The notes beneath the pieces were generated by a model. It had not been told where the DNA came from, did not search any database, and saw only the letters and a program-made list of their open reading frames with translations. From Octopus sinensis (taxonomy: Eukaryota): DNA of 64,000 nt. This document shows positions 1-64,000 of the stretch, piece by piece (positions within the stretch are counted from its first letter, which is position 1; every line of letters starts with the position of its first letter). Where the stretch lies: positions 65,224,001-65,288,000 of the forward strand of contig NC_043010.1 of assembly GCF_006345805.1 (NCBI RefSeq), written 5' to 3'. Both the position numbers and the translations under genes were made by a program.

Positions 1-948
1 CTGCACGCCTGTGCTTCTGATCTGGCGACACGCGAGTTGTGGACCGGAGCGTTGTCCTGCAGGAGGAGGATGCCTTTGCTGATCTTGCCCCGACTCTTGA
101 TTTTGATAGCTTCTCTTAATTTCCTCAAAAGTGAAGCATAATAGGCTCTTGTAATTGTGGTACCTTTTGCCAGGAAATCTGTCATCACTACTCCGTCCTG
201 GTCCCAGAAGACTGTGAGCATAACCTTGTCAGCGGAGGGCTGCACCCTTGCCTTCTTTGGAGGAGGTGAGTCACGGTGCTTTCACTGCATTGACTGGGCT
301 TTGGTCTATGGATCATAGTGATGGACCCAGGTTTTATCCTGTGTGATCAGTCTTTTGAAAAATGTTGACTCATCTTCTTGGCACATCTCCAAATTCCTCC
401 TCGAGCACTCAACGCGTTCTTGCTTCTGGAAAGGTGTGAGCAACCTGGAAATCCATCTGGCAGACACCTTTTGCATATGCAAATGGTCATGAATGATAGT
501 TTCCACAGACCCGGTACTAATCTTGACCTCATGGGCTATTTGGCGAATAGTTATGCGTTGAGCTTCCAAAATGGCAGCCTCAACTTGACGGACAGACGTC
601 TCATCAACGGCAGAAGGGGGCGACCAGATCTGGGAACTGTTTCCACAGAGTTCCGACCATGTTTGAATTCACAATGCCAGCGTTTTACAAGGTCATATGA
701 TGGGGCATCATCACCATAAGTTACTTTCATTTCATCAAAAGTCTCCCGTGGTGTGCGTCCTTTCAAATACAAAAACCAGATCACTGCTCGACACTCAACA
801 GGCTCCATTTCACACTTGACTCAGTTCAAACACCTGTAAATCAGAAACCACAATTAGTTCAGAGCTGTAATTCGCCACTTAATCTATAGAGGTATAAGTA
901 AGTGCGCATGCAAGTGGGTCAGGGGCATTACTTATTGAACGCCCCTCG
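1..948 (-). mobile_element. Mariner (Tc1/mariner, irritans/Hsmar2-like) transposon copy 1, cut by the window edge; transposase frameshifted
   Basis: ORFs 551-808 and 306-569 give the mariner N-terminal HTH region and WISRLLT...ITQDKTWVHHYDP. The terminal inverted repeat ...CATTACTTATTGAACGCCCCTCG is followed by TA at 949-950. Confidence 0.92.
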
Positions 949-1634
949 TATTTCTTACATACCACCGCTGGAAAACCGATGTTGTTATGTTTACGTCCCC
1001 TTATCTTAGCCATTCGGTAAATGAGGCCAATAGGATGAGCACCAGGCTTACAAAATAAGTACTTGTGCTGATTCTTTCTACTGAAGTTTTTCAATGCGTT
1101 GCCCTTGCATGGATCCAATTTAGTGACTGAAATAAGATACAATTTAAGAAGATATAACGCCTTTTTAGCTTCGTCAAATCTGTTTGTGGAGAGAGCTGAT
1201 CTGAAACAGTATCGTTTCTATATAAGACCGAACATGTGGGGCTTTCATAGTTCAGGGGGACGTAATCCTGATATGTGTAACGGTAAACTTTTTCCCCATC
1301 AACAGACATAAATCTATTTGCTATTTTTCGCGGGGGGGAGGGACCAAGCCCCTTTGTGTACTGATGTATTAACACGTTCATAAACAGTTAAGGTGTTCAA
1401 AAACATCTCTACGCATATTAGGATATTAAAGCGTTTCTAGAAATATCCCAGTTTGTGTTTTCGCGGAAAAGTTTTCACTAGATTTTTATTTTCACTAACA
1501 AACATTTTGGTTTATGGCATTCATATGGCTGGGATGAACATAAATATCATTTTTTTATATTCCACAAGATTTATAAGTTATTCCACTTGATGTCAGCTAA
1601 AAAATTAAAAAATCTTTTTTTATTTATATTAAAG

Positions 1635-1721
1635 CCCAATGTGATATCACCAAAGGAGATTGCGTCGCAGATAATGAGAGGGAAAAACATTATTGTAAAA
1701 GGACTTGCTTCAGAAAACCTG
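1635..1721 (+). CDS. Internal exon 1 (in window) of an EGF/FTP-domain receptor-like gene; Cys-rich (QCDITKGDCVADNEREKHYCKRTCFRKP)
   Basis: T-rich tract and AAG acceptor, 87 bp open frame, G|GTAAGT donor, phase 1-1; joins in frame to the next exon. Confidence 0.7.
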
Positions 1722-2100
1722 GTAAGTTTAGTAGTATTAGTGTTATTTTATATCATTTAATAGAATAACATGATACAGCTCTTACTCTCATATTTTGCAT
1801 GTTCCATCATCCTGTAATAGTTTTAGAATCCTTCAATAGATTGCGGTTTCTTATTGCATTGTGAGTGCTATTATATATAATTGTGTGTACGTGTACATGT
1901 TCACACATGTCTGAAATACTGATTCCGTTCTGTAAATTACCATCACAGTAAAGAAGACAAAGAGGACCACGATGCGTATTCTATAAGAAGACAGAGAATG
2001 ACTAAGAGCAAGAGAAAATACGTATCAATTGATAACTATGAATCAATTTTAGGCAGAAAGCATTAGAAAAGTTTTCTCATGGCTACATATTTTAATATAT

Positions 2101-2250
<150 letters not shown>

Positions 2251-2586
2251 AACTAATAATATGAATTTTAAATATCAGAAAAAATTCATTTCTAAATTTT
2301 TCAAAGTAGATACCTTTCGTTATAATAAAATTAAAATGTAGCTGATGTTAACATTATTAACATGTTTTTGTTTACAGTGTTCATATGATAAATTTTATAT
2401 TATCATACCAAATACTAAGCATTATTCTTTTCGGATTTATTTTGCTTCGAAAAATGATGGGAATATCACCCGTATTATTACACGCGGAGTCATTTATTTA
2501 TAATGAAGCTATGTCCTATAATTTGCTACTTTTCTTTACACTAAGAGAGAAGATACATTGCGGAACTGTTATTTTAACGAGTTCTA

Positions 2587-3819
2587 CGAGAGGCGTTCAA
2601 TAAGTAATGTCCCTGACCCGCTTCCCATAGTAGTAGAGCAACGAAACTTGGCACAGTTGTTGGTCTTTTTCTACATAGGAACCACCTAGAGTTACGCATT
2701 TCTCCCACCACGACGTGACTTCAGAAATCAAGGCTGCATCATCTGGGAAACGCTTTCCTTTCAAAAGCAACTTCATGGCTGGAAAGAGGTGAAAATCAGA
2801 GGGTGCAAGGTCAGGAGAGTAGGGGGATGGGGGAGGAGTTCATAGCCGCACGCCTGTGCTTCTGATCTGGCGACACTCGAGTTGTGGACCAGAGCGTTGT
2901 CCTGCAGGAGGAGGATGCCTTTGCTGATCTTGCCCCGACTCTTGATTTTGATAGCTTCTCTTAATTTCCTCAAAAGTGAAGCATAATAGGCTCTTGTAAT
3001 TGTGGTACCCTTTGCCAGGAAATCTGTCATCACTACTCCGTCCTGGTCCCAGAAGACTGTGAGCATGTCCTTGCCAGCGGAGGGCTGCACCCTTGCCTTC
3101 TTTGGAGGAGGTGAGTCACGGTGCTTCCACTGCATTGACTGGGCTCTGGTCTCTGGATCATAGTGATGGACCCAGGTTTCATCCTGTGTAATCAGTCTTT
3201 TGAAAAATTTTGACTCATCTTCTTGGCACATCTCCAAATTCATCATCGAGCACTCGACGCGTTCTTGCTTCTGGAAAGGTGTGAGCAACCTGGGAATCCA
3301 TCTGGTAGACACCTTTTGCATATGCAAATGGTTATGAATGATAGTCTCCACAGACCCGGTACTAATCGTGACCTCATGGGCTATTTGGCGAATAGTTATG
3401 CGTCGATCTTCCAAAATGGCAGCCTCAGCTTGACGGACAGATGCCTCATCAATGACAGAAGGGGGGCGACCAGATCTGGGAGCTGTTTACACAGAGTTCC
3501 GACCATGTTTGAATTCACGATGCCAGCGTTTTACAAGGTCATATGATGGGGCATCATCACCATAAGTTACTTTCATTTCATCAAAAGTCTCCCATGGTGT
3601 GCGTCCTTTCAAATACAAAAACCAGATCACTGCTCGACATTTAACAGACTCCATTTCACGCTTGACTCAGTTCAAACACCTGTAAATCAGAAACCCCAAT
3701 TAGTTTCTGATTTAATTTGCCACTTAATCTATAGAGATATACATAATTGCACATGCAAAATTTCAGCTAGATCAAACAAATGCAAGTGGGTCAGGAGCGT
3801 TACTTATTGAAGTCCCTCG
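2587..3819 (-). mobile_element. Mariner transposon copy 2, both ends present, defective transposase
   Basis: TIRs CGAGAGGCGTTCAATAAGTAATG... and ...CGTTACTTATTGAAGTCCCTCG, TA on both sides (2585-86, 3820-21). ORF 2773-3414 has WIPRLLT, TQDETW and LLQDN; the PYSPDLAPSDFHLFP motif is present but frameshifted. Confidence 0.95.
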
Positions 3820-3830
3820 TATCTGTTAAT

Positions 3831-3939
3831 CACCTGAAGAGACACATCTGCACGGTCGGATGCGCCTGACACAGTTGAGAAGTATCCCACCCGTGAGGGA
3901 TCGATGCTAGATGCTAGATGTGTCGAAACAATTGTATTG
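3831..3939 (+). ncRNA. Putative type I hammerhead ribozyme with an extended (~84 nt) stem II domain
   Basis: CTGAAGA (3834-40), GACACATCT...AGATGTGTC (9 bp stem II), GAAA, palindromic CAATTG, TA. Stem I is weak (CAC/TTG, first pair mismatched). Confidence 0.55.
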
Positions 3940-4816
3940 TATTTTCGAGTTCATAAAAGTTTACAGTGGACCTCTGCTTTGAAGGTTGTGAAACATTTAT
4001 ATTCCACACAATAAAAGTTGACAAAGCTGTTAATGTGGAATAACCAGTTTTTAACAAAGCTTCAGAAAAAATATACGTGTTTGTGTATTCTCCTCTACGA
4101 ATGTTAAATCTTCAATTTATTCCAGTACTACTAGGCACATCTCACCGTTTTTCCTGGGAGTAAATAAAGCAAATGGAAAGAACCTCTTAATTTTTTAAGA
4201 ATTTCAATAATTCAGAATTATTAGAAAAAAATGACAAACCTAATATTCTGCATTGATGAGTGGCACCTCTCCTCTCGTTAGTTGACCAGATAAAATCATA
4301 TAGTAATTCTCTGAGAGAAAAATATATGGGATGGGTTGAGTAGAAATGGGATAGACATAGGTGTAAAGCCTTCAATCGTAGATCAACTCAGTCAATGCTG
4401 AGTGACGGCTAAACAACAACACACGCATTAAGCATGCGTCATTAAATGTGAGGAAAATATATACACGAAATATATTTTAAAACCCTCAGAATCTGTAGTT
4501 CATAGACACTAATTATCAATTTTCTTTCACTTCTTAAATCAAAAATGTGCGATAAATAGTAAATTAATGTTTAGGGCAGACAGAGGAGCGTCGCAGAAGT
4601 AAACCGTTTGTGAACCGATTCTAATAGTTAGATTAATTTATTCCTTATCACTGAGATTGCTAATGCTCTTTAAATTATATGAATCACAACGCTATATTCA
4701 TCTAAAGCTTTTTATATAACATAGATATAGTTTAATATGAAGGAAATCAATATTATGTATTAAGACAATAATTGAAAGAGATTTTGTAATATTGTTGATG
4801 TATTATTTGTTTTCAG

Positions 4817-4969
4817 AAAGTTGTAACGATCATAAAGGTGTTGACTTGTTTGGGAAAGACCAGAGATACCAATGTAACTGTAAATACCTTAGTGACTGTC
4901 AGTTCCAAATCCTTAGTAAATGTAAAAATGGATGCTTACCTGGATTTAAAAAGCCATATTGTCAAAAAC
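4817..4969 (+). CDS. Exon 2: EGF-like module (ESCNDHKGVDLFGKDQRYQCNCKYLSDCQFQILSKCKNGCLPGFKKPYCQK)
   Basis: TTTTCAG acceptor, C|GTAAGT donor, 153 bp, phase 1-1, C-x-C and GCxxGFxxPxCQ pattern. Confidence 0.88.
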
Positions 4970-6407
4970 GTAAGTTACAAATTAGCAGGGTTGCTGAACA
5001 TTACATTCTTATATATTCTGTTTAAATTACAATTTCATTAAAAGTTGGTTGTCTGAAGATACTGCTAAAAAGTACTATTGTTTAAAGCGTAATTTTTATT
5101 CCCGACATTTTTTAATTCTGTTTGACTAACGTGCAGAGATATGAAGGTATTAATTCATATGAAAAACAAATAGTTTGCACTACAGATTCCTTTAATATAA
5201 GAAAGTTTGAGATATGCAGAACAATAATAATCCTGTTTCCGTAAAACAACAGTTTAAATCCTATAAACGAAAATATGTTACACTATTATTGTATACTGAC
5301 AAATAACATTTATCACATTCTTGAAATACACACACATGCACACGACATCACATACACCCATATATACATGACTCATACAAACACACATATACGCAATTTC
5401 CACCTCTATTTCCCGCTAGACTCCGATTCCGAAAACCCCATACACCATGAAACTTCCCCATTTCTCATCTATCTAAGATCACATTATACTGTTGCTTTTC
5501 ACACCCTTTATTATATTCTATCACTTATATTCTCCTCCACCTCTTCACTCATCCTCTCCTAATCCCTTCACTCCCTCCCACAAAACTGAGATTCATGATT
5601 TTTATTACCCACAAGGGGCCAACAAAGAAGGGACAATACAAATCGGGGAACTTAAAATAACAAAAGTGGATTAAAATAAGACGAAGAAAAATTACAATGA
5701 GGTGCAATGTCCACTCGATCACCGAAATCGAGTGGTCCCAAAACTGAGATTCAGCCTTAACGATACTTGCACGTGTTCCACATTCACCGGATTCCTCTCT
5801 GTCCCCATCACTAACCATTTCCCATTCTCTTTTCACAGAATTGCTAACTTATCACTGCTTGCCTACACTTTCTGATTTTCTTTCTCTGTTCTCACTTATA
5901 TTTCCTTTGTCCCTTGAGGGTAACTCCTAACACCTCATCACCGTAATGTATTTCTTACCTTTCATAAAAGGTAGTGCTATATCTCCTCTACATCAAGACA
6001 CTTGTTCCTGTACGTTATTATACTTTAACGCCTGTACACCTGACAGAAACCACATCCCTCAAAACTGTGTCCCCACTCAATCGAGGGAGTATTCTCTTGG
6101 AAATTTGCTCCTGACCTAACTAGCGCTACTATCACCGAGAAAGAAAGCCCCAGCCCACTGCAAACTGCTTGGCGTTGAGCAGAGCAACCAATCGTAGAAA
6201 TCATACCAAAGCAGGGACTGGAGCTCGATGCATTTTGCTGTCTTGTCACATTCTGTCAAAACGTTAAACCAGGTGAGCAAAGAAGTTGGACGTTAAACGA
6301 TGGTGACAATGATGATGTTACACCCACACACACATACATACGTTCGTACACACATGCATATATTCACACACACAAACACACACACACACAAACATAAACA
6401 CACATAT

Positions 6408-6450
<43 letters not shown>

Positions 6451-6573
6451 TACACACACATACACGTTTGATCTTTGACTTCTGGTGAAATCAGATCGCC
6501 ATGTTGATTCGCTAGCTTCTGCACGCATTTATTTTCTCTTCTTGTTTCTCTCCGTGTTTCTTTTCTGTGTATC

Positions 6574-6607
6574 TTTCTGTTGAAGAGCGTAGGCTCGAAA
6601 CGTAAAA
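6574..6607 (+). ncRNA. Minimal hammerhead-like motif (family C, A6U variant) in a pLTR-like repeat
   Basis: TTT CTGTTGA A GAGC-GTAG-GCTC GAAA CG TA AAA; the same repeat recurs at 15723-15760. Confidence 0.45.
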
Positions 6608-6669
6608 AACTTGTTTTATTTATATTCCTGAGCGCCATATTTTCATAAAGCTTCCCGTTACACATATAT

Positions 6670-6729
<60 letters not shown>

Positions 6730-6740
6730 TATAATATATA

Positions 6741-6832
<92 letters not shown>

Positions 6833-6869
6833 CTATATATATATATATGTGTGTGTATGTAGTCAACTT

Positions 6870-7870
6870 TAGGATGTATTATCTTCTCAAGGGATTAATG
6901 TATCCAAAATTTCACTGGTTTAATCGCCAACACATTCAAGGAAAGTCTCCCCAATATGTATGGGATTGTTATAAGTATTATCTAATTAAAGCTGGGAAAA
7001 CGGAGAGTTGGTAAGGGTGTAAATTGATTCATTTAGATAATTCCAAGATAAAATCTGAATACAAATAAATTTTTAGAAAAGCTTGCGTGTACGTTTCGAT
7101 TCCAGCCTATAAATAATTGCATAATTTCAAGAATTCCAATGATGAGAATTAATTATCATTTTGAATAATATCGGGTAGAATCTCTTCAGGATTGTGGGTT
7201 TTTTTTATTTATAAAAGGGTGGTTACATGCTTATGAAAGGGATTAGATTAATATACTTATGACATATATATCTTGTATAGAGGGTGTATGTATAGATTAG
7301 AATATCATACAAATAAAGAAATGATATAAAAATAGGAATAAAAATTATCATGGGAACATAAAGTAGTGTCTCCAGAAGAAACTTTTGTCCTATTACAGAT
7401 ACTTTGTCAAGCGGTGAGGAAGTCATCGTTATAATGATCCAACCAGGATTTAATAACCTGTATTCGTATTTCGCGAGAGACGTTTGAATAAAGACTCAGA
7501 ACATTGAAAGATTCTATCAGTGATTTTCAGCAACTGTTTTCGGAAGATGCTTTAGTATCTGCTATGAAACTTCTGGTATGCTTGAGGAATAACTCAAGAA
7601 GGATTTCTATAAAGTTATTCCCATGCTGGACCAGCTATTATTGTCTTAATTTCAAATCATTTGGTAAGGAGATATTGATGTCAGTAGATATATATGTCAG
7701 TAGATCCTTAGCATGCTTTAGTTATTATTTTCAGTGTCGTGGACTTTGGTATGCTATATAAGAGTCTAGGTATTCATCTAAAATTGGTAATATAGTCATA
7801 TTCTTTTTCTGTAAGACCTTCTCAGTATAAAGTTATTAATCTTACAAAGTCTTATATTTTGTTGACTAGA
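6870..7870 (-). mobile_element. Degenerate Penelope-like retroelement RT fragment
   Basis: The minus strand, read across frameshifts, gives PLE-RT-like motifs (YSIPK, DLKLR.IIAGPA, FNVLSLYSNV, IKSWLDHY). Confidence 0.55.
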
Positions 7871-8603
7871 GTTTTGGACCGTTTCATAGCATGTAACATC
7901 ATGTAATATGGATACACACGCACACACACAGTAAAGTATTCCCTGTTAAAGAACTTTCTGTTTTTCTCACCCACCTTTCTTTTCTTTTATACTTTTCTCT
8001 CTTTCATGACTCGATGACCCGGAAGTTGTTGCTCTTCCATTACTTTCGCAAAGAGCAGTAATTTTCTTCAGCTGAAGACAACTTTAACACGACAACTTTT
8101 ATCACGAAATAACTTTAAAATACAACATTTTGTTAAGAACGTTAAGAGTAAATTGCGTTCTACGTGTCACATTCAACCAGTATCCGAAGTTTCAAACTGT
8201 TTAGTTACAAAAAACAATAATTAATTAAGAAATTTTTAACTGAGATCCCCAAATCGCACTGCCTTCGCTTAAACAGCCAGTTACGCCAAAACCACACTGC
8301 CTTTGCTTATAAAACCAGAGAGGAGTGTTCTAATCCACGTCGGGTGAACTAGAAATTATCTAAGTATAATTTTCCCCATTCGTAACAATATCTATATATT
8401 CTCACACAAACATAAACACACTCACTCACACAAGTGTATCATGTCTCGTTTCTCTGTTTATTTCATTGTTCGAAAAAAAGTTCGTTTTCTATGTTTTTGT
8501 TTTCGTTTCACATTGTGTTCAACGTTTTGTGATGTCCTGTACCCATATATGCATGTATATACACATATATATGAAGGTATGTACATATATGTATGTATAT
8601 ATT

Positions 8604-8677
<74 letters not shown>

Positions 8678-9350
8678 TGTGTGTGTGTGTGTGTGTACAT
8701 GCATACATACATACATACATATATATTCTTTCTTTTTATATAAATATATTAGTTTCAAATTCTGGCACAGGGTAACTATTTCGTGGGAGGGGCTAAGTTG
8801 ATAATATTGATCTAAATGATCAACTGATAGTTTAAACGACCCCAAAATATGAAAGTAAAATGGAAATTGAACTCAGAAACGGATGAAATACCGTTAAGCC
8901 CTTCGTGCGCGACGTTCTTACGATTCCACTACCTCACCGTTTTAGGAGACGAAATGCTGTTAGGCATTTGCTCGACGTTAGAGCTCTCACAATCTCACCA
9001 CATGTTTTCACTATAACGTAGTGATGGAAGGATTGTTTTGTATTTTCTTTCACAATGTAAATATAAACTGGATAAAGGCTGTTCCTTCGAGTATATACAC
9101 CAGGACTAACACAGCTGCATCTTCGGAAAATAAAAGAACATTTTTACAATATTTGTAATCTCTTTCTATAATCAGAATAAAACTTGTAGTTTCTTAGCGT
9201 TAATATTTGTCGTAATTCAAATGTAAAAAAATCTCTTTTGTTTGTAAAATATACCATTACTTATCTGAACACTTGTTCCCGTTTGTTGGTATTCGCATTC
9301 ATTTTCCGATTTTTCAGTTTAATAATCTAAACTTATTTCTTTATATACAG

Positions 9351-9500
9351 GAAAATATCATGAATTCATAAAGAACGAGTCGAAGACGCATTCCTATTTA
9401 TTTTCCTCTGATAACAAACTGGCACAGAAACCCGAAATAAGAATAGTATTCAGAAACACATACAGATTTCGTACTGTAGAAATTTACAGTAATTTTGCGG
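9351..9500 (+). CDS. Exon 3: first half of a divergent beta-sandwich (F5/8C/FTP-like) domain (KYHEFIKNESKTHSYLFSSDNKLAQKPEIRIVFRNTYRFRTVEIYSNFA)
   Basis: Pyrimidine tract and TACAG acceptor, G|GTGAGA donor, 150 bp open, phase 1-1. PEIRIVFRNTYRFRTVEIY parallels PYWQVMFDKPYTISQLRIY in exon 6. Confidence 0.72.
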
Positions 9501-10606
9501 GTGAGAAATAATATTTCATATTCTATTATATTGTTGATAATGATTGTAGTGATTATATTTTTCATAATGATAAATCGAAATTAATTCGATTTAAATACAC
9601 AGTATTCAGATATTATCAATTGAATGACAATATAATATTATTTTATAAAAGTATCAAAATATCGGTTCATGTTGACTGAGCAGGTTTTTTTAATGCTTAT
9701 TAGAAAATTTATAACGATCATTCCAAGTGAGCAGAATCTCTGAAATTATTGGCAGCGTGGTATATACGTAGATTCTTACAAGTTTGTGTAAAATCCAAAC
9801 TGGAATTAGTGCAGGGTGGTTCTTATTTTATCGACCCCAGAAGAATTAGAGGCGAAGTCGGGCTCGGCGGATTTTAAGAGGAAAGCGCCGGAATAAATGC
9901 TAGTTCGCTACCTAAAATAATGTTAATAATGCAAGTATTTCAGTGCAAAGGTACACCTTTCCTTACCATTTGCTCTCTCTTTCTCTTCTCTTCCTTTCAT
10001 CAATATATTTATCAATTTCACGAATGTCGGCTGATTTCAGAGCACGTCTAAGAAAAATAATCGGTGGTATTTAATAGTTTTCTCTATGCAGACATAAAAA
10101 ACCCAAAATATTTAGCAGAAAGGAACCTGCAAGGGTCATACTTACTCAAGTGCATTGATAATGTCAGAAAAATGAGATCACTGCAAATTAGTATCGAAAT
10201 GTAGTCATGGATCTGGCTGACAGGGTGCTAAATATACCATATATATTAAAAGGCAGCTGATACAATGATGTTGATGATGAAGATGGTAAGTTGCTGCTTT
10301 TAAAGGAGCAGTTAAGGGCTGTGAAGTAGATCTCATGATATATACACAAATATGCAGGCATATATATAAATATGGATACATACGTATCCATGCATATATA
10401 TAAATATGTGTATGTGTGACTATTGAGTGGATTTGACTCTTATTTTTAGCAATACTGGTACTGATTAGTGACCCTGTTTACTGTAGTGACGTATAAATAC
10501 ACACACACACGCACGTACACTTGTTTTATTTATATTTACTTAAACTTAACATTTACTGACATAAATTTTCTATTTTTATGTATATTGTATATTCTGTTCT
10601 CTCTAG

Positions 10607-10750
10607 ATTCAACAATGAAAGTTACCTTTCCACATAAAATGGAATGCGAACTAAAACCAAACACAAATAGAACAATTTGTATCGGTGACGTAGAGAATTC
10701 TTATTTGTATATTGATGGGAAAGCTGGAGTTTATCGTATTAAGTTATTTG
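10607..10750 (+). CDS. Exon 4: second half of the divergent beta-sandwich domain (DSTMKVTFPHKMECELKPNTNRTICIGDVENSYLYIDGKAGVYRIKLF)
   Basis: CTCTCTAG acceptor, G|GTATGT donor, 144 bp, phase 1-1. Confidence 0.78.
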
Positions 10751-11328
10751 GTATGTTGATTTCTCACATTAAGAGCGATTTCCAATTGTTTATTCAAATG
10801 TATTTGTGGTATTTCATGTCATGCATTATCAGTGATACCAAAACCTATTATCAAACGACTATTTATCACACATCTTATCATCAAAACAATTTGTTTATTG
10901 AAAAAAACTTTTAGAAGACACCATATTACTGAAACGATACTTATTTTCATCTAAGCCTCTTGACATCGAATTAATTTTTTAAAAAGTATTTTGTAAAATA
11001 CTTTATTTTTGTATGCGGATTGCAACACTCTTGATTCGAATTCGTGTGTGGAAACGAATCTTGTGTTGGGAGGGTCATTGCCCCAGTAAACATACGTAAC
11101 AAACTAACTAACCGATCGTTTGTTTTATGTGTTCGTTAAGCAATCGTTTGCTTGTGTGTCAAGGTGATTTCGTTGCTATTCTTGACCTCATCAATGACAT
11201 TTCCTTTGTTTTAAATTTCTCTCTTGAGTCTGTCTGAGAATTATTCCTACGCCTGTGTTTAGGTATGCTTGTATGAGTGCATGTAGATGAGGAGTAGCTT
11301 ATAAGAGAGGGGGAGGAGAGAATAAACG

Positions 11329-11375
<47 letters not shown>

Positions 11376-13479
11376 TGTGTGGTTGTGTATATATACACAT
11401 ATGTCTGCCTGTATTTGTGATTTTGTGTTCGTGAGCATGAGTGCATTGTAAGTAACCACACATATACATACACACAAACTATCATACACGCTCAGAGGCA
11501 TAAGAATATTTCTCAGACTGACTCAAGGCAGACCTTTAAAAGAGAAGGCATGTTATTGAATTAATTTATGAAAAAGTAAAATAATTGTAACTTTTGTGCG
11601 GTTTGAAATAATTTTCAATTTAAGATAAAGATTTTAGATATATAAATATAAATAAACAAATAATAAAAGAATGTATTAATTGTTATACGAAATAAGTTCG
11701 AAAGATGACGGATAGTTGTGCAGATATATCTTCTGCTTCAGTCATTGGACTGCGGCCATACTGGGGCACTGTTTTGAAAAGTTTTATTTGGTCGAATGAA
11801 TCGACATCATTACTTATTAAGCAAATGTAAACCAACACTGGTCATCAAGATATTGTGGGAGACCAACACACCCCCACCCACACACATATGTTACACACGA
11901 AAAGCTTCTTTCAGTTTCCGTTTGCGCAATACACCAGAACACTTTGGTCGGCCCGGAGTTATAGCAGGCGCCACGCAATAGGACTGATTGTGAAGCAAAC
12001 TTTTTACTCCTAAAATAACTTTCAGTAGAAATTCTGTTACAGACTGAAAAAATTTCCCTATAAAATAAAAAATTTCAAATAAAGATATAATTTGCATTTC
12101 AAAATATAACTCAGATTATTTAACCAATAAGAGAGAGAGAGATAGAGAGAGAGAAAGAGAGAGAAAGAGAGAGATGAAAGTTCTGGTTGTTAGGGTGTAA
12201 AATCGGTGTTTCAATTCTCGGACCAGTGATGCGTTGAGTTCTAGAGTAAAATTCTTTTTTGACGTTATCCCAGTTCACTCAGCTGTAAATGGATAAACCT
12301 TCGGCAAACTGGTGTTCTGTTCAGGGGGATGTTGGTCTGCCAGCCCAGCCAGTCTGAGGCAGCATTATTCAAAAGCTATGATAAAGCGAGCAAGTGTAAA
12401 AACATCCGATAGTCTGCTCGATACAGTAGTAACTTGTATAGGATATCACCCATAATTTGGGTCTGGTTGTTCATTTGAAAATGCTATTGATAAGTAACAG
12501 TGAAAACCTTTAAACAGTCGGGTTGTCGGTGATTAAACTGATAATCCCACCAAGCTTGTTTGGTGAGGAAGATGACACTGGATGTCTTACATAGTGAAAA
12601 ACAAGACTTGTTAATGGATAGCTGAATTCAGGGTTGTTAATGGACATCGGTAATGCGTATATCTGCACACATTAAATGTATGTGTATGTTTAGTGGTTTG
12701 TTTTCAGTTCATTCAGATGAAATATGGTAGGATTATATGTCCTTCATTTCGACTGCTTCATTGCTGGCGGTGGTTGTCCAAGGAAGAGCAACTGGTACAA
12801 ATGGGATGGAAGGCACAATGCAGGGAAAACATCTGGAATATTGTTTTAGGAGGTTAATGCGAAGTTTGAAGATCCCTTCAGCCACTTTAATAATTCCATT
12901 CAAAAGCACACAAACTCCGTTGTCTTGACTTAATTTTGACAGTGGGCATATTTCGTGATATGGTGACTCAGTTGAGGGTTTTTTCCATACCTCAGCAACT
13001 ATGAACTACAGTCGGGATCGTAGTTTCAGATGTATGGAAGATGCAGCGTAGGTGCTTTTTTTTTTTTCACCCAAACACTACGTGTCGAAATGTTGTATAG
13101 CCAGTCCTGTTTCTTATTAATTCTTTATGGCTGAAATTACTTGCATCTGTAGATGGCACCATTGCATTGCAGTGGTGGGAGAGTCACATATTTGCACCAA
13201 GGAAATGCTGTCACTTCCAGAGTTCCAGGAGCACGGAATGTGTGATTACTGGAGGAAGCTGTTGTGATACTTTGCTCCTGTGTACGGCTTCGTCCTTTGT
13301 CGAGGTGTCGTGCAGTTAAAATCATTCTCTCCATTGACCACAGATTAAAAAGCGTAACTTTAGGAATCTTCTATTTTCTTTATTTCTTTTTTTATGTTCT
13401 TTAATTGTTCATTATGCTTACTGCTCGGTCATCGTCAAATTTTATAAAGAGGCCATCAATGAATCAGTCAATCAATCAA

Positions 13480-14260
13480 TCAATCAATCAATGAGATTTC
13501 AATGAGTCTATTTATATTCTAAAGACAAATATATGCGTGTGTTTTTATTGCTCTTTACGTATGTGGATGGATTTAAATTATTTTACAAGAAGAGAATTTA
13601 TTTGGATGTATTTTTCTCTCATTTCGGATAGCGTTAGAGCAAAGTTGATACACTATAACAAGAAAACATGCCTTTCTTACCAAACTATTTCAACTATTTG
13701 CACATGTACATCGAAATACTGCATCTAAATTTGAAGAATTTGTTAGAAAATTGAGTGACAAAATACTTTTTATTGATTCTTTCACACAGTTTGAAAACAT
13801 GGATGTGGTCTGTGTAATGGAATTTATATGAAGCTATGTAAAATACTTTGCCACATACAAATAATGATATTCGAAGGTGCCTCAAAGTTTTCCTTTAGAT
13901 TAAAGCTTTCGATTAAAATTCTAATTTTATATTATTTAAAGTTACTTTTTATTTAAAATTCTTGTGCTTTGTAGGATGCATTGTATGTTTGTAATTATCC
14001 TGAATTAAAAACTGTCCCATAGATGAAATCAGTGCACAAGATATTTGCAAAACTTTTATATGCAAATCGTTTTGAATGTCGGTGAAATAACGTTTCACAA
14101 AGAAGTCGTTTCGATAAAAATAAATTCCATCAGAAGTTGATCGATTGATAAAGCATCTTTCGATCAAAGAAAATCAGGGTATGATTGATGAAGGTCTAAC
14201 CAATAACTATTGAACTTCTATTATTTAACGTTGAGTGGTGTTGCCCTTGGCGAAAGATAG
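13480..14260 (-). mobile_element. Highly degraded retroelement remnant, possibly PLE RT C-terminal region
   Basis: Fragmentary coding-like minus strand with weak resemblance to the PLE thumb region. Confidence 0.3.
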
Positions 14261-14800
14261 AAAAGCGATATTTTGATACAGAGTCAGAATCAATGATAAT
14301 GCAATCGCAGTACAAGCTTAACTGTACATACATGTTTGGGTGTAAACTAAGACTAGACGAGAGGAAGTATTATTCGGTATTTGTTGCTAGGTCGATTAGG
14401 GAAACGGACAAGAGAAATATGACGGACATTTAATGTCGAAAGAGAGATATGGGTTTTAGTGTAGAGAGAGGAAGAATCTAATAAATTTTAGATTTATTTT
14501 ACGAGATGTGGCCCAGAACTTTAATGACCATTACATTGATTTACATGTTTAGAACTCACAGAGAGTAAATAATCTTATAATAACTCCAATAAAATCTGTG
14601 CTCTCTGAGACAATAGCTTTTGAGTTAGAAACGGTTTACCAATGGATATAGCATCCTGTGTTTCGCAGTTTTCAGGATGTAATAATTTAGAGGCTGAACC
14701 GCAATGGCAAAGCATTCTGAAACTAAAGAATCATTTGGACCAAAGCTACGGTCACGAACACTTACCAAAAATATGCTTAGATAATATATTGCGATTTGTT

Positions 14801-14965
14801 TATTTACCATCTCAATATGGCTAACCACTAAGGGTGGATGTTACTGTAGCTTGCAGCCCCAGGAGAACAACTCCTCTAGCTGGCTATAGACACACTTTCT
14901 GTGCCCTATCGGTATTTGCAATGGGAGATCAGCCCTAGAGGTTAGCCATATTGAGATGGCAAATA
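14801..14965. repeat. Truncated copy of hammerhead repeat family B, with a short inverted terminus
   Basis: CCATCTCAATATGGCTAACCACTAAGGGTGG... matches 29500 onward and ends in the inverted GGTTAGCCATATTGAGATGGCAAATA. Confidence 0.8.
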
Positions 14966-14969
14966 TACG

Positions 14970-15013
<44 letters not shown>

Positions 15014-15026
15014 ACACACACACACA

Positions 15027-15067
<41 letters not shown>

Positions 15068-15259
15068 ATATATATATATATTTCTAAGCACATGTGTAAG
15101 TAGACACACAACAGGAGCCACTCCTACTATAAATTCTTCCTTGGAACGTAAACGATACTATGCACAACCACACACACACACACACACACACACGTGCTAT
15201 CATTACAAAAACACATACACACACACGCACACACAGAGACCTGAGCGAATGCACACACA

Positions 15260-16140
15260 CACACATACCGCCTTCTCTTGCACTTTTTCTTCACCCATTC
15301 CCTTCTTGTCAGTTCAATATGTGACCGCGTGTGTATCGTTGGCGATTCTCTTTCTCCGTCTTCCCATCCTTGGACCTTTCCTTTTTCTATGTTTCTGACG
15401 AAGAGTTCCGCTCGAAACGTTAAATCCTCCTTACTTCTTTCCTTTCCTGGGTGTCCAATAACACTACACCTGTTCCACGTCCTCTCGTTGTTGTGTTTTC
15501 TCTTTGTTCATGTTTGGAGTAACTATATATATATAGACAAAAAGAGCCACTCCTAATTCCTTCTTCCTTGACCTTAAACAATACTTAGCCCTACAACACG
15601 CACAGATTAACAGCCACAACCACACACACATACACACACGCACACACACACGTGCTATCATTGCACATATACACACACACGCAGACCTTCGCGCACGCAC
15701 ATATCCACACTCTCTCTGTGTATCTTTCTGTTGAAGAGCGTAGGCTCGAAACGTTAAAGACTTGTTTTATTTATATTTCCTGAGCGCCATACTAATACAA
15801 TTGTTCGTTTGTTTTCCACCTGCCTTCGTCTTTTGTTTATTTTCATAAAGCTTCCCCTTACACACACATACCTCGTCTTGCACTCTCCCGTCTTTGAAAG
15901 AACTTTTATTCTCCCATTTTTCCTTCCGATTATTCAAAATGTGACCGCGTGTGAACCGTTGGCGATTTTTTCTCCTCCGTCTTCTCTTCTCTGGATCTTT
16001 CGTTTTCCTATGTTTTCTGACGAAGAGCTCCGCTCGAAACGTTAAAACCTCCTTCTTTCCTTCTTTCCTGAGCGTCCAATAATACTATATTTGTTCCACG
16101 TCCTCGCGTTGTTGTGTTTTTTTGTGCTTTCATGATTGGA
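15260..16140 (+). repeat. Cluster of family-C pLTR-like repeats with three minimal hammerhead motifs (15391-15425, 15723-15760, 16012-16048)
   Basis: For example GTTTT CTGACGA A GAGC-TCC-GCTC GAAA CG TT AAAAC; all share the downstream TTCCTG(A/G)G(C/T)G tract. Confidence 0.65.
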
Positions 16141-16141
16141 T

Positions 16142-16224
<83 letters not shown>

Positions 16225-16232
16225 ATATATAC

Positions 16233-16263
<31 letters not shown>

Positions 16264-16280
16264 CATATATATATATATAC

Positions 16281-16342
<62 letters not shown>

Positions 16343-16348
<6 letters not shown>

Positions 16349-17685
16349 GTTATCGCCATACTAATATGGCATTCTTATAAAAACAAGAAAAAAGCTGTCC
16401 GCTTATTAGCTCCATGAGGCCATCGCCTTAAGTTAGCTATTTGATACACAAACTGTATCCATATAACCTTCGAACAAGGGAGGTCAGTCGCTCCACACTA
16501 CTTGACCGGCAGCTACAGACGCGTTTCGGGGTATTGCCCCTTTTCAATGCAGCGTAGCCAGCCAGTAGGTGTCGCTTCCGACAATCTCTGTTCGATGGTT
16601 TTATTTACCTAGTTTCGGTGGAATACATCCACTTGTTTTCAATAATAGAAATATTAAAATAACTAAGTCTCTCTAAAAGAGAACAGCGGCAGCGTTCCCG
16701 GAAAATAATAGTTATCGCCATACTAATATGGCATTCTTATAAAAATAAGAAAAAAGCTGTCCGCTTATTAGCTCCATGAGGCCATCGCCTTAAGTTAGCT
16801 ATTTGATACACAAACTGTATCCATATAACCTTCGAACAAGGGAGGTCAGTCGCTCCACACTACTTGACCGGCAGCTACAGACGCGTTTCGGGTATTGCCC
16901 CTTTTCAATGCAGCGTAGCCAGCCAGTAGGTGTCGCTTCCGACAATCTCTGTTCGATGGTTTTATTTACCTAGTTTCGGTGGAATACATCCACTTGTTTT
17001 CAATAATAGAAATATTAAAATAACTAAGTCTCTCTAAAAGAGAACAGCGGCAGCGTTCCCGGAAAATAATAGTTATCGCCATACTAATATGGCATTCTTA
17101 TAAAAATAAGAAAAAAGCTGTCCGCTTATTAGCTCCATGAGGCCATCGCCTTAAGTTAGCTATTTGATACACAAACTGTATCCATATAACCTTCGAACAA
17201 GGGAGGTCAGTCGCTCCACACTACTTGACCGGCAGCTACAGACGCGTTTCGGGGTATTGCCCCTTTTCAATGCAGGAACGCTGCCGCTGTTCTCTTTTAG
17301 AGAGACTTAGTTATTTTAATATTTCTATTATTGAAAACAAGTGGATGTATTCCACCGAAACTAGGTAAATAAAACCATCGAACAGAGATTGTCGGAAGCG
17401 ACACCTACTGGCTGGCTACGCTGCATTGAAAAGGGGCAATACCCCGAACGCGTCTGTAGCTGCCGGTCAAGTAGTGTGGAGCGACTGACCTCCCTTGTTC
17501 GAAGGTTATATGGATACAGTTTGTGTATCAAATAGCTAACTTAAGGCGATGGCCTCATGGAGCTAATAAGCGGACAGCTTTTTTCTTATTTTTATAAGAA
17601 TGCCATATTAGTATGGCGATAACTATTATTTTCCGGGAACGCTGCCGCTGTTCTCTTTTAGAGAGACTTAGTTATTTTAATATTT
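16343..17685. repeat. 362-bp unit array: ~2.6 head-to-tail copies (starts 16343, 16705, 17066) followed by ~1.1 inverted copies (17275-17685), embedded in (TA)n; retrozyme/PLE pLTR-like
   Basis: Near-identical units differing by isolated substitutions and homopolymer indels; each carries a hammerhead motif. Confidence 0.92.
16498..16568 (-). ncRNA. Type I hammerhead ribozyme, U3-A8 core variant (family A); further copies at 16874-16914(-), 17235-17275(-), 17420-17460(+)
   Basis: Minus strand reads GCTGCA TTGAAAA GGGG-CAATA-CCCC GAAA CGCG TC^ TGTAGC. Stem I extends (GGCTGGC/GCCGGTC, CTAC/GTAG) and stem III is the palindrome ACGCGT. Confidence 0.78.
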
Positions 17686-17700
17686 GTACATATATAATAC

Positions 17701-17767
<67 letters not shown>

Positions 17768-17786
17768 TATAATATATATATTATAC

Positions 17787-17823
<37 letters not shown>

Positions 17824-17831
17824 CTTTTATA

Positions 17832-17922
<91 letters not shown>

Positions 17923-18208
17923 TTGTATGTATTACACATATATAAATGCACGACCTTGCAAACTTTAGTAGCAGTGTAGCCCTCGCTACGAGCAACTCAT
18001 TGAACTGGTGCCTACAATATTTACATACTGACAGGAAGACACGTGATATATACATCATAATTGGGCCCCTAGAAATAAGAGGCCTCTACACAACTACCCC
18101 GTGTGCCCGTAACTTAAAACTGCAATGTTAACATACTGTTGATTTCTTTTTGAAATAATCCTTTTAAGTCTCTCTTCTCGGCTATGATGCTTTAAAGTGT
18201 CCTTAACT

Positions 18209-18374
18209 CATTAGCGTAGCTACGGTTGGAGGGTATAGGGGTGGTCCGCCACTGGCAGCACTTATAAAGGAGCATCACTTTTGAGTCTACTATAGGCAAT
18301 ATGTGCTTTTGTGGGGTCCGGGATGGCAAACGGAAGGGCCGCCACGGGCGGCACACACTCTGGATACGCTAGTG
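18209..18374. mobile_element. Short MITE, probably hAT-type
   Basis: Imperfect TIRs CATTAGCGTAGCTA / TGGATACGCTAGTG; flanks CCTTAACT / TCTCAACT resemble a decayed 8-bp TSD. Confidence 0.5.
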
Positions 18375-18650
18375 TCTCAACTGTAGCTTATGTAGCGTCT
18401 ACATATACAGGAATCGCATAATTTTTTATTACTTATATGTGCGCGAATTTCTGCAATTTTAAGATTGTAAATGTGATATATAGTATCTCTTGTTAGCTAC
18501 ATCAAGAGATTCTATATCAAGAGATATTCTTGAAATATAGAATCTCTTGTTGATTATATGTGAGATCTTGTAAGATTGAATTTTATATTCAATAACTGTT
18601 TTATTTTAATGCTCATTTACAAAGAGACTGTTTCGATGTTATCAATTTAG

Positions 18651-18794
18651 GATGTCCACCACAATTGTATGGTAAATACTGTATCAATGAATGTCATTGT
18701 TCTGGAGCGGAATCATGTCACCAAATTACTGGAAAGTGTGAAGGTGGCTGCGAAGATGGATGGTATGGAGAGAAGTGTGCCAAGCAAACATATG
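18651..18794 (+). CDS. Exon 5: laminin-type EGF-like repeat (GCPPQLYGKYCINECHCSGAESCHQITGKCEGGCEDGWYGEKCAKQTY)
   Basis: TTTAG acceptor, G|GTAAGT donor, 144 bp, phase 1-1, MEGF10/CED-1-type cysteine spacing. Confidence 0.93.
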
Positions 18795-19559
18795 GTAAGT
18801 ACATATTTGTTCAGGGTATGAGGGTACTTAGATACTTAAATGACTTTCGGACAGGATGTACCCCGGCCATGACTAACTTAGTAGCAGCACTAATAAAACA
18901 TTTAATCATGCTTCATGTTACAATCATATTTTGGGCACCATAGCCCATGTGAGTAAAGAGTTATTGTTGGCAGAGATTTATCCGGGTGTACTTGATTTAT
19001 CTGGAATTTGTTCGGGATATTCATCCGGGGAATGTCTGAATACCATGAGAACTTTTTCTTTTTTTATGTGTCTTGGCATGATGTTAAAGAAAGCAGGGCC
19101 AGTTGAGGTGAAGTGCTTCTGTCTTAGTGTTGTAATACGATTTTGTAGATGACGAATGGCATTGGGACATAAAATATATATATCTGTATTTCTTTGATCT
19201 CATTATCAGAACATCACTCCGCTAAAACTTTATTCCTAACTCTCCTCTATATCACTACCTTCAACTAACTTTTTTAACCACGTAATAAATATTACGTGCC
19301 CCTCACTACATATAATGGATCCTTCTCCCTCTGTCTTTTCTCTCTCCCTCTTTTTCTTTCTCCCTCTTCATGCCTCACTCCTCACCTTATCCTCCTTTTC
19401 TCTCTCCGATTTCTTCCTTTTGTTCTCTAATTCCCTTCAAATAATCACGTGAAAGCTTTACAATTATGTTCCCCCAATCTCATATCATGGAGGTTTCTCT
19501 CGCCCTCCTTTTCTCTCTCTCCCCTTTTCGTCCTCCTTTTCTCTAATCACGTGAAAGCA

Positions 19560-22500
19560 TTACTGATGGGCTAAGTACCCTAATGACAAGCAGAATTATT
19601 ATAAGACTTATCAACGTTTAGTTGCATATTTTGTTTTTTCACCCATTTGATAACAGCGAGCACATCCAACTGGAGGTTTTTTTGGTCTCCTACACTGTCG
19701 ATGACCTTCAAAATCTTTGAGTCATACGCGAAAGTTTTTATATTGCTGAGTTTGATGAGGTCAGTGGTGCCACAAAAGTAAATAACAAATAGAAATGGAT
19801 CCAATACAGGGCCTTGAAGGATTCCAATAATTACAAGTACTGAGCTTGATCGAACACCATCGAACACCACATGCTGAGCCTATTCATCAGGAAACACTTC
19901 TATAATTTCCCTCTGATTTCTGTGTTGGATAGTTACCATGACAGTATAATGTGATCAACTTTATCGAAAGCCTCGCTGAAGACAAGATAAATGGCATCTG
20001 CAATGAAACCCTCAGGACCTTTAGGGTGTGGTCAAAATGATGCAAGAGTTGCCTTATGAAGTCGCTGCTGGTTGTAAAAACATATTGTATGGAAATGAGC
20101 CGACTCACTAAAGGAAGTGCCTTACTCGAGACCTCACCCCTCTCTCAAATAATTTGATAATGAAGTAAGACTGGTAATACGCTGGAAGTAATTTTTTTAC
20201 CTTTTTGAAAACTGGGACAATCGATTTTCAGCAAAATAACCAACGTCCAGTGATTTTATTCAGTGATTTTATTAATAGCTAGAGACAATACAAATTCATG
20301 TCATCATTCCCCCCAGAACTCAAGTGGGAAAGCTATCGGGATTTACACCTGTGTTGTTGTTAATTTTGCTTCTAAGTTCTCTGATATCCAGGACGGTAAG
20401 AGATATAATGGATAGAGTGTGCAGGAGGTTTGCTTCACAGATGCTGTCCAGATTAACCATACTTGCATTGCTGAAAGCAGAGCAGTATTGCTTCTGCAGA
20501 ATCTCACCCATGGTTTTCGTTCACTAAAGAGAATGTTGTCCTCATCAGTCAAAGGTTCAGCGAATGTTACAGCGACCATTTGCTTTTTGGCAAAGGAGTA
20601 GAACACTTTGGGATTGAATCGATTTATATAAGATTGCATTACTTGATTCGAGAAACGCTATATCAGTCAAGTCGCTGATGCCAATACTTTAGTCGCTCGA
20701 TTTTTGACTCATCCTTTTTAGTTTCTTTATTAGGGTTTTCATATATTTTTTGCTTGTTTATATTTTGTTTGGCTCATGGACTGTAATGGAGAACATCATA
20801 AATATATATTTGTGACAGTGTCTTGAAAGAGCTTCTAGGATACATTGATGCTGTTTGAAACGAGTGAATAAGCGAAAGGCGAGTCAATGAGTGAACGATC
20901 CTGAGTGATTGCATTCCATTGTGAAGATCCATGCAGTCAAAGAGTGTTCTGGTGAGAAATCAGACTTGTTATGGTCAGAAAGAAGAGTCTTTTTCCTCTG
21001 CAATATTACAAACAATGTCAGTATGGTTACTAAACATTAAGTCCAATAGGTTTTTGCTGAAGCTCGTTGGCTCTAGCATGAGTTGGAAAAGGAAAAATTA
21101 GTCAATAAAGTGACTCCACTGTTGCGTTGTCTTGGACTGAATTGCTTTCAAGTTATAAATAGACTAGTCAACGCAGGGGAAATTGAAGTCGTCTACCATT
21201 AAAATGCTACCAGATTGACACTGTTGAATAAAAGATTTAATATTGTTATGTCATTCTTTGAAGAACGGTAAAAGGCACTTGGAATGACCTGTAGACCCTA
21301 ATTATAACAAAATCATTGGGATTTGTTATACGTAGCTACTGATTCACAGTATGGTGCATGAAATATCCGTATCTGCAGTGAATGCGTCACGTAGCAAAAC
21401 GGCAAATCCTCTCTTTCTTCTGCCGTTGCGATCTGCACGGGTCACAGAGATTTTCCTCATTGGTCGGTAGCCCAGTGTTAAATCTTTTATCTCTTCGCAT
21501 TAAAGGATGACCTGATGATTTGTGCATTCAGCGAAAATGGTAAGATTAGAGTAGTGGCTTGATTATATTTTTACAAGGGTCCCGAAAGGGACTTATGTTT
21601 TAATGTCGGCGAGGGACCAGTTTATGGACTGGGAGTAACGACAAAGGGACAGTATGACAGTCATTTATCTGAATCTCTTTTGCCAGGTTTCGGGTGGATA
21701 AGAAAGAATAATTTGTCTGGTTAAGGAATATTTGGTGGATAAAGCTGTGGTTACATTGACGGTTTTGTCGTTTGTTTGTTTTGTTTTTGTTGCTACAGGA
21801 TGTTCTCCAGTTTACTGGGTTGTTGAAAAGGTTTGTATTGGGTCTGTTGATTTTATTCTTGTTTCTGTTGGATGCTTTCTTATTTCTTTACTTGTGGGAA
21901 AATCACGTGTTGGTAGTACTGCACCTGAATATGGTTTTATGAAGCTTGTGATGTTGGCTAGGAGATTGTACTTCGATCCCTGGAAGATGTGTGAGCGTAC
22001 AATAGTGCTGTAGATATATATCTCGCGTTGGGGACAGCAGTAGATTTAGAGGAATTTAATGCGAATGTTATTCCTTAAATTGATAAAAGAAAAAAGAAAT
22101 TACGGACGATTAGTCGCGCAAGGCACGAGAACGTGCAATGACGTTCCTGGGATGACATCGACCAACGGAGCAGCAACAGACAGCGAGCTTCCGTAGTTGC
22201 CGGCAGATGGAGGGGATCACGCGATTGCAGCAGGAAACGCGATGACAACGTCGTCTGCCCGGAAGAGAGTTGAGGCTCAGTCCAGACAAAGACAGTGGTG
22301 GTGGACTAGGAGCCCACAGTTACGCCAACATCTCGAGCTCGGTGTTGCCGGAGCGCAATGTGGTGTGCACCAAGGACAGCGAAGGCGAGGGGCTCACATG
22401 CGGACGGACGAGGTATCGGCGGCATATTGAGGAGTCGAAGGCCTTGTATGGTCAGACCAGCGGCGATTATTGTGAACGGGTTGTGTTGGCGTTGTAGCGC
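19560..22500 (-). mobile_element. Degenerate CR1/Jockey-group LINE (APE + RT remnants; the GC-rich 22100-22500 block may be its 5' region)
   Basis: Minus-strand fragments GILQGPVLDPFLFVIY, FAYDSK, NPKVFYSFAK and MGEILQKQYCSAFS, similar to the LINE at 58070-61115. Confidence 0.75.
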
Positions 22501-22789
22501 TTCTTTGCTTTTCTATTGTTGTTGTTTTGGAGTGCTTCTCATTATTCATCTGTGTGGCTCTTCATCTGTTCGGATCTTATTCATGCCAAAATGGAAAAAT
22601 TTTGATGTTGAGTAGTTTGTGCTTAAATATGAAATATAGGTATAGGTATAAAAGGTAACAATAGTCAATAAAATCAGCCAAGAATTTGTTATGTGTAGTA
22701 TTGTACGGAAATAGACAAGGATATTCGTGGACGTTAAATATTGAGTAATCTGAAGTCGGCGAGCCAGAAAAGAATATTGAGAAATTTGT

Positions 22790-23360
22790 AAGGCGGCAAG
22801 CTGGCAGAAACGTTAGCACACAGGGAAAATGCGTAGCCGTATTTCGTCTCCGTTACGTTCTGAGTTCAAATTCCGCCGAGGTCGACTTTGCCTTTCATTC
22901 TTTTGGGGTCGATAAATTAAGTACCAGTTACACACTGGGATCGATGTAATCGACTCAATCCGTTTGTCTGTCCTTATTTGTTCTCTCTGTGTTTAGCCCC
23001 TTGTGGGTAGTAAACAAATAGCTATTTCGTCTGCCGTGCGTTCTGAGTTCAAATTCTGCCGAGGGTGACTTTACCTTTCATCCTTTCGGCGTCGATTAAA
23101 AGAGTACAAGTTACGCACTGGGGTCGATATAATCGACTCAATTCGTTTGTCTGTCCTTGTTTGTCCTTTGTGTTTAGCCCCTTGTGGGTAGAAAACAAAT
23201 AGGTATTTCGTCTGCCGTTACGTTCTGTGTTCAAATACTGCCGAGGTCGACTTTGCTTTTCATCCTTTAGGGGTCGATTAAATAAGTACCAGTTACGCAC
23301 TGGAGTCGATATAATCGACTGGTCTCCTCCACAAACATTTAGGGCCATGCGCCTACAATA
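22790..23360 (+). mobile_element. tRNA-derived SINE with an internal ~185-bp segment repeated about three times
   Basis: A-box-like AGCTGGCAGAAACGTTAG, B-box-like GAGTTCAAATTCC, repeated GTCGACTTTGCCTTTCATCCTTT..GGGGTCGAT..AAGTACCAG; same family at 33827-34400. Confidence 0.75.
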
Positions 23361-23930
23361 GAAAAGAATATTGATAATGTGTGGTTAAAATATTCTATAA
23401 ACTTGTGTGTATTCGTTGATAGGAATATTGTGTATTTAGGAATATCTGTCGGTAGGATATTGTGTAGTTATGGTACAAATAGACAATAAAAATTGAAGAG
23501 TTCAGAGATTCAGAATAAGGAAGATGCTTATGGCTTTATTGTATTGTTATTGGCAAGTAGCCTGGGAAAACGTGTCTATACCGTTCATCTCTTTAGTATT
23601 CAGATTTCAAACCAGATATTAATATTTACTGCTGACCACATAACGTTAATAGATGTGCTTAATATAATATAAAAACTTCGGAGCAATAAGCAGTTAGTAT
23701 CCTTTCTTTGTATTATAATATATCCTGGGCTAAATGATTTAGCAAAGACACAATTAAGCTCAGAATTTTACGCAGCATGAGCACAGTTACATTGAGAGTG
23801 TTCTCTTAAACTGCGGTGTTTAGTTTTTTAATTTATGTTACTTGAAAATCTATGAATGCTGGTGGAATTGGGTTTCACAAATCTTTCTCTTTCTCTCTCT
23901 TCTCTCTCTCATCTCTCTCTCTCTCTCTCT

Positions 23931-24011
<81 letters not shown>

Positions 24012-24539
24012 AAGTATAATGTGGAAAGCCAATTACATCCGATGTGAAGCTGGAACTTGGAAAAAATAATAGTAAACATGGTTTAAATGATTGACACAGT
24101 GGACCAGTATTTATTTATGTCGTTTTACATTCCAAGTTCATCTCCAACCCTCGACCGAACTAACCTTGATTTCCATCCTTTCAGTGAGTATCGATACAAT
24201 AGGTACCAGTAATATATTCTAAAGTCTATACAGTAAATTACATAACTTTTGCTAACAAATCGGAGATATGTTATTCTCGTGCGTACAGAATATACTAGTT
24301 TCAAATCTTGGTACAAGGCCAGCAATTTTGGGGGAGGGTGCACTATCGACATCGGCGGTATTTGAACCCCAAACATTAGTTGGGTGAAATATCGCTAAGC
24401 ATTTTGACCGGAGTGCTAACCGCTCAGTCGGCTCACCACCTTGCAAAATATATTACATTGCTTATTTCTGTATGTGAGTCTTTCTATTTTGTTAGATTCC
24501 TATGACTGTATCAATGCTTTAGTATATTGCGGTATCGTA

Positions 24540-26298
24540 ATGGTAAGGTTCTTCTCATACGTCTAATTGAGGGCGAAATTATAAAGTACATCGACGGAGG
24601 AGACATCAGCAGAAATATTTAAGGCCGGTCGCAGCTGTCGATAATTTCAAGAAGAGGTCTGGTGTTCAAATCGTTGTCAGGTATGGAAAAGCATCGAGTT
24701 CTGTCACGAAGGCAACTGTGGATTTCGTGCATGAATTCAGTCAGCTCATCGTAGCCGAGGGGTACATCGCACAAAAGGTATTCAGCTGTGATGAAACTGG
24801 CCCATTTTGGAAGGAAATACTTAGAAGAACCTACATAACTGCAGAGGAGAAAGAACTGCCACGCCACAAGCCTATGACAGTCCAACTCTTGCCATTTGTG
24901 ACAATGCAAGTGGAGACTTGAAGATTAAGCCGCTCATTTCTACCATTCCGAAAACCCACAAACGTTCAAGTCGCACAAAATTCTGAAGGAGAAGCTGCAG
25001 GTCATGTTGAGTTGAACATTAAAGCGGGCCACCAGGAATTCTTCACCCAGTATGTGAACCTTATCTTCGGAGCAGCAGTGAAAACGTACTTTCTGTAAAA
25101 CGACCTTCCTCACAGGCCCTCCTCATCTTCGGCAATGCTCCTGCTCACCCTCTTAACTTCAAAGATGATATCCTGGACAAATCTGAATTTATGAGTTATG
25201 TACATTTCACGCAACACCATCCCTAATTTGCCGCCCATAGACTAACAGGTGATTTCTAATTGTAGGAAATAGTACACCAAACACCGGTTTCGTCGGTACT
25301 TTGAAGTCACCGAAAATACAAATCTAACCATTCGTGAGTTTTGGAAGGAGCACAAGAACATTGTTACTGGCGAAAATTATCGATATGGTCTGCAGATTGT
25401 AACGAGGAGAACACTGAATTCTACAAAGAAGAAACTGTGAACTGACTGTGTATCCGAAAGAGATTTCAAAGGGTTTGAGTCTGAGACATCTGTAGTCGAG
25501 GAGATAGTGTCTCTTGACAAGTCCATGGGCCACGAGGTAGATGATGAGGACATTAACTATCTCATCGGAACACTCAAGAAGCTGACAACAATGAACTCCT
25601 TCAGCTTCACAACAACAGCATTCGGATGTGGTGTAAGAATTTGGTTCCCGGAGTAGGAGTGTGTTGCAGAAATGGTTATCTCTGCGGGTGACTTCAAGGC
25701 TGTGTTGGCAAGTAGCAGTATGTTTCTGAATCTGTAGTAAAATCTCAGCCTGATAAGCATATACAAGCCGTGCAGCTGCTTTATCTAATGATACTGGTCT
25801 GGCACATTTTCTTAACATTTTGAAATGCAGGAAAAAGCAGACTTCTCTTGATATGTTTCTAAAGAAACGACCTCCAAGTGTGAAACGTAAAGAAAGTGTC
25901 CAAAAGACCTAAATTAAGCGAAGTGAGGCAGAAAACACCCCTCAAATCTCAATGGAAGGAAATTCTCCTTCCAAACAATAATCCTCCTCTGGTCTATCGT
26001 CTTCCTCGCGCACACAGCGTCCTATCATTAAAGTAATTGAATTAATAAAATCAGTTTACATATTTCTTTTGCCTTCTCTTTTATCATGTTTTTACAATTG
26101 TCATTTCCCATGTAACTTCACCTTTTCAGTTTTAAAACCCATAAAAGATATTTTGGCGTGATTTGAGAGAGGGGCTGGAGCGGATTAATTATATTTTAAT
26201 TAATTTCAAAATTGGGGAAAATTGATTTGTAAAACGAGTAAATCGAAACACGAGCTCGGCCATGGAACGAATTAAACTAGAAATGCGAGGTATGACTG
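24540..26298 (+). mobile_element. Degenerate Tigger/pogo (CENP-B-like DDE) DNA transposon
   Basis: IVAEGYIAQKVFSCDETGPFWKEILRRTYITAEEKELPRHKPM; 3' end ...CGAGGTATGACTG followed by TA. The left end was not found. Confidence 0.8.
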
Positions 26299-26992
26299 TA
26301 TAAATTTAATCTAATAATATTCAATTTAAAATCTTCATTAATCAGTTATTTTGAGGAGAGCAAATTGTACGTCATAATTGTATATTCATCTCGATTTCCC
26401 CAAACAATATTTTCTACAGCAAATATAGAAATGTGTTTTAGAATCCAATGTAAAATAAGTCTGCGCTAAAAATTCAGCCAGATGTAGAATTGAAGAAAAT
26501 TCTTCAAGATGAAAGAGTATCGGTTTCTTTTTTTTTTTTTGCACGAGGTCAGCAGGTTCGGAGAAGGGGGATAGTTGATTACATAGACTCCAATATTCAG
26601 CTGGTACTTATTTTATGGACTCCGAAAAGTAAAGACGAACCCGGCGCCATTTGAACTCAGAACGTAATAGTGAAAGAAGTGTGGTAGCGATTCTGCCAGT
26701 TCGCAGCCTCAAGCTATAGGAATACACTACCTTTGTCGATATCCTTACCAGATGTTTTACGTATATTTTCTTTAGAATTGTTAAGTTTTTGCATTAAAAC
26801 AGTCATTTCCCATTCGGTAAATAAGGGCGATACATAAATAAACGTCTTACAAGGTATACACTGCATTTATGTTATTATGTACAAAAAATGTGGTTTACAT
26901 AAATGTGTGACTGTTTCATAAGTTATACTTTCAAGATACATTATACTAAAATCTTTTTACACTTTATTAATTCTGACATTTATATTTTCCAG

Positions 26993-27251
26993 TTAATATT
27001 GCTCAAGGTCAACTACAAGCAAACAAGTATATATGGAATAAAAGGAACTACAGTCTTCCATAATGGAACTTGTGAAAAAATGAATATATCGATGGCATCC
27101 GACAAAGCAGTTGACGGAAATTTTGATCCTGGAATTACGCATAAATCATGTGCAAGTACTGACTGGGAAAAATATCCATATTGGCAAGTGATGTTTGATA
27201 AACCATACACGATATCCCAACTGAGAATATATAATCGAATGGGAAATAATC
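26993..27251 (+). CDS. Exon 6: N-terminal half of a fucolectin/F5/8-type C (FTP) domain, apparently frameshifted near 27010-27016
   Basis: TTTTCCAG acceptor, C|GTAAGT donor. VNIAQGQ is in the entry frame; KQTS...SDKAVDGN...SCAST..EKYPYWQV.F...ISQLRIYNR is in a shifted frame. Length is 259 bp. Confidence 0.85.
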
Positions 27252-28659
27252 GTAAGTATTGTTAAAAAGTTATTAATGTTGTCGGTTCGTCTCAGTTTAT
27301 CTTGATTCAGCAGGATTATTATCGAAAGTGTTCCAGCCGTGACTCTGTATGACAGTATCGTGCGTTTTGACAGAAAGTTTGTTTTCTAGTTCTAACGATT
27401 CCAGTGGCCGATTAAAAGAATCTTCGTTGGCTCACAATACATTTGTTTATTTATGTTGACACAGTGTATATAAATATTATATAGCAAGTTAAAAGAATAT
27501 TATTATTGTTGATGAAATTTGATTTGTTTTTGATAATGGAAATGAGTTTTGTTTTCTCTTTACTTTGAACATCAGAAGGGACCAACGTGTGATTGATGAA
27601 AACGTTGTACTCTTTTAATAATATGGCGGCTATGACCTCGCCAACAAAATTTCCTTTCGGTCTGTAACACCTCTAATTGCTAGTGCAATACTTCACTTTA
27701 GAGTGTAAGGGTTTTGGTGGCTTTCGTATCTATTTTTATGGTCGCGCCATTATTAAACCGATTGTTTGTAATACAGTATTATAGCAGCCAGAGTTGAATA
27801 TAATGTATTCATATTTAAAAAGAAATGTTCATGCATTTGTGTATAACTACATGTATATGCACACAGGTGCACACGCGCACATACAGATGCATAACTAGAA
27901 AAGCACTCGGAGAGAGCAGATCTTCGCCAAACCAGCAGGAGCAGCACTACGACGTCAACGTTGACGACGACGACCACCACTACCACCATATCACAATCAC
28001 CACAACAACTATCCTACCTCTATCACCAACATCAACAACAGCATTGTCATTGCTTCCACTTCAACCGCATACATCGCCATCAACGTTATCATGACGATTA
28101 CCTTGACAGTCACTTTCACCACCACAACCAGTATAACCACTACAATACCACCATTACGCAACTAACACTATCATCAGCACCACTATTACCACCATCATCT
28201 CAGCGTCACACATAACACCGCTCCTGTCGCCATTATAAACACCGATACTATTTTATCCTCCTCCCAAATTTATCTCGATCATCGCCATCATCAACACTGT
28301 CTCTTCTGTCACCACAATCACCGTCAAAACTTCGATCATCACAATCAGTTTCTTTACACCGTGAAAATTCCATTATCCGATACTCATGGGACACAGCGGC
28401 GGTGGAGGGAGCAAAGCCTGAGTTTTTCAGTCGATCCTAATAGTCAAGGCTTGTCATGTCATCATCCGCAGACCTCCACCAATTTTAAGATAGATGCGCC
28501 AGTAAAATTTCCTAATAGAGAAACGAAAATAAACTTTGGAAACAGCAACGCCACCATACGTTACGTGAAATCGATGAACGTGTTTTCAAGGGGGATAATC
28601 AAAGAACGTAACCTTGTAATACGTCATGTAATGTAAATATAACAAATTAAAAATCCTTC

Positions 28660-28875
28660 AAGACTCCATAAAAATTCCCGGATCACTACCAAAGTTTAAT
28701 CATCTTGGGTCATTGCCATCTTTGTGTCATTACAATCTTTTCCTTCTCATTACCATCTTTTCCTGCAAGTTTCATCAAATACTGTTCACAACTTTCTTAG
28801 TTATTTTGCACAGAGACGGACAGACGGACAAATGAACGCCAATGAAAACAACCTCCTTCCTTGGCGGAGGTAATT
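28660..28875 (+). mobile_element. Short non-autonomous element remnant (Helentron/HINE-like)
   Basis: GACGGACA repeats followed by the terminal hairpin ACCTCC-TTCCTTGGC-GGAGGT. Confidence 0.35.
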
Positions 28876-28931
28876 ATATGTACATTTGTATATAAAAGTG
28901 TAATTGTGTGAAATATATGGTATGCAAAATT

Positions 28932-28963
<32 letters not shown>

Positions 28964-29490
28964 GGGAGTATATCCAAACTTACAGGGAAAAATTAGATTT
29001 AGGATTAAATCAAATTTCACAGTATAAATATAAATTAAATTAGAGATAAAACCACTATTAGGCAAATCAAACAGTGATAGACATAAACCAAAACATAAAA
29101 AACAAAAATAGATTAATTAATATAATATACAAGATATATATAAAATATAAATTTTAAAATATTAAAATTTGAAATTTTTAAATATATATTTATAGATTTT
29201 TATATTTTTATATTTTAAATTTATAAAATTTTAAACTATTAATTTTTTAATGTTTTAATTTATTAATTATTTTTAAACTAACCAAAATTATTAAAAATTT
29301 AATATAATATAATAAGTAAAAACACTACGTACTTTTCATGGCTATTATTCAATTCGAATTACAATTAAGTTTAACTTCAATTAAAAATTCGAATTAAAAT
29401 TATAGTCAATCTTCAGGTTAATGATAATAGTTAAATGAATAAGCAAATAGAGTTAAATAATATTTTTTAGTAAATAAATAAAATAATATA

Positions 29491-30097
29491 AGGTATACTT
29501 GCCATCTCAATATGGCTAACCACTAAGGGTGGGTGTTACTGTAGTTTGTAGCCCCAGGAGAACATCATCTCCAGCTGGCTTTAGGTACACTTTCTGTGCC
29601 CTTATGGTATTTGCAAAGGGAGGTCACCCTTCCCTCGTCAACCTAAGTGATACGCATGGACTGCAGTTTCTAGGTTTTGACCTATCCTCAGCGTACGACA
29701 ATCACCGGTTTCGATGAAGGGAGGTCCCAATGCAAATTCTTATATCATTTTTCCAGTAACCGGTGATTGTCGTACGCTGAGGACAGTTTCTAGGTTTTGA
29801 CCTGTCCTCAGCGTACGACAATCACCGTTACTGGAAAAACGATATAAGAATTTGCATTGGGACCTCCCTTCATCGAAAGCCGGTGATTGTCGTACGCTGA
29901 GGACAGGTCAAAACCTAGAAACTGCAGTCCGTGCGTATCACTTATGTTGACGAGGGAAGGGTGACCTCCCTTTGCAAATACCATAAGGGCACAGAAAGTG
30001 TGCCTAAAGCCAGCTGGAGACGATGTTCTCCTGGGGCTACAAACTACAGTAACACCCACCCTTAGTGGTTAGCCATATTGAGATGGCAAGTACACCT
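29491..30097. repeat. ~600-bp near-perfect palindrome made of inverted copies of hammerhead repeat family B, with a nested central hairpin
   Basis: Arms 29491-~29760 and ~29827-30097 are reverse complements; the centre consists of two partial ribozyme fragments. Confidence 0.92.
29882..29942 (+). ncRNA. Type I hammerhead ribozyme, family B (mirror copy at 29646-29706 on the - strand)
   Basis: CGTACG CTGAGGA CAGGT-CAAA-ACCTA GAAA CTGCAG TC^ CGTGCG, with distal stem I GGTGAT/ATCACT. The minus copy has TAGGT/ACCTA as stem II. Confidence 0.82.
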
Positions 30098-30649
30098 CAC
30101 AATGAAATAATAATTTTTCTTATAAAAGACCCTATTATCAAATGAGATACTTAAAAAATTAGGATTATGTCATACAACCCATTTATTATGTTAAATATTA
30201 ATTTTTAAGGTAAAACAATAGATAGAAAAATGTATTTATCTCTTAAGATATAACATGGCTTTGAAAAACATAATAAACTCACGAATATCCTAAACTCAGT
30301 TATAGTCAATATCTAATAACCAAATTATTTAACAAAATAATCACTATTCATAGTGAACTCAAATAAACAAATATAATTAGCCTTCATTAAAATATTTTCA
30401 ATATACAATATAAACGAATGGAATTAGCCTAACACAAGTCGAACATACAATGAGTAAATTGACAGAAAATTCGAGAGAATCTTTACATAGAGTCAATCAA
30501 CCTTGTTACTTTCAATGGCATAAAACTAAATCACTATGCATACCACGAATGCAACCCTGTACGACGTACTAAGTGTGTGTGCGCACGCGTGTGTGTGTAT
30601 ATATCTATTATAATAAACTTCGCAATGTATATATTCTGGTCAGTGAAAT

Positions 30650-31410
30650 TGAAAATGCTCGCAAGCTGATGAAAGCAAAAACAGCTCTAGAAAGTGTGGA
30701 ATAGCAACAGAGATGCTAAGGTGTAGCGAAGATCTGTGGAAGTACGCTTCAATCGCTTTCTGAAGGAAGATAAAATACTCTCACCGAAGAAAGTGTTGAA
30801 TATCATCTGGATTCATGAGAAGGGTGATAAAGAACACCTAACACAATTTCACCTTCTCTGCAAGCTGTTACAAAGGTTATATACACACCAGACTATCGAT
30901 ATATCTCGGTGACCATCACCCGCAACTCCAAGCAAATTTTCCGCAAATACTACACTACGATGGATCACAAATTCACTTCTAATAGAGCGAAACAATACAA
31001 ACTGCGACTGTGAGTCACATTTTTCGACAACGAGAGACCTTCCGTAACATCGTGTTGAAGGCAGTGCTGAAATCTCAGGAAATACAAGGTGTCGCAAAAC
31101 ATCAAACTCCAAAGGGATATAAGCTCTGGATACAACACTGATATAGCGCTGCTATGCTACTAATAAAATTTCCGAATTAAAAGGGCCACAAACAAGGAGA
31201 TACCATTTCTCCTAAGCTCTTCACCGTATGTCTATAAATACTCATCAGAGACATTGACTGGATAGGTGGCATGAACATCAACGGCTATTATTAATACACC
31301 TTTCATTTGAAGATGACGTTGCACTTACCGCCAAAGCCACTGACCATATAGATTATGCTGTCAGAGCTGGATGCCCATCGCTCAGGAGTAAGCCTTAAAA
31401 CAAACCGCAT
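30650..31410 (+). mobile_element. Degenerate RTE-type LINE RT fragment
   Basis: KG.KQGDTISPKLFT motif near 31180-31225 and a FEDDVAL-like remnant. Confidence 0.6.
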
Positions 31411-31662
31411 GAAAAAGAACAAGAAAAACAGGGGAAAGTAGAAAAACGAAACGGATTTAAAGACTAAAAAAGCTAAATATGATAGGAAATGTGTGTGAAA
31501 TATAAGTCAAGTAAGTAAAAGAAAAATAAGTGAGGAAGATGAGCAGAACAAACAAAGGGATTGAAATTTTATAAGGGTGAGAGTAATGCCAATAAAGATA
31601 TTGAACTTATCTGACGATACAGGTAACCAGCAGACATAGTAAAAATAGAGATTTATAGCAGA

Positions 31663-32057
31663 GTAGCAGTATCGCCCGGCGTTGCTCGGGTTTGTTAGGG
31701 AAATAACTATATAAGCATTTTTAGGGAGTTATAGCCAAAAAATAGCAAAAAAATGCATTAAAAATGGAAAAAAAATTATGGTAATTTTTTTTTTAATCGT
31801 TGACACATCGTAGACATTTTAGAGAGTTACTTCCCTTATATAATATCGAAAAAATGCATTAAAATGGAAAAACATTATGGTAAATTTTTTTAAAATCGTA
31901 GACTCATCGTAGACGCGCGCTAATACCCAGAAGGGCTCGATATGAATCACGACTATAAGATACCCGGTTTTGGTTAAACTGCACCGCAAAATGTGGGAGT
32001 AGTTAGGAATCTAAATCGTAGGAGACAGACACACAACTTCACTTTTATATATAAAGA
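31663..32057 (-). mobile_element. Non-autonomous Helitron
   Basis: The minus strand starts TC (TCTTTATATATAAAAGTG...) and ends with the GC hairpin CCCGAGCAACGCCGGG and a CTAG-like end (CTAC). There is an internal ~100-bp duplication. Confidence 0.65.
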
Positions 32058-32149
32058 TATTGTTGTACATGTACGTAGATGGAATTCGTATAGGGGAGGG
32101 ATATGTTTAAATAATTGTAAACTGAAAGTCTCCGCTTGTAGGTAGAGTG

Positions 32150-33200
32150 AACGTATCTCCTCTCTTGATTTTAGGATATTAATTGCAAACACGATATTCC
32201 GCTTTTTCCTTACGTACATATTTCATCTTGTATTCATTCCATTATAGGAACTAGCATTAGCTAAAATTCTCCACTTGTTGATAATCACTGTCATTTAGGT
32301 ACGAGATGTGCTTAGAAACTGATATAGAAACCCCTGTAATAGAGTGGTCATTGCGACCATTTTCAACAATTACAACCTTGTGGAATCGGATTTTAATTGT
32401 TTGTAGGAGTAGTTCTCGTATCGTAGTTTAGTATGTTTGATTCTCTATTACCATCTCATCGTTACGATAGAGTCCGAGGTGAACGCTTGATAATTCATCC
32501 CTAAGCATTCTCAGCGACGACAGTTTAACAAGATCTGCACATTCAGCGCAATCAAAGCTGTCCATGGGGTGTCCAAAATCTCGTCTCCTTGCTTCTTCAC
32601 TCAAATGAGTTATCGTGTAATAACTGTGACACGCAGTTTTAAGAATAACATTGATGTCTATTTCCGAGATTGAAGTAAACATTTCATCGAATTCAAACGC
32701 TCGGAGAAGAAGCTTTAGGGATATGGATGAGTAAAACTGTACAAGCTGCATAAACTCATGACTGTGTTTATCCTCTTTGTTATTGAACAACTGAATGATG
32801 TGGCTACAGTTCCATTAGGTTCAGCGGACGTTCTGATTTTGGCATTGATACTGTCGAGGTTCCTTTTGCTGATCTATCCCAATTCACAATTCATACGTTC
32901 AATGAATCTACACTTCAGGCTACTGATGAAGTTGTCTTTGAGGTCTTTTAGCAGACGTTAATGTTAATGTCGTTTCAGACATTCAGCTCAGCCTGTTATG
33001 CCCAGTTGTGATACTAAACCTTGACCCTCGTCGTTAATCTTGTAATAAGTACTGTGGCTGGTTTCTTCATTGTATGTGCTCGCAATATTATTGAACAGAA
33101 GTGATTCTGGACATTTTCAATCATTGCGCAATTGGATGTAGTCCATCATTTTGGCCAAATAGTTTCCGAACATGTCGAGTGCTCTACCGGCTACAAATGG
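32150..33200 (-). mobile_element. Degenerate Penelope-like RT fragment
   Basis: ORF 32428-32790 contains QFYSSIS, MDSFDCAECADLV and GLYRND, matching the PLE RT motifs FYPSIS, MGSFDGAE.C.LVG and GLYRDD. Confidence 0.72.
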
Positions 33201-33826
33201 TAGGGAGGCTTTATACGTAGGTGCACAGGATATTCAGAGAAGCTACGAAAGGAAGATTAATGAGGTTTTCGCATTTATATATAGATTTTTAATCACGGGT
33301 GTGATAATGAGGAAAGAATTGATAACGGGAGAAGAGAAACTGGACAGGAAGAAAAGGAAAATGAGAAAGAAGTGAAAGCGAAAAGGGTGTGAAAGAAAGA
33401 AAAAGAAACACTAAAAGAAAAATAGAATAAATAGAAATAGAAAAAAGAAGAAAGAGAAAAGGGAAAAGGGAAAATAAAGAAATGGAAAAATAACGAAAAG
33501 GAAAAATAAAGAAAAGGGAAAAAGAAATGGGAAGAGATGTTGAAAAAAATACAAAGGGAAGAATTCAAGAATAGCAGATGATGGAATATTAGATGCAAAG
33601 AATAGAGCACAAAAATAAAATATGTGGAATAAAACATCACAGTTAAAATCGCAGCGGCACTGCATTAGAGAGAGGGACAAACCAGCAAAGTGATAAAGAA
33701 AATACAGATTTGGAATGAAGGATATATTACAGTCACGTTTATTATTGTTGTTAATGGTAGTCACGGTAGTTGTAGTAGTAATAACAGCAGTACTTACCAC
33801 TATTATTATTAATATTATCATCATTC

Positions 33827-34400
33827 AGGAGGTGAGCTGGCAGAATCGTTAGGACGCTGAACCAAATGCTTAGCGGTATTTCGTCTGCCGCTACGTTCTG
33901 AGTTCAAATTCCCCCGAGGTCGACTTTGCCTTTCATCCTTTTGGGGTCGATAAATTAAGTACCAGTTACACACTGGGGTCGATGTAATCGACTTAATACC
34001 TATGTCTGTCCTTGTTTGTCCCTTCTGTGTTTAGCCCCTTGTGGGTAGTAAAGAAATAGGTATTTCGCCTGTCGCTATTTTCTCAGTCCAAATTCCGCCG
34101 AGGTCGACTTTGCCTTTCATCTTTTCAGAGTCGATTAAACAAGTACCAGTTACGCATTGGTGTCGATATAATCGACTTAATCCGTTTGTCTGTCCTTGTT
34201 TGTCCTCTCTGTGTTTAGCCCCTTGTGGGTAGTAAAGAAATAGGTATTTAGCCTGTTACTAAGTTCTAAATTTAAATTCCGCTGAGGGGACATTGCCTTT
34301 CATCTTTTCGAGGTCGATAAATTAATTACACTTGAAACGCTGGGGTCGATGTAATAGACTCATCCCTTCCCCCAAAATAGTTGCCCTTGTGCCAAAATTT
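33827..34400 (+). mobile_element. tRNA-derived SINE (same family as 22790-23360) with internal tandem repeats and an (ATT)n tail
   Basis: Direct sequence similarity to 22790-23360. Confidence 0.75.
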
Positions 34401-34464
34401 GAAACCATTATTATTATCATCACCGTAACTATTATTATTATTGTTGTTGTTGTTGTCGTTGATG

Positions 34465-34555
<91 letters not shown>

Positions 34556-34569
34556 TGTTGTTGTTGTTG

Positions 34570-35720
34570 TTGTTGTCCATTTAAAACGGGTTTGAATTTG
34601 TCAATGAAATTCTTTTCTCTGCCTTTTCTCTCGACTTCGCTTGAGATGTGTAATTTGTAGAATAGGAATATTATAAACATTTTCTGACTACATGCAGCCA
34701 GAAGGTTGCTTACAGGATCCCTTATTTGCTGTCGGTGCACATGTGAACGTTCCGATAGTGCATTCCCAGTCTGACCGACGTTTATTCCTTCCCAATTCGG
34801 GCATTTGATGCAGTAAACTAGCAAACTTGCACAAAGGAACGAATTAAAGGATATAATCACGGATCTATTTCGTTTTGGGATTTGGTTTGCAAGATTCTTT
34901 ATATGAGTTCGTGTGTTGAAGCATATTTAGTTGTGTCTGAGGAGATCCATTTTCTTTTGTGCCTTATAATGTAACACACTCACCGGTAAAATTTCCAATC
35001 ATTTCTTATTTTTATTTTCCTAAAATTTTCGTTGCGTCTTGCAAAATTTTCAATTGTCTTGAAGAATATTGAAAAGGTTGCAAGACGCAACGAAACTTTT
35101 AGGAAAATAAAAATTTCGGGAAAATAAAAATAAGAAATAATTGGAAATTTTACTGGTGAGTGTGTTACATTATAAAGCACAAAAAGAAAATGACTCTCCT
35201 CAGACACAACAGAATCACAGATCTAGCTTTGATTCTAAGTAAAAGACAGACGAAAGCTTGACACACTTGTTAACAAAGGCAAAGTTTGAGCTAAACAACA
35301 ATGATGATTCATTCGTTGTATCCAAATGCAATGGTAATCGAAGAATATTTGTCAATGCAAATAGGAACTACAAAAGCAGATATTTAATTTATTGCATCAG
35401 ATGACCGAATTGTGAAGAGAAATACGTTGGTCAGACTGGAATGAATTATCGGAACGCAAACATAAGTACCAACAACAAATCAGAGACCCTGATGCCTATC
35501 AGACCCCTTTAAGCAACATTCTAGCAACATGTGGTCAGAAAATGTGTATAATGTGAATAATTCTACAAACTACACAACTCAAGTGATGGTGTTGGTAGTG
35601 TTACGCATATTAACGTTGATTTGATTGAAATCTAAAATTTCTGGAAAATTGTAGGAATCGTAGCAAGAGAATTCAATGAAAAGAGGGATGTTATTGACAA
35701 CATTCTTCAATACAGCCAAA
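34570..35720. mobile_element. Two divergent, oppositely oriented PLE GIY-YIG endonuclease remnants (34570-34860 on -, ~35340-35720 on +) either side of a fold-back repeat
   Basis: Minus: LVYCIKCPNWEGINVGQTGNALSER..VHRQQIRDP. Plus: LIYCIR*PNCEEKYVGQTG...QQQIRDP. Confidence 0.72.
34930..35210. repeat. ~280-bp fold-back (inverted repeat)
   Basis: GTTGTGTCTGAGGAG...GTTGCGTCTTGCAA is reverse-complemented by TTGCAAGACGCAAC...CTCCTCAGACACAAC. Confidence 0.85.
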
Positions 35721-36174
35721 CAATTATTTCTTTAGTTGCGGTCAAAATAAGGAACCCTTGACGTGCCCACCAAACCGAGACGACCACGGCGCTCACCAAT
35801 AACCTAAACTATTTCGATGAATAAAGCGTGATAACTGCTAACCAAGTTGGCACAACTACTAACCCATGACATCTAAGCCACATACTGATTGATCTAAATA
35901 CTGCTAATACTTAGTTGGCGCACTCACTAAACCATGATATCTTAGCTAGTTACTGATTGGTCAAAACACTGTTCGTAAGATTCAGTCTGCTGCAGCCAAT
36001 CGGAAGGTATTTAAAGTCACAACTACTGCATAAACCTGATGATTGCGTAACAACAAATATATATTCTGTTATTATAATATTGTAAAATTCTAAATATTTT
36101 ATATGGTAAAACATTAAAATCAGACTAGGTCAGAATTTGATTTATATATTCCTCTTTACACAATCATACAAACC

Positions 36175-36265
<91 letters not shown>

Positions 36266-36329
36266 ATATACGAATAAGTGGACAGAGAAATAAAAGGCAT
36301 TCAACCAATTTATTGGGAGTTACAAGTAT

Positions 36330-37805
36330 GGATCAAAATAGTTTGATTCAAATTCCTTGGTACTCTAGAGTTTCAAGCACGATGTTAGTCGTCAGCCATT
36401 TTGAATTTGAATGACAAAAGTTGATTATTATTAGTGTAGGGTGGACTGCGATTGGTCGAGGAAGGTCATGCGGTGTCGTGTTTTGATGTTGGTATACGGG
36501 TAACAGTTAGTTGGAAAATACCGCAAGGTGAACAGGAAATTGACCACGTGGAGGGCAGGAAATAGACTAGAAGTCAGTCAGGTTGTTGGCGGTTAGTAAG
36601 AAGTGGCGGCATGTGCAAGTATATAGTTCTATAAGTTGGTGTGTAGAAGCGTTCATATAGTTTTGTGTACATGGGTATATTGATGCGTGAGAGCACATTT
36701 GTACATAGGCGCACACGCGCACATTTGCACACACACATACACGTGCGTGCTTAAACAAACACGTATGCACATACACACGCATATGTACACACACATCTAA
36801 CCGCACGCATCCTCAGACGTAAAAATGCACCCTCACATCCCCATCCCCATCCCCAACCTGCTACTTCCTAAACACTACCACATTCCCTTCAGAAGGATCT
36901 TCTGTCTCAAGGGTCGTAGTATAGAGAGCAACTCTTACTCCATCCGATGGCCTTACTAGGTACTATACGGGTATGACAGCTACTGACTCCAAGGGAACAT
37001 ACTCCCTGTATATGCACTCGTTCAGATCCAGGGACAGTGGGAACTCTACTTCTCTGTCTGTTTTTCTCTGGAGACTCCGTGATCTCCGAGATGAAATACC
37101 CAGCATTAAGGTGACTACTGTCGATGTAGCCCCACCATATTCACCCGGCGCCCCCATTAGCCAGCTCTGCCTCGGTAAAAACCTGCATATCCTCCAGGAA
37201 CCCTCAGTATCTATAAAGAAAGAAATACGATTCATCGTATTGTTGCCAGGAGAGATATTCATTTCTGGTAAATTTCAGCCCTCTGACAGCCGACAACCTG
37301 GATATACCACTTTACCAACAACTGCTACCTTGTATCGCCTGTATCAAGGTCACCATTACCAATCAACCCTATGAGCAGGGCAGCCATTTACAAATTCCCA
37401 ACCTTTGCCAACTCTCACCACATTCCAACTCCAATACTTATCAATTCCCAGTGCTTTCCAATCTCCGACGCTTGTTTTACGTCTATATATGACGCATCTA
37501 CATGAGCGCATCTACACACCCACATGGAGAGCTATAGACTTGTGCATGCCACCACTTCCTCCTCCCGGCCAACAACGTGACCGACTTCTTGTCTATTTCC
37601 TGCCCTCCACATGGTCAATTTCCTGTTCGCCAAGTCGTATTTTCCAGCTAACTGTTACACATTAACTAATATCAAATCACGAGACCAATTGCAGCCCATC
37701 TCACGGTAATAGCGATCGACTTGCCATTCAAATTCAAAATGGCTGACTAGTAACGTGGTTAGAATTCAAGAGTACCAACGAATTTGAATCAAGCTCTTTT
37801 GGTCC
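36330..37805. mobile_element. PLE-like remnant bounded by diverged inverted repeats (~36330-36660 vs ~37500-37805), each with a decayed hammerhead (family D)
   Basis: 36346-36412(-) reads ATTCAAATTC AAAA TGG CTGACGA ... GAAA CTCTAGAG TA CCA AG GAATTTGAAT; a decayed copy lies at 37726-37789(+). Confidence 0.6.
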
Positions 37806-37862
37806 TTATATATATGTGTGTGTGTGTGTGTGTGTATACTTGGAAAGGCACACGGCGTTACC

Positions 37863-38025
37863 TGGGAGAGTGGCTGTGTGGTAAGTAGCTTGTTTACCAG
37901 CCACATGGTTCCGGGTTCAGTCCCACTGCGTGGCACCTTGGGCTATTGTGTCTTCTACTATAGCCTCGGGCCGACCAAAGCCTTGTGAGTGGATTTGGTA
38001 GGCGAAAACTGAAAGAATCCCGTCG

Positions 38026-38099
<74 letters not shown>

Positions 38100-38312
38100 T
38101 GTGTGTGTTTGTGTGTCTGTGTTTGTCCCCCTAGCATTGCTCGACAACCGATGCTGGTGTGTTTAGGTTCCCGTTACTTAGCGCTTCGGAAAAAGAGACC
38201 GATAGAATAAGTACTGGGCTTACACAAGAATAAGTCCCGGGGTCGAGTTGCTCGATTAAAGGCGGTGCTCCAGCATGGCCGCAGTTAAATGACTGAAACA
38301 AGTAATAGAGTA
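37863..38312 (+). mobile_element. tRNA-derived SINE with an internal microsatellite
   Basis: TGGCTGTGTGGTAAG A-box, GGTTCAGTCCC B-box, GGCACCTTGGGC CORE-like segment. Reverse fragments occur at ~11740-12000, 53790-53910 and 56580-56720. Confidence 0.75.
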
Positions 38313-38317
38313 TCTCG

Positions 38318-38370
<53 letters not shown>

Positions 38371-38373
<3 letters not shown>

Positions 38374-41300
38374 TGTCCTTTGTCTCCACCATCTACCGTG
38401 GCTATTTATAGACCCAAAGAACATGAATTCTTTAACCACCCATTCTCCAACACAATGGAGTGTTGATGGTGGCTGTGGCTACACATTGAAGATGATGATG
38501 GTGATGGTGATGTTGCTGATGATGGTGATGGTGGTGAAGATGATAGTAATAACAATAATAACTGACAGATCCCGTCTTTTTCCCTTTCTTTTCGTTTCCT
38601 TCTCCGTATTTTATTCTCATTATTTCGAACTAATACAGACACAGTAAGCCTTGAAGAAAGGAAGAGGAGGAAAGGAGAAAAAAAAAAAAATGTCCGGAGA
38701 TAAAACTATCAACAAAAAAAATACAGACGAATATAGATCTGCTAGTCTTAAGAAGCGGCGCTATGAGCAATGCTTACATGTAGTGAACCCTAAACTGACA
38801 GATCCATCTCCTAATATAAGAATGGATGCTCGTCATGCTTCAAGGTCAACAAATCAAACAATAAACCGCATTGGTCGTTGCGCGGATTACAAAAGACCAC
38901 GTACCCGAAAATTGAACCAAATCCTGATTGAAAAATCAGTTACTGGATCAAATCTTCCCAACACACAGGAGCTGGACGAACCCCACAACCGGAATATTCC
39001 AACAGATGGCCATCCATGCTCATCACCAAATAATCAAAAGAAAAAGAAGGAAAAATGGTCTAGGGAAGATAATAAAGAAGTTCTCGAGGCCTTCTACCAT
39101 GCCATATATTTCCCCACAGATAAGTCTAGCACTGTACAAGCATACTTAAACTGGAGACAGAAACACCCTGAAGTAAGACCCTACATAGACAGTAACAAGC
39201 TTGCCAATGTTAGAAGAAACATTATAAAAAAGAAATTACTGACTGAAGTAGAGATTGATCAGGTTAGACAAGCAATATCGGATAAAATGAACGAAGCTGC
39301 AGCTAGAGAAGATAATACAGAGGAAATGATTATAGACCAGCCCAGGGCGGATAAAAACGAAGAGAGGATTGAAAGAGTTAGTATAAGTGATAGGCAAAGT
39401 GAAATACGCCCTGAACCAATCATAAACACTAAGACAGATGAGCATCAAATAGATAAAGAAAGTCACACAAATATTGACCCAACAGAACTACATGAGCTAA
39501 AAAATCAAATCATGATTGAATGGCTGAAAATTAAAGAAACCAGCATGGATGAGCGTGATACACTTCCTAAAATCCGCAACTCTAACCAAAACATGAAAAT
39601 AATCGGTAAAATCCGGCTTGCACTTAAGGATATAATTTCAGTTAATGATGTTGATATCACAAACCTCAACCACCTATACTATGCATCCGCGAAAATCTCA
39701 ACGATCCTATGTGGTGTAAAGATTAGAAAACGGCAACAGTCCCACAAAAAGCCTTCTTGGCAAGAGCGTCTGCAACAACAAATTAAAGTATTTAGATCTG
39801 ACATTGAATATTTGAAAAACCTTAAGGCTCACAAGACTACCAAACCTACAAAAACCCCAAAATTACTGAAAAAATACAATATGAAAACTATACTTGATAT
39901 TGATGCCACCATAGAAACCATCAAACAAAAGGTATCTGCCAAAGCTACCCGCATAGCGAGGTATGAAAAGCGTGTTAGATTTTTCAAGGACAACAACATG
40001 TTCAAAAATAACACCAAGAATTTTTACAGGAAGATAGGAAAAACAGCGTTTACTGCAGGGTCTGTACCATCAAAAGAAGAAGTGCAGAGATTTTGGAATA
40101 AAATCTGGGCAGAAGAAAAAACACACAACGAAAAGGCCCCCTGGATTGACAGAATATCTACAGAACTGGATCCCTTAGAAGAGCAAAAGTGGGAGGGTGT
40201 CAAGGTAGAAGATATAAGATCTGCTCTCAGGAGGTCAAGCAAATGGAAGTCTCCAGGAAAGGATAAAATTCCTAACTTCTGGCTGAATGCCTTCCCAGAG
40301 AGCCATGAACTGCTAACAGAACTGTACAATGATGTTCTGCAACACCCTAGTAGGATGCCTCCTTGGCTAGTTAATGGGTTAACATTCCTGCTTCCAAAAA
40401 GTGAAGAAACAAATGAACCAAAAAACTATAGACCCATAACCTGCTTAACAACTATGTACAAAACTCTAACATCTGTCCTGACGGAATATACCTATAGTTT
40501 TTTAACAGACAGCAGCATATTCTCTAATGAACAGAAAGGATGTAAACGTGGATCCTACGGCTGTAAAGACCAACTACTCATCAATAAGATGATCTTAGAA
40601 GATTGTCACAAACGACACAAAAACTTATCAATAGCCTGGATAGACTATAAAAAGGCATTTGATAGCCTACCACATAGCTGGATTAGGAAATGCCTTGAAA
40701 TGTATAAGATAGCACCAACTCTGCGAAACTTCTTGACTGTAAGTATGAGATCATGGAGAACCACACTAACTCTGAACAGTGACAGTGAATCCCTAAATGC
40801 TGGTGATGTAAAAATTTCGTGTGGCATTTTCCAGGGTGACTCACTGTCACCACTCCTCTTTTGTTTATCCTTAATACCTCTCTCAAAGCTGCTCAATGAC
40901 GCGCAGTACGGGTATAAAATGTTTGATAAAAATATAAATCATCTCGTTTACATGGATGATTTAAAGCTTTTTGCAAAAAATGATCAACAACTCAAGGGCT
41001 TACTAGCGATAGTCAAACAATTCAGTGACGACATCAGAATGCAATTCGGCCTCGATAAATGTGCAAAGGCTACCTTTATCAAAGGAAAAATGACAGAAAC
41101 ATCTAACGTTAACCTTGACCAACAGAATGTCATAAAAGAACTAGACCCAGCGGAGAGCTACAAGTACCTAGGGGTAATTGAAGGGAACGGAATAAGGCAT
41201 TCAGAGATGAAGGAAAGGATCAGGAGAGAATGCTATCGAAGAGTGAGAGCAATACTCAAGACAGAGCTGAATGCAAGAAACAGGATCGAAGCAATCAATG

Positions 41301-42765
41301 CATTAGCTATACCAGTCGTGACTTACAGTTTCAATATTGTTAACTGGTCAATTACTGAAATATGTCAGCTCGACAGAAAAATAAGGAAACTGTTGACAAT
41401 GCATAGAATGCACCACCCTAAGGCAGATACAGAACGACTCTATCTGCCAAGAAAAGAGGGAGGCCGTGGTCTTTTGCAACTGGCAATAACAATGAAGATT
41501 GCTACAATTGGCCTAGACACCTACCTGAAAAACTCTGAGGACTGGATGTTAAAACTTGTCTCAAAACATGAAAACAAGGAAGCATCATACTCAGTCACAA
41601 AACAGGCAAAGGAATATCTAAGTGAATTCCGAATACAACCAATTTCGGAATTAGAGATAGACATACAAGGAACAAGCACAGAAAAAGCTAGGCGCATGAA
41701 AACCCGTGCCAAAACTGCGGCCTTAGATATTCTGAATAATAAATGGCAAGAAAAACCTCTCTACGGCAAATACCCAAAGAGAGCGAATAATGCAGATATC
41801 GACAAAGCCCTGACCCATCAATGGCTAATGGCCTCTGGCTTAAAATCTGAAACAGAGGGGTTTATCATAGCAGCTCAAGATCAATGCCTACCAACAAGAA
41901 ACTACCAGGCCAACATATTAAAGATCAGAAGCAGTCCAACGTGTCGTGTATGCAAGCAACAAAATGAAACCATTGACCATGTGGTCTCCAAGTGCAGTCT
42001 TCTAGCGCCTACAGAGTATCTCAACAGGCACGATAGAGCTGCACAATATATTCACTGGGTAATCTGTAAAAACCTGGATTTGCCCCATGAAAAAAACTGG
42101 TGGGAACACAAACCAACCCCAGTGCTTGAAAATGACCACATCTCACTCCTCTGGAACTTCACCATTCAAACTGACAGGAAGATAGATGCAAATAGGCCAG
42201 ACATCATATTGAAAGACTTCAAACAAAGAACATGCCTCCTCATTGATATGACTGTCCCAATCGATATAAACGTATCTGTCAGGACCTACCAAAAACTGAG
42301 CAAATATAAAGATCTTGAAATAGAAATCAGCAAAATGTGGAAGCTGAAGACTAAAACAATACCTGTTGTCATAGGTGCCCTGGGAATGATAGCAAAAGGG
42401 GCTGATAGCTACCTAACTCAGATACCAGGAAACCCAAAAATGGCAGAAGTTCAAAAGATAGTGCTCATGGGAACTGCTCATATCCTACGCAAAATACTCT
42501 CTATGTAACCTCAAGGTTTAAAACAACCATAATTTTCGGTTTAAAGAGGAAGGGGGAAAAAAAAGGAAAAAAAAAGAAAAAGGAAAAAAAAAACCCCTTT
42601 TTTTTTTTTTTTTTTTAAACATTCATTAGTACAACATCCCCACCCCCCAAATATATGGCACACTAGGCATAACAACAACATGAACTTCCAACCCTGTTGT
42701 CTCTTGAGGTCTCTGGGTGAGACTTGGAGCCAACTTGTACAAATATAAAGCAAAAGTCAAACATA

Positions 42766-42766
<1 letters not shown>
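38371..42766 (+). mobile_element. Full-length R4-clade (Dong-like) site-specific non-LTR retrotransposon inserted in (AAT)n
   Basis: A single long ORF, with (AAT)n on both sides (38319-38370 and 42767-42803). Confidence 0.9.
38690..42508 (+). CDS. R4/Dong ORF: reverse transcriptase, CCHC zinc knuckle and restriction-like endonuclease
   Basis: Uninterrupted 1272-aa ORF from ATG 38690, with KSPGKD, NYRPITCL, GIFQGDSLSP, YMDD, CRVC..ETIDHVVSKC, RHD, RPDI...IDMTVP and KLSKY. Confidence 0.93.
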   Translation: MSGDKTINKKNTDEYRSASLKKRRYEQCLHVVNPKLTDPSPNIRMDARHASRSTNQTINRIGRCADYKRPRTRKLNQILIEKSVTGSNLPNTQELDEPHNRNIPTDGHPCSSPNNQKKKKEKWSREDNKEVLEAFYHAIYFPTDKSSTVQAYLNWRQKHPEVRPYIDSNKLANVRRNIIKKKLLTEVEIDQVRQAISDKMNEAAAREDNTEEMIIDQPRADKNEERIERVSISDRQSEIRPEPIINTKTDEHQIDKESHTNIDPTELHELKNQIMIEWLKIKETSMDERDTLPKIRNSNQNMKIIGKIRLALKDIISVNDVDITNLNHLYYASAKISTILCGVKIRKRQQSHKKPSWQERLQQQIKVFRSDIEYLKNLKAHKTTKPTKTPKLLKKYNMKTILDIDATIETIKQKVSAKATRIARYEKRVRFFKDNNMFKNNTKNFYRKIGKTAFTAGSVPSKEEVQRFWNKIWAEEKTHNEKAPWIDRISTELDPLEEQKWEGVKVEDIRSALRRSSKWKSPGKDKIPNFWLNAFPESHELLTELYNDVLQHPSRMPPWLVNGLTFLLPKSEETNEPKNYRPITCLTTMYKTLTSVLTEYTYSFLTDSSIFSNEQKGCKRGSYGCKDQLLINKMILEDCHKRHKNLSIAWIDYKKAFDSLPHSWIRKCLEMYKIAPTLRNFLTVSMRSWRTTLTLNSDSESLNAGDVKISCGIFQGDSLSPLLFCLSLIPLSKLLNDAQYGYKMFDKNINHLVYMDDLKLFAKNDQQLKGLLAIVKQFSDDIRMQFGLDKCAKATFIKGKMTETSNVNLDQQNVIKELDPAESYKYLGVIEGNGIRHSEMKERIRRECYRRVRAILKTELNARNRIEAINALAIPVVTYSFNIVNWSITEICQLDRKIRKLLTMHRMHHPKADTERLYLPRKEGGRGLLQLAITMKIATIGLDTYLKNSEDWMLKLVSKHENKEASYSVTKQAKEYLSEFRIQPISELEIDIQGTSTEKARRMKTRAKTAALDILNNKWQEKPLYGKYPKRANNADIDKALTHQWLMASGLKSETEGFIIAAQDQCLPTRNYQANILKIRSSPTCRVCKQQNETIDHVVSKCSLLAPTEYLNRHDRAAQYIHWVICKNLDLPHEKNWWEHKPTPVLENDHISLLWNFTIQTDRKIDANRPDIILKDFKQRTCLLIDMTVPIDINVSVRTYQKLSKYKDLEIEISKMWKLKTKTIPVVIGALGMIAKGADSYLTQIPGNPKMAEVQKIVLMGTAHILRKILSM

Positions 42767-42806
<40 letters not shown>

Positions 42807-42809
42807 TAA

Positions 42810-43375
42810 CCTGATGCAGTAAAATGGCCTAATGCAGTACCAGGCAGTAGCTCTCACGGCTTCTGATCTTAACTGATTGGAAGTATTATCATGTACATTG
42901 TTTTGTCTTGGTATAAAAGATGGGCTACAGCAAATATTCTGCTCAATACCACAGATTTGTTTGTCAGTTGTTTGACTTTAACCAGTTGAGCATGTCCCTT
43001 AGTGGCTGACGATATGTGCATCTCTGATCACGAGCAGAAGTAGTGGGGGAACATCATAGCCATGTGTTGAGAAGGATTCTTTGGGGTTTGAATTCACCTC
43101 TGGAAACATGGGTGGTTCTTTCAACATCCTTAAACAACCCTTATTCAGGGACCTTTTGAGCGGGATGGGCTACCCAACCTGAAGAAAATTCTAACTGGCC
43201 CCACCTGCAAGGTCATGTGCTGTTTATCTTGATATGAGATCACCATGTCGCGCACATATGATTGTGATACATGTGCCTGGTGTACCCTTATCAGACGGGT
43301 AGTCATGATGGGTATATTGGGCTTCGTATATTTTACCCCAGTGTCCCTTTGATGGCATGAACTGCTCTCTCACTC
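42810..43375 (+). mobile_element. ~560-bp non-coding element between (AAT)n tracts, copy 1
   Basis: Starts CCTGATGCAGTA..., ends ...CTCTCACTC-(AAT)n; homologous to 43443-43978. Confidence 0.75.
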
Positions 43376-43442
<67 letters not shown>

Positions 43443-43978
43443 GATGCAGTGTATGCCCTGATGCAGTACCAGGCAGTGGCTCTCATGGCTTCTGATCTTA
43501 ACTGATTGGAAGTGTTATCATGCACATTGTTTTGTCTTGGTATAAAATGATGGCCTACAGCAAATATTCTGCTCAATACCACAGATTTGCTTGTCAATTG
43601 TTTGACCGTAACCAGTTAAGCATGTCCTCTAGTGGCTGACTGTACAAGCAGAAGTAGTGGTGGAGCATCATAGCCGTGTGTTGAAAGGAATCCTTGGAGG
43701 TTTGTATAATTCACCTCTGGAAACATGGGTGGTTCGTTCAACATCCTTAAACAACCCTTATTCAGGGACCTTTTGAGCAGGAAGGGTTACTCGACTAGAA
43801 ACAAATTCTAACTAGGCCCCACCTGTATATCTTGATATCAGATCACTATGTCGGGTACAGATGGTTGTGATGCATGTGTCTGGTGTACCCTTATCAGACT
43901 GGTAATCATGATGGGTATACTGGGCTTTGTATATTTAACCCCAGTGTCACTTTGATGGCATGCACTGCTTTCTCACTC
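43443..43978 (+). mobile_element. ~540-bp non-coding element between (AAT)n tracts, copy 2
   Basis: Diverged homolog of 42810-43375 with small internal deletions. Confidence 0.75.
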
Positions 43979-44050
<72 letters not shown>

Positions 44051-44089
44051 CGAAAGTACAAAATTTTCCACTTTTATGCAAGAAGATAA

Positions 44090-44960
44090 ATTCTAGCACA
44101 TTATTTGAAGGAAATTATGTAAGAGCTTCTAGGTAAACAGCATTCTTTGTTTTCTGGTTTGGAGAATAGACAAATAGGTCTTGCAAACTACCTACACTGG
44201 AGCAAATTTCACCATAAGAATTTGACTATAAGAAAATCAAGCCAGTAGACTTCAAATACTAACCTTGAGCTTTATTAACAGACATTGCAAAGGGAAGTCG
44301 CACTGGGAATTGTGTTCGTTTGAACTCAAAGGGCATATCTGTTGGTTTGATTGAAATTCTTGGAACGAAAACCTCTTCTTCAGAGGCACATCCAGTAATG
44401 ATGGTAGCTTCTGTCACATTAGGTGACAATGTCTTGACAATCAACCCTGTCCCATTGCATAATTTAGGAGGATCTAAATTTCCTAGAAGCATTATTGGGA
44501 CTCCTACCTTTAGAAAATGTTTATGTGGAGGAATTCCAGGTGGCTCAAGAGAATTAAGGAACTCTGTTGGGTAATGGACAGCTTGATTTTCATCAAGGAC
44601 TGAAGTAACTGATTTGTATTTCTCCCATAAATTTATTGTTGCCTCTGATGTCCTGTAAGGTGTTACCAAGAGCTTCCATTTCACCTCTATGTGACATGGT
44701 GCGTTCACCCTAAATGATATGGTGGCATGGGCACAACACTTCTGCTGAACCTGAATCTTTGCTTATGTTACAAATTAGACTGTCAGTTGTCACCAGGTTT
44801 AGTGGTAATTTAAAAGCCGAATGAGCTGTTCGTCCACCTGTGAGAATGGTGGCAGCAAAGCCAGACAATGGTACAATAACTGCAAATTGTTTTTGCCTCA
44901 CTTTGATGCTCCTCACCAGGAGCATCAAGAAAGAAAATTCCTCTGCTTTTTCCTTACGAT
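44090..44960 (-). mobile_element. Helitron PIF1-like helicase remnant
   Basis: [50 protein letters not shown] and [17 protein letters not shown]. Confidence 0.88.
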
Positions 44961-45239
44961 TGTAGAACCCTGCCCGCACACACAAACACACACAAAGATA
45001 CATATACATACAGTATCAAACCACAGAGGAAATAGAGGATGTGTGTGAGAGAGGGAGGGAGAGAGAGAGTGAGGGGTATATTGTCATATATACATACATA
45101 CATAAATAATAGTCGTACATCTTTCTTGTATCTATGTATGCATGTGTGTGTATGTGAGAGAGAGAGAGTACCACTTAGACATCACTCTCCCTCACACTCA
45201 CACACTCACACACACACGCACACACACTTACATACAGAA

Positions 45240-45949
45240 AGATGTGTCCGCTTGACGATTGTCCTGATGAAACAAAATAACTTTCGTCAGATTTCTTGAG
45301 CGCTTAGTCTTCATACATTTTCGTAACTGCCTCAGCAACTTGGCATAGTACCCGCCAATTATGTGTCAGCCCCTTCAAAAATAGTCAATAAATACCATAC
45401 CTTTGCATCCTGAAAACCTGAAACCATCACTTGCTGCTTGTGTAACGGCCTAGGCCATCTTTGAAGCAGAAGAGGTGGGGTATTTCTCCTCCGTCTATTG
45501 TCTATTTGACTCTATCTCAAAGTGGTAAACCCAAAACTCATCTCAGCTTAGGAAATATTTAAGGAAACTAGCTAAATCTGCCTCAAAAAATGTCAGATTT
45601 TCCAGTGATGTTGTACGACTTGTGCGCTTTTCATCAGGTGCCAATAGAAGTGCCACCCACCACGCAGAAACATTCGTCATGACAAGTTCATCATGTTTAT
45701 TGTACAAAGTGTTTTCATGTCTCTCTCTCAAGGTATTTGATAACAGCACAGTGTCAAATTTTGTCCATTTTCAAGAGAAGTCGCTATTAGTAATATTTGA
45801 AGTCTTCTTTGAACAGTCAGATATCAGTTTATCTGGAAGGAAACAATACAGATATTAAGAAGTAGAGTTGAAAATTAATGCATGCAAGATAACACAGCTC
45901 TAGCATCACTCCTTCATAGTCGTCCTATGAATATTTCAGCCCACCCTCG
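45240..45949 (-). mobile_element. Old mariner remnant (different subfamily from copies 1 and 2)
   Basis: TIR TA-CGAGGGTGGGCTGAAA at the right end; degenerate DEFWVYHFE and ILFHQDN motifs. Confidence 0.65.
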
Positions 45950-46236
45950 TATATCTAGAATATCTCCACTGTAAAATTTTCATCTCAAAGCTAGTTGGAA
46001 TTAAATTAAACAACATAAAACAGTTTGAAATTTTTATCAATGTCAGTTTGCTGTACCACGTAGAGAGAAGTGGATGTTCCTATGTATTCATTCACGCACA
46101 TTCATACGTTACTACACACATTAATGATGCACAAGGCAAACAACCACAGATACAGACACAGAAGTATACACCACCTTGTTAAAGATAATTTCCTTGTTTT
46201 CAATTAAATTTATCTATCTGTCTCTCTGTCCGTCTG

Positions 46237-46323
<87 letters not shown>

Positions 46324-46628
46324 GTACGCATGTACATATATGTATATATATTTTTGAATCTCCCTAAGACCTACGTTAAGCGTACAGATGCTTGTGGAGT
46401 ACTCAGCCACTTGAACGGTAATTTCACGAGCAGGCTCTTCCGTTGATCAAATCAACTGGAACCCTCGTAGCCGTAACCGGCGGAGTGCCAGTACATATTG
46501 TGTTACCGATTATTTAATTAGACAAATTATTAAAATGGTAAACTCTTCGCTTGATGATCTTTCTTTTCAAATTATTCTCAATATAAATAACATCTGATTC
46601 CAATTTTACTCTTATATTTTGGTTCTAG

Positions 46629-46811
46629 GTAAGAGGCTATATGGATTTAAAGTTTCTGTTGGATCATCACTTTGTTTTCAAAGTCAAGGTTATGAATACG
46701 ATAAAGATGTAATTCATATTAAATGTAGCAAACAACTCACTGCAAATTCTGTCAGGATATCGTTAGATGGAGATCGGAGAATGCTTACTCTTTGTGAAGT
46801 GGAAGTGTTAC
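46629..46811 (+). CDS. Exon 7: C-terminal half of the FTP/F5/8C domain (RKRLYGFKVSVGSSLCF...IKCSKQLTANSVRISLDGDRRMLTLCEVEVL)
   Basis: TTCTAG acceptor, C|GTAAGT donor, 183 bp, phase 1-1, hallmark LTLCEVEV. Confidence 0.92.
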
Positions 46812-47743
46812 GTAAGTTATGTTTATTTGTTATTTCACTTGGTAAATATTGATTTATGAGAATGTTACAGAGCTATCGATTTTGAGATAAAGTACAACCG
46901 TTTGTCTTGACTTCCATACTGAACTGATAACTATGTTATCGATCCTGAATATTTAAAAAGGTAAAATGTATTGAGCGGGGTTTGAACACCGAACATAAAT
47001 GAACATACTAATTACCATTAGACGGTTGGTTCGGTTTTGAAATCTTTCTGCTTCCTCTTTGTCCCTCCCCCGCTGTAGTTTTCCTAAATAGTAACGCCTT
47101 AGTGATACAATTTCAATTCACTATTACAGGCTAAGCAAACACTTGTCAAATATACTTGCATACTGCTTACCTACAGTCAAGAACTCTATATCCAATGAAC
47201 AAAGTCATTCTGTAGGCCATAAAATTTCCGACTAGTGTTGACTGGAGTGTTGATAAAGCTAATTAAGATTGATATAACAAATATTTCAATGGTGTACTTT
47301 ATAAACTAAATATATATAATTTTATATACCATTACACTCTCGCCAACTTCCATTCACTCATCTTATTTCATTTTACACGATTCGATAAGATTATGTGTTT
47401 TCAAATATTCGACTCATGCATGGTTATGTCCATTTTTGAGGTCACTAAAATATTACTCCTTATTTCTTCATTCAAGCCCTAAAATTTTTGTGGGAGGAGT
47501 CAAGTCGATTACATCGACCCAAGTGCTGGACTGGTACTTATCTTATCAAGCCTGAAATGTAGAAATCGACTCCACCGGAAATTGAACCCAGAACGTAAAG
47601 ACGGAGAATATGCCACTAATAATAAAATTTAAACCATATTCATTCTATAAAATATCATTACAACTGAATATTAGGTGCTAACGCTCATGAAATACATACA
47701 GCAACCGTGATATTTTCTTTTTCAATCATTTTTGTTATTACAG

Positions 47744-47887
47744 AATGTGTTCCTGGATTCTATGGAGAGATGTGTAAGAAACGTTGTGAACTCTGTGAAG
47801 GCTCTGAATGTGATCAAGTCACGGGACGATGTGAGAAAGGTTGCATCATAGGATATTACGTGCCCTATGGTTCCCAGAAGTGCACAG
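47744..47887 (+). CDS. Exon 8: EGF-like repeat (CVPGFYGEMCKKRCELCEGSECDQVTGRCEKGCIIGYYVPYGSQKCT)
   Basis: TTACAG acceptor, G|GTTAGA donor, 144 bp, phase 1-1. Confidence 0.9.
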
Positions 47888-48339
47888 GTTAGATAAACTT
47901 TTAATCTCCTGCTCAATAATATTACTGAGGGATTATTAAATTTCATTGCAAATCTTTCTTATATCAGTTTCTAGAAATATCCATATCCGCAATAACCTTT
48001 TTGAATATTAACATTATCAACCTTATATGATCTGGTATGATCATTATTTAATATTCTGTTTGGAAAATCTATGGGACTTAATCTGTCTCATTAACTCATT
48101 AACTCGATTACTTTCTACTATTACCGCCGAGATATTAATTTTTATGCGGAAATATATTAGAAATCTTACAACTGTTTATGGCACAGATTGCTTTCCCTGT
48201 AATATCTTTCTTCTCTTCTTCTGTGTCTTTCCTTATTTTAACATTTCGGTCTCAATTGTTGTTTCTCAGTCTTTCTGTTCATTTTACAAATATACAATTT
48301 ACTCTTAGTTTCAAATATATATTGCTCTTAGCATTCCCA

Positions 48340-49800
48340 GCAAAGGCAGACTGTCTAGAATCTTTGTTATGCCGAAATTAAAGATGACCAAAGTAAATCA
48401 GAACTCTGCACTATGTAAAACAGCCATTTTCTACAGGCATTGTCGCAATAAACACGCTATAGGTTCTACTTTTAATAAATGTCTACCGCTGGAATATATT
48501 GACCAATGTCTTGTTTCCTCTAATCATCATCACATCTGTGCTCCAAACACCAAAACTGAACGTGAGCCAAAATGGGTGGTGTCCCTACGTGGTCCCTTGA
48601 CGTGATAGAACTACCAGTAAAATATTCAGGGAAGTATACTTCTCCTTAAAAAGAGACTGGTATACTGAGTATTGTAACAGTGCATACACTATTTCTGGAA
48701 ACAAATGGATGCTCATCTTACAATTAACTTTCAATGAGGAGGGATATGGCTTTCGTAATGTCATATTTACTGGGAACGTGATACCTTGGATAATTAATTT
48801 GGCTCCTTTGCTCTTGAAACCATCAGTAAAAGAAGTGTTAGAGCTCTCCACATCAAGGAAACCTTCCTAATGTGCTCACCTACATTTACATTGCTTATTA
48901 CATTACCCACCTACGGTTTGCACTTTTGTCATTTCTTCGATTTGAAGTTTCCTCTTCAACTATACTATTGGTAACTGTGCCGATGAAACTGTCCCTGATT
49001 CACACCCTCTCAGCTTTGGATTTATCCATCATTAAGTACAGTCCTTCACACTACATTATTGAACTGTTTCCTGTCACCTCTGAAAACATGCACAGCTATG
49101 TAGATGATGCAACATTTTTTCCTCGTCATCAACAGCTGGCGTCAACAGATTATTTAATCAACTCATGTCAGGAATACACTGAATCCATTACAAGAAACTT
49201 TGAGAGAATCCGTCAGAGTGTACATGATGTCTTTGTCTCTTTTACAAACACAGAAACTGAATCACTACACAAACCAAGAATATAGTGATGTACTTAATAC
49301 TTTCTCATCAGAAATAACAGGAACTTAAAACTATTTAAATTGCTACAAATACTATGGCTTAGCATCTCAGATGAAACCTCAGAAATGTACGTCTCAAATG
49401 CTTCCCATAATATAGAAATCATCCTCAGAGACAGCAAATGCCTGAGTCATGATCAGCGCTGTCTATAATACACAACTAAGTCCCCAAACAGTTTCCTGCT
49501 CACATCCATGGGACAACGCTGTTGCCACGAATATTCTCGATGAAAAGAAGTCTATTCAACTGACGGGCAGTAATTTACTCACAAACACACACCAATCAAT
49601 GTCTTCTACCGTTCCTCTGTAGTTTTCTGAATAATACTTCTATAACTACATCCATTCACCATATCCTAACCATCTCTCAACCCCCTTAAACATTCACTAA
49701 GTTCCCTTCCTCCAGTTCTTCCCTCTCAGAATAATAACTATCCGGTGACTATCAGGATCACCATTCTATAAATTTTCAAACTATCAATCATCTCAACTAA
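48340..49800 (+). mobile_element. Very degraded LINE RT remnant
   Basis: MHSYVDDAT motif in ORF 48872-49285; otherwise fragmented. Confidence 0.4.
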
Positions 49801-50273
49801 TTTCACCTGTATGGGGAGGCTTGAAGGTTCATGGATGCCGTCCCACTTATTTATGTAAATCCTAAAGTAAAATTAAGATATTCTCCCACACAGAAGATTT
49901 TTCTATCTGTAACCGCTGGATATCAGTGGCATTAAGCAAAGGAAGGTATTGTCGAAAGCAGCACTAAAGATTTTCTGTTAACTTTAGAATAGGAATCTGA
50001 TCCTAAACCTTGCACATAGGTAAACTTACTCAATAAGATCTTGCTAAATAAGGGATCCAATTATAGCAGATCCGAAAATATATAAAGGGCTATATAGTAT
50101 TGTCAATGGAACTGGTGTTATGGTATTTGCTAGTTATAGACATATTTCACTGCAGATTTCTCTTGAGCCCTAAGAATCTCTGATACGTTAAAAAAAAAAG
50201 AAAAAATATATCTAGCCGTGAAAGAGAAAGGAAGAGAGAAAGAAAAGAAGGAGGAAAGAAAGAAAGAAAGAAA

Positions 50274-50306
<33 letters not shown>

Positions 50307-51076
50307 AGGAAAGAAAGAAAGAAAGAAAGAAAGAAAGACAGACAGACAGAAAGAAAGAAATAGAGCGAGAATTAAGAGAAGAGAAGGAGAGTAAGGAATT
50401 TTCGAAAACGGCAGCATGTTTTTGCTGGTGTCTTTTAATAACATGTCCTAAGCTAGACATTAACCTGCATCTCATGATGAGGTTCCAACTTTAGGGAGTA
50501 TAAAGTTACTTTTTAGTCACCACAAATCGGATCTCTGGCCTGAGATGGTAATACCAGTGAGGGATGAACTTAGCAGAAGCGATTATTGAGGCTAAGACAC
50601 CCAGGATTCGGAGTAGAGTCTGCTCTAAGACATGGGTCATGTAACCCTACCGCAATGTGGCCATGCCCTGATTTCACGTGAACTTCTTCCACTGTTTAAA
50701 GATTAAATAAGGCTTCTGGCTCAAGATAAAATTAGGAGAGTAGGAGACCAAAAGATTAACCTGTAAATACATCGCAGTAGGTAACGAGAATCTAATGCTG
50801 TATCTTGCACAAGGAAAATCAAGAATCTTCAGACTATGGTAGAGAGGTCCAAGTCAGCCGACGATTGTAGGCATGGGAGGGAGAGAGAGTGAGAGAGAGA
50901 GAGAGTGTGTAAGACAAAGAGAGTGAGCTTTTAGCCCCGAAACATGAAATGCTATATATTTTGCAATGTTTTCTCCCTTTCTTAAAATAGTAAACTCAAA
51001 CGTAAAAGGGACACTAATTCTCAGAGGATGAAAAGACTATATGTAGTCTTACACTTTTTCGAGATCAGTGACTTTC

Positions 51077-51334
51077 GTCACTGGAAGAAGGATATATGTA
51101 TTTGCATTGGGACCCCTTTCCATGGAAGACCGGTGATTGTCGCGCGCTGACGACGGGTAAATACCCAGAAACCCGGGCCCGTGCGTATCACGTCAGGTCG
51201 ACGATAGGAAGGATGGCTTCCCTTTTCAAATACTGATAGGGCACAGAATAGCTAGCTGGAGAAAATGTTCTCCTCGGGCTACAAGCTACAGTAACATTCA
51301 CACTTAGTGGTTAGCCATATTTAAGTGTCAAATA
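51077..51334 (+). repeat. Diverged copy of hammerhead repeat family B (motif 51132-51191)
   Basis: CGCGCG CTGACGA CGGGT-AAAT-ACCCA GAAA CCCGGG CC CGTGCG; flanks are homologous to 29827-30092. Confidence 0.8.
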
Positions 51335-51395
51335 TTCTTAACATTGTGTTGTAGCTACTGTTTATACCTTGTTTAGAGATTTATTATATATACAC

Positions 51396-51460
<65 letters not shown>

Positions 51461-51514
51461 TAGATCTGTACATAAATATATATATAGTTAATTATTCTTG
51501 TTGTTTGTCCATTC

Positions 51515-51743
51515 TTGAGCCGCGCCTGTGTCATAGGGCCAGTTTCCCGGTTTCCTTGGCGTATAGGTTCCCCACCTGGACGGGACGCCAGTCCGTCGCA
51601 GGATTACTCACTTTTACTTGCTAGAGCAACGTTAAATGAAGTGTTTTGCTCAAGAACACAACGCATCGCCCGGTCCAGGAATCGAAACCACAAAAATACG
51701 ATCATGAGTTCAACACCTTAACCACTAAGTCACGCGCCTCCAC
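51515..51743 (-). mobile_element. tRNA-derived SINE
   Basis: Minus strand GGAGGCGCGTGACTTAGTGGTTAAGG...GGTTTCGATTCCTGG (A and B boxes). Confidence 0.65.
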
Positions 51744-51765
51744 ATAGTTATATATAAATATGTGT

Positions 51766-51823
<58 letters not shown>

Positions 51824-51889
51824 TTATTTTTCTATAGTTTCAGCTCAGAGCTGCGGCCATGCTAATGCACCGCTGTTTTGCTTCACTGT

Positions 51890-53190
51890 TATTACTGAGT
51901 GTCTCCTCCAATATGTGACACTTGGGGAAGAATGGTGTTTGATGTAGCTACCTTCATTTTCCCCTTTTGCTGTGAGTTAGGTTCATCTAGGAATCTCGAC
52001 AGGAAGAACCCCAGCTTTGAATTAAAAACGCCTAAATTTACTTTGTGCAGGTTCCTCAGGCTCATTAGGAGAATATTAAAATGCCGCGGGCCCCTGAACC
52101 CCAGGCTGTTGCAGTAATTGTTCCTGAAGCGCGATGGTGTTGCTGGGATCTTTGGCACTATGCAGTGACGTTGGCATTGGTGTAGCTTTCAATGCCAAAA
52201 TTTGGCCAATTATTTCCAGGATCTTCCAGATGTATATTGCTGCATTATCCTCCCGCCTTCTCTCCGAGGAGTAGAATCTTATCTGTTTCAGCCTTTCCCA
52301 GTAGCTGAGCAGTTGCAAAAAGACGACCTTCTTTGTGAATCTTCTCTGGATTGCTCTAAGGTCCGCTGATAGTTTCATACTGGTAATTTCATACTGCTGG
52401 GAGCAGTAATCAAGGTGGATGAGGACGAATGTCCTCTAGAGAACCAACATCGTTCCTTATCTCTGATTCTGAATGTTCTCAGGATCCATCCAGCCAGTCG
52501 TCTGCACTTTGTTGCCATCCTGGAAACGGGCAATTGGAAAGAGGTATCATCACTCATGTTGATACCCAGGTCCCTCACTGATTTAGGCTCTAGGATTGAA
52601 ATTTCTTGTGGACCAGTGTAACCTGTAAGTTTTACTTTTGGCTTTCGATGCGAGTAGCGCAGGGTTTGGAAATTTTCAGCATTAAAATGCATATTATTAT
52701 CGTCAGTCCATCTGTATATTTAGTCTGCTGCAGATGTGAAACGTCGCGTTGTGGTTCTCTATTTTCTGCGAGACTTGTGTATCCTCTGCGTCTCTTGCAA
52801 GGCTGACTATCCGGACACATGAGGGCATATCTGAGAAGGCCACTATAGAAAGCAGTGGTCCCAAGACAGTGCCCTGTGGAACACCACTCAGTGTTTGTTT
52901 TTCATAGAGGTGGCTCCATGAGCCACAACGTTCTGTCTTCTATATTTCAGAAAGTCATGTAACTATTCTCCAAGTTTTCCAGCTGTGCTGAGATCACGCA
53001 GTCTGTTGCATATCATACCATGATTCACTTTGTCAAAAGCTTTTGCAAAACCAAGGCATATTACATCCACATTTGATTTATTGAGTAACTGCTTCAACAC
53101 CCAGTCATAAGGCTGTAAGAGCTGGCTGGGTAGCTGGCTGGGTCAGGCGGCTCCTACCTGGTCGAAAGCCATGCTGGTTATCATCTAGGA
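51890..53190 (-). mobile_element. CR1-like LINE 3' fragment (RT), degenerate
   Basis: QHGFRPGRS, GVPQGTVLG, VRDLGI and LSYWERLK..FYS.ERRRE. Confidence 0.82.
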
Positions 53191-53361
53191 CAGAGTGAAG
53201 TGAAAAGTGGAGGGAAATGAGCAAGGAGAGAAGGCAAAGAAATGTGAGAGAGGGTGAACGAAAGAACGACGCGTGAAAGGGCTGATAGACAGAAATAGAG
53301 TCGTGCAAGATTTAGAAAACTGTATACTTACATATAGATGAATAAAGTGTACGTACGCCGC

Positions 53362-53454
<93 letters not shown>

Positions 53455-53733
53455 ATATATTTATAAAATACAGAATGGGACAAGAACGCAAAACATCCAG
53501 ACAGTCAGGTGATACAGAAAAAAACGAGAACAAAAAATTCAAATAGACGATACAAAGAAAACAAGGACGGGTCATTCGGATTTTTCTTTCCTCAGTCGAG
53601 TTCGAGATTATCTTTGCAATTTCCGCTGGTCATACTCGAGATTGCTCCAATCTGGCGAGCCCCAAGGAAAAATACTTATTTTTATATATCTATATGTATA
53701 AATAGATATATATATATATATATATATATGTAA

Positions 53734-53777
<44 letters not shown>

Positions 53778-54265
53778 TTCTGTGTATGTACCAAATCCAC
53801 CAACAAGGCGTTGGACAACCCGACGCTATAATAGAAGACATGCACAACGTGCCATGCAGTGGGATTGAAACCGGATCCATATGGTTGGAAAGCAAGCTTC
53901 TTACCAAACTTTCATTCATTAATATCTCTATCACCATTGAACACCATTTCTGATATAGGGAGGCGACGTATGCAAAAGATGCTGAAGGAAGTCCTTTGTC
54001 TGCTCGTGATTCTCTATAATTATCTATATTTGATATTTCATCGAATTTTATTTTACGCGAATACTTTCATCCTATTCTCTGTGGTTACATTTCATTGATC
54101 CACTTTGAAATACAATGAGGAATCAAGTATATACTCATCTCTATCTAGTGTCTGTAATGCTAAAATATATAACAATATCTAGCATATTAAGTCATCCATA
54201 CTATGTCATAAAACTATGTCTTATAATAGCAATTCATACCCAACGTTTTTATTTTATCATTTCAG

Positions 54266-54394
54266 AATGTATCAGCGGTAATTTTGGTCGCAATTGCACA
54301 AAGTCCTGCCATTGTTCCCTAACATGTAACCACATAAATGGATCGTGTCCAGGTGACTGTCATGCAGGATACACCGGATCCAACTGCCAAGAAG
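54266..54394 (+). CDS. Exon 9: EGF-like repeat (CISGNFGRNCTKSCHCSLTCNHINGSCPGDCHAGYTGSNCQE)
   Basis: TTTCAG acceptor, G|GTTATT donor, 129 bp, phase 1-1. Confidence 0.9.
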
Positions 54395-54655
54395 GTTATT
54401 TCCAATTCTTTTTATTCCAACATTTTAAAATTCTCTACATTTGATTTAGTGTTTCTTAGCGTAAATCAACTTTCTTATTTATCATCAAAGACTACTTCAA
54501 TGTTAACTCATGAGTTATGCTTTAAGATAAGAAAATAAAAAAGCGTATCATTGATATCTCACATATATTTGTAGAAGAGAACTCTTACAGCCATAACTTT
54601 TATTGTATGGAGCTAATAATATCTAACCTATTGTGTTTTGTATTAATACTTTCAG

Positions 54656-54790
54656 AATGTAAAGATGGTAGATTTGGTAGCAATTGTAGAGGGACATGTC
54701 ATTGTATAAACAACAAAAAGTGCGACAGAAGAAATGGAACATGCTCAGATGGATGTTCTGCTGGATATAGAGGCACCTTTTGTCAACAAA
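54656..54790 (+). CDS. Exon 10: EGF-like repeat (CKDGRFGSNCRGTCHCINNKKCDRRNGTCSDGCSAGYRGTFCQQ)
   Basis: TTTCAG acceptor, A|GTATGA donor, 135 bp, phase 1-1. Confidence 0.9.
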
Positions 54791-55260
54791 GTATGATATG
54801 AAACTATAACATATTTCATAAAGATATGTTTTAATATCTGCATCTGATTCTTACTTTATCGTTTCTTTTATTTCATAAACGTGGTAATGGAGACGGGGAC
54901 TAAACAGGTTTATAACCAATATATTTACCAAACTTACATTCATTAAATACTTCGTGAATTCATATTGAGATATGTGGGTTGCATGCCTTCTTATGTATGC
55001 TGTATATACGTATATATATATATATATGTATTTATGTATATATATATATATGCGTGTGTGTGTGTGCATGTATATATATATATATACACATATATATATG
55101 TATATGTATGTATATACATATAATATATATGTATGTATATACAAATATGTATATGTATTAATGCTTATATATATATGTCTATATATATATGTGTGTGTGT
55201 GTGTGTATGTATATAATATGTATATACATAGATATCTATGTAATACACACATATATATAG

Positions 55261-55331
<71 letters not shown>

Positions 55332-55337
<6 letters not shown>

Positions 55338-55515
55338 GTGTATAGATAAATAGAGGGGTTGGACAAAATAATGGAAACACTGTGAAATTTTAAACAAATT
55401 ATCATAAAATGGGGTAAGAAGGACTTTGGCAGTAATTACAGCTTCAATTCTACAAGGTATGAACTTGTACAAGATTTGCATTGTTTCCAAAGGAAATATT
55501 GTCCATTCTTCAACG
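55332..55515. mobile_element. Tc1-like terminal fragment
   Basis: AGAGGGGTTGGACAAAATAATGGAAACAC resembles a Tc1 TIR; the minus strand encodes a Tc1 C-terminal remnant (IPCRIEAVITAK). Confidence 0.55.
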
Positions 55516-56460
55516 ATGATTTTTGAAAGATACTAAAAAAATATAATTTGTAGAACATTATGCATGCTGGATTTCGGTTGAGCGTTCTGTATCTAGTTCT
55601 GGAAATTGTGTTTTGTAAACGACAGACTATGCTGATGATGTTCCAGATGTTTGCGTATCCATATACAAAAATTTTAACAATTGAAAGTAATTAGTACATA
55701 TGTAATCGTTTTTTATTTCGTATATTTTCATTTGTCTTGCTTATTTTTACACTTTGGTTTTTTGCTGAGTTTAATCTTGAGAACACATTCTTCGTGGAAA
55801 ATGACGATTTTGACGTCTATATCTAGCGTATAGGCTGTCCAGCTTTAGTGGCCAGTCGTCTAAATTTTGTATGAAAAAAATGTCTAATCTTCGGATTCTT
55901 TAAAATATGCCAGGCCACTGGTTTTAATTGATTAATATCAATTTCTACCCTTATTTAATTATATATATATGTATATAAATAGATGAGTGTATTTTTACCT
56001 TGTTAACATTATTTTTACCTTGTTTTCATTATTTTTTCTAAAAATACTCTAGTAAACACAGTTATAGAGCGAGCATACAGTTGTAAGCATTGGCAAAAAC
56101 ATACATTTAGTGCATATATATAGTCTCTATCGTTATATATAATTTAAACTTTAATTTCCTTTATATTTAACACTCACTGTTAATATCCCTACTCTTTCTG
56201 TTAGCTACTTATGACATTATATCATATAACGTTTTTTTTAAACAATATTAATAGCGTTCTGTCAATCGCTATACAAATCCATCATTTTTTGCTAAAATGT
56301 CTTCTTGACGAGGTTCGTGTTTTTCACTTTCCTGATGAGAAGATTGCATTGTTTATACCATTTATTCTTTTGAATAGTATCAGTGGAATTTTCGAAACAT
56401 GTGTCGAAAGTAAAAATATTTGATTACACCTGCGTTAAACTCCATTTATTTATTCATATA

Positions 56461-56528
<68 letters not shown>

Positions 56529-57074
56529 CTTATGTAAGTACATATATAATTAGGTGTGTGTGCATGCATGTATTCGACTGCCTTCTTTCAGTTTCTGCCT
56601 ACCAAATTCACTACCAAGGCTTTGGTCGACCCGACACTATAATAGGAGACGTATACACAACCTGCCATGCAGTGGGACTGAACCCGGATCCATATGGTTG
56701 GGAAGCAATCTTCTTACCAAACTTTCATTCATTAATAACTCTATCACCATTGAACACCATTTCTGGTATAGGGAGGCGACGTATGCAAAAGTTGCTGAAA
56801 GAAGTCCTTTGTCTTCTCGTGATTCCCTATAATTATCAATATTTGATATTTCATCGGATTTCATTTAACGCGAATAATTTCATCTTATTATCTATAGTGA
56901 CATTTCATTGATCCACGTTGAAATACAATGAGGAATCAACTATATATTTACCTCTATCTAGTGTCTGTAATGCTAAAAGAAAAAATAATATCTAGCATAT
57001 TAAGTCGTCTATACTATACCATATAATTCTTATAATAGCAATTCATACCCAACGTTTTTATTTTATTATTTCAG

Positions 57075-57203
57075 AATGTCTCAGCGGCAGATTTGGTCCC
57101 GAATGTACAAAGTTCTGTCATTGTTCCGAAACATGTAACCACATAAATGGATTATGTCCAGGAGTGTGTGAAGCAGGATACACCGGGTACAACTGCCAAA
57201 AAG
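57075..57203 (+). CDS. Exon 11: EGF-like repeat, paralog of exon 9 (CLSGRFGPECTKFCHCSETCNHINGLCPGVCEAGYTGYNCQK)
   Basis: TTTCAG acceptor, G|GTTATT donor, 129 bp, phase 1-1. Confidence 0.9.
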
Positions 57204-57464
57204 GTTATTTCCAACACCTTTTATTCCAATATTTTAAAATTCTCTACATTTGATTTAGTGCTTCTTAGCGTAAATCAACTTTCTTATTTATCATCAAAAA
57301 CTACTTCAATGTTAACTCATGAGTTATGCTTTAAGATAAGGTAATAAAAAGGCGTGTCTTTGATATCTCACATATATTTGTAGAAGAGAACTCTTACAGC
57401 CATAACTTTTATTGTGTGGAGCTAATAATATCTAATCTATTGTGTTTTATATTAATATTTTCAG

Positions 57465-57599
57465 AATGTGAAGTTGGTAGATTTGGTAGCAATTGTACAG
57501 GAACATGTCATTGTATAAACAACAAAAAGTGCGACAGAATAACTGGAAAATGCTCAGATGGATGTTCTGCTGGATATACAGGATCCTTTTGTCAAAAAA
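57465..57599 (+). CDS. Exon 12: EGF-like repeat, paralog of exon 10 (CEVGRFGSNCTGTCHCINNKKCDRITGKCSDGCSAGYTGSFCQK)
   Basis: TTTCAG acceptor, A|GTATAA donor, 135 bp, phase 1-1. Confidence 0.88.
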
Positions 57600-57902
57600 G
57601 TATAATATGAAACTATGATACATTTCATAAAAATATGTTTAAATCTCTGCATTAGATTCTTACTTTATCTTTCCTTTTATCTCATTAACGTGGTAATTGG
57701 GACGGGGACTATACAGGTTTATAACCAATATATTTTCGTGCATTCATTTTGAGATATGTGGGTTGCATGCGTTTTTATGTATACTGTATATATGTATGGA
57801 TGTACGTATACGTATTTATGTATATACTTGTATATATACGTATATACTTGTATATATATGTATATACTTGTATATAGATGTATATATGTATATACATATA
57901 TC

Positions 57903-57959
<57 letters not shown>

Positions 57960-58069
57960 CTGAAACGTAAAATACTTTTTCTATTCCTGAGCGTTATACT
58001 AATACATCTGTTTGTTTTGTACACCACTTGTCTTTGGCTTTTGTTCTTTCTCCTAAACTCTCCCTATTA

Positions 58070-61000
58070 CCAACTTCCCTTACCTCGACATTCCTGTTAA
58101 ATGTACGTGGCATCAACCCATCAATTATTGCCCCAAAATGGAAGATCCCATATATAGAGAGTTGGCTTGCCGAAATGGCACATTGCTTCCCTTTCTTTAT
58201 CCTTACCGAGACTCACCTGAACAACACCCATATGGACGCAGAGGTGAAAATAAAAGATTTCACCATTGTTCGTGCGGATCGCACAGACCGAAATAAGGGA
58301 GGGACAGCCATCTTTATCCATGACTCCTTTTCACTTGATGCCAAGGACACATTTTCCAATGGCTACTGTGAATCGGTATCACTATACAACAAAGCCAAGG
58401 ACATAACCATTGTTGGTCTTTACAGGCCTCCCCAGGTACCTCTAAAGTACTTTGAAGAGTGCCTTAGCAAAGTCAAGTCCTTCCTTCGGAAGTACCACTC
58501 CGGAAACATACTAGTGATGGGTGATTTTAACCTCCCTCATGTGAACTGGCCCACAAATACTCCGAAGTTAGGCAAGTGCTCTACATCAGATAGGGCAGCA
58601 GCTGAACTGCTCTCTAATCTGATGGATGAGTATTTCCTGACTCAGCTAGTGCTTGAACCAACGAGACAGTATAAAACGATCTTGGATCTGGTATTGACCA
58701 ATCACTCTAGCTACGTTCACAGCATTTCATTCGAAAAAACTCTCCTCTCAGACCACGACATGGTACTCTGCAATCTTAATTCCCGACATATAAAAACCAA
58801 ACCAGCCAATCCCACTCCATGGCACCCATTTGACAACATAAACTTCCACAAAGCGGACTGGGGAACAATCAGAAAGGATCTGTCTTCCATCGACTGGTCT
58901 TTTACTCTCAATTCCCCTCATATTGAGACCGCGTGGCAGCACTTTGAAAACATTGTCACCTATACATGCTCTAAACACGCTCCCAAGAAATCTACTAACA
59001 CAAACAGAAACCGGCTCCCTAAAAAGAAAAAAACACTCATCAGGCGCATCAAAAGACTCAACAAAAAAAATCAACCAATTAAAATATTCCCACACACAAC
59101 ATCCACATTCAATAACAATGAAAAGACTAGAGCTGGAAAAACTTCATCTGCAGACTAACATGAAAACCTCCATTGAAAATCAAAGAGCTGTGGAGGAACA
59201 ATGGGTAATCAAAAACATCAAACAGAACCCAAAAGTGTTCTATTCTTATGCAAATAAGCATAGAACCACTGTCTCACCCATTGGGCCATTGATTGATGAT
59301 AACGGCATTCCCCAACATGATGCTAAAGAAATGGCAGAAATACTGCAGAAACAATACTGCTCTGTCTTCAGTGTTCCCACTGATACTGACGTGAGGGAAA
59401 CGAACGAAGTTGACTCCCAACACAAAATCGCAGACATAACCTTCACTGCCACCGACATCGTAGCAGCAATAAATGAGGTCAAACATTACTCTGCTGTAGG
59501 CCCTGATAGATTTCCCGCTAGTCTCCTGAAGGAATGTAGATATCAACTTGCAGTCCCTCTGACCAACCTCTGGAGAAACTCGTTAGACGCAGGTTATATA
59601 CCGAAACAGTTTCTATCCCAGTCGGTCATCCCGGTTTTCAAACAGGGAAACAGATCCCTCGCAGTCAACTATCACCCAATCTCACTCACCTCCCACATCA
59701 TTAAAGTGTTTGAAAGAGTGTTAAGATCAAGGATAGCTGACTTCCTGGAGACCCACAAACTCCTAAATTCAAATCAGCATGGCTTTCGCTGTGGCAAGGA
59801 CTGTCTAACACAGCTCTTACACCACATTGAAGATGTACTCAAAGCCTTGGGAACAGGTTCGAACTCTGACGTCATATATCTTGACTTCAGTAAAGCGTTC
59901 GACAGGGTAGACCATAACATCCTACTCTCGAAATTGGCAAATGTTGGAATCCGTGGAAAAGTTCTACACTGGATTAAGTATTTCCTGGCGAATAAAACAC
60001 ATGTTGTAGTTGATGGAGTCCACTCAAACCCAGCAAAAGTCACCAGCGGTGTTCCCCAGGGAACTGTTTTCGGCCCGCTACTCTTCATAATTTACGTAAA
60101 CGACCTTTCCAGTGTCGTACATCACTGCAAAGTGAAAATATTCGCTGATGACACTAAGCTCCAGCAAATCGTCAATGAAGAAGCAGACCGAACTCAACTC
60201 CAGTCTGATCTATATGCTGTGAGTCAATGGGCAGACAGAAACAAAATGCAACTGAATGAGGGAAAATTTGAGCTGATGCATTTTGGAAGAAATTCCTCAC
60301 TAAAACAACCATACACTCTTCCTTCAGGGGAACCGCTCACAGCCTCTAACAATATCAGACACCTGGGTGTAATTGTTGATAACGATCTCAGTTGGAGTGC
60401 ACACATCAACAAGAAGGTTGATATAGCTCGTAGGATGAGTTCCTGGATCTGAAGAACTTTCCGGTCCAGAGAACAAGGTGTCATCATACCACTTTTTTCC
60501 TCCTTTGTACGGCCACACCTTGAATACTGCTGCCCACTGTGGTCTCCTCACACAAGACAAAACATCTCCAGAATTGAGTCACCCCAGAGGGCTCTCACTA
60601 AACAAATTGAAGGCATGGCTGCTCTCGATTATTGGGATCGCCTTAAAGCCTTGAAACTTTACTCCCTCCAGCGTCGCCGTGAGCGGTACATCATTTGTAC
60701 GATGTGGAAAACATACCGCCAACTTTGCCCAAACGACCTAAACATTAGCTTCAAGGTCCATCCAAGACTTGGACCACGGGCTATACGTCCCCTGCCAAAT
60801 TCAAGATCACAACATACATGTACACTGCAACATAATTTCTTTTCCTCAACAGGCTCTGCCCTATTTAACATTGTCCCGAGGGAGATCAAAGAGGAAAAGG
60901 ATCCCATCAACTTTAAACAGAGTCTGGATAGATTCCTTCAAAGAATACCAGATAAGCCACCCATAATTGGATACAACTCACCCAACAAGAACTCACTACT

Positions 61001-61115
61001 TGAACAAAACTTGACTTAAACAGGATTCGAATAATCCTATCAGGTGGTGCTATTAAGTTAGACATGGCCTGGACCAATCTCTGGTCGAAACATATCTAAG
61101 TTTATCTAAGTTTAT
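58070..61115 (+). mobile_element. CR1-like LINE ORF2 (APE + RT), 5'-truncated, lightly disabled
   Basis: APE motifs LTETHL, GDFN, LDLV and SDH; RT motifs YLDFSKAFD, GVPQGTV and FADD. One frameshift in A-runs near 59030-59070 and a TGA at 60450-52. The 3' end is a TATCTAAGTT repeat. Confidence 0.92.
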
Positions 61116-61299
61116 ATATATATATTTATAGTCTCAACTGAATGGCTGGCTGCAGCCTTAAAAAGCAAATAATCAATGATGTACCAAAACAGTATAAAAG
61201 ATAAATAGCAGTAAGGACTGTGGAACCGCATCAGATGAAAGATTCTGGCCCGGCACTGGCTCCAGAGCATCACAGCCTGAACCCGACCGTCATCATGCT

Positions 61300-63765
61300 A
61301 CTGTGATAGAACCAAATAGAATATTTAATATTGGCTGTTGGAATGCACGGACACTGCTTGGCTGCAAGTCCTCTGAATGTCCTGAACGAAGGACTGCGCT
61401 TGTTGCGAAGGGGCTTTAACGCTATGATCTTGACATCGTTGCTTTATCTGAGACGAGATTACCTGGAGATGGTCATCTTACAGAATCTTGTGGGAAATAA
61501 ACATTCTTTTGGAAAGGGAGAAGTGAGGTGTTTAGAGGAGAGGCTGGAGTGGCATTGGCTGTTAAGACTACTCTTGTGGACAAGTTGGAAGAATTCCCAG
61601 TCGGAATTAACGAGCGTCTTATGTCCATGAGAATTCCCTTGGTTAAAGGAAATTATGTGACCTTGGTGAGTGTTTATGCTCACTATGTGCTATACTGATG
61701 ATAAAAAAATTTCTTTCTACCATGCTTTGAAGGGCATTATAAGAAATATCCCTCGAGCAGGCACAGTCATCATACTGAGTGACTTTAATGCTAGAGTGGG
61801 TAGGGATTTTAACACATGGACTGTAACTGGAAAGCATGGGGTGGGAAAGTGTAATAGTAATGGTATGCTACTGCTGCAGATGTGTGAGGAGCTGCGTCTG
61901 TGTGTTACCAATACCATGTTTCAACAAAAGAATATGTTTAAGACCACATGCGTCTAAAGAATGGCATATTCTAGATTACATCTTGTGCAGTGTGTTCGTG
62001 TTCTTCGTGGAGCTGAGTGTTGTACTGACCACCGCCTAGTACGTGGAAAAGGGAAATTAGTCACAAAACATAAAATCCGGGCTGCAGGGATTACCCTGCC
62101 TGAAAGACTGAATGTTGATCGTCTCGGGTATAATAGTGTGAAGAGAACTTTACGAGAGGAAATGAATGATGCAGATATTGGGGAGGATTGGCCGACCCTT
62201 AAAAAGTCAGTTTATGATATAGGCAAGAAAGTTCTGGGATTGATACAAAGAAAGCCTCAAGATCGGTTTAAAGAAAATAATGAACATATAGATGATTTAT
62301 TGGCTGATAAAAGACGAACTTTGTCACGCTATTTGTCAGCAAAGCCACAGGAAAGAGAAGTGCTGCATAGGGAAATCAAGGATGTAAAATCACGACTGAG
62401 GCAAAGGCTCTCTCAGATGAGGGATAGGTGGTGGAGTTAGAGGGCGGATGAGATATAGGTGGTGTCAGATTCCAATAACACAAAGCTGTTGTATGATCTC
62501 TTGCGAGAAGTTTATGGACCGTGTTCTTCGCTGATGACACCACTTCGAAGCAGGGATGGTAAAGAACTTCTTCGTGATTCACAAGGAATTCTGCGAAGGT
62601 GGCAAGAACACATTGATGAACTTTTGAATCAGCAGTCTGTAGTTAGTGAGGATGTTCTCTATTTCATCCCTGTATTACCCGTGAAGGCAGCACTCGCAGA
62701 ACCACCAAAGTTGGAGGAAGTTGCAGTGGCTGTCTCAAGGATGAATAACGGGAAATCTCCGGGTATGGATGGCATACATGCGGAGTTGTTACAGCATGGT
62801 GGTGAGAAACCTCTACGGCAATTTTACTCTTTGTTTGGTAAGATATGGACTAGTGAATCTATACCTGAAGACTGGAGAGATACAGTAATAGTGGTCTTGC
62901 ATAAAGGAAAGGGCAACAGGAATGATTGTGATAACTATAAGGGAATATCTTTGCTTTCTGTCGTAGGAAAGGTTTTATGCAGGGTACTTCTGGATCGTCT
63001 GTTGAAACACGTTGCAGACTGTGTTCTTCCAAAAAGTCAATCTGGCTTTCATGTGGGATGTGGCACTGCTGATATGATCTTTTCAGCTAGACAGCTTCAG
63101 AAGTGTGTGGAAGAGGGTCTAGATTTGTATCAGGTTTTTGTTGATCTGACAAAAGCCTTTGATACCGTTAATAGAAAAGCATATAAGGACTTTCTGAAGG
63201 CTTCCTTAAGAGATGCTTGCATCTCTCCTGACACATGAGAGGGAATAGCTATTGATCGTAGCAGTTGGAGAAGGATTGTGCACGAGGGGACAGCTACTTT
63301 TGAGAAATCTCGAGTTGCGCATGAGAAAGTAAGGAGGGATGTCAGGAAGGGCATCGCTGTTACATTTCCAGATGGGAAGGGTCTCTCTATGATGCTGACA
63401 TGAAGTGTCTGTGCAAGACCCTGCCTCACTAAAGCTGAACTCAAGAGTCCTCTTCGTAGTCATAGAACGAGACTGATGAGTGACAGCCTGGCCACTGGTG
63501 GTGGTGTTACACACCATAATAATCATATCTGTCAGGCATGTGGAAGATAGTGTAATTCGGCAGGAGGACTTAAATGACATACAAAGTTACATGAAGCCCA
63601 GTTACAACTAGAGCCGGCTATTACCAGTAAAGGTTTTAGTTGTCAATTTTGTACAAGACATTGTAGATCTTTAGCTGGGCTAAAAAGTCACATTCGATCA
63701 CAGCACCAGTAACAGTTAAGCTTTGTGCAATGGCCATACTAGCCAAAATGGGGGAAGCCATCACA
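61300..63765 (+). mobile_element. RTE (BovB-like) LINE, degenerate, with an internal deletion of the RT core and C-terminal C2H2 fingers
   Basis: SDFNARVG, TDHRLV, GKSPGMDGI, NYKGISLLS, then DLTKAFDTVNR joined directly to YKDFLKASL; CQFCTRHCRSLAGLKSHIRSQH near the 3' end. Confidence 0.88.
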
Positions 63766-63775
63766 TATATGTATG

Positions 63776-63848
<73 letters not shown>

Positions 63849-63852
<4 letters not shown>

Positions 63853-64000
63853 GCGCAATGGCCCAGTGGTTAGGGCAGCGAAATCGCGTCGTGGGATCGC
63901 AGTTTCGATTCCCAGACCGGGATTTGTGAGTGTTTATTGAGCGAAAACACCTAAAGCTCCACGAGGCTCTGGCAGGTGGGGGTGGCGATCCCTGCTGTAC
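63849..64000 (+). mobile_element. 5' part of a tRNA-derived SINE
   Basis: GGCGCAATGGCCCAGTGGTTAGGG A-box and GTTTCGATTCCC B-box; no complete cloverleaf. Confidence 0.65.

What the first reader, a model, noticed from the sequence alone, without database searches (positions are those of the whole stretch)
16343..17685. Young 362-bp tandem array in which every unit carries a U3-A8 variant hammerhead ribozyme: candidate retrozyme / circular-RNA element
Seen: about 2.6 near-identical non-coding units followed by an inverted ~1.1 unit, inserted in (TA)n. Each unit folds as a type I hammerhead: GCTGCA-UUGAAAA-GGGG(CAAUA)CCCC-GAAA-CGCG-UC^UGUAGC, with an extended bulged stem I. Known: the hammerhead C3-G8 tertiary pair tolerates a U3-A8 swap. 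Minimal hammerheads with palindromic stem III (here ACGCGU) occur in Penelope pLTRs and metazoan non-LTR retrozymes and cleave as dimers. Inferred: a minus-strand multimeric transcript would self-cleave between 16518 and 16517, and at the equivalent site in each unit, releasing ~362-nt monomers that could circularise and be copied by a PLE RT in trans. A CUGANGA-only search would miss this motif.
Basis: partly seen in the sequence, partly recalled or inferred. Interest (0 to 1): 0.88.

Follow-up and report, generated by a model that had tools for sequence, protein, structure and literature searches.

The report
Penelope-mobilised hammerhead retrozyme, twin-primed
This is one young copy of a small, protein-free jumping repeat with thousands of copies in this animal genome; its RNA carries a predicted self-cutting ribozyme, and nearly every two-armed copy ends at the same pair of sites, likely a record of how the poorly understood Penelope enzymes copy a circular RNA into DNA.

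Summary
The array is real. It is one copy of a young, dispersed, non-coding 362-nt repeat family: a non-LTR retrozyme. The genome holds 1,885 exact matches to its ribozyme motif (control 0).

The U3-A8 type I hammerhead is supported by covariation. Its stem III is a palindrome in every subfamily, and two copies co-fold as a double hammerhead. U3-A8 cores and retrozymes are both published. 'Every unit' is too strong: only unit 1 is intact.

(1) The inverted arm is the Penelope signature. Of 83 two-armed insertions with assignable ends, 80 end once at site S1 and once at S2, 63 nt further on.
(2) Reverse transcription shows no excess of stops at the ribozyme cut, which fits a circular template.
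(3) A weak U2-promoter-like motif predicts a start at q127.
(4) An L1/Tx1-type LINE inserts exactly there (30 of 30 loci, 17-bp duplication). This scan noted such targeting before, in this and other genomes.

No autonomous Penelope partner was found. Cleavage, circles and expression are untested.

The parts
16343..17275 (-). S1 arm: 2.6 head-to-tail units (q = position in window:16343-16704:-; unit 1 16343-16704, unit 2 16705-17065, unit 3 17066-17275, 5'-truncated at q153). RNA-sense 3' end at q362 = 16343
17275..17688 (+). S2 arm: inverted 414 nt, q7-362 followed by the tail q1-59; its last bases before the (TA)n are degenerate
17275..17275 (.). Inversion joint with a 1-nt overlap between the two 5'-truncated arms
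16505..16562 (-). Intact type I hammerhead with U3-A8 core, 4-bp stem II, palindromic stem III and bulged extended stem I; predicted cut between 16518 and 16517 (q187^188)
16867..16923 (-). Hammerhead of unit 2; stem II shortened to 3 bp by a one-base loss (real or assembly error); predicted cut 16880/16879
17228..17275 (-). Hammerhead of unit 3; core intact but the 5' strand of stem I is truncated by the inversion
17411..17467 (+). Hammerhead of the inverted unit; one A of GAAA missing, predicted inactive if the base loss is real
16343..16394 (-). S1 domain: two hairpins and the first inferred reverse-transcription start site (q362); 6,168 matches to the terminal hairpin in the genome, control 0
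17630..17688 (+). PLE-type tail (q1-63) ending at the second inferred start site S2
16621..16642 (-). Motif resembling the -55 to -59 element of this genome's U2 genes; candidate internal snRNA-type promoter (also 16982-17003 on -, 17331-17352 on +). Weak score, right position
16563..16579 (-). Empty 17-bp target (q126-142) of the site-specific L1/Tx1-type LINE (also 16924-16940 on -, 17394-17410 on +); begins at the predicted transcription start
16146..16345 (.). (TA)n target, left flank; it is also the 3' flank of an older repeat that carries a canonical hammerhead
17690..17944 (.). (TA)n target, right flank

Best explanation
This is one recent insertion of a dispersed, non-coding 362-nt repeat family whose unit carries a conserved U3-A8 hammerhead motif, likely a non-LTR retrozyme that a Penelope-type enzyme copies in trans from a probably circular RNA. 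Steps: (1, inferred, weak to moderate) an internal snRNA-type promoter starts transcription near q127, just 5' of the ribozyme. (2, predicted) two successive hammerheads pair through palindromic stem III and cut at q187^188, releasing a 362-nt monomer that a host ligase would close. (3, the ends are shown, the mechanism is inferred) a Penelope GIY-YIG/RT, probably a dimer and probably Hydra-like, nicks both strands of (TA)n and primes one strand at S1 (q362) and the other at S2 (63 nt further on). (4, inferred) both cDNAs run on round the template, stop at random or at helices, and are joined head to head by microhomology, giving the short tandem plus inverted arm. (5, shown) a separate L1/Tx1-type LINE uses q126-142 as its fixed landing site and leaves the hammerhead whole. 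Odds: PLE-mobilised retrozyme about 0.9; active dimeric cleavage about 0.75; circle as template about 0.6; snRNA-type promoter about 0.55; Hydra-clade partner about 0.5.
For: Family: 812 candidates, 40 scored, top loci 97-100% identical; 1,885 exact ribozyme-motif matches and 6,168 S1-hairpin matches, reversed controls 0; sister subfamilies at about 84% and 75%. Ribozyme: on 15 haplotypes 96.2% of cells paired, 11 double changes, 0 of 500 shuffles as high, slid controls 29-54% paired; position 7 takes all four bases while U3 and A8 stay; stem III ACGCGU 267, ACAUGU 15, ACGUCGU 15, ACGU 5, ACUAGU 5 of 325 motif hits, overlapping loci included; two copies co-fold as a double hammerhead at -62.7 versus 2 x -28.3 kcal/mol. 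Ends: 94 two-armed insertions in 139 locus records: 80 S1/S2, 3 S1/S1, 0 S2/S2, 11 unassignable (one duplicated locus counted twice); P about 1e-20 against independent choice. The genome's young Hydra-clade PLE has a 74-nt tail and, by eye, the same one-of-each ends in 8 of 8 loci of 30 where both ends were visible. Joints: 28 of 43 overlap by 2 nt or more, 6 by 0-1, 9 have inserted bases; chance 17%. Template: 60 of 80 S1 arms exceed the 175 nt a cleaved linear monomer allows; stops at the cut 1 vs 1.17 and 1 vs 0.72 expected, at the predicted start 1 vs 1.04 and 1 vs 0.64. Promoter: 28 of 30 U2 loci share a motif at -55 to -59; its best sense match lies at the matching place in 4 of 5 units. 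In vitro precedent: a PLE nicks and extends both strands from two internal sites that define the tail (PMC11167929).
Against: No PLE with a pLTR homologous to the unit was found: none in 3 Hydra and 8 Neptune-type long-ORF loci, none in 119 PLE-related loci apart from 3 unrelated insertions of the unit, none in 30 loci of a second Hydra family. The ribozyme counts come from searches that required the U3-A8 core, so invariance of that pair is partly built in; the haplotypes are related, and the count of pairs with double changes was not above shuffles (44 of 500). No pile-up at the cut is also what an inactive ribozyme with long read-through transcripts would give; in vitro the Anolis PLE did not need its hammerhead (PMC11167929), and 8 of 9 Xenopus retrozyme dimers did not cleave (bioRxiv 10.64898/2026.07.22.740005). 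Promoter score alone is not significant for this subfamily (p 0.26; 0.04 in the oldest), and one subfamily's best site lies elsewhere. Locus-private variants lie on both arms in only 5 of 56 two-armed loci; 63 of 76 scored variants are single-unit, so a single template molecule is not shown. One LINE-bearing locus looks S2/S2 (L244). The first locus set was selected for a whole unit, which inflates arm length.
Confidence: 0.72

Rival explanations
1. A PLE-mobilised repeat copied from long uncleaved linear read-through transcripts of a few master arrays, or by template jumping. The hammerhead is weak or serves another step, and no circle is involved.
For: Arrays of 6 to 9 or more units exist. 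No stop excess at the cut. Hammerhead mutants did not alter insertion in vitro and no reads ended at the cut in Anolis (PMC11167929). Arrays with 2- and 4-unit higher-order patterns show that units can also multiply at DNA level (L319, L321).
Against: The hammerhead, including a stem III that can pair only between copies, is kept with compensatory changes over 25% divergence. No stop excess at the predicted transcript start, where linear transcripts from unit promoters would end. The cut junction is exact in 110 of 118 copies, which argues against error-prone jumping.
Confidence: 0.17
2. The units are only truncated pLTRs of an autonomous PLE that I did not find; there is no independent non-autonomous element.
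For: PLE insertions are mostly 5'-truncated pLTR pieces with inverted arms (PMC8557442, PMC3846280). Only the top 150 of about 18,800 Hydra-type and 20,400 Neptune-type candidates were scored.
Against: Upstream of a unit there is another unit, not an ORF, wherever arms exceed one unit. The only recurrent coding sequence found inside the arrays is the LINE and its ORF1-only relatives. One Hydra-endonuclease junction (L274) was unique among 30 copies of that family.
Confidence: 0.06
3. The repeat is mobilised by the L1/Tx1-type LINE found inside it, or is an ordinary satellite spread at DNA level with a chance hammerhead-like motif.
For: The LINE is found almost only inside the unit. Some arrays show DNA-level higher-order repeats.
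Against: The LINE makes a 17-bp duplication at a fixed non-TA site and is nearly always full length, whereas the repeat inserts in (TA)n with two fixed ends and inverted arms. LINE copies in one array are not monophyletic, so they arrived after the array. Dispersed short arrays, covariation and z of -3 to -10 do not fit chance.
Confidence: 0.05

Closest known systems
Metazoan non-LTR retrozymes (coral, mussel, axolotl; Cervera and de la Pena 2020, PMC7229834, passages seen; Li et al. bioRxiv 10.64898/2026.07.22.740005, parts 1-3 of 5 read)
   Same: Non-coding tandem units of about 350-390 bp (mussel), GC below 45-50% (here 42%), type I hammerhead per unit, stable self-paired fold, dimer-dependent cleavage in some, proposed PLE origin and mobilisation.
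   Different: U3-A8 core. Fixed two-site ends and inverted arms in (TA)n are not mentioned in the passages I saw ('inverted' 0 hits in PMC7229834). No homologous pLTR found here, unlike 24 of 57 Xenopus families. Expression and circles are shown there, untested here.
U3-A8 minimal hammerheads of Schistosoma mansoni Cercyon PLEs (PMC4209133, parts 1-2 of 4 read)
   Same: Same core covariation (about 1,300 hits there); palindromic stem III for dimeric action.
   Different: There minimal motifs, mostly single, with long helix II and short helix I; here a canonical 6-bp helix I with bulged extension and 4-bp helix II in a tandem non-coding unit.
PLE tail and inverted pLTR; Anolis Poseidon PAc in vitro (PMC11167929, parts 1-2 of 4; PMC8557442, passages and section 11; PMC3846280, passages)
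   Same: Two internal RT start sites that define a tail; AT-rich nicking of both strands; tail often at one end only; inverted 5'-truncated arm; (TA)n targets of Hydra, Neptune and Naiad.
   Different: Tail 63 nt rather than 30-40 nt. Both sites end in the same heptamer with a few bases of TA homology. The pairing is nearly obligate (80 of 83) and is seen on a protein-free element. PMC3846280 explained inversions by self-priming on antisense RNA; the fixed S1/S2 pair fits twin priming better.
Target-specific Tx1-clade LINEs: Tx1L in Tx1D, Keno in U2, Tx1-Mar (PMC4494074, passages)
   Same: APE-RT LINE with CCHC ORF1, fixed target in another repeat, tandem insertions sandwiching a TSD, relatives at U2 genes.
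   Different: Target is a hammerhead retrozyme, at its predicted transcription start. A search for 'Tx1' with 'retrozyme' gave 0 papers (one search gave 3 unrelated to this). Kojima's tree lists 'satellites' as targets, which I could not inspect.
Newt satellite 2 with an snRNA-type promoter (Coats et al. 1994; paper not held, seen only as cited in a passage of PMC2220036)
   Same: Hammerhead repeat transcribed from an internal snRNA-type promoter.
   Different: Here the promoter is only a weak motif match at the right distance.

Membership tests
Type I hammerhead ribozyme | Core U4 G5 A6, A9, G12 A13 A14, A15.1-U16.1, H17 with a Watson-Crick 3-8 pair | tested here: met
   Unit 1 sequence; U3-A8 in 15 of 15 haplotypes, N7 free; partly built into the search
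Type I hammerhead ribozyme | Stems I, II, III supported by covariation | tested here: met
   Stem I and distal stem double changes; stem II one-sided only; stem III inner pair GC/AU/UA
Type I hammerhead ribozyme | Self-cleavage | not testable with these tools
   No bench data; contigs cannot show RNA ends
Non-LTR retrozyme | Non-coding tandem unit of 150-450 bp with a type I hammerhead in consecutive units, no LTR/PBS/PPT | tested here: met
   at family level. At this locus only unit 1 is fully intact, so it may fail the 'two complete consecutive hammerheads' rule of the preprint
Non-LTR retrozyme | Dispersed multicopy family | tested here: met
Non-LTR retrozyme | Expressed as linear and circular monomers | not testable with these tools
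   Only contigs were available; a circle junction has the same sequence as the genomic tandem
PLE-mobilised element | Tail at one end, inverted 5'-truncated arm, microsatellite target | tested here: met
PLE-mobilised element | pLTR homology to an autonomous PLE of the same genome | tested here: inconclusive
   None in the families sampled; most PLE candidates were not scored
Autonomous PLE | ORF with RT and GIY-YIG between pLTRs | tested here: not met
   No such ORF in or beside the arrays
Hydra clade (candidate partner, 717-aa ORF) | RWK, DKT, CxCX5C, CxxC and CxH motifs, C-terminal GIY-YIG, (TA)n target | tested here: met
   Motifs read in the translation against section 11 of PMC8557442; partnership with the retrozyme is not shown
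L1/Tx1-type target-specific LINE (the insert, not the finding itself) | ORF1 with CCHC knuckle, ORF2 APE-RT, fixed target with TSD | tested here: met
   Pfam; best PDB match human L1 ORF2p, E 1e-66 over residues 8-874; junctions
Tx1 clade | RT phylogeny with named Tx1 elements | not tested
   No named Tx1 reference came back; the label rests on architecture and recall

The most novel reading that the evidence does not exclude
A protein-free 362-nt circular RNA with its own snRNA-type promoter is reverse-transcribed as a circle by a Penelope dimer that must prime the two target strands at two different fixed sites, one each. That would explain the PLE tail, the inverted arm and the tandem in one step. 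A LINE lineage has specialised on this RNA's transcription start, as its relatives have on U2 genes, and may use the promoter in front and the ribozyme behind to make and trim its own RNA: a three-tier parasite chain with a minimal substrate for reconstituting Penelope transposition.
Probability: 0.35. Interest if true: 0.8.

Novelty: new variant of a known kind. Interest (0 to 1): 0.56.

Why it matters
How Penelope-like elements make their tails and inverted tandems, whether their hammerheads matter, and whether retrozyme circles are real transposition templates are open questions; PMC11167929 and the 2026 preprint both say so. This family gives a very young, tiny, protein-free substrate with thousands of genomic products. 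The near-obligate S1/S2 pairing and the absence of stops at the cut are sharp predictions for an in vitro assay. The LINE that lands at the unit's predicted start adds a target type I did not find in print. The ribozyme variant and the element class are not new.

Tried and rejected
Rfam at E<=10 found no hammerhead. Public runs: no RNA holder listed; runs guessed to be RNA exist only as contigs and cannot show expression, strand or ends, so they are not used for or against expression.

Search for the autonomous partner failed. The young Neptune-type (775-777 aa) and Hydra (717 aa) families share no pLTR sequence with the unit. An old Hydra family from the window gave none. A 24-nt unit stub after a Hydra copy in L091 is a separate insertion in (TA)n. 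The L274 junction to a second Hydra family is a one-off, probably a later insertion with deletion. The 2.1-kb spacing at L095-L098 was an ORF1-only LINE relative, not a PLE.

The idea that q142 is a third RT start was rejected: it is the LINE junction. Mobilisation of LINE-plus-unit as one PLE cargo was judged rare: the LINE reaches the locus edge in 30 of 30 loci and copies in one array differ; L118 may be an exception. The single-template test was weak. Tx1 naming by homolog search and Atlas gave no names. Rfam found nothing at the target of the LINE relative in L427. Coats 1994 was not held.

Rows left out of the end count: duplicate records of one insertion, records replaced by longer ones, and LINE-selected loci, which were read by eye (9 S1/S2, 1 S2/S2-like, 4 single-armed or incomplete, of 14). 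No supplements were read; those of PMC8557442 (Hydra consensus files) and PMC4494074 (Tx1 targets), and Repbase, may already hold the partner or the LINE.

Full report
Coordinates: q is the position in window:16343-16704:- (q362 = 16343). The host is a 2.7-Gb animal genome, probably an octopod. This is an inference: the best named relative of a LINE from this genome is from Argonauta hians, 63% identical.

1. Observation. The tandem (period 361, 2.6 copies, 99%), the 414-nt inverted arm and the (TA)n flanks are as described. Unit 1 carries the hammerhead as written, with the cut at 16518/16517. The other three copies are damaged: a 3-bp stem II in unit 2, a truncated stem I in unit 3, and GAA instead of GAAA in the inverted unit. 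The one-base losses may be assembly errors: only 1 of 20 near-identical LINE copies in this assembly has both ORFs unbroken. The unit folds far better than shuffles (z -7.6; as a circle -5.6, relatives -3.0 to -9.6), and the hammerhead strand folds better than its complement in 5 of 5 units.

2. Family. A search with unit 1 gave 812 candidates; the 40 scored gave 134 matches, the best 100% identical, on most large contigs. Motif searches count 1,885 exact ribozyme motifs and 6,168 terminal hairpins at up to one mismatch, with reversed controls at 0. Sister subfamilies lie at about 84% (44 hits) and 75% (678 hits). Contigs of 7 of 8 public runs hold the 362-nt head-to-tail joint.

3. Ribozyme. 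On 15 haplotypes, 96.2% of cells pair, with 11 double changes (0 of 500 shuffles); the number of pairs with double changes is not above shuffles (44 of 500), and the sequences are related. Position 7 is A, U, C or G while U3 and A8 stay, though the search required them. Stem III is the strongest sign: ACGCGU, ACAUGU, ACUAGU and ACGU are all palindromes that cannot close a loop alone, and ACGUCGU is a near-palindrome. Two copies co-fold as the double hammerhead, 6 kcal/mol below two monomers. The U3-A8 core is published for Schistosoma PLEs (PMC4209133).

4. Ends. The loci share one build: two arms joined head to head, both RNA-sense 3' ends pointing out into (TA)n. Of 94 two-armed insertions in 139 locus records, 80 end once at q362 (S1) and once near q63 (S2), 3 are S1/S1, none S2/S2, and 11 have an unassignable end (one duplicated locus counted twice). 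Independent choice would give about half (P about 1e-20). Fourteen LINE-selected regions read by eye add 9 S1/S2 and one S2/S2-like case. The joints overlap by 2 nt or more in 28 of 43 cases, against 17% by chance. This is the PLE tail and inverted arm (PMC8557442; PMC3846280). In vitro, a PLE starts reverse transcription at two internal sites that bound the tail and extends both strands (PMC11167929). A young Hydra-clade PLE here has a 74-nt tail and the same pairing in 8 of 8 visible cases among 30 loci. I infer twin priming, one site per strand. That tails are often one-sided is known; I did not find the pairing counted.

5. Template. A cleaved linear monomer limits S1 arms to 175 nt and S2 arms to 238 nt; 60 and 48 of 80 are longer (the first locus set was selected for a whole unit). 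There is no excess of 5' stops at the cut or at the predicted start in either of two locus sets (67 and 40 arms), and the cut junction is exact in 110 of 118 copies. A ligated circle fits. Long uncleaved multimers also fit, and remain the main rival. Locus-private variants shared by both arms occur in 5 of 56 loci: compatible with one template, but not proof.

6. Promoter. Of 30 U2 loci, 28 carry a shared motif at -55 to -59. Its best sense match lies at q70-72 in 4 of 5 units, predicting a start at q126-130. The score alone is weak (p 0.26 for this subfamily, 0.04 for the oldest), and the chance of that position is about 1.4%. The segment is the most conserved in the unit, and its hairpin shows no compensatory change and two breaks, as a DNA element would. 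Newt satellite 2 is the precedent (as cited in PMC2220036).

7. The LINE. Two loci ended at q142 with the same flank, which proved to be a 5.34-kb LINE: CCHC ORF1 and APE-RT ORF2, closest in the PDB to human L1 ORF2p, 337 candidates. In 30 of 30 loci its 3' end is followed by q126 onward; in 2 of these only the duplicated target and a second LINE follow. Of 20 full-length copies, all join at q142 and 19 have the target on the 3' side. The 17-bp duplication mostly follows the local G/A variant, and copies within one array are often not each other's closest relatives. ORF1-only relatives sit at the same place in the two older subfamilies. A relative 83% identical in ORF2 ends exactly at +1 of a U2 gene. 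The site is empty at this locus. I found this before the look-up; the scan had already noted it in this genome and others. Tx1 elements that target other repeats are known (PMC4494074); 'Tx1' with 'retrozyme' gave 0 papers. Tx1 membership was not tested by tree.

8. Partner. None was found. Only 150 of about 20,000 candidates per PLE query were scored. A Hydra-type partner is a guess from the long tail and the (TA)n target.

9. Verdict. A real and well-supported non-LTR retrozyme with a known variant core; class and core are published (PMC7229834; preprint). What lifts it is the family-level record of mechanism (obligate end pairing, no stop at the cut) and the LINE that targets its predicted start. 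All catalytic and RNA-level steps are predictions. Papers were seen as stated under Closest known systems; no supplements were read. Interest 0.56; new variant of a known kind.

Noticed in passing
window 15280-15535 and 15900-16145 (+): Two older copies of another repeat with a canonical CUGACGA hammerhead and a similar TAACTAT-(TA)n end; 1,561 candidates. The retrozyme inserted in its TA tail. A third, degenerate core lies near 15730-15760.
   Followed up: partly
L244:2648-8001 and G000:C3:72.50-72.53 Mb (L231-L234): One LINE copy has both ORFs intact (512 and 1140 aa). One retrozyme insertion has all 5 target sites filled, spans 29 kb and keeps its S1/S2 ends.
   Followed up: yes
L121:3331-5040, L122, L118, L200: ORF1-only elements (about 450 aa, CCHC knuckle) at the same target in the older subfamilies.
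   Followed up: partly
L426, L421, L427: LINE relatives at U2 loci: one ends at U2 +1 (83% identical ORF2), one begins downstream of a U2 gene, and one 92% identical copy ends before an unidentified sequence with no Rfam match.
   Followed up: partly
L164-L166 and L251-L258, 3' UTRs: The young Hydra (717 aa) and Neptune-type (775-777 aa) PLEs both seem, by eye, to carry hammerhead-like motifs with a CCGAAGA (U4-to-C) core and palindromic or near-palindromic stem III.
   Followed up: no
L399-L405: A second Hydra-like family (646 candidates) has an Asn-rich linker before the endonuclease, as described for Adineta Penelopes, and by eye a hammerhead with a long stem II.
   Followed up: partly
L319 (G000:C1:28.19 Mb) and L321: Arrays with alternating two-unit and roughly four-unit variant patterns: either dimer templates or later unequal exchange.
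   Followed up: partly
window 22839-23320 and 33875-34360: Two short tandems of a 183-184-bp repeat, 2.6 copies each; it recalls an abundant octopus SINE-like repeat (from memory, not tested).
   Followed up: no
window 34552-34926 (-), 36925-37374 (+), 38648-42508 (+), 26903-27265 (+): Remnants of Neptune-type and Hydra-type endonucleases, an intact 1286-aa RT ORF, and an F5/8 type C domain exon.
   Followed up: partly
coded runs X10, X11, X17, X18, X20 laid; X12-X14, X16, X19 listed only: Runs under seven organism labels hold 84-88% of the unit's sampled words; close relatives or labelling, not resolved.
   Followed up: no

What the first reader, a model, noticed from the sequence alone, without database searches (positions are those of the whole stretch)
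51132..51191. Compensatory changes between distant family-B copies support a selected ribozyme fold
Seen, comparing with 29882-29942: stem II AGGT/ACCT becomes GGGT/ACCC; the stem III palindrome CTGCAG becomes CCCGGG and stays self-complementary; stem I CGTACG becomes CGCGCG and still pairs with CGTGCG; the core changes only at variable N7 (CTGAGGA to CTGACGA). Both + copies show C and A at the base of stem II. This copy has C at position 16.1 (GCC), which is probably inactivating. Keeping a palindrome through a two-base change points to selection for dimeric cleavage.
Basis: seen in the sequence. Interest (0 to 1): 0.7.

Follow-up and report, generated by a model that had tools for sequence, protein, structure and literature searches.

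The report
Dimer-selected hammerhead in animal retrozyme family
This is a likely dead copy of a self-cutting RNA carried by thousands of short jumping repeats in an animal genome; the family's changes keep the ribozyme fold and a self-matching four-letter loop, which suggests the RNA cuts as a pair, a known design for which this family gives unusually clear evolutionary support.

Summary
The letters are as reported, with two corrections: the loop change is four bases (TGCA to CCGG), and the stem I changes are one-sided. Both copies belong to a 351-357 nt tandem repeat with a canonical type I hammerhead (2,691 exact core hits, control 8), which fits a non-LTR retrozyme. The differences separate two amplified subfamilies. 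Across lineages the loop III tetraloop takes 8-10 forms, and 8/8, 9/10 and 8/8 are self-complementary (background 15%). G-U-compatible loops outnumber their reverse-complement mismatch class 294 to 18, while private mutations are strand-symmetric. These loop pairs can form only between two hammerheads, so selection on a dimer is well supported; cleavage itself is untested. The GCC at 16.1 is private to a three-copy segmental duplication. Insertions end about 170 or 215 nt past the cut site on (TA)n, like a Hydra-type Penelope element in the same genome, the likely helper. Palindromic loop III, dimer cleavage and retrozymes are published, so this is a new member of a known kind.

The parts
51049..51387 (+). 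Near unit-length monomer of the retrozyme-like repeat, CCGG subfamily, with an internal deletion of about 10 nt, ending at the long (+210-220) end on (TA)n
   Evidence: contigs of public runs join 51387 back to about 51050 through about 10 extra letters, i.e. head-to-tail units exist
51132..51191 (+). Type I hammerhead: distal stem I 51133-37/51187-91, stem I 51141-46/51180-85, core C3-A9 51147-53, stem II 51154-57/51164-67, loop II 51158-63, GAAA 51168-71
51171..51178 (+). Stem III plus palindromic tetraloop CCGG (51173-76); predicted 8-bp intermolecular helix in a dimer
51178..51179 (+). C16.1 (family has U) and C17; predicted cut after 51179; private, likely inactivating change
29826..30105 (+). 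TGCA-subfamily copy, direct arm, hammerhead at 29882-29941, ends at about +175
29472..29760 (-). Inverted arm of the same insertion with its own hammerhead (core starts 29691), ends at about +174
29758..29829 (.). Fold-back junction made of the 5' half of the hammerhead, broken inside stem III
14798..14974 (-). Truncated third insertion (3' part only, short inverted piece, next to (CA)n), no hammerhead
55952..56459 (+). 3' end of a Hydra-like Penelope element (94% to L238) with an inverted tail piece; candidate helper family, not shown to be the helper

Best explanation
The stretch is a likely inactive copy of a type I hammerhead carried by a roughly 353-nt non-coding tandem repeat (a non-LTR retrozyme), and its differences from the other copy mark subfamilies whose source RNAs were likely selected to keep the fold and a self-complementary loop III, which is predicted to let two hammerheads pair and cut as a dimer. 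Shown: the repeat unit, copy numbers, covariation, loop asymmetry, insertion ends. Inferred: tandem arrays are transcribed; two adjacent hammerheads swap stem III into an 8-bp helix and cut; monomers are ligated to circles, in which the lone 2-bp stem III is weak; a Penelope-like reverse transcriptase/endonuclease primes at (TA)n from a fixed internal site about 170 nt past the cut site and runs round the circle or along a multimer, giving tandem, 5'-truncated and inverted insertions. All units of a new array carry the same new loop, so only self-compatible loops keep amplifying, often through G.U intermediates.
For: Head-to-tail arrays with period 351-357 nt in 8 of 8 multi-unit loci checked (one spacing of 701 is two units). 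2,691 canonical cores and 481 U3-A8 cores against 8 control hits each. Pair counts. Cluster-majority loops self-pairing in 8/8, 9/10 and 8/8 types against 15% for other variable 4-nt windows of the unit. T-NN-G 294 against C-NN-A 18; inner KK 275 against MM 142, the excess including an amplified CTGG lineage in tandem arrays. Private substitutions are symmetric: A>G/T>C 0.99, C>T/G>A 1.10. Decay inside the CCGG subfamily is symmetric too: TCGG 4, CCGA 3, CTGG 2, CCAG 2 of 30. Stem III hairpin is +1.1 to +2.9 kcal/mol; homoduplexes of the WC and G.U loops are -7.2 to -14.9; CCGA only -1.3. 3' ends fall at +165-179 or +210-224 (37 of 43 and 133 of 166), 5' ends are scattered; 18 of 19 classified ends of the youngest subfamily abut TA repeats against 6% background. 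A Penelope-like ORF with DKT, YRDD and C-terminal GIY-YIG-like region, its own hammerhead and (TA)n ends is abundant in the genome.
Against: No cleavage, circle or transcript was shown. The coral retrozyme with a similar short stem III cleaved at about 0.8/min from a monomer construct (PMC7229834), so dimer use may not be obligate. Moves between centre classes (GC, CG, TA) need a non-pairing intermediate or several changes. Counts are of copies, not independent events, and the lineage tree is weakly supported (bootstrap 24-74 except one clade). One of 15 clusters at threshold 0.10 had a mismatch majority (TCAG, a composite of three different old copies). No sequence is shared between the repeat and the candidate helper beyond nested insertions, and Pfam found nothing on its 778-aa ORF. 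The circular fold is significant for the young monomer (z -5.5) but not for the TGCA monomer tested (z -1.1). One array ends at the cut site.
Confidence: 0.82

Rival explanations
1. The hammerhead cuts as a monomer and the palindrome is selected for another RNA-RNA contact, such as pairing two RNAs for ligation, reverse transcription or template switching.
For: The statistics show selection for self-pairing of loop III, not what the pairing does. The family has a canonical long stem I and hexaloop II that could support monomer activity; monomer constructs of coral and mussel retrozymes cleave (PMC7229834).
Against: The palindrome is continuous with A15.1-U16.1 and C15.2-G16.2, the helix that catalysis needs; the monomer hairpin has positive free energy; axolotl retrozymes cleave much better as dimers (PMC7229834).
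Confidence: 0.1
2. The palindrome is kept by a mutational process (template switching at DNA palindromes, or A-to-I editing of the RNA before reverse transcription), not by selection.
For: Several subfamily changes are A-to-G in the sense strand; a fold-back junction sits in stem III at 29758-29829.
Against: DNA-level repair of palindromes predicts equal numbers of T-NN-G and C-NN-A and no lasting G.U classes, but the counts are 294 to 18. Private A>G is not in excess over T>C (ratio 0.99). Pairs in stems I and II and the C3-G8 to U3-A8 core pair covary as well.
Confidence: 0.04
3. The repeat is the orphan terminal repeat (pLTR) of an autonomous Penelope-like element, not a separate retrozyme.
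For: Insertions have Penelope-type anatomy: partial tandems, inverted 5'-truncated arms, a tail of about 45 nt on one arm.
Against: No shared longer sequence or ORF flanks the unit in 60 loci and none appeared among long frames of 225 loci; the unit closes head to tail; the hammerhead is canonical rather than minimal. The genome search scores only the best 40 candidates, so a rare full element is not excluded.
Confidence: 0.04

Closest known systems
Metazoan non-LTR retrozymes (Cervera and de la Pena 2020, PMC7229834; seen: parts 2-4 of 6, supplement not readable)
   Same: Short tandem repeat (mussel 350-390 nt, axolotl 330-350 nt) with one canonical type I hammerhead per unit, weak helix III with palindromic tetraloop, mismatch at the base of helix II in a subfamily (U.U in axolotl HHR_Amex2), no ORF, co-existing Penelope-like elements.
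   Different: Different sequence family; transcription, cleavage and circles are shown there and not here; here at least 8 loop III types and three core variants (C3-G8, U3.G8, U3-A8, plus C4) occur within one family, and the fixed 3' ends are mapped.
Repeat-type dimeric hammerheads (Perreault et al. 2011, PMC3088659; seen: passages, section 8, legend of Fig. S8)
   Same: Palindromic stem III/loop III allowing a dimer; natural C3-G8 to U3-A8 covariation; 15.1/16.1 mutants at least 10-fold slower.
   Different: That paper lists palindromes across ribozymes; I saw no within-family wobble-versus-mismatch test in the passages read.
Minimal hammerheads of Penelope-like elements (Cervera and de la Pena 2014, PMC4209133; seen: parts 1-2 of 4; Lunse et al. 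2017 recalled only, not held)
   Same: Type I, palindromic 15.2-16.2 and loop 3, dimer model, opposite-strand pairs 100-700 bp apart, U3-A8 variant.
   Different: Those have long helix II, short helix I and no or tiny loop III; this one has 6-bp helix I, 4-bp helix II, hexaloop and tetraloop, and sits in a closed tandem unit without ORF.
Hydra clade of Penelope-like elements (bioRxiv 10.1101/2021.04.23.441226; seen: passages, section 11) and the PLE-origin model of retrozymes (bioRxiv 10.64898/2026.07.22.740005; seen: parts 1-2 of 5, passages)
   Same: Insertion into (TA)n, partial tandems, inverted arms, a tail on one end, hammerheads in the terminal repeat.
   Different: This repeat codes for nothing and shares no detected sequence with the Hydra-like element found here; the 2026 preprint covers vertebrates, insects and one anthozoan and has no occurrence of octopus, cephalopod, palindrom or covari.

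Membership tests
Type I hammerhead ribozyme | Core CUGANGA...GAAA...NUH with stems I, II, III in type I order | tested here: met
   Family. This copy departs at 16.1 (C).
Type I hammerhead ribozyme | A15.1-U16.1 pair in this particular copy | tested here: not met
   C at 51178; 25 of 30 closest copies have GTC, 3 have GCC and share flanks.
Type I hammerhead ribozyme | Covariation of helices | tested here: met
   16 of 20 pairs with two-sided change; invariance of GAAAC and GTC is partly imposed by my search patterns.
Type I hammerhead ribozyme | G10.1-C11.1 pair at the base of helix II | tested here: inconclusive
   G-C in 4, C.A in 5, U.U in 2 of 11 lineages (threshold 0.10); this copy has C.A.
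Type I hammerhead ribozyme | Match to an Rfam hammerhead model | tested here: not met
   No hammerhead among 97 matches at E<=1.
Type I hammerhead ribozyme | Self-cleavage | not testable with these tools
   Needs in vitro transcription.
Non-LTR retrozyme | 150-450 nt head-to-tail repeats with one type I hammerhead per unit | tested here: met
   Periods 351-357 nt, arrays of 5-7 units.
Non-LTR retrozyme | No ORF, no LTR architecture, dispersed copies | tested here: met
   No shared flanking sequence or long frame; copies on many chromosomes.
Non-LTR retrozyme | Expressed as unit-length linear and circular RNA | tested here: inconclusive
   No holder on record as RNA; only contigs could be laid.
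Non-LTR retrozyme | Monomer predicted as a stable self-paired circle | tested here: inconclusive
   z -5.5 for the young monomer, -1.1 for the TGCA monomer.
Non-LTR retrozyme | Target-site duplications | not tested
   Ends lie in (TA)n, where duplications are hard to read.
Minimal hammerhead of a PLE pLTR | Helix II 7-8 bp, helix I 4-5 bp, attached to an RT/GIY-YIG ORF | tested here: not met
   Helix II 4 bp, helix I 6+5 bp; no ORF attached in fetched loci.
Non-autonomous partner of a Penelope-like element | PLE insertion anatomy (fixed 3' end, tail on one arm, inverted arm, microsatellite target) | tested here: met
Non-autonomous partner of a Penelope-like element | Sequence shared with the helper's terminal repeat | tested here: not met
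   Only one PLE family was compared; no shared sequence apart from nested insertions.

The most novel reading that the evidence does not exclude
Loop III works as a self-recognition code. Co-existing retrozyme subfamilies switched among mutually incompatible palindromes (TGCA x CCGG duplex -1.7 against -11 to -15 kcal/mol for matched pairs), so each lineage cuts only with its own kind, and dimer dependence is the unexplained brake that keeps monomer circles from re-opening. The fixed ends on (TA)n would make Hydra-clade Penelope elements the mobilising partner.
Probability: 0.25. Interest if true: 0.65.

Novelty: new member of a known kind. Interest (0 to 1): 0.4.

Why it matters
Published work leaves open what stops animal retrozyme circles from cutting themselves open and which retrotransposon moves them (PMC7229834, discussion). 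This family offers a natural allelic series for both questions: at least eight self-compatible loop III types with amplified G.U intermediates, evidence from the genome that the dimer helix mattered during real transposition, and sharply defined insertion ends that point to a Penelope-type enzyme priming inside the unit. The flagged copy itself is a decayed duplicate, and the design is known.

Tried and rejected
Rfam scan: no hammerhead, only microsatellite-driven miRNA hits. Expression: no RNA holder listed; contigs of four runs guessed to be RNA carry pieces of the young subfamily, but they cannot show strand, ends or circles and may be DNA, so they are not used as evidence. Single-strand folding of the 60-mers was not better than shuffles. 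A-to-I editing as the source of the asymmetry: no A>G excess among private changes. A distinct GCC subfamily: rejected, L001-L003 share kilobases of flank at 89-94% and the 65 non-U16.1 hits are scattered over all subfamilies. Ends at the cut site: 9 of 10 apparent cases were alignments stopping at the end of my query, one is real. Shared sequence with the Hydra-like element: none found; a short AAAAATAC resemblance seen by eye was not tested. Count of independent loop switches on a tree: support too low. R-scape was not available. Literature searches for a description of this family found none; subscription papers, Repbase and the unreadable supplement of PMC7229834 were not seen and may list it. 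Rows dropped: 19 of 246 motifs did not join the family; 4 more failed alignment; 200 of 223 had intact flanks, 152 distinct, 150 aligned.

Full report
Observation. They differ at 12 of 60 positions. The loop change TGCA to CCGG is four substitutions. The stem I changes are on one strand only. The stem II change is one compensatory pair (A-U to G-C at 10.2-11.2), above a C10.1.A11.1 mismatch. Position 16.1 is C. The homology extends far beyond the motif: 269 nt at 77% identity. Rfam finds no hammerhead in the window.

What carries it. The genome (G000, 2.7 Gb) holds thousands of candidates for either copy. The unit repeats head to tail with a period of 351-357 nt and one hammerhead per unit. 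No ORF or longer shared flank is attached in the loci fetched. Exact patterns give 2,691 canonical cores and 481 cores with U3-A8, each against 8 control hits. These counts include some other families: of 246 motifs extracted from 225 loci, 227 joined one family. This anatomy matches the non-LTR retrozymes of mussel, coral and axolotl (PMC7229834, parts 2-4 of 6 read).

The flagged copy. Among the 30 closest copies, 25 have GTC, 3 GCC, 1 ATC and 1 TTC. The three GCC copies also share the stem I T-to-C and kilobases of flank at 89-94% identity, so they are one insertion multiplied by segmental duplication. In contigs of a public run about 98% of depth at 51178 reads T. All 65 genomic motifs without U16.1 are scattered over subfamilies, with at most three alike. 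Mutants at 15.1/16.1 are at least 10-fold slower (PMC3088659, section 8). The copy is therefore likely inactive; that step is inferred.

Covariation. In 150 distinct 60-nt motifs, 16 of 20 named pairs change on both sides; the score is 0.314 against 0.194 in shuffles (0/500) and at most 0.129 when slid. These shuffles ignore relatedness, and the invariance of GAAAC and GTC is partly imposed by my patterns. At lineage level (11 clusters with 3 or more loci) every helical pair other than 10.1-11.1 is Watson-Crick or G.U, with one exception in stem I at one threshold, and the tertiary C3-G8 pair becomes U3-A8 in 3-4 of 11. A lineage with the new stem I and II letters but the old TGCA loop exists (L070), so the changes between the two window copies arose in separate steps.

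The dimer test. Loop III positions 1-4 and 2-3 cannot pair within a tetraloop, only between two hammerheads. These two pairs are 92.7% paired against 64.9% in shuffles, score 0.806 against 0.335. With the loop masked during clustering, cluster majorities give ACGT, CCGG, CGCG, CTAG, TATA, TCGA, TGCA and the G.U types CTGG, TCGG, TGCG; CATG appears in further loci. Self-pairing types are 8/8, 9/10 and 8/8 at three thresholds against 15% for other variable 4-nt windows of the unit; the exception is a composite of three different old copies. The sharpest test uses classes that are reverse complements of each other and so arise equally by neutral DNA mutation. T-NN-G (U.G in the RNA) occurs 294 times, C-NN-A (mismatch) 18 times. 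For the inner pair the counts are 275 against 142; the listed mismatch hits are heterogeneous singles consistent with CpG decay, while the G.U side includes tandem arrays of a CTGG lineage. Private substitutions in five subfamilies are strand-symmetric (A>G/T>C 0.99, C>T/G>A 1.10), which argues against editing or a strand bias. These are copy counts, driven by a few amplified lineages, so the number of independent events is nearer ten than three hundred, and the lineage tree is too weak to count them exactly. Energies agree: stem III as a hairpin is +1.1 to +2.9 kcal/mol, matched duplexes -7.2 to -14.9, CCGA -1.3, TGCA with CCGG -1.7.

How it moves. Insertion 3' ends cluster at +165-179 and +210-224 nt after the predicted cut (37 of 43 with the young query, 133 of 166 with the TGCA query) while 5' ends are scattered. 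Only one array ends at the cut site. In the youngest subfamily 18 of 19 classified ends abut TA repeats (6% background; one further end was not classified), and in three inverted insertions one arm is short and the other carries the tail of about 45 nt. This is the anatomy described for Penelope-like elements, and (TA)n targeting for the Hydra clade (bioRxiv 10.1101/2021.04.23.441226, passages and section 11). A young, abundant element with a 778-aa frame bearing DKT, YRDD and a weak GIY-YIG match (E 0.0055 on a fragment, below Pfam's cut-off) is present; its 3' region holds a type I hammerhead with ATGT or ATAT loops in 33 motifs and two ends on (TA)n. It shares no detected sequence with the repeat, so it is a candidate helper only. 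Ends placed inside the unit fit reverse transcription of a circle or a multimer from an internal site; that is inference.

What is not shown. No run on record as RNA holds the sequence, and contigs cannot show circles or cut ends. Cleavage, dimer dependence, ligation and the helper are untested. Monomer constructs of the coral retrozyme cleave well (PMC7229834), so dimer use may raise efficiency without being obligate.

Comparison and verdict. Palindromic loop III with dimer cleavage (PMC3088659 Fig. S8 legend; PMC4209133), U3-A8 cores, helix II base mismatches, retrozymes and their proposed Penelope origin (bioRxiv 10.64898/2026.07.22.740005) are all in print. Six searches found no description of this family or of the wobble-against-mismatch test; an annotation of 235 hammerhead 1 ribozymes in the giant squid genome exists (PMC6962438, one passage). 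The scan's notes hold nothing near this place or like this sequence; notes elsewhere in the genome concern a different, scrambled hammerhead. The thing is a new member of a known kind with good evolutionary evidence for the dimer model. Interest 0.4.

Noticed in passing
window 16343-17688: A separate 361-nt tandem and inverted repeat, 99% identical units, between (TA)n tracts. On the inverted arm a hairpin, GAAAC, a short palindrome and GTC come before a CTGA, i.e. hammerhead parts in scrambled order, as other notes in this genome describe.
   Followed up: no
window 55952-56459; L256, L257: 3' end of a young Hydra-like Penelope family with its own type I hammerhead (mostly C4 core, long helix II, loop ATGT or ATAT) and an inverted tail.
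   Followed up: partly
L063, L126, L131, L258-L261: Whole subfamilies carry variant cores: U3-A8 (481 hits), U3.G8 in tandem arrays, and C4. The U3.G8 arrays may be an amplified intermediate of a catalytic-core covariation.
   Followed up: partly
The usually conserved G10.1-C11.1 pair is C.A or U.U in most lineages and G-C in the youngest; attenuated catalysis may be tolerated or favoured.
   Followed up: no
L219 (G000:C1:105633807-105637253): Very young subfamily (TCGA loop, G10.1-C11.1), copies 97-100% alike, arrays of about 7 units; best candidate for bench tests.
   Followed up: partly
window 29758-29829: Perfect fold-back of the 5' half of the hammerhead with the switch point inside stem III at a 3-nt microhomology, 5 nt from the predicted cut.
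   Followed up: no
L176, L207, L211, L216, L220, L133, L209: A second, older hammerhead-bearing repeat family with the same spacing but unrelated flanks.
   Followed up: no
window 22839-23320 and 33875-34360: 183-184 nt tandem repeat family, SINE-like.
   Followed up: no
window 38648-42508 (+): Uninterrupted 1,286-aa frame with RVT_1 and weak zf-RVT matches, a non-LTR retrotransposon.
   Followed up: partly
window 306-668, 2773-3486 (-); 57971-61019 (+); 26903-27265 (+); 34552-34926 (-): Mariner-like transposase pieces and a broken LINE (read by eye), a possible exon with a galactose-binding/F5-8 type C domain, and a weak GIY-YIG fragment.
   Followed up: no
window 16017-16050 (+): CTGACGA-hairpin-GAAACGTT motif resembling a minimal hammerhead inside a common repeat.
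   Followed up: no
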